This document shows, piece by piece, positions 1 to 32,870 of a stretch of 32,870 nt of DNA; within the stretch, counting starts at the first letter, position 1; each line of letters begins with the position of its first letter. A program made the translations under genes and the position numbers. The notes under the pieces are model-generated. The model had not been told where the DNA came from, ran no database searches, and was given only the letters and a program-made list of their open reading frames with translations. The stretch covers positions 1 to 32,870 of the forward strand of contig RQSC01000626.1 in assembly GCA_013416795.1 (NCBI GenBank), in the 5' to 3' direction. This DNA comes from Prasinococcaceae sp. CCMP 1430. Lineage: Eukaryota > Plantae > Prasinodermophyta.

Positions 1-663
1 CGCCCCGCGTGCGGCGCGGCGCGCGTGGCGAGGCGCGCGCGGCGTGTGGCAACCCCGTCGCAGGCACCCCCTTTCGAGCCCGGGTGATGAACCCCAATCA
101 TCCGGATGATCCCGGGTAATCTTGCGGAACCCTAGCGAATAAAACCGGTCCACACCCTGGGTCGCAAGCGTGGCGCGTCAAACGCGAATCGAAAAAGAAA
201 AAGAAGAATCAGAAAAAGAAAAGAAAAAGAAAAAGGGGCAAAGCGGGCTGTGGAATTTCGGTACAGTACCTTTTGGGGGCGCGATTTAGATGCGTTCTGA
301 ACTGCGAGCACAGGCATTTCGGCAGCGGAAAAAAGCCGTGGCGGCCCGGCGGCGGCTGCGCTGCGTGCGCGGAGCGGCGGGGCGAGGGGAGGGGAGGGGG
401 GAGGGGGTGAGAGGTGCCACACCTGCGCCCGCCCGCGCCGATCCTTCCACCACCCCTTTACCCCGTCGCTCCTGCCGCGAATCTGCGTCAGCCGCGCACC
501 GCCGGTACCGTCGGCCAATAGCGCGCGTTGTCGTGGCCCCGCACGCTCTCGGGACCGCGCGTGCCGCCACCTACCCCCTCCCTCCTCCGTCTCCCGTTCC
601 ACGCTCCCGGCTCGGCCAGCGGCACGCCCGGGTGCCTGGCAGCGGCGGCGCCTGCGACGCGCG

Positions 664-1242
664 ATGAAGCTGCTCACGCACAACATGCTGCAGTGCCACG
701 TGAAGGGTGTGCGCAACGGCTACCCGCTGCGCATCGAGGCGCAGCAGGACGGCGGGCGGTTCGAGGTGGAGGTGCGCGAGGCCGAGTTCTCGGCGGACTT
801 CCTGCGGCACATCCTGCCGCGCCTCGACTGGGCAGCGCTGCTCGAGGCCGCCAAGGCCCTCGGTGAGGTCGCCGTGGGCCTGCCCGACGCGCCGCCAACG
901 GATGCGATGATGCACGACGACGCCTTCCTGCAGACCTTTCACAGGATCCTCCTCGAGGTCACTGTCGTGGAGGGGGAGCTGGTGTGCCCCGAGTCAGAGA
1001 GGCGCTTCGCGGTCAAGAACGCTGTGCCCAACATGCTGCTCCATGAGGTGAGGAGCTCATGCGCTCGCTCGCTCGCTCACTCGATCAAACTTGCCCACTC
1101 TGCCTTTCCGCCGTGCGCGCCTGCTTTCGCGCCTGGGCAGCAAAGAACGCCATGGAAGCGCCGCGCGTCTGCTATCCTCGCTGACACATGCACTGCTTCT
1201 GCTGCGCATCGCCGACGGCGCCATCGTCAGGACGAGGTGTAG
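664..1242 (+). CDS. TRM112: Methyltransferase activator Trm112; exons 664-1047 and 1231-1242
   Basis: MKLLTHNML start, CPES..F.V...VPNMLL motif; GT at 1048, GCTGAC at 1180, CAG at 1228-1230; splicing restores the typical LLHEDEV* end. Confidence 0.93.
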   Translation: MKLLTHNMLQCHVKGVRNGYPLRIEAQQDGGRFEVEVREAEFSADFLRHILPRLDWAALLEAAKALGEVAVGLPDAPPTDAMMHDDAFLQTFHRILLEVTVVEGELVCPESERRFAVKNAVPNMLLHEVRSSCARSLAHSIKLAHSAFPPCAPAFAPGQQRTPWKRRASAILADTCTASAAHRRRRHRQDEV

Positions 1243-1329
1243 GGCGGCCCGCCAGGCCGCACGCCTCTGTACGATCGATTGACATGTAATTTACGACAGT
1301 ATATGGTACCCGGCGCCCTCTGAGTGAAC

Positions 1330-2606
1330 CTACGTGGCGGAGCCGCCTGCGTCGCTTCCGCGCGCGGCCTTGCCGGCCTTGTCGATACCCAGGGCCGCGT
1401 TAGCGGCGGCAATCTTCTCCTTCTCTTTCGCGCGACGCTCTTTTTCTTTCTTCCTGGCAGCCTTTGCGTCGTTCTCCTTGATGGCTCGGTCGAAAGACGT
1501 GCAGAACGTGTGCAAGGTCTTCAGCACCTCCTCCGACTTTCCGGGGGTGCTCGACTCACCAAAGTACGAGCAGACGCCCTCCGCGGAGGCTTCCATCGCG
1601 CGGAGGTCACCTTTGAGCGCTGACACGCGCTCGGAAGCGTCGCGCACAAACGGTTCCAGGGCAGCGGCAAAGGCGCCGCCGTCGGCGGCGCACTCATCAC
1701 GCGTGGCATCAACCTCCTTGGCGAGCGAGGCGATCCCTCTGCGCACAGATCCATGCTGCACGCGGGAAGCCGGCGCTACCTCGCTGAGCGTCTCGGTGAA
1801 TCCAATGAGGTCCTTGCTCTTGCTCTGCACAGTTTTAGCCAAATAGTGCAAAAGGGTCGTGGACTTGTTGCTCGCCTTAGTGTCCACGAGCTTCGCGAGC
1901 GAGCTCAGCGTGAAGCCCTGGGCCGCCCCTTTCTTGGTGCCGCGATTGAGGATGTTGCCCAGCGCGAGGATGATCTCCAGGATACGCGTGAGCTCCTTGC
2001 TGTTGCGCACCTGCTCACAAGCGCGGCACACCAAGCTCATCTCGCCCGAGAGCTTATCGGCAGTGGCCGCGAGGTCGGCGCGCGTCCGCAGCGCAGCCAC
2101 TTTCACCACAGGGCGAGGGATGCTCAGCAGAGCAATGAAGAATTGATCGGCCTCGGACAGGGCGCGCACCGAGCCCTTGTACCGTTCCAGCGCTACCTTC
2201 TCGGAGGATGTCAGCGTGAGCTCACCGGTAAGATTGGCAAGCGTGTCGCCAGACAGAAAGTGCGTGTCCCCTCGGCCGATGGCGGCGGCAACCTCGTGCA
2301 TGGGTACGCCAACGCGCGCAAGGATGATGCCCACGTTACGCGCGCGCTTTATGTCGACGAGCGCGATCTTGCTAGGGGTGCCGGGCGCCTTACCACCCAT
2401 GGCAGGATGTGACGTGGTGGGCGTTCCTCGCGCCGTGAAGAGCGTCTCAAGCTCGCCGACGTCGAGATCCGCGCCGGCGCCGGCCTGCGCCTGGCCCCAC
2501 ACGGTGTTCTCGAGCTGGCTCTGTGGGATCGTGCTCCAGTGCAGTTGCCTCAAACGCTCGCTTGATTGCGACTTGCCATCCGGCGCGTGGCCCTTCCTGA
2601 GCACGC

Positions 2607-2637
<31 letters not shown>

Positions 2638-5600
2638 GACGCCACCGGGACCGACAGGCGCAGGCGGCGGGGGTGGTGGGGGCGGAGGGGGTGGGGGTGG
2701 GGCCCGCGTCGCAGGCTCTGAGGTTGGCGCAGTCCTTGAGACAGGTGCAGCCTCGCCGGCGGCATGCTCAGCGACGGCCCTCTTCAGCTCCGCGCTGAAC
2801 GCCCTGCGCCCGTGTTGGACGACCTTGGGGTGCTGTTTGGAAGTGATGGCGGCCTCCGCGGGCGAGCCTTCAGCCGGAGCGCCCGCGCCACTGGTATCCA
2901 CGCGACCGCCGACACCGGGAAGAGGCGGAGCATCCGCGAGCGACGCCAATGGGCTCGCTTTGGCCTCGGACGCAGTCGGTGGCAACGGTCCAGTCCCTTG
3001 GCGGTCGAGTGGCCGGGCCGGTGCGCTCGGTGCCGACTGAGACGCGTGGGATTCGTGTGGCTGGGAAGTCGGCTGCGAGCCTGAGATTGGGGGCCCACCA
3101 AGGTTTAGGCGTGGCACGGGAACTGCTGGCCGCTTGGATTGGACGGCGTTATCGGGGGGGCTGTCTGGGCGCGCGAGTGGCCCAGTCCTTGCCAGGCGAG
3201 TCGGCGAGCGAACGGGCGGCTCACGAACGGAGAGGTCAGATGTCGGGGACGGTGCGCGTTCAGGCTGCGAGGCGTCGTCAGTTTCCGTGTCATCAACCCA
3301 CGTGCCTTGACGGCGCGCCTGCGCCTTTGTACCCCGTGGCGGTCTCTCCTTCGCACTTCGAGGTCCGCTCATTTGCTGCCGCTGCATGGTCGTCCGGGCC
3401 AAATGAGCAGGGCTATCGTCATCTGACGACACGGACGAATCCGAGGTGCCTGCCAGGAGCTTGCCGACGTCCGCCCTGGGCGGAGTCTTAAGTGTGCCTT
3501 TGCTCCTCGACGGCCGCGACGGACTCCTCTGCCGCTCCGCGGTCGGCATCTGCTGCTGTTGCTGCTGCGGTTGCTGTGGCATGCCTGTCATGCCGGCCAC
3601 GTGGGCGAGCGAGACGCCTGGCATGCCGCCGGTCATTCCCATGGGCGAAGCACCTGTCATCATCGGTCCGGTTGCGAGACCAGCAGCTTCCATGCCAGAC
3701 GTGCCCATCGGAGACACGCCTGGGGAACCCATACTCATGCCCATGCCCACGCCCATGCCGGGCACATTGCCGGGCACATTGCCCGCCACACCCGTGGGTG
3801 TGGCGTTTCCCATCTGCATCTGTTGCATCTGCATCTGCATGGTTTGCATGTGCTGCATGTGCTGCATCTGCATCTGCTGCATCTGCTGCATTTGCATGCT
3901 TGCGGTGGCCGAGGCAGCCTGCGCAGCGGCTGCAGCGACCGCCTGCAGGGTGGCCGAGGCTGCGTCCATGGCGGGGGCGCCCATGCCAGACATAAGGCCC
4001 ATCGGTGGCGCCATCATACCCATCGCACCAAACTGCATGGTGGGCGAGATGCCGCCTCCCGCTGGGGCGCCTTGTGGACCAAATGGCGGCACTCCCCCAA
4101 GGGTATGCGCCCCGGGCGCGCTCCGAGCGTCGCTCCGGCGCCCTGCCGTCCGTCCTCGCGCGCTGCCAACGTCCGCATTGGCCCTCTTCGAGCCATCGAG
4201 ACCCTCGTAGCAGGTGTAGCCCTGATTGTTCTTGATGGTGTCGTCTGCACCAAGCGTGAGAAGATACTCGCCAAGTTCTCTATAGGCGTACCCGAAGGCG
4301 TAGTGGAGCGCCGTCTGGCCTGCGTTATTGCGCAGGTTGACCATGTGGTGCCGCGGCGGCGAGCGGGCGTAGTCGGTAAAGCGCAGCACAAGCTTGGCTA
4401 TCTTGCGGCTATTGTTTTGTGCAGAGATGTGAAGGAGCGTATTTCCTTGCGAATCGCGCACGTAGGGCGACGTGCCAGAGCGTATCAACTCCTCCACCTC
4501 TTTGTGTTTGCCATGCCGCACGCGGCTGAAAATCTCCGAGGCCTCGCGCGACGTGGCCGCACCGCGCGACGCCGATGTATCTCCACGACGACCTTGCATC
4601 GGCACGCGGTTTGGGCTCGCAGTATACTGAGGGCGGGCTGCTCTCCTCGATAGCTGCAAGGAAGCTCGAGATGGAGGTCCACCCTTGTCATCCAAGTCGC
4701 TCCCGCTGTCGCTGCTGCCCACGTCCTCCTTCAGCTCAACGATGCCTGCTGATGGGCGAGCGGGCGGGCCTGGCTGCTGTGGCTCGGTCGCTGCTCGTTG
4801 TGGTTGCAGCATTCTGGGCGGCGCCACTGTGACAGCCGTGTAGTGCCCTTCTTCCGATTGCACCTGAGGCTGCGGCCTCTCTTTCCACACCACCGGCGCT
4901 CCGCCGCGGCCGCCGCCTTGCGATCCTACGGCTGCTTTGTGGGGCGGCCCTTCGGCCTCGCTCTCGGTGTCGTCGAGCAGCGCTGCCGCCGCCGCGGGAA
5001 TCGGCGCCTGTAGTGGATTGAGCACACGGGTAGACTGCGGCGACTTCTGCGTCCTGCCATCCCCTCCGCCGCCGACCCTGGGTCGGTCGCCAGCCGTGCC
5101 ACCTGTCGCGATGGTCGGAGCGAGCGTTCCCTGGCTCAGCGCCGCCCCAACCACCACTCTGCGCGCGGAGTCTGTTTGCGCCACCGCCGGTGGCTCCTTT
5201 GCACGGCGCGTGAACTCTTGGAGCGCCGCGACCCAGTAGCAGTAGTCCGCAGGTGACTGCGCCTCGAGGTCGAGCGTGCGCTTGGCGAGCTGCAGCGAGA
5301 AACACAGGCGCGCGCTGCGAACGCTCTTTGCGTTCCTGCGAAATGCGTCCGTCTTCTGCCCCTGGAGCACCTCTCGCACGTCGCGGAATTTGAGCCCGGA
5401 GTCCATCTTCTTGCCCGGCCGCGGGTCGCCCCACTCAAGCGTGCGCCCGTCGGCGCTGACGCGGAACATCCGCTCGTGCGGGCGGCTGCTCGAGCGGAAC
5501 GCGTACTTCGTCAGCACCGAGCCTGCATGCGCGCACTTGATGGCGGCCTCGACGCTCACTGACGACACGTCGGGCGGCGGCTGCACAGGCGGCTGGCCAG

Positions 5601-5955
5601 GCCTGTGCCGTGGCGTGATCTCGGGCGGAAAGAACGGGAGCGAGCCCGGCGCGCGAGGAGGGGGCGCCTCATGGAGCTGCTGCGCAGTCGCGAGCCCGCC
5701 GCGCCCGATGCCGGCGCCCGGCCCGGCGAGCCCGTTGATGGCTGGCTGCGCCCGCACGCCGTCTGCCGCGTCGCCAGTTGGGCCAGCGACGCCGCCCTCC
5801 GCCGCGCCCCCTCCCGCCGCATATTTCTGCCGCAACGACGAGCTGCCACGAGGTGTCTGCCACGCGCCCCCGGCGGCCTTCATCCCCGCGGCAGCCACCC
5901 CAGGCGCCGCGCCGGGAGGCCCGGCGCCGCGCCAAACGCCGGTCCGCGGCGCGCG
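1330..5955 (-). CDS. Formin with PH domain, ankyrin repeats, Met/Gln-rich linker, FH1 polyproline and FH2; 5' end runs into the gap or starts at ATG 5883
   Basis: FH2 motifs (LRQLHW, ALVDIKRARNVGIIL, ILALGNILNRG...GFTLSSLAKLVDTK, TTLLHYL); polyproline at about 2600-2700; ankyrin motifs (GNTLLHISA, GQTALHYA); PH-like segment (LTKY...RMFRVSADGRTLEW...RTLDLEA...W); no intron needed over 4.6 kb. Confidence 0.9.
2605..2700 (-). repeat. (CCG/CCA/CCC)n codon repeat encoding the formin FH1 polyproline
   Basis: GGC/GGT/GGG runs on the + strand translate as poly-Pro on the - strand just upstream of FH2. Confidence 0.9.
3795..3900 (-). repeat. Low-complexity Met/Gln repeat (MQMQQMQQMQMQHMQHMQTMQMQMQQMQM) in the formin
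   Basis: Degenerate (TGCATC/TGCTGCATC)n array on the + strand. Confidence 0.85.
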
Positions 5956-6329
5956 NNNNNNNNNNNNNNNNNNNNNNNNNNNNNNNNNNNNNNNNNNNNN
6001 NNNNNNNNNNNNNNNNNNNNNNNNNNNNNNNNNNNNNNNNNNNNNNNNNNNNNNNNNNNNNNNNNNNNNNNNNNNNNNNNNNNNNNNNNNNNNNNNNNNN
6101 NNNNNNNNNNNNNNNNNNNNNNNNNNNNNNNNNNNNNNNNNNNNNNNNNNNNNNNNNNNNNNNNNNNNNNNNNNNNNNNNNNNNNNNNNNNNNNNNNNNN
6201 NNNNNNNNNNNNNNNNNNNNNNNNNNNNNNNNNNNNNNNNNNNNNNNNNNNNNNNNNNNNNNNNNNNNNNNNNNNNNNNNNNNNNNNNNNNNNNNNNNNN
6301 NNNNNNNNNNNNNNNNNNNNNNNNNNNNN
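5956..6329. other. Assembly gap covering the divergent formin/SRAP promoter and the first SRAP exon
   Basis: Run of N flanked by CG-rich sequence. Confidence 0.97.
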
Positions 6330-6515
6330 CGGCCGACTCGGGGACCGGCGGCGGCTCCGGCGGCGGCGCGGTGCGGTGGGGTGCGTCGCTCCCGCGCGCC
6401 CGCGCCTCGCGCGTTGCATGCCTGCCTCGCTGACGCGCGGCGCGCTCTCTTCCCCTCGCCCGACTCGGACGCCGCCGCGCCTGCCGACGACGACCCCCTC
6501 GCCCAACGCACTCAG

Positions 6516-7420
6516 TGAACGAGGACGCGTACGCGCCGCGCCACAACGCGACGCCCGGCGCGCCGCTGGCCGTGCTGCGCTGCGCCGCCCCCTCCGACGA
6601 CGACGCCCCATCCTCCCCCCGAGCCCAACCACCCCCCCTCTTTTCCATAGAGACGATGCGCTGGGGCCTCGTGCCCGCCTTCACCCCCCCAACCTCCGCG
6701 CCCGACTTCTTCGCGCGCTTCAACGCGCGCTCGGAGAGCGCGCGAGACAAGGCGTCGTTCAGGCGGCTCGTGCCCGCGCGCCGCTGCGTGGCGCTGCTCG
6801 ACGGCTTCTACGAGTGGACGGCGCTCGGCACCCACTCAAAGTCCCAGAGCGCGGCGCTCGGAGCGCGATCGCCCCGGAGAACGAAGCAGCCGTGGCTCGT
6901 GCGGCCCAGCAGCGACGACGCCTCCTCCGCCGAGGGCGTCATGTACGTCGCCGGCCTCTGGGACGAGTGGGTGCCGAGCACCGACTCCGCGGGCGCCCGC
7001 GCGGACAAGAGGGCGCCCGTGCGCACGTTCACCATCCTCACGACGGCGCCCGCCGAGGGGCTCGCGTGGCTGCACGACCGGCAGCCCGTCGTCCTGCGCA
7101 GCGAGGCGGCCGCCAGGGAGTGGCTGCGGCGCGGCGACCGGCCCGACGTGTACGCCCGCCTGACGCGCGGCACCGCGGAGGGCCTCACCTACCACATGGT
7201 CAACCCGGCGATCGGCAAGGCCTCCGAGTGGCAGGGCCCCGAGGCCTGCGCGCCGTACACGCCGCCCAAGCCCAAGCGCGCGGGCGCCGACATCCGCGGC
7301 TTCTTCAGCGCGGCGCCGTCGCCCAAGCGGCGAGCGGGCGGCCGCGAGGCGCACGGCGATGCGCAGCAGCAGGAGGAGGAGGCGCCGCCGAAGCGCGCCA
7401 AGCTCGAGCGCGAGCACTGA
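6516..7420 (+). CDS. SRAP-domain abasic-site protein (HMCES/YedK family), 5'-partial
   Basis: YAPRHNATP, MRWGLVP, FNARSES, RRCVALLDGFYEW, AGLW, FTILTT, WLHDRQPVVL motifs; acceptor CAG ends at 6515 with GCTGAC at 6429; the catalytic N-terminal MCGR exon is not visible and is probably in the gap; C-terminal DIRGFF resembles a PIP-like box. Confidence 0.9.
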
Positions 7421-7597
7421 TGGTGGCGTTGTAGCAAAGTGTACAGTACGCCGCGAGCCGCACGCCCGTCCTCAGCGCGAGCTCCGCCTGGAGCGGCCGC
7501 ATGCGCGCGCCGTGTGCAGGTTGGGGTCAAACCCTACGTACTTCTTTTCGAACGCGTTTCGAAAAACCGGCGCGCGCGCGCGCGCGCTCGCGCGCGG

Positions 7598-9172
7598 GGC
7601 CACAGCGCCACGCGGGGGCGGAGCGCGCGAGGCCGCCGCCGCCGTCGCGCTGGGCGGCGGCAGGATGCTCGTCTTCGGAGGCGGCGCGGCAGCAGCCGGC
7701 GAGTCAGGAGGCGAGGCCGAGGCCGTCCAGCTGGACGACCTGTGGGTGCTGCATGTCGCTGATGGACGGTGGGAGCGGCGGACGGCCACCGGGGACGCGC
7801 CGTCCGCGCGCGCAGCCGCGGCGGTTGCGGTTGCAGGCGACAGCGTCGTGCTCTTCGGAGGCTGTTCCGCCGCGGAGGGGTACCTCGCCGACACCTACGT
7901 CCTAGACACCAAGATATGGCGCTGGGAGCGGGTGCGGGTGCGTGCAGCTACGCCGTCGCGCTCGCGCTCGTGCCTGCGGCGTTGTGCGTGCGTGTGTGTG
8001 TCTGCGTGCGTTGGCGCGTGCGCGTGACGGGGCTAACTGGTTCAGCCGCTTCTCCTTTGTCCTGGTGCGCACAAGGCTGCGGACGGGGGATCGAACGCGC
8101 CCGCCGCGCGAGACAAGGCCGCGCTCGTGCCCAACGCGGGCGGCACGCACGTTGTGCTCCTTGGTGGCTTCGGCCCTCGCGAGGAGGAGGAAGAGGAGGC
8201 AGACGAGGAGGACGACCTTCCTCACGACGACGAGTGGGACGGGGACAGCGATGGCGAGGGGAATCAAGGGCCGAGCACGAGCTTCGGGTGGTTCGGCTTC
8301 GAGACGCTGCACATCTTCGACGTGCGCGAGCGCCGGTGGAAGGTCAAGGAGGCCGCAGGCGATCGCAGGCCCACGGCTCGCGCGGCTCACGCGGCATGTG
8401 CGGTCCGTGGAGGCACCGAGGTGCGTAGGCGCGTGCGCGGCTGCCGGGTTTCGCCGAGCTGACGCGTTAGCGGGGCGTGCGTGCGTGCGTGCGTGCGTCC
8501 GCGCGCGTCCCAACCGCAGCCGTGACCGCGCTCGCGCGCTCGCGCTCGGGAGAGAGTGCCCGCGCTCCGGGTGACAGGTCGGCGCGCTACGCTAACGCCC
8601 CCTCCCCCTTCTTGCACCACGATCACCCCGACCACCCACCCACCCACCCACCCGCAAACACTTGCTTACTCGCGTCCGGCTTGGCGCAGGCGGTGCTCTT
8701 CGGCGGTCGTGACGAGAGTGGGCGGCAAGGAGACTGCTGGTCGCTCTCCGGTCTAGAGCACATGACGAAGCTCGAGTGGACGCCACGGTGCGAGGGCAAG
8801 GCAGCTCCCGCGCCGCGCTCGTTCCACGCGGCCGCGGCTGTGCCAATGCCGGCGGCGAGCACGTCCGGCGCCGCCCCCGAGTCGGCAGTGTTCGTGCTTG
8901 GCGGGCTCGGGCGCGAGGGCGAGACCTTCAAAGGCCTCGACGTTCTGAGCACCGCCACGTGGGAGTGGAGGACCTGCGCGCCGCCCGAAGGCCCCTTCCC
9001 GGCCGATCGCGCGTCGTGTTCCGTCGCCGCGGTCGGCTCGCAGCTCGTCGCCTTCGGCGGATCGGTAGTTTTGGAGGAGGGCGCCAGCGCCAGCGCGGAG
9101 AGCTTCGCCGTGGACGTTGGCGCATCCGTGCAGGCCCTCGCCGCCGCGCCACCCGCCACCCAGGCGGCATAA
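7598..9172 (+). CDS. Kelch-repeat beta-propeller protein; introns about 7938-8075 and 8421-8689; start not resolved
   Basis: Repeated xLFGG...D.W.L.....W..P.AR units in three exons; GT-AG introns keep the frame; acidic insertion in exon 2. Confidence 0.85.
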
Positions 9173-9435
9173 TATGACCGGCGTGGCGTCCTTGACGCGG
9201 GCATCAGAGCTGCGCGCCGCGTGTAGAGCGCGCGGACGCACGCACGCGCACACGCGCGCGCGTCGGGTCGTTCGTGGAAGCCAGCAACAATTTCAGATTC
9301 GCGGACGCTTCTGCGCCGATGCCACGCAACTAGCAAGCACCGGGCGCGAGGAGCACCAGGTCGACTCCAGTCGGCCGCACGTCACGGCAGCGGCCGCCGC
9401 GGGGCGCCGCGCCGGCGCGCGCAGGCCGCGCGCCG

Positions 9436-10483
9436 CTACTTCTGACCCTCCTCCTGCAGCACCTCGACGAACTCGTCGATGAGGGAGTGCCACGCACCGT
9501 TTTCGTCGTAGTTGCTCAGGTCGGGATCGATCGTCTCAACGAAGTCCAGCAGCTGCGCCCACGCGTCTTTGGAGACCGCGCGCTTGTACTCGCCCTCGGC
9601 GAAGTCACACCAGCGCCCCGCCAGGGGCCACGAGTGGCTGCCAAAGAGGAGCCGCCACATAGCAACCGCCACTTCGCACTGCAGCACGCGCTGGCCCGGC
9701 TCATCCAGCGAGAAGCCGAAGGCGAACAAATACACTGCGCGCACGCGTGTGTACGGGCGCATGCGCGAACGTGTCACAGGCCCAGCGCACACGCGCGCGG
9801 TCGGGTGGAGGATGAAGAGGGGTCGGGATCGATGGGACGTTGTGGTCGGGGGCTGGGAGTCAGCATTTGCACGAGCGCCTGCGTGCCGCCCAGGCGAGCG
9901 AGGTGGCCACGCATGCGCGCCACATCGCCCCGGCATGGGCAGGCCGGTGGGCGACTCGTTGCTCGCTCGCTTTTCCGCGCCTCCCGCATCCTCCCAAGTC
10001 TCCCCCCGCTCACATCGTCCGCGCGCCCATACCTTTCCGGAAGACTGCTTGCCGCTGCAGCGAAGTGCGCATGTCTGGTAGCCGCTCCTTGAGCGCGGTA
10101 AGATTGGCAACGCCCATTGCCGCGAGGCCGCCGACGAATTCGTCGCGCGTAAACTCGCACATGGTCTTCGCGCCCATGTCGTGCGCCATCACCAGCACCG
10201 CAATGTCGCTCGGGTCGACCTCGAGGTCCTCACAAAGCGCGCCGACGCCCTCGGCGAGGATCTTGGTCGGCTCGTGTTCGGCCTTGTACTTGTCGAAGAG
10301 CCGCTCCAGTTCCTCTGTGTCGACCCTCGGCGCCGCGGCCTGTGAGGCGAAGATGGCGTCGAAGGCGCCCTCCACGCTCCAGCCGGCCGCCTCTAACGCG
10401 CGCAGCGCCGCCGCGTCGCCCGAGCCGGCGACCTGCGCCACCTGCGCGACCTTGTCGCGCTGCTGGCGCGACAGCCGCGGCAT
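9436..10483 (-). CDS. DCN1: DCN1-like cullin neddylation protein; exons 10483-10033 and 9734-9436 (249 aa)
   Basis: UBA-like N-terminus (A...L....WSVEGAFD), EGVGALCEDLEVDP, LVMAHDMGAKTMCEFTRDEF, C-terminal D.W..LLDF...DLSNYDENGAWHSLIDEFV. Confidence 0.93.
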
Positions 10484-10675
10484 CGCGCGCGGCCCGCAAA
10501 TTGATGAACTGGCCCGCTTCGCCGCCGGCGTCGGCGAGGTCGAGATCCGACGGTTTGATGTGCCGGCCGTCGGCCATGATCGCCGCGCGCTTAACCCGGT
10601 TTTCGAGCTCGCGCACATTGCCCGGCCAGCTCCACGCCTCGATCGCGGCGGCCGCCTCGGGCGAAAGGTCACGCA
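10484..10675 (-). other. Bacterial gene fragment: C-terminal part of a sigma-54-dependent activator AAA+ domain (NtrC family, PrsR-like)
   Basis: Translates as VRDLSPEAAAAIEAWSWPGNVRELENRVKRAAIMADGRHIKPSDLDL...INLRAARDAA; WPGNVREL.N is the sigma-54 activator signature; no Walker A or GAFTGA motif, so it is a fragment. Confidence 0.88.
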
Positions 10676-10701
10676 CCCCCCCCCCCCCCCCCCCCCCCCC
10701 C
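10676..10701. repeat. Poly-C tract (about 26 nt) at the distal edge of the bacterial fragment
   Basis: Direct reading. Confidence 0.9.
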
Positions 10702-11299
10702 TTTGCGACGCCCAGCGGCGAGGGAGGGTGCACACGCGCCAAGTCCGAAGTGAGGAAGAGGAGAGAGGGGAGGTGGGTGAAGGGGGCAGGTCCTGTGGCA
10801 CCACCGCCTGTGGCACCGCGCCCCCCATGCACCCCCTGCGGCTGCCTCGGGTCACCGCCCACGACGACTTCCCATCACCATCACACCGCGGTGCAACGCG
10901 ACGTCCAAGGTCAAAACGCACGCGCTCCGGTCTCCTCGGGCCCTCCGGAACAGACCGTGATCATCCGCGCAATCCCTCCCATCCCATCGGGGGAGATCCA
11001 CATTCAGACCGGGATGGATCGGGCAGACAGGGTTCGGCCGCCCCCGCCGCGGTTTCTATCCGCGCGCGCGACGGGTGCGATCCGGCGGATTCTCGGCGCT
11101 GCGGGCGGCCTGGAACCTAAACCTCCCTCGCGGAGCGCGGAGGCGGGCTTTCCATGTCAAGAAACAAGCCAGAGGATGGATTTTAGGACCCTACTTTTAA
11201 CCGTAATTCCAGGCTTCGGTGCGCACCGCGCCCCCCGCGCGTGCGGGCGGGGGGCGAGCTCGTGGGGGTGGGGGTGGTGGGGGGTCGTCGTCAGAGGCC

Positions 11300-12303
11300 G
11301 CGGCGCCGCGCGGCAACGGCCGCGGCGGTGCTGCTCACGCGCGAGGCGGGGAAGAACGCGGCCGTGCGGGAGCGGCTGGCGCAGGCGGGTGTGGAGTGCG
11401 AGGAAGTGCCGCTCATTGAGCACGCCGACGCTGAGGGCGCGGACGCGCTGCCGGGCACCCTGCGCGAACGCGAGTTCGACTGGGTCGTCGTCACCAGCCC
11501 TGAGGTGCGGCCGCGCCCCGCGCACGGTAGCTCGCTTGCGCGATATCGGAGCACTCTCCGTGCTGACGCCCGCGCTCTCGCTCACTCGCGCGAAGGCCGC
11601 GCGCGCGCTCGCGCGCGGCTGGGCTGATGCCGGAAAGCCTGCACTCAACATCGCGAGCGTCGGCGGAGGCACCACCAAGGCGCTCGTAGCCGCGACAGAA
11701 GGCGCGCTTGACGCGGCGTTTGAGCCGACGCTTGCGAACGCAGAGACGCTTGCAAAGGAGATGCCCCTAGGTGCGTATGCGTGCGCTCTTCCGCTGCATT
11801 GCGTCTGCAGCGCGCGCGCGCTGCAGACCCGCGTCGCCGCGGGCGTGCTCACGCCGCGTTCGTCCTGCTTGCCACGCCCGCTGCTGCTGACCCGTGCGTT
11901 GCTCCTCGCAGGTGCGGGCTCAATGGTGCTCTACCCCGCGTCCGCCCGTGCGGCAACGACGCTGCAGGACGGGCTGGCCTCTCGCGGCGCGGAAGTATGC
12001 CGCCTCAACACCTACACGACGCTCGCCGTGACGCCGGCAGCGCTGAGCAGCGCTGCGCGCGATGCGGCGGCGCGCGCGCGGGTCGTGGCGGTTGCGAGCC
12101 CGTCGGCGGTCAAGGCGTGGCTGGCCGTTCAGGGCGACATGGCGCAAGCGGACGAGGAGCCGCGCCTGGCATGCATCGGCGAGACGTCCGCCAGTGCCGC
12201 CAAACGCCTCGGAGTCGACCCAGCGCGCATCTACTGGCCGGACGCTCCGGGTGTAGAGGGTTGGGTCGACGCCATTCAGCGCGCCCTGCAGGACGAAAGC
12301 TGA
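11300..12303 (+). CDS. HEMD: Uroporphyrinogen-III synthase (plant-type HemD/UROS); introns 11505-11595 and 11771-11911; N-terminus unresolved
   Basis: VLLTREAGKN, VPLIEH, FDWVVVTSPE|AAR, ASVGGGT, VLYPASARA, RLNTYTT, ASPSAVKAW, ACIGETSA, PG.EGWV motifs joined by GT-AG introns; upstream transit-like sequence is in another frame. Confidence 0.9.
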
Positions 12304-12554
12304 GGCCCGCGGGGCCGTCCGTCCGTCTGGCGGGCCCGGCGAGCGTGTAATACTGCAATGTGACGCGGCGGCGGTGAGAGAGTGCTCGAGCTGTGCGCGC
12401 CTTGCCCTGGCGTCGCCACAACCAACGCTGCGCCCAGTTCCGACTCGTCGCTGGCGCATGTACAGACCCTACCTTAATTGTAACCCCAACCACAACGTGC
12501 CTTTTGCCGTTGTCGCCTTTGACGTGACATGGTACAATCGACGGTTGATGCCAC

Positions 12555-12660
12555 CTCAAATTTTCCAAATCAAACCCACATAATATACAATTTCATTTCC
12601 ATAATAAAGTATTCTGCGTATTTATGTAGGTCACTTTGAGAAGGGTAAATTTGAAAATCG
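12555..12660. promoter_or_regulatory. AT-rich island upstream of the DZIP1-like gene (putative promoter/nucleosome-free region)
   Basis: Strongly AT-rich stretch in a GC-rich background, followed by a (CG)n block; contains GGTCACTT at 12629-12636. Confidence 0.5.
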
Positions 12661-12975
12661 CGCGCGTTCCCCGTGCGCGCGCGCGCTGCGCTGCGCTGCG
12701 CCTGCCGCTGCGCTGTGCTGCGCAGCCGAGTGTGCGCTGCGTGCGGCGGAGTGCGTGAGTTGTGCGTGCGTGTGAGAGCGTTGGGGGAGAAGGGGGAGCG
12801 AGCACGCGCATTTGGGTGCGCCCGAGCCTGCGCCACAGCTGCGCGCGCGCGCGCGCGCAGCTGCTGCGGCCAGAGCCCACGAGGCGAGCGCAGGCAGGAC
12901 CGCCATTGCGGGGCGGGCGGGTGAGCGGGGCGCACCGCGGTCGGTCGGTCGCTCAGGCCCGCAGGCAGACCGCAT

Positions 12976-15900
12976 GTGCGCGCGGCGCCGCCCGCGAGCC
13001 TTGCCGCGGCGGCCGCGGCGGAGCGCAGCGGCACGAGCAGCACCAACGCCGACGGGTCGAAATCGACGTCCCCAGGCTCTGCCCTCGCCGAGGCGGACGA
13101 GCTGGCGCTGCTGCACTCCTCATCGGACGAGGCAGGTCTCCTTGACGCGCGTGCGCCCCTTCCGCGGCGTGTGCCGCGGCGCTACGCCGCTGCCGCGGCG
13201 ACGGCCAAGGCGACGAACCGGAGCGAGGGCGACGCGGGGTCGCCCGGCACCCCGCCAGCGGACACGGAGCTCTCGACGCCGCCGCGCTTCGCGTTCGAGG
13301 CGCGCGTGGCGCGCATTGACTGGCGCGCCCTGGCGCGCGTAGACGTTGACGCCATCATCTCCGACACCGATGTGGGCACCCTGGAGGCCGCCGTTGAGAA
13401 CGTCGCCTTCGGCGACCTTGAGGCGGTACGCACGCGCGCGTGCTCGCACGGACGCGCACGCGCACGCACAGGGACACGCGCACGCGCTCGCACACCTACC
13501 CACGCACGCAGAGAGTCGCGCGCACGCACGCTCGCTCGCTTGCATGCTTGCTGACGCGTGCGCGCGCTCGCGCGCACACGCACCTAGGAGGACACGCGCA
13601 CGTTCACGCGTGCGGCATTCGCCAAGGCGTTCCGCCTGTGTCAGCTGATGGTCGAATACCTGCTCTTCGTGCAGGAGACGCTCGCCACGCACCGCGCGGA
13701 GGCGCTGGAAAGCATCGAGGGCCTCCGTGAGCAGGCCGAGCAGGCCAAGGCCGCTTCCAAGCGGTACAAGGAGGATGTGGCATACGCCAAGAAGGAGCTC
13801 AAGAGAGCCCGCAGAAGGGTGGCGGCGTTCGAGGCAGCGCTGTCCATGGGCAGGAGCCCCACGACGATGCCCACCGGCGATCTGGACGCCATCGCCGCAG
13901 GCGGCGGCGACGACGCCGCGGCCGCGGAGGTTGCCAAGGTCCGCGCGGCGGCGGAGGCGGCTGTCGAGGAGGCGCGCGCGGACGCTGCAAGGCAGGTGGC
14001 GGAGGCCCGTGCCAGCGCCGATGCCGCTATTGCGGAGGCGCGGGCCGATGCGGCCAGGCAGCTCAATGAGGTGCGCGCCGACGCGGACCAGCGCGTGGCT
14101 ACTCTGCGTGCCGACGCCGAGGGGCGGATCGAAGCTGCCGAGCAGATCGCCGCGAGGGGCGCAGTTACCACAGATGAGGCCTTTCGGGAGCGTCTGCGCC
14201 AGGCTGATGAGAAGACCAAGGCGGCCATGGAGCGCTCATCCCTCATGCACGAGGAGATTATCGACCACCAGGCTACCATCAAAGAGCTCAAGTACAGGCT
14301 CGAAGTTGCCGAACAGGAGCAGCACCGCGATGTGCAACCAGGGGCGCCCCCCTCGCCGCAGGTACCTCCGTCGCCGGTGAACGTGCAGAGGCGCATCGAA
14401 TCGGTCGAGCGCACAGAGGAGAACGCTGTGCTCAAGGCAAGGGTCGAGGAACTTCGGGCAGCGCTCGCTGCTGCGCGCGCCGAGGCTCGGGAGGCCATGA
14501 TCGCATCGGGGCGGGCGTCGGCGGATGCGGCGCTCGAGATTGTCGCCGTCAAGGAGGACGCGTCGCAGGCCATGCAGGCGTTCCGTGAGGAGGCCGAGTC
14601 CCATGTCGCCGCGTCCAAGGCGGATGCGGCGCTCGAGATTGTCGCGGTCAAGGAGGACGCGTCACAGGCCATGCAGGCGTTCCGCGAAGAGGCTGCATCC
14701 AATCTCGCCGCGTCCAAGGCGACTGCCGACGCCGAGCTCGCTGCCGCGAAGGCAGCAGCGGCGGCGGCGTTGGAGTCGGCCAAGGACGCCGCCCCGGTCA
14801 TGTCAGCGGAGACCGCGGAGCGCGTGAGGGTCCTCGAGGAGGAGCTTGCCGCGACATCTGCGCAGCTTGCTGAAGTGAAGGGAGTCCTTCAGGAGAGGGA
14901 CGCCGATCTAACGCAGGCGCAAGCCCAGACCAGGGCCCTCGAAGGCCAGCTGGCTGCTTCCAAGGCCGATCTCATCACGGTGAGAGCGGCCTCCGAGGCT
15001 GCAAAGGCCGAGGTGGCCATCGCTGAAAGCACAATGGCACGTGACGCGACCACAGCGGCAGAGGCTGCTGTGTCCGCTGCTACTGCCGAGGTCGCTGCTG
15101 TGTACACCGAAAGGTGCGAGGCGCTCGAGTCTGAAATCGCAGAGCTTCGCGCGACGGTCAGCAAGGCGAATGCAGACGCGGAGGAGGCGCAAAGGTTTGC
15201 GGAGGAGGTAGAAGCCGGCGCCGCAAACGCGATCCACGAGAAGGAACGGCTCGAGGCATTAGTCGAGGAGCTCCGCGCGGAGAGCGACGTGCTTAGGTCC
15301 GAAGCCCAGGACGCGCGTGCCGCTGCTGAGCTGGAGACATCTATGGCCGAGGCGAACGCGGCCGCAAACGTCGCCGCCGAAGCTGCTGATCGCGCGCAGG
15401 CAGCAACAGAGGACCTGCTTGAGGACGAGGAGGACGAGGAGGAGTTGGATGATGATGCGAAAGCCATGCTCGCAGCAGACGCCGCCGCTGATCGTGAAGC
15501 GCTCGAGAAGCTCCGGTCGCTCGTCAGCCGCGGCGAGCAAGAAATGGCCACAGCAACGGCCAAGCGTGAGTCTGCTGTGGCCGCGGCGGTGAAGGAGGCC
15601 GCAGAGGAACGCGATGAGCTCAGGACGGTCATTGCAGCGCTCAAGGAACGGATAGCCTCGCTGGAGCTCGCTCGCTCAAATCTGGTGGCCGAGCTCGAGG
15701 CTGCGCTCGACAGGGCGAAAGGAGCTGAGGCGGAGCGCGAAGCTGAGGTCGAGCGCTCAGCGGCGGCTCTCGCCGAGGCGGAGAGACGCGCCAGCGAGCG
15801 TCTCGCCGAAGTCGAAGCCTCTTCGACGGCGAGGAGGGAGGCCGAGGTCGCGTCGGCGGCCGAGGAGGCGGCAGCGGCTGCCAAGGCAGCTGCCCTCGAA

Positions 15901-17526
15901 GAGCAGGAGCAGATGATCGCCAAGCTCGAGGCCGAGGGCGAGGTGTACCGCGCGGCTGCCGAGGAGGAGGTGCGACAGGCGCGCATCCAGACGCAGCGGT
16001 CCCTCGAAGAGGCACGTGAGCGCGCCGCGGGCGAGAAGGCGGAGGCTGAGGGGCGCCTCGCGCAGGCGACGGCGGAGAGGCAAGCCGCGCACGAGGCCGC
16101 GCTCACCGAGCAAAAGGCTTCCCTGCAGGCACAGGCCGATGAGGCCAAGAAACGGGCGGCCAAGCTCGCAGAAGGCACCGAGCGCATGGCGGAGGAACGC
16201 GAACGCCTGGAGGCCGACATGCAAGCGCGGGCGGACGAAGAAAAGCTGCGCGCCGATGAGGCAGCGCGGATGGCCGAAGCAAACAAGGCAACAGTGGCCG
16301 CCGAGGCCGCCGAGGCCGCCGAGGCCGAGCGCAAGGCGGCTGAAGCCGTCGCGGCGATGGCGAAAGCCGAGCGCGAGGCGGCGGCTGCTGCTGCGCGCCA
16401 GGCAGAGATGGAGATCAAGGCCTCCGCGGCGCGGGAGGAGGCGGCACGCCTTGCTGCCGAGTCCGAGGCGGCGCAGGAGCTCGAAGAGGCGGTACGGTCG
16501 GCTGAGAGGGCGGTGGCAGAGGCCGCGGCGGCGGAGGCGGCCGAAGCCGACATCGACGCGCAGGCGCGATTGGAGAGAGACGCAGCCGCGGAGATGAGTG
16601 TGGAGGCCAGTGGGCAGGGCAAGGAGGGCGAGGGGCGCGACCACGGGAAGAGCGTGGTGCCCGAGTCCGAGAGCGTCACAGAGGTCGCCGACGCGCCGCT
16701 GGCGCAGGCGCCGAGTGCGGAGGCGTTGCCACGGCCGACAGGGCCGCCGCCCTCGGGCCCCGACGCGCGCGTGCCGATGACGATCGAGGACGCCTTCATG
16801 AACGCGCGCCCCTTCGCGCCCATCCCCGACCGGCCATACAGCTTCAGCCGCTTCGACCACGACCCGGCTACGTTTACCGAGACGCACGCCAACGTCTCGG
16901 CGTACTTCGAAGATCGCCTGGTTGAGGCGCTGGCTGAGCACGGCGTAGCCGCGGAGGCGGAGGGCGTCGATGCCGCCGTCGCCGAGCGCCTTCGCATCGC
17001 GCGGGAGGCGGACATGTCCGCGGCACGCGCGGCGGTGAGCGAGCACGAGCGTGCGCGCATGGACTACGAGCGAAACAGCATCACGTGGCACCTCGGCATG
17101 GCGGCGACCACGGCGCTCGGCGCGCCGGAGGAGGCGGCGGACCTTGGCCAGCTCGAGGCGCCGGCCTTCGCGCTACCGCCGCTGCCCGTCGAGGCCGCGG
17201 CCGGAGCAGCTGGCGCCAAGGGCGCGGCCGCAGAGGAGCAGGAGCAGCGGCAGGCACCGCCAGCCCCCGTCGTCGCCGCGGCGCCGGCAGCTGATGAGAC
17301 ACCACTCGAGGACATGGATGCGCCACTGCCGCCCCTGGTGGCAGCGCTCGGTGGCGATGAGCATCTCGGCGACAATGTGCCGCCCTCGCGCGCGGCTGGA
17401 GTAGGTGGCTGGGGCGCCGCAGAGCCGCTCGAGCACGAGGCAACGATCGACGAATCGATAGATGTGGACGCGACGGTGGAGGAGATCGAGTTCGCGCCGG
17501 TCGAGGCGCTCGAGTCGCCGCGATAG
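12976..17526 (+). CDS. DZIP1/Iguana-like basal-body coiled-coil protein; intron 13426-13587; start codon uncertain
   Basis: Dzip-like N-terminal motif F.FE.R..RIDWRALARVDVD.II..TDV.TLE..VENVAFGDLEA|ED...FAKAFRLCQLMVEYLLFVQE reconstructed across the intron; long Ala/Glu coiled coil follows. Confidence 0.85.
14521..14718 (+). repeat. Two tandem 99-bp (33-aa) copies inside the DZIP1-like coiled coil
   Basis: ADAALEIVAVKEDASQAMQAFREEA(ESHV/ASNL)AASK twice; copies start at 14521 and 14620. Confidence 0.92.
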
Positions 17527-17860
17527 CCAGGCGGTCGTGGTGGCCCGACGTGTGTGTGCGTATTTGGGGGGTGGGAGGTCGGGAAGAGCATGCGGTGCCT
17601 CGCGCGCAGCTCAGCCGCGGCCTTGACGTGCGCGCGCGCACACACGCACAAACGCGCGGCTGGGGCGCCCGTATCAACTAAGGCGCGCAAGCGTGGGACT
17701 CGCCTGCCAGTGTCTGCGGCGCCGCGAGCGTGTGCTGGCGTGGTCGGGAGTGGGAGGAAGTTTAGGAGCGGCGGCTGGCCGCCGCAATCGCGCGCGCGAG
17801 GAGGGCAGCGCAAGGACATGTGCCGGCATTCCGTGCGCGCGCGCGCGCGCATCCTCCTGC

Positions 17861-18640
17861 CTAGGAGAAGAAATTTGCAAGCGCCAGCACGACCTGGTAC
17901 GCTGCGAGGCCCGCCACGAGGGCCAGCGCGACCTTGCCGCTGCCTCCATCGCCCGAGTCCGCCGCAGTCCCCTTGGGGCTCGCCGCGGCAGCCGCCTGCG
18001 CCTTCCCTGCCTGTCGCGCGGGTGGCGATGGACCCGCGCCACCCTTGGCGCCGCCCTTGGCCATACCCTCGGCGCCGGCCTTGGCGCCTGCAGCGGCCGA
18101 TTTGACCGCTTTCTTCAGTGCGCCCAGCGGAATCATAGACGCGCCGGCGCCCGCCTTGTATGCGACGCCCAACGAGATGGTTGCCCCTTTGGGCAGGCCT
18201 TCGACACCGCCCAGGTCGAGCGTCATATGGCCACAGTCGCCGCGACCCACGTTGGAGGGGAAGTTGAGCGCACTGTTGGGCACCTCCACCTCGAGCGCCT
18301 CGCCCGAGCCCGCCAGCGTCAGCTCCAGCGAGTACTCGATGCCCTGGCCGGATGCCTGGGTCTGCCTGCTCACGAGCGTCGCCGTGTCATTATCGGCGCT
18401 ACTGTCGGCGTCGCGCTCGCGCAGCCTGATCCTGCGTGCGCGCGAGCCGTCCTCGCCCGCGCCACGCAGCAGCACCACAGCGCCGGCAAGAGCACCCGCC
18501 GGCGAGCACCGCACGGAAAAGCTCACCTCGCTCGCCGCGCGTGCAGCTGCGCGGCGCGGCCGCGGCCGCGGCCGCGGCGTGCGGGCTGCGACACCACGCG
18601 CGGCAGCATCGCGCGCGCAGGTGCGCGCCGCGGTCGCCAT
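17861..18640 (-). CDS. Hypothetical protein (259 aa) with chloroplast-transit-like N-terminus and C-terminal hydrophobic anchor
   Basis: ATG 18640; MATAARTCARDAAARGVAARTPRPRPRPRRAAARAA is Arg/Ala-rich and nearly free of acidic residues; globular-looking middle; ends KVALALVAGLAAYQVVLALANFFS. Confidence 0.7.
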   Translation of the reverse strand: MATAARTCARDAAARGVAARTPRPRPRPRRAAARAASEVSFSVRCSPAGALAGAVVLLRGAGEDGSRARRIRLRERDADSSADNDTATLVSRQTQASGQGIEYSLELTLAGSGEALEVEVPNSALNFPSNVGRGDCGHMTLDLGGVEGLPKGATISLGVAYKAGAGASMIPLGALKKAVKSAAAGAKAGAEGMAKGGAKGGAGPSPPARQAGKAQAAAAASPKGTAADSGDGGSGKVALALVAGLAAYQVVLALANFFS

Positions 18641-18989
18641 CGCCTCACACACCCACACCTCTCTCTCTCTCTCTCTCCCCCCCCCGGGGGACAGCCCTCG
18701 CACCCGCGCGCCTCCGCCTCCGCCACGGCGCGCGCCGCCGAGCGGCAATGGAGACGGACCTGCACCAGGTGATCAAGGCGAACGACGACCTGACGCCCGC
18801 GCGCCCTTCCCCCCCTCCGTCGAATGGTGACAGAGACAGGGGGACAGAGAGAGCGGCGAGAGAGAGGCATCGCGCGCCCGCAACCCCCACCCCCTACCCC
18901 ACCCACCCACCCCACACCGCACGCCTGCGCTCGCTCGCAAACACTCAATCCACCGCAGATTCTGTTGGGCTGACTCGGACATCGCCCCT

Positions 18990-19070
18990 TCAAATTTCCT
19001 AAACCCTAAACGCGCCGCGCGGCCCGCGCGGCAAGGGAAATCCGCAACCCTGAAAGTGACCCTAAACACG
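18990..19070 (+). promoter_or_regulatory. Telo-box (AAACCCTAAA 19001-19010) and a second ACCCTAAAC in the divergent promoter
   Basis: Match to the plant telomere repeat/telo-box; reverse copy TAGGGTTT at 19594-19601. Confidence 0.6.
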
Positions 19071-19235
19071 CCCGTGTGCCGCGCGCCCCGAACCGCCCCG
19101 ACGCGCGCGCGGCCGCGCGAAAGGGGCATGCGCTAACCCTTCATTTAATTAACCCTTAACATCGCGCGTCGTCACCCAAAACCCTGAAGGGATGCACTCG
19201 TTCGGCGCCCTCGGGCGCGCCTTCGGCACACGTCA

Positions 19236-19318
19236 CTTTGCACTAGGTCAAAATGCATGCGCTTTCCGCCTCCGTCGCTTTGCACTAGGTCAAAATGCAC
19301 TAGGTCAAAATGCATGCG
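19236..19318 (+). repeat. Three copies of the 15-bp unit TGCACTAGGTCAAAA (19239, 19281, 19296)
   Basis: Exact copies; the last two are in tandem. Confidence 0.93.
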
Positions 19319-19878
19319 TTCGGGCGTGGGCGTGGGCGTTGGTGGGGAGGGCATCGCGCGGTGAGAGTATTAGATATGCACTGCGAAAGACGCGGCAGCT
19401 TCAGCTCCGCACAACAATTCTGCGGTTTGGTTCGATGGTAGACGTGTCGAAACTGCGCCGGGCGCGACGAAATGCGACGCGGCGTCGTGCGCCGCGCGCG
19501 CGTCGGTGTGCGCGCGCGGGCGCGCGACGCGCGCCTGCGGCGCGCCGCGCGCGCGCGCGCGCGCCCTAATGCGGCATTTGAGGTTGTATCGAATAGGGTT
19601 TATATAATCGTTCTGGATGTGCATTTTGATGGGTCGTGGCGCGCGTGGCGCGGATTTGGAGGTTAAGGTTTGGGCGATGCGCGCATCGGTTACACGCAGC
19701 ACTCTCTGCGCGCGCGCGCGCAGGGGGGAGGTGGGAGGGCGCGGGGCGGGCGCGCACGCGCGCGCCACACAGCTCGCGCTCGAGGGCCGGTGCCGCGCCC
19801 GTCCCCGCCTCCTCCTCCTCCTCTCTCTCTTTCGCCCCTCCCCTCCCCGCGCCGGGAGAGCCGCGAATCCCCCCAGCG

Positions 19879-21032
19879 ATGGCGTCGACCAGCATGAGCA
19901 CCGCCGCGCGCGGCGCCGCGGCGGAGGCGGCGAAGGATGCGACGTGGCGGCATGGCAGCTCCGTCGGCGGCGTCGGTACGACCGGTGGGACCATTCACCA
20001 CGCCCCGTGTGCTTTGGTGCGCGATGTGGACTTCAGTTCGCCCAGCGAAGTCTGGAGGGTAGCGGCCACCCACGCGCGGACATTCAAGCCCGAGCGCGCC
20101 TTCCCCACGGACCAGCTCGCAGTGTGGGAGCGCTACCACGAGCTCTACGGCAGCACTCGATCACCGGCGGGGACGTACCTCACGTGAGTGGGCGCGCGTG
20201 GCATGCGCGGCGCGCCGGCGTGTTGTTGTGCGTGCAACGTGCAGATTTCGCGTGCGTGCGATGCGATCTCATTTTCTCTCTCGCCCCCAAACGCGCGCCT
20301 CATGCTGACCACGACCCCCCCCACCCCCGGCGCATGTGCGTGTGCCATTAACACACTACGGTGCAGGCTTGCGGCATTCCCAGTTCCTGAGGAAGAGGGC
20401 GGCGCGGACGCGCGCGGGCGGCCGCTCCCAGGAGTCGCCGGCACGGTGTGGTCGGCTCTCGACGGATCGCTCGGTGGCGACGTGTGCGGAGCAGCGACGC
20501 TCGATGATACGGCCGCGAGCATGCCGCGCAGGCGCGACGGCACGCGTCGGAGACGGATCGCCTACATTGCGAACGTGGCGGTGCGTGAAAGGTGGAGGAG
20601 GAAGGGGGTGGGGGCCGCGCTCGTGCATGCCGCGGAAGAACGCGCCACGCAGTGGGGGTTCCGCGCGGTGGCACTACACGTGGACAGCGACAACCCGAGC
20701 GCAAGGTAAGTCCTCGTGCGCGCAGGCCGTGACTGCACGCGGTCGCTCGGCCCGCCTGAGCTCCGGTCCGCTGACGCGCGCTCGCGGGCCTTGTCCACGC
20801 ACTATCGTTGCGCTCCAACAGAAAATTCTACGAGAACCTGGGTTACCGCAAGATTGAGACGCCGCCCAACGCGAAGAACCGCGTGATGCTCTTCAAATGG
20901 CTCCACCCGCTCTCTCGCGCGCGCCGCGGTGGCGCCGCTGCTGCCACTGCGGCAGCAGCCGCTGCTACGGATGCAAGGGACGGGGCCAGTCGCGACCCTG
21001 GCGAGGTGCATGGGGTGCGGCCTCCACGTTGA
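19879..21032 (+). CDS. GNAT-family N-acetyltransferase; exons 19879-20183, 20367-20705, 20822-21032
   Basis: AYIANVAVRERWRRKGVGAALV (motif A), LHVDSDNPSA|RKFYENLGY (motif B) joined across GTAAG...CAG. Confidence 0.88.
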
Positions 21033-21119
21033 TCGGCCGGCTCGCGCCCTGTCGCAGCGCGGCCGCGCGCACATGTATCATCAGGTCGGGGGCGCCACCG
21101 CAAGCATGTGCCTCGGGAG

Positions 21120-21152
21120 GAAAGAAAGAGACAGAGAGAGAAAGAGAGAGCG
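21120..21152. repeat. (GA)n/(GAAA)n purine microsatellite
   Basis: Direct reading. Confidence 0.8.
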
Positions 21153-22157
21153 CGTGCCCCCGCCACGCTGGGGCGCACGAGCACAGCGGCGCCCGCGCGC
21201 ACTGCTCGCGACGCGACGAGATGCAACACCTTTCGAGGGCAGGTACAACCCTGACGCAACGCTCACGGGTGAACATTTGAGACGATGATGTAACCCTTTT
21301 TTTGGACACGAGAGACAGTGCGAGCTCGCTCACGAGATGCACGCGTAGCTCGAAACTGGGGCATGCGTGTGCACGCTTGAGTGCGTACCGGACCGACAAT
21401 GACACAACAAGAAAAGTGTACACATATTACAACGAAGAGCCCTGCGGCCGTTGCGCAGAGCAACACGAGCGTCAGCTCCAGGCTGCGAGATAGGCGACAC
21501 CGCCACGCGCACAATCAAGTAGCCGCGATTGCGTGCGCTCAGAACAGCGGGGAATGTATAAACAGCAGCGTCGCGGCCGACTAAGATGTCGGGATCGCGG
21601 ACTTTCAGGCCTGTTGAGCTTGATAATGCGTTGTGCTGTAATCTCGTCACCGCGCCCGCCATGGCCCCCCTTCGCTCGCGCGCACGCGCGCTCGCCCACG
21701 CGCGCTCACGAGCGCGCTGCCGCGCCCACCGCCACCGCCGCGGCACTCACCTGGCACGAAGCCCCCTTTGTCGCCTCGGACGCACGCGCACGAACACGCC
21801 TGCCAGTGCGCGTCCAACGCGGGGGCCGAGCAGCACAGGAAAACGCAGGGCGGGCGCGCGAGTCTTTCGTCAGCCACATGCCGTTCGCTAGGCGTGAGCG
21901 CCGAACGAGGGTCGTAGGGGCCGCGTTGCGTGTGTAGCGCGTGCGCTACAGGAGTGCTCAGACGAAAAACCCGCAGACAAGTGTCTGGGGCCTGGCAATA
22001 AAGTCCTCGACCAGCGATGTCGAGGCAGCAAGAGTAGAATCATAGTCGATCATTTGGGGAAAGAATTGGTGTCATCACCGCCGACCCTTGTGCGCGCGCG
22101 CGTGCCGCCGCTGCTGCGCGCGTTCTCTCACCTTGAAGGATGCTGTGGGGTGTCTCG

Positions 22158-22995
22158 TCAGCCGCGCTGCTGGCGGCCCTCGAGCAGCGCCCAGTGGCGT
22201 GCGAGGTCGTCGACAGCTGACCCGAGGATTCCCGCCGCGGCGAACGAGTCCAAGGTGCCATCGCGCACGTCGAGACGCTTACGGAGACGCGCCGATACTT
22301 CGCCCCTGGCGCGGCGCACGGCGTTCGTCGAGCCGTACTCGTCGACGAGCAGGAGGCCCACTGGAGGCTCGCCCGCAGCAGCGCCGTCGTCGAGCTCGGC
22401 CGACAGCGCCTGGATGAAGCGAAGCGTGCGCCGGGCCTGGTTTCCCACGGTGCTATCCCCAGCTTCGTCCCTCTCGAGCGGCACGCCTGCCACGACCGCG
22501 AGGCTCCGCCGCCCGCGCACGACGTCCGCTACGGCCGCCGCGTGCGCGGCGACCCTCGGCGCGCCGCTCGCGNNNNNNNNNNNNNNNNNNNNNNNNNNNN
22601 NNNNNNNNNNNNNNNNNNNNNNNNNNNNNNNNNNNNNNNNNNNNNNNNNNNNNNNNNNNNNNNNNNNNNNNNNNNNNNNNNNNNNNNNNNNNNNNNNNNN
22701 NNNNNNNNNNNNNNNNNNNNNNNNNNNNNNNNNNNNNNNNNNNNNNNNNNNNNNNNNNNNNNNNNNNNNNNNNNNNNNNNNNNNNNNNNNNNNNNNNNNN
22801 NNNNNNNNNNNNNNNNNNNNNNNNNNNNNNNNNNNNNNNNNNNNNNNNNNNNNNNNNNNNNNNNNNNNNNNNNNNNNNNNNNNNNNNNNNNNNNNNNNNN
22901 NNNNNNNNNNNNNNNNNNNNNNNNNNNNNNGCGCCGCCGCCGGCCGCGCGCAGAGCCGAGCGCGCCGGCGCTCCCTCGTCGCGCGCGCGGCGCAT
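22158..22995 (-). CDS. YqgF/RuvX-family RNase H-fold nuclease (pre-16S rRNA maturation/Holliday resolvase-like); middle lies in the gap
   Basis: VVAGVPL...G..G.QARRTLRF...L, LLVDEYGST, and LDSFAAAGIL match YqgF (VVGLP, DER.ST, D..AA..IL); the N-terminal acidic catalytic motif is hidden by the gap; candidate ATG near 22995. Confidence 0.75.
22573..22930. other. Assembly gap
   Basis: Run of N. Confidence 0.97.
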
Positions 22996-23088
22996 GGTGT
23001 CCTCACGGGGTGCTGGGCAGGGCATGAGGTAGTAGTGCACAACTTAGAAATACATACAGTGCGCGCCCCCGAGAGAGCTCGCAGTCGC

Positions 23089-24740
23089 TCAGCGACGGAC
23101 TCGCATGGGCTTGCGCCTGCGTGGCTTGCCACGCGCGGCCGCCTTGCCTGCGCCCCCGCGTGCCCTCCTGTCGACAACCTTGCCGCCAACCACGTCGTGA
23201 CCGTCCGCGCGCAGGCGCTCGAGCAACTCGTCGGCGTACGCCTCGCGTCGTGCGGGGCAATCCTCGGAATCCTCCTCGCCATCGTCGTCGCCCGCCGTCC
23301 CATCCTCCCGTGCGACAACGTCCGACTCGATGATCGGTGCATTCTCCAGCGCCTGATGCACACAAGCACACGCACGGGGAGCAATGCGGCAGGAGAAGAT
23401 GCGCAGAGGCTGCCGTTGTCAGCACTATGCGCGGCGCACCATGAGCGCATTCCGACGGCGAGTCGATACGCACGCACAAGCCAAGCCAGCGCGCGCGCGC
23501 GCGCCAGCCTGACCTCGAGCAGGTCTCCGTAGTCTTGCGCCGATGGCCTCAGTCGCCTCTCGGCCATCTCGTCGAGGAGCGCGACCGCGTCACTCCAGCG
23601 CCGCGCAGCGCCGCACGCCTGCAGCAGCCTCCGGAAGGTCATCGCGTTGGGAGCGACGCCCGCCGCGTTCATCGCATCGATGAGGCGCGCGGCCTCCGTT
23701 GCGTCGGCGGCGGCCTCGCCTCGCGTCGGCGGGCGAGCCTCCTCCCCCGCGCCGCGCACGCGCGATAGCAGCGACAGCAGCGCATTGAAGGTGCGCACGC
23801 CGGGCGCCAGCCTCGCCTCGCCCACCATCTCGGCGAGCACGCGCGCCGCGCCCGCGCGGTCGCCGCACGCCGCGCGCTGGGCGATGAGAGTGTTGTACGT
23901 CGCCTCGTCGGGGCGCACGCCCGCCTCGCGCATCTCGTGCAGGACTGACTCCACAGCCTCGCGCAGGCGCTCTTGCTGCTCGCCACCGCCGTCGCTCACT
24001 TGCCCGAGGTCTCCGCGCGCTTCGCGCCCGCGGGCGCTCAGCAGCGCGTTGAAGAACACGGCGTCGCACTCGGCCGAGCGCACACCGTTCGCCTCCATGG
24101 AGGCGCGCACGCGCGACACGTCCCCCGGCGCGTCGCAGCCGCCGAGCAACGCAGTGAATGATCGCGCGTCCGGACGTGCTCCAAAGACAACCGCGCCGCG
24201 CTCGACCGCGTCGAGCGCCCCGTCGAGGTCGCCGTGGGCACAGAGCGCCTCCGCGGCAGCAGCGTGCGGCGCGGCATGCGCGAGCGCTCCGCCGGCCTCC
24301 GCGCCAGCCGCGCGCAGCGCGTCCAGCGCGCGCACCACGCCCGCGCGGTCGTGCGCACGTCGGAGCACAGCGGTTGCCATGGCTTCGCATGGCACCACAC
24401 CCGCGCCGGCCATCGTCGCGAGCAGCCCCTCAGTCGGGTTGGCGCCGTCGCCGGCCCCGCGCAACTTTGACGCGGCCGCTGCAAAGTGTGCGCTCTGCGG
24501 CGACACGCCAGCGGCCTCCCACGGCGGTTCGTCCATGCCGAGCATGTGCGCCGCCTGCCACGCGCGCGCCCGCAATAGCACACGCAGCAACGCCTCGGAC
24601 GTCCATTCGAGGGGAGCGCGCCGCGCGGAGGCGCCGGCACTCGTGGACTCATCCGTGACGTCGCGCAGGACCCCCTCGAGCTGCGTGGGCGTGCTCGTGC
24701 GCGCGAGCCTCCGGCTGAGCGCGTTGGCCGCGCGCAGCAC
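23089..24740 (-). CDS. P-type pentatricopeptide-repeat protein; intron 23513-23353; 5' end probably in the gap
   Basis: About 35-aa repeats: PDARSFTALL, DAVFFNALL, EMREAGVRPDEATYNTLI, PGVRTFNALL, GVAPNAMTFRRLL, EMAERRLRPSAQDYGDLL; the spliced last exon ends KPMRVRR* at 23089. Confidence 0.88.
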
Positions 24741-24786
24741 CCCCGGCGGCGGCGGCGGCGCGCGTCCGCGCGCTCGGGCGCGCTCG

Positions 24787-24939
24787 NNNNNNNNNNNNNN
24801 NNNNNNNNNNNNNNNNNNNNNNNNNNNNNNNNNNNNNNNNNNNNNNNNNNNNNNNNNNNNNNNNNNNNNNNNNNNNNNNNNNNNNNNNNNNNNNNNNNNN
24901 NNNNNNNNNNNNNNNNNNNNNNNNNNNNNNNNNNNNNNN
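24787..24939. other. Assembly gap at the divergent PPR/ABA4 promoter
   Basis: Run of N flanked by CG repeats. Confidence 0.97.
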
Positions 24940-25778
24940 GCCGCGGCGCGCGCGCGCGCGCGCCGACGCGCTCGTCGACGGCGTGTTCACCGCGGCCAAC
25001 GCCGCGTGCTTCCCGCTGTGGCTCGGCATGATCGGCGCCCCGGGGAACAGGTAAGGACCCCCCGCCACGCGCTCACACGCACAGGCGACGCTCCGCTGAC
25101 GCATGTCGCTCCCCGCATCCCCTCCCACCGCGTCCTGCGCCAGCGTGGTGCGCCGCGTTGTCGCGTCGCCATATTCGGTGGCCCCCTTTGGCGCTGCGTA
25201 CGCGGCGCTGCTCCTGCCGGCACTCTCCGACCCGGCGGCGCTGGACGGCTTCAGCAACAGCGCAACCGTCGCCGGCGTGGCACAGGCGCTCGGGTCGCCG
25301 ACGGGCGCGGCGGTCGGCTGGGTGCACTTCATCGCCCAGGACTTCTTCGTAGGCCGATACGTATACCTCGACGGGCTGCGGCACGACGTGTTCTCTCGGC
25401 ACTCGCTGCTGCTGTGCTTCCTCTTCGGGCCGCTCGGGTGAGTATTGCGGCGCACGCATGCGCGCGCGCTCCGACACCAAGCGTTCATGTCATGCATGTG
25501 CTTGCACACACACACGCACGCGCGCGCGCGCGCGAGCTTCAGCGCTGTCACATTGCAGACGCACCGGAGCGAGTCCTCTTGTGCCGTTCGCTGACCGGCC
25601 GCTGCTGCTCGCCTCGCGTGGCTTCCGGCGCTGTCGCGGCAACATCCCACCCGCCAGCGTGCTCTCGCACTTGGCAACGCGCGCGGCCACGGCTGCCGTG
25701 AGGGGAGACGCCCTCTACGAGGACGCGATGGCGCCCGCCGCGCGCGAGGGCGGCGGTGCTGACGGCGACGCTCGTTAA
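24940..25778 (+). CDS. ABA4: ABA4/DUF4281 neoxanthin-biosynthesis membrane protein, 5'-partial; introns 25051-25143 and 25438-25657
   Basis: LWLGMIGAP; GWVHFIAQDFFVGRYVYLDG; HSLLLCFLFGPLG|VLSHL correspond to the W.H.L..DLF.GR and HSL.LC..F.P.G.LSH motifs. Confidence 0.87.
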
Positions 25779-25827
25779 CGGCGAGTTTGATTAGAGATCG
25801 CAAGCACGCGCGCGCGACCGCGCGAGC

Positions 25828-27240
25828 TCACAAGATGTTGAGCGCCTGCATGCCCACCGTCGACAGCATCACCATCGCGCCTCCCACGCAGAGCGCGGCG
25901 GCGACGGGCGCGCGGCAGGTGAACACGCCTTGCATCTCGCAGCTCTGGCTGAGCAGCAGCATCGCCGGAAGGATGAGGATGACGTACACGCCCGCCGTGG
26001 CGCCAACGATGTCGAAGACGGCACCCAGGTTCGTAACCACGAGCGCCACCGCGTAGGTGAGGCCAAAGAAGGCCGTGGTGATGCTGCAGCGCAGTGCGAG
26101 CGAGGGCTCTTCCCCGGCACGGCCGCGCGTGGCGAGCACCAGGTCGCACAGCGCCGAGCGCGCGCAGAAGCAGTTCACCGGATAGCTCACGATCATATTG
26201 AGGCCCACCACGGCCCGTGCGACCTTGGCCAGCTGGTCAGCGCTCGAGTAGCTGTCGAGGATGTTGCTCTTCACCGCGCCGGCCGCATCTCCAAAAGTGA
26301 GGTAGCCCAGCACCCCCATCGCGACGTACAGTGCGGAGCACATGCCGCTCGCCACAGCCACGAACCTGGCCATGCGCGCCTCGCGCGCCGACCAGCGCGC
26401 GACGCGCGCGACGTGCAGCCCGCGCAGCGTCGTGAGCTCCGCTGCGAGCCCGCCATGTCCAGCCACGCCCGTGATGTCGGCCGGCGGCGAGCTGAGCGGC
26501 AGCACATCCCCGCCCGTCGACGCGCCAGCGCCGTTGTCGCTGTCGTTGGCGCCCACGTGACCCAGCTCGTAGAGGATGGGCACCACCTGGATGTGGGACT
26601 GGTACGCGAGGAGCGCGATGGGCAGCGCATTGAGCGGCGAGGTCTGCGCGTCCAGCCAGTCGGTGAGGTGCACCCACGAGATGTTCGAGCTCTCCGCAGG
26701 CGGATGGGCGCCCCCGAACGCGCGCGCGGCCACCACGCCAAGGATGAAGAGAGCCGCGGCGATCGTGCCGGCGCTCACGCGCTCGAGGCTGGAGAGGCTC
26801 CTGAGCAGGCACAGCGGGTAGACGAGGCCCCATCCAACCACCGAGAGCCCAATGCGCCGCAGCGTGACGTCCGTCTCGTGGGGCAGTGCGAGCGCGAGCG
26901 GCACCTCGAGCGAGTCGGATAGGATGATGAGGTACGAGCAGCATGCGCCGAAGATGTAGAGCGTCACGACGACGGAGGTGACCAGCGCCCAACGTCGCCC
27001 CAGCGCGCGCGACACGAGCTCCTGTAGCGTACGCGCGTCGTGCACGTTGCCGGCGCGCACCAGTACGAGCAGCGTGAACGTCGTCGTCACCCACGCCGTC
27101 GCCGACACGCCCAGAGCCACGCCGAGGCCTGCCGCGCGGTACGCCCACGGGAAGCACAGCATGCCCGAGCCGACGGCCGAGTTCACGAGGTTGAACACCG
27201 AGCCCGAGGCGGTGCCAGAGCGCGCGTCGGGTGGCTCCAG
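25828..27240 (-). CDS. Amino-acid transporter (Aa_trans, AVT6/SLC38-like); start not visible
   Basis: [58 protein letters not shown] motifs; about 11 hydrophobic segments. Confidence 0.92.
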
Positions 27241-27264
27241 CCGCGAGAGCAGGCTCGCGCGCGC

Positions 27265-28103
27265 CGACGACGTGGCGGGGTGTGCCCTCGGTGGACGGCA
27301 AGGCGCTGGGAGACGTGGTGTATGAGAAGAGCCCCGAGGGCATCGCGCGGATGACCATCAACCGACCGGAGCGCCGCAACGCGTTCCGCCCGCGCACGAT
27401 TAAGGAGCTCGCGCTGTGTATGACCGACGCGCGCGACGACGCCGCGGTGGGGGTCATCGTACTCACGGGCGCGGGTACAGAGGCCTTCTGCTCGGGCGGC
27501 GACCAGGCGGTGCGCGGTGATGGCGGCTACATCGAGGACGGCAGCGGCACCGCGCGCCTCAACGTGCTCGACCTGCAGGTGCAGATCCGCCGCATGCCCA
27601 AGCCGGTCGTGTGCGCGGTGGCGGGGTACGCTGTCGGCGGCGGTCACATCCTGCACATGGTGTGTGACCTCACCATCGCAGCAGACAACGCCGTGTTCGG
27701 GCAGACGGGGCCCAAGGTGGGCTCGTTCGACGCGGGATATGGCTCGTCGCAGATGGCGCGCATCGTCGGCCAGAAGAAGGCGCGCGAGATGTGGTTCCTC
27801 GCGCGGCTATATTCGGCACAGGAGGCGCTGCAGATGGGACTGGTGAATACGGTAGTGCCGCTCGCCGAGCTCGAGGCTGAGACGCTGCAGTGGTGCCGCG
27901 AAATGCTCGCAAATTCGCCGACAGCGCTGCGGGTGCTCAAGGCCGCGCTCAACGCCGCCGACGACGGCCACGCGGGCCTGCAGGAGCTTGGCGGCAACGC
28001 CACGCTCCTCTTCTACGGCTCGGCCGAGGGCAACGAAGGCAGGGAAGCCTTCATGGCGAAGCGCAAGCCCGAATGGGACAAGGTCACCACGCGCAAGCCC
28101 TAG
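27265..28103 (+). CDS. MENB: 1,4-dihydroxy-2-naphthoyl-CoA synthase (phylloquinone pathway), plant-type, 5'-partial
   Basis: [79 protein letters not shown]. Confidence 0.96.
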
Positions 28104-28238
28104 CCAGCCAGCCAGGGAGGGGTTGCTAGTTGCGACGCAGCGAGGAGTGGCGCAGGGGCCGAAGCGCCACGTCGCCGCGCCGTGCTCCTTCTGGCGCTGC
28201 CGTCACGCATGTATTAAATGAAAAAGATGGGCACGTGC

Positions 28239-28445
28239 TCAGTACCCCTTTTGCCCGCGGATGCGCTTGCGCATGTCGACCTTCTGCCGGTTGCACTCAG
28301 CCATGAACGTGCGCAGCGACTTGCACTCGTCGGGGATGTCCGCCGCGCCCGCGCACTCCTTGAACGTGCCGCCCTTCTTCACGCACTCGGTCTTGGCGAG
28401 GCACTCCACGAGGTTCTGCGCCACGCCTTCGCACGACTTCCCCAT
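28239..28445 (-). CDS. COA5: Cytochrome c oxidase assembly factor COA5/PET191 (twin CX9C), 68 aa
   Basis: MGKSCEGVAQNLVECL..T.C...FKEC...EC..LR.....C.R.KVDMRKRIRGQKGY. Confidence 0.9.
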   Translation of the reverse strand: MGKSCEGVAQNLVECLAKTECVKKGGTFKECAGAADIPDECKSLRTFMAECNRQKVDMRKRIRGQKGY

Positions 28446-28662
28446 GCTGCGTGCGTGGGTCGGCCGGCCAGCCGGCCGACCAGCCCACCGGCGACCGGCC
28501 TCGACGGCGGCGCTCCGTCCAGATGCGCGCTCACCGCTCGCCGGCCCCACCCCGCCAACCGCCGTCGCGGCCGGTCACGCAACCTTCCCCCCCACACGCC
28601 CACACACCACCCACACACTCTCTCCACGCTCGCGAGCGCTCACACACGCGCGCGCGGACCCG

Positions 28663-28742
28663 CGCCGCCGCCTCCGCCTCCGTCTCCTCCACCTCCTCCG
28701 CCTCCTCCTCCTCCGCCTCCTCCTCCTCCTCCGCCGCCGCCG
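28663..28742. repeat. Degenerate (CCT/CCG)n trinucleotide tract
   Basis: Direct reading. Confidence 0.85.
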
Positions 28743-28845
28743 CGCGCGCCCCGTGTGGCGGCGCCGCCCTCGCTCGCGCCGCCGCAGCAGGGCGCGCCTG
28801 CTCCGCCGCGGCTGCCGCGGCGCCCCGCACGCCGGAGCCGTCCCC

Positions 28846-28887
28846 AAACCCTAAATCCTAAATACTAACCCTTAACATAAAACCTCA
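28846..28887 (+). repeat. Degenerate telomere-like heptamer array in the COA5/RibB divergent promoter
   Basis: AAACCCT AAATCCT AAATACT AACCCTT AACATAA AACCTCA. Confidence 0.65.
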
Positions 28888-29023
28888 ACTTACCGATCCG
28901 AGGTCGCGGGGGTTTTCGGGGGGAGCGGCGCCGGCCGCCGCCTGGCCCCTCCGCGCGCGCGCGCAGCCGAGCCTCTTCTCCGCGGTTTATTATTCGTGTT
29001 TTGATGTTAGAATAACCGCTTGT

Positions 29024-29881
29024 ATGGGACGAAATGGGGGCGCTGCGCGAGTTCCTGCGTGTGTGGCTGCAGCGGGTGCGCTGCGCTGCGCTGGGCTGNC
29101 GCTCGACCGCCCGGCGGTGGTGCGCCCGGCAGCGGCGGGACGCGCCCGGCGGCACCGGGGCGGCGCATGCATGTGTGTGGCGGGCGCGGGCCCTGAGGTG
29201 GGCAGCGCGGACCTCAGCGTAGCGGCGGGGTCTACGGATGCGCCGCCGCCCGAGGGGTTCGCGACCGTCGAGGAGGCGCTCGCGGCGGTTGCGGCGGGCT
29301 CGTTCGCCGTGGTGGTCGACGACGAGAATCGGGAGAACGAGGGCGACCTGATCGGCGCGGCGGAGCGCATGACCCCCGAGGCGATGGCGTTCATGGTCCG
29401 CTACACTTCAGGCGTCATCTGCGTCGGCCTTCCCGGCGAGCGCTGCGACGCGCTGGAGCTGCCACTCATGGTGCCACCTGACGCGAACAGCGACGCGATG
29501 GCCACGGCCTTCACCGTGACGTGCGACCTCGCGGAGGGCACCACGACTGGCATCAGCGCGGCCGACCGCGCCGCCACGCTCCGTGCACTCGCAGACCCCG
29601 AGGTGTCGCCCGCCGCTTTCAACCGCCCCGGACACATATTCCCGCTGCGCGCGCGGCCCGGCGGCGTGCTGGTGCGGCCGGGCCACACAGAGGCCGCCGT
29701 CGACATGTCGCGCCTCGCCGGCTGCGCGCCCGCGGGCGTGCTGTGCGAGCTCGTGAACGACGACGGCACCATGCAGCGGCTCCCCGACCTCAAGCGCTTC
29801 GCCGCGGAGCATGACCTCCCCCTGGTCAGCATTGAGCAGCTCGCTGCGCACAGGGCTGCTTATGACGTCGAGTCCTTCTGA
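29024..29881 (+). CDS. ribB: Standalone 3,4-dihydroxy-2-butanone-4-phosphate synthase with transit-like extension; start uncertain (N at 29099)
   Basis: [69 protein letters not shown]; stop directly after the domain. Confidence 0.95.
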
Positions 29882-30245
29882 GCGAGGGGGTGAGCCGCCG
29901 CCCCTCGCGCCGCGACGCCGGCGGCCGAGGACGCACGCGGCAAGCTAAACGGGCGCAGGACTGGGTGCGGGCGCGTGAGCCGCGGCGAGCGCGCAACCCA
30001 GGGCCACGCGCGCGCAGCAGCCTCGTCGACGGCGCAGTTTGTACAGCCTACGCTTCCTGTACAGCTAGCGCTTCCTTTTTTAATATGTGCCGCCCTGTAT
30101 GGCGGCCTGTTGCTGTGTGTCACAAGGCCAGCTGCGCTTCGCGGCATGCGCCGTTTTGGCGAGTAGGAACCTGGGTGTACAAGTATTAGGCACGTATGCG
30201 TTATTAGGTGCCGACCGCGCCGCGCGGCCGAGTCTCTGCCATCGG

Positions 30246-31722
30246 TCAGGCCTCGATGTCGGCGGTGGTCGCGGCAGCGAGGTCGAAGTAATGGCCCAAG
30301 CCGAAGCCGCTGAGGAAGTCGCGCACCTCCTGCGCCGTCTCCTTCTCCTCGACGTTGAAGTGCTTGAAAGTGTTCCCAGGCACCACGCCCTCCCACACCA
30401 GCTTGCACCAGTTGGGGCCGACCTTCTTCCTGGGCTTTTGTTCCCCCTCCTCCTGCTGCTGCTCGCCCTCATTGTCGTCGCTGTCCTCGTCCTCCCCCTC
30501 GGCCGCCCAGTCAATGCGGCGACTCATGAGCTTGCCGTAGCGACGCACGGCACGCGGCACACCTTCAACCACGACCATCGCCACGTCATCGTTCACCAAC
30601 GCGCAGCCAGTGAGCTGGTTCTGCCGCGCGTTGATGGACACTTTGTACCGATTCTTGCCGCCGTTCAGGTGGCACAGGCGGTAGACGCTGGCCATGACCT
30701 CCGTGCGCTCCTCCGGTCGGCCCAACAGCTTGCGCTCGGTCTTTGCGCGGCGCTCGGCCGGCGTGAGCTTCATCGCGAGGTTGTGATCGATGTGTGCCTG
30801 CTGGCGCTCCGCCATCTGGCGGCGCACCTCGGCCTCAACGGCCGTGGGGTCGTGGATCGCGCTGCTGTCCTGGGCGGTGCCCAGCACACGCATGAGGTTG
30901 GATATTTTCAGCTTGGGTTTTGGCGGCTCCATCAGCCCCGCCGCGATGAGCTCCTGCTTCTCCTTCTCGCGCGCCTGCCGTTGCTGCTTGCGCAGTTTTT
31001 TGCGCTCCTTCTCGGTGAGCTTGAGGGGCTGCGGGCCGGGCGCAGCGCGCTCGTGCTCTGGCTCGATGGGGATGGGGTGCTCGACGTACTGCGTGACAGA
31101 CTTGAGGAGGAGGGCCGCCGCCGCTCGTTTCGCATCGGAGTCGGCGGTGGGATCGGCTCTCCCGGCGCAGAGGGAGGCGCGCTCGGCCTTGGGCAGGCCC
31201 GCCAGGATGGTGACGTCCCACCACTCGACGTCGGGCACCCTCGCGGCTTCGCGCATGAGCTCCTCGTGCGGGGAAAGCCGCTGCTGTGTTTGCTGCTGCT
31301 GCTGCTGCTGGTCCTCCTGGTCGCCCTCGCCGCGGCCCTCGGGATCCTGGGGCGCGGCGCCACCGGCGTCTACGATCCTCCGACGCGAGCCCGCGGCGCC
31401 GCCGTACTGGGTGCGCCGGCGGTCATTCTCCGCCTTCTTCGCAAGAGTGCCCGCCTCCACAAAGACGAATTCGCGCCGCTTGCGCAAGCGCCCTGCCGAG
31501 GGCAGCGACGGGTCGAAGAAGTCGATCTCGGCGTTTTGGCCCTCTCTCTGGGCGGGAGGCGGCGGCCTTGCTTTGTCAGGAGCGGGGGCGGCCGCGCGCG
31601 CGCGCTTGGCGGCGGCCTCGCTGTCGCCGTCGCCGTCGCGCTTGCGCTTGGCGGGCGCGCCGTCGGCTGGCGCGGCGGCAGCGGCGCCTGCGGCCTTCTT
31701 AGCCTTGAGCGCGGCGAGCTTG
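30246..31722 (-). CDS. PRP3: U4/U6 snRNP protein Prp3; native start not visible
   Basis: PDVEWWD, ITxYVEHP-like VTQYVEHPIPIEP, LTEKERKKLRKQQR..REKEKQE.I..GLMEPPKPKLKISNLMRVLG, DPTAVEAEVRRQMAERQQAH, N.YKVSINARQNQLTG, W.G...F..F C-terminal domain. Confidence 0.95.
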
Positions 31723-31979
31723 CCCCGGTTTACCCGCATGATCTCTGCCCGTTCCTTGGGATAGCCGGCGCCACCTTCGCTTTCGAAGATCTTGCGATAG
31801 CAGTCTTGCAGGTTCAGTTCTGCCGCCCAGCCAAATCCCTTGGCATAGGGCATGGCAATCGCGTTGCCGTCATTGATCTGGCTGAACAGAAAGGCGTCGG
31901 TCGGATCGATGATCAGGCCGCAGAATACGCCCGGCATCGCGTTGCACGCCAGCATCGATCCCGTCCCGGTGCCGCACCC
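31723..31979 (-). other. Bacterial gene fragment: RpiB/LacA/LacB-family sugar-phosphate isomerase (DhuI-like subgroup), in frame with PRP3
   Basis: GCGTGTGSMLACNAMPGVFCGLIIDPTDAFLFSQINDGNAIAMPYAKGFGWAAELNL..YRKIF..EGG.GYPKERAE; CGTG catalytic motif and the N.GNA..P.AKGFGW.AELNL and GYP.ERA motifs of this subgroup. Confidence 0.88.
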
Positions 31980-32099
31980 AGGCCCGCGGCGCGCGCAACG
32001 GGGGGGGGAAGATCGTCACGCTCGGGCGTCGCCTTTCCTCCCCGCCCCTCGGGGCGAGCGCCGCCGCCGCTGCGCGCACCACCTGTGGTGCCGCCGGGG

Positions 32100-32345
32100 C
32101 AGCCGCACGCACACGCGCAAAAAAAAAAGTGGGCCAAATAATGCCCCAAAAATACCCCCCAAATTCAACATAAAATCATTGGTATCGCGCGCGCGCGCCT
32201 CCGGCGATGGCAGCACGGGGTCACGCATGCATCGCACCGCCCCAAAGGTCAGCGGACGTGCACAGCGCTCGAAATATGAACCCTTTATGTGTCATTATCA
32301 TACATTTGAATTTGGTGGCGTTTTGACCCTAACCTCAACCCAAAC
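32100..32345. promoter_or_regulatory. AT-rich promoter island upstream of PRP3
   Basis: A/T-rich stretch with TGGGCC (site II-like) near 32120 and GCGTTTTGACC at 32318-32328. Confidence 0.5.
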
Positions 32346-32870
32346 TCCCTCGAGCGCGCCGCAGCGCCCCGGCCTGTCCCGCGAGCCCGCGGCGCGCGCG
32401 CGCGGCGCGCGGGCCGCACGCGTGACCTGGATCGCGCGTGCATGTTCGCGCCGTTCGTTTTAACCATGCCTGCGCGGCCGTACGCCCGAAGGTCACTTCG
32501 CGTGCGTGCGGTGTGTTTGATGGCGCTTTCGCTTTGCGCGCGCGTGTCTCTGCGAAAGGGGGGGCTCCCCCCTCCCCGCGGCGTGCGTTTCGATGGGGAT
32601 CCGCCGCGCGCGCGCGGGGCGGGCGGAGCGGCGCTTTCGCTCCGCGGATCCGCGGGGGCGGCGTGTGCGAACGCACGCGTTCGCGCCGCGGTTCCGCGCG
32701 CGCCGCGCGCGCGCAACTCCGCTGTTTTTGTTCGCCCGGGTCCGCGCGCGCGCGAAAAACTGAAAAACACGCCGCGCGCGCGGGGTGGGGGGGCCCGGGT
32801 ATCGCCGTTTCGCGGAAACGCGGGGGGGGAGCGCGCGCATCGCCGCGGGTTCGTCCCGCGCGGGTCTATC

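Follow-up and report, generated by a model that had tools for sequence, protein, structure and literature searches.

DhuI-like isomerases are described by the NCBIfam profile PRK09273 and by the structures 3c5y, 4u8e/4u8f (gbs1892), 2ppw and 3ono, of which we take 4u8e to be the DhuI enzyme of Streptococcus agalactiae. The green-plant PRP3/RDM16 proteins carry two domains, PRP3 and Prp3_C. Contaminant-derived assembly chimeras were, in the tardigrade case, reportedly mistaken for horizontal gene transfer. Insertions of the NUMT/NUPT type at repaired double-strand breaks are found in every read of the genome, and relatives or independent assemblies usually show them too.

We analysed a stretch of 32,870 nucleotides (hereafter the window) in which a chimeric open reading frame of 569 residues (30246-31955, minus strand, from the list of open reading frames) shares both domains with the PRP3/RDM16 proteins. 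Compared with native PRP3, its start codon and first 19 codons are replaced by foreign sequence, and compared with complete DhuI-like enzymes this foreign piece, about 85% identical to 3c5y by alignment count, comprises the middle 40% only. As in contaminant chimeras, a short undecayed bacterial sequence lies at a hard-to-sequence spot of eukaryotic DNA and is absent from independent data of the same species. Unlike them, this scrap is very short, at about 260-280 nt, and an overlap of 22 nt within a coding region connects it to an essential gene, so that the two misleadingly read as one open, in-frame fusion. The window also shares with NUMT/NUPT-type capture a short foreign fragment and junction microhomology, but the piece is absent from the annotated gene model and from wild scaffolds. 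Our results suggest that the join is, with high probability, a gap-fill or misjoin chimera derived from a contaminant and not a gene fusion. A chimeric PRP3 is unsupported as biology, and the isomerase-PRP3 fusion is almost certainly not a real feature.

A bacterial isomerase fragment in the PRP3 reading frame

The original prediction held that the first 85 or so codons of this frame are not Prp3, that they come from an RpiB/LacAB-family isomerase of the DhuI subgroup truncated at both ends, that they pass into PRP3 in frame and without a stop through a microhomology at an LAALKA-like segment, and that PRP3 now depends on them for its ATG. Each of these points was borne out. Residues 1 to about 78-85 of the frame match the isomerase, not PRP3. 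The DhuI-like gene fragment occupies 31724-31984 on the minus strand, as placed by NCBIfam, PDB and locus alignments; the minus strand of 31722-32015 matches PRK09273 with 146.5 bits (E = 6.6e-43), above the curated cutoff of 137, and the generic Pfam profile LacAB_rpiB is borderline (24.2 bits for a cutoff of 24.7). Among structures, the piece aligns with residues 89-175 of the 231 of 3c5y (E = 2.3e-47) and with 4u8e (E = 2.5e-33), with further matches to 2ppw and 3ono. It covers positions of about 70-154 of the 211 in the PRK09273 profile. Positions 1-69 and 155-211 are missing, with filler and a stop on the 5' side and PRP3 on the 3' side, and because both ends of the enzyme are lost the piece cannot form a complete fold.

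A search for bacterial homologues, with one genome per species, gave more than 500 relatives of the piece. The best 80 of them have 87-95% protein identity to it and 82-87% DNA identity in gapless alignments, which extend from 31981 to an end between 31747 and 31702 that varies with the locus. Named loci among these 80 belong mostly to the Sphingomonadales (Erythrobacteraceae, Novosphingobium, Sphingopyxis) or to Brevundimonas, the rest being uncultured alphaproteobacteria with a small number of gammaproteobacterial MAGs. L001, the closest homologue at the protein level, is identical at 82 of 87 residues (94%) and differs at 42 of 261 bases (84% DNA identity), with 4, 2 and 36 of the differences at the first, second and third codon positions. 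The 87 codons of the piece are free of stops and frameshifts. The 87 residues include the protein motif GCGTG. The G+C content of the piece is 61%, with a GC3 of 0.76, and local values are 0.57-0.59 within it and 0.65-0.82 around it, the PRP3 part of the window having 69% G+C and a GC3 of 0.87. We thus found in the piece no sign of residence, neither drift to host composition (GC3 of 0.76 for a host value of 0.87) nor neutral decay, its frame being intact. To judge from its sequence, it was cut from a working gene of an alphaproteobacterium and has not decayed, and it bears no trace of a stay in a nuclear genome of 70% G+C. No bacterial gene context (own start, stop or neighbours) accompanies it, since algal PRP3 borders it on one side and unassignable filler on the other. 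No identical bacterial genome or metagenome contig was found for it, the best match having 84-87% nucleotide identity, and an exact 32-mer of it had no match in the JGI metagenome contigs.

The remainder of the frame is a genuine PRP3 (U4/U6 snRNP protein) gene. We required for membership in PRP3 that both PF08572 and PF06544 score above their gathering thresholds, and the 569-residue frame reaches both: PRP3 at residues 146-398 (198.6 bits, E = 1.3e-58) and Prp3_C at residues 423-560 (123.6 bits, E = 7.6e-36). Among full-length proteins, those nearest to it are the PRP3/RDM16 proteins of plants and algae, with 40-47% identity. The native coding sequence runs on the minus strand from codon 20 (K-L-A-A-L-K-A...) to the stop, at 30246-31723. 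The translation shows that every ATG on the 5' side of the PRP3 domain belongs to the bacterial piece: the first one lies inside it (31953-31955, minus strand), methionines 1, 7, 35 and 72 are all within it, the next is residue 234, and an in-frame TGA stands 5' of the frame at 32018-32016. A scrap of a bacterial isomerase therefore sits in frame, with no intervening stop, on a real PRP3 gene.

The inner junction can be placed precisely. Bacterial homology may begin at 31984, continues down to 31702 and is gone after the AAGGC there, and native identity restarts at 31723 (at 31725 when one mismatch is counted), so the switch from one source to the other lies within a stretch of 22 bases. This overlap, CAAGCTCGCCGCGCTCAAGGCT (31702-31723, minus strand), fits both native PRP3 and the bacterial gene, with the crossover inside it. 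It is identical to the native sequence from Tara at 22 of 22 positions, and on the alignments with the nearest homologues we counted 18 of 22 for one bacterial locus (L073) and 13 of 22 for L001. The bacterial homologues encode KLADLKA or KLKDLKA at this point, following the pattern K/I/V-L-x-D-L-K-A after ...NRG. Since native PRP3 and the bacterial gene are alike in being G+C-rich coding sequence and in their three-base periodicity, an overlap of such length all but compels a join in the same frame. The in-frame fusion is thus a by-product of the overlap and needs no selective explanation.

The outer border is less tidy. A filler of 49 nt (31985-32033, minus strand) follows, with a C9 run (G9 on the plus strand, 32000-32008) and the in-frame TGA mentioned above. 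Comparison of the filler with the rest of the window gave only low-complexity matches of 12 nt, and comparison with the bacterial loci only low-complexity matches of 12-16 nt (E = 0.85). Beyond it, 32034-32076 (minus strand) is probably a remnant of the native PRP3 5' leader, diverged or error-laden, as a weak local alignment suggests: it reads ...CGAGGGGCGGGGAGGAAAGG, where the native leader in five Tara scaffolds reads ...CGAGGGCGGGGCGGGGTGGGAAGG-ATG, and the alignment score is 40, shuffled sequences scoring 23.9 +/- 4.2 with a maximum of 45. If this remnant is real, its position just upstream of the filler implies that the native start was replaced in place, and that no such start lies further upstream. 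We also considered a second microhomology at this border, a 10-nt match CGCCGCGGGC between 31991-31982 and native codons 2-5, and discarded it because such matches are too common here.

The native start of PRP3

Native gene models came from the 90%-identity cluster of the C-terminal half of PRP3. One member, PRCOL_00003477-RA of Prasinoderma coloniale (P0121, from EukProt), has 510 residues and is identical to the window across its last 491; it starts with MPPRADRAALAAKQAALKA-KLAALKA. A second protein of 510 residues, from a Tara Oceans scaffold, is 96% identical to the window over the remaining residues, and both begin with MPPRADRAALAAKQAALKA followed by KLAALKAKKAAG....

The neighbouring RibB gene gave access to further contigs, ten Tara scaffolds from ten samples. 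Five of them, each from a separate sample, reach the PRP3 start and read ...GGGAAGG ATG CCG CCG CGG GCG GAC ... AAG GCC, then AAG CTC GCC, uninterrupted; none of the five has isomerase sequence at the PRP3 start, nor an intron there. One of these scaffolds (L082) matches the window with 98.7% nucleotide identity (its positions 123-2747 for 31725-29100 of the window), and nothing in the window corresponds to its first 122 bases, which hold the leader and codons 1-18. The stretch lost from the window (the leader, codons 1-18 MPPRADRAALAAKQAALK and some of codon 19) has 85% G+C and includes 57 native PRP3 coding bases. All ten scaffolds stop inside PRP3 or just 5' of it, and the five with the PRP3 start break off 34-69 nt before the ATG, which shows that this stretch is hard for short reads.

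One of the Tara scaffolds (L091, positions 1-2911) departs from the other four in the leader upstream of -26, where it reads TCGAAGTCCTCGAACAGCGC... in place of GCGGCGGCGCGCGC..., either as a population variant or as a chimeric contig end.

Haploidy has been reported for the alga (PMC11884799) and PRP3 appears to be single-copy, so that the chimeric and the native versions cannot both be correct. The original prediction had named two findings that together would tell against a real chimeric essential gene, a different native N-terminus of PRP3 and an absence of genomic reads across the junctions. On the first of these, the annotated model and the five wild scaffolds carry just such an N-terminus and contradict that reading; the evidence instead favours the alternative it had kept in reserve, a gap-filling chimera that would mislead annotation.

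The chimera itself was seen nowhere else. The chimeric junction is absent from the annotated model and the five Tara scaffolds, and no record contains the exact product of 569 residues. A full HMMER search with residues 1-140 of the frame, among 1.84 billion representatives, gave 222 hits, all to the isomerase part and none spanning the junction. One protein (P0162) that aligned to query residues 35-135 was considered as a chimera and set aside, being a bacterial fragment with a low-complexity tail. Exact look-up of the 569-residue chimera, the 510-residue model and the frame of a DCN1-like gene elsewhere in the window returned no contigs. A word-index protein search with residues 79-233 gave no N-terminal fragments, the full-length relatives lying outside the length range searched, and for the native PRP3 N-terminal peptide none of 600 pattern matches in the JGI metagenome contigs was confirmed. 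The contigs of the 336-residue members of the cluster (three from Logan, one from ENA) all begin 54 nt upstream of Met234, presumably at a CAG repeat, and for this reason are uninformative on the 5' end of PRP3.

Other defects of the scaffold

The same scaffold is damaged at other places of extreme composition. It has N runs at 5956-6329 (374 bases), 22573-22930 (358) and 24787-24939 (153), and a single N at 29099. The 60-mers flanking these four have 75-92% G+C, seven of the eight being at 83% or more, and each of the three long runs, which are either assembly gaps or masked segments, is flanked by 83-92% G+C.

The single N at 29099 marks the loss of the native 5' end of RibB (DHBP synthase), as revealed by the Tara scaffold L082 and by a transcript. 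At this point L082 has 352 more bases, with 85% G+C, so that both native stretches present in L082 and missing from the window share this composition. A complete RibB transcript from MMETSP, annotated as P. coloniale (P0281, UniRef A0A7R9TWW5), starts with MATATAVTRAAARARPRS-LDRPAVV; the MATATAVTRAAARARPRS start is absent from the window, where unrelated sequence precedes LDRPAVV. Given the 352 additional bases of L082, the start of the RibB/DHBP synthase frame in the window (29024-29881, plus strand, 285 residues) is spurious. At RibB, this scaffold shows an assembly defect of the kind proposed for PRP3.

The EukProt RibB protein P0282 (165 residues) is 100% identical to the window (29102-29878) and begins at an internal methionine, 112 residues into the transcript-supported RibB. 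It may be a truncated gene model.

A second bacterial scrap is found at 10485-10676 (minus strand), where Pfam and PDB searches recognise the AAA+ lid domain of a sigma-54-dependent activator of the NtrC family (AAA_lid_14, E = 1.3e-14; ZraR 1ojl, E = 2.3e-07). The ATG (10483) of the DCN1-like gene follows it immediately, and a C26 run (10676-10701) adjoins it. This scrap, together with the loss of the RibB start, indicates that the assembly should be screened systematically before any odd fusion or bacterial fragment in it is interpreted.

Origin of the join

Several lines of evidence converge on a chimera made by gap filling or misjoining. Over 491 residues the annotated model agrees fully with the window, yet it has the native start; the five Tara scaffolds carry the native start and leader without the piece; the N runs and missing stretches coincide with extreme G+C, and the RibB start is lost as well; the piece resembles a contemporary working bacterial gene; its junction is unseen among the 1.84 billion representatives; and the window holds a second scrap. 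Other defects thus occur at comparable sequence in the scaffold, and the foreign piece stands in place of a native stretch that is hard to sequence. We infer that the source of the piece was a contaminating bacterium. The native 5' end of PRP3, with its 85% G+C, would have been left unassembled, and the hole would have been bridged by contaminating alphaproteobacterial (Sphingomonadales-like) sequence via the 22-base overlap, since the DhuI-like isomerase gene would by chance share about 22 bases (AAG CTC GCC GxG CTC AAG GC) with PRP3 codons 20-26. The join itself may have been made by an overlap, gap-closing or similar software step working from contaminant reads.

Some observations count against such a chimera. 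Cells, too, use microhomology when they join foreign DNA at breaks. The search for an identical bacterial contig gave none, and such a chimera does not by itself account for the filler or for the homopolymers next to both bacterial pieces. The published P. coloniale assembly, whose paper cites the CNGB project CNP0000924, is described as 22 chromosomes obtained with PacBio and polished with Arrow and NextPolish using Illumina reads, from an axenic culture and with a screen for bacteria (PMC7455551), a description that fits neither N gaps nor contaminant reads.

A real insertion would require that, in the sequenced culture line, a break in the G+C-rich 5' end of PRP3 was repaired by microhomology-mediated capture of bacterial DNA, which would delete the native start and give PRP3 a foreign N-terminal extension of 78-85 residues with a bacterial ATG. 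The 22-nt microhomology at the inner junction and the open, in-frame reading would fit such an event, and the native first 19 residues, a low-complexity run of alanine and lysine, might be dispensable. We nevertheless consider it very unlikely. The model of the published genome, whose protein is identical over 491 residues, has the native start, and so do five wild scaffolds; the alga is reported as haploid; plain assembly defects occur at equally G+C-rich spots of the scaffold; the piece shows no decay and no drift to host composition; and its junction is in no other data set. The overlap is also longer than is typical of microhomology-mediated end joining, which uses few bases. It is similarly improbable that the piece is one of several short stretches of bacterial DNA that were captured through microhomology where breaks arose in G+C-rich, promoter-proximal sequence. 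Were the insertion real, an essential spliceosome gene would start from a bacterial ATG with a foreign leader of 80 residues, and the cell would tolerate it.

The chimera might also have arisen after assembly, if misplaced contaminant short reads had overwritten a low-depth, high-G+C region of a long-read assembly during polishing or editing. This is a variant of the assembly chimera with the same biological conclusion, and we give it a very slim chance. A polisher would not usually write in some 310 new bases, and N runs of 153-374 bases and at least 203 pieces are at odds with a long-read assembly in 22 chromosomes. On the other side, the published pipeline did apply NextPolish with Illumina reads to a PacBio draft (PMC7455551), the annotated model could predate polishing, and the defects coincide with extreme G+C.

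Finally, it is highly improbable that the piece is part of an intron or larger insertion, with a first exon MPPRADRAALAAKQAALKA beyond 32870 spliced to an AG in the overlap (CTCAAG, then GCT): the annotated 510-residue model could come from the same sequence, upstream of the piece the window has another 890 nt or so and the scaffold continues past it, and an AG is available at 31706-31705, but the first 19 codons are contiguous and intronless in five wild scaffolds, the probable leader remnant directly upstream of the filler has the position expected of a replacement in place, and an intron of this kind, longer than 1.1 kb, would have to include AT-rich, promoter-like DNA.

The chimera derived from a contaminant thus remains our preferred reading, and it has practical consequences. 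Gene callers run on the window sequence would return either an isomerase-PRP3 fusion of 569 residues or a truncated PRP3, and screens for horizontal gene transfer would score this early-diverging green alga as having a bacterial gene. Studies of deep plant phylogeny, and inferences of gene gain and loss, draw on the P. coloniale genome.

A last observation concerns homopolymers of nine bases or more, of which the window has four. Two of them (C26 at 10676-10701 and G9 at 32000-32008) lie within 16 bases of the outer borders of the bacterial scraps, and homopolymers in this position may be a mark of the joining process.
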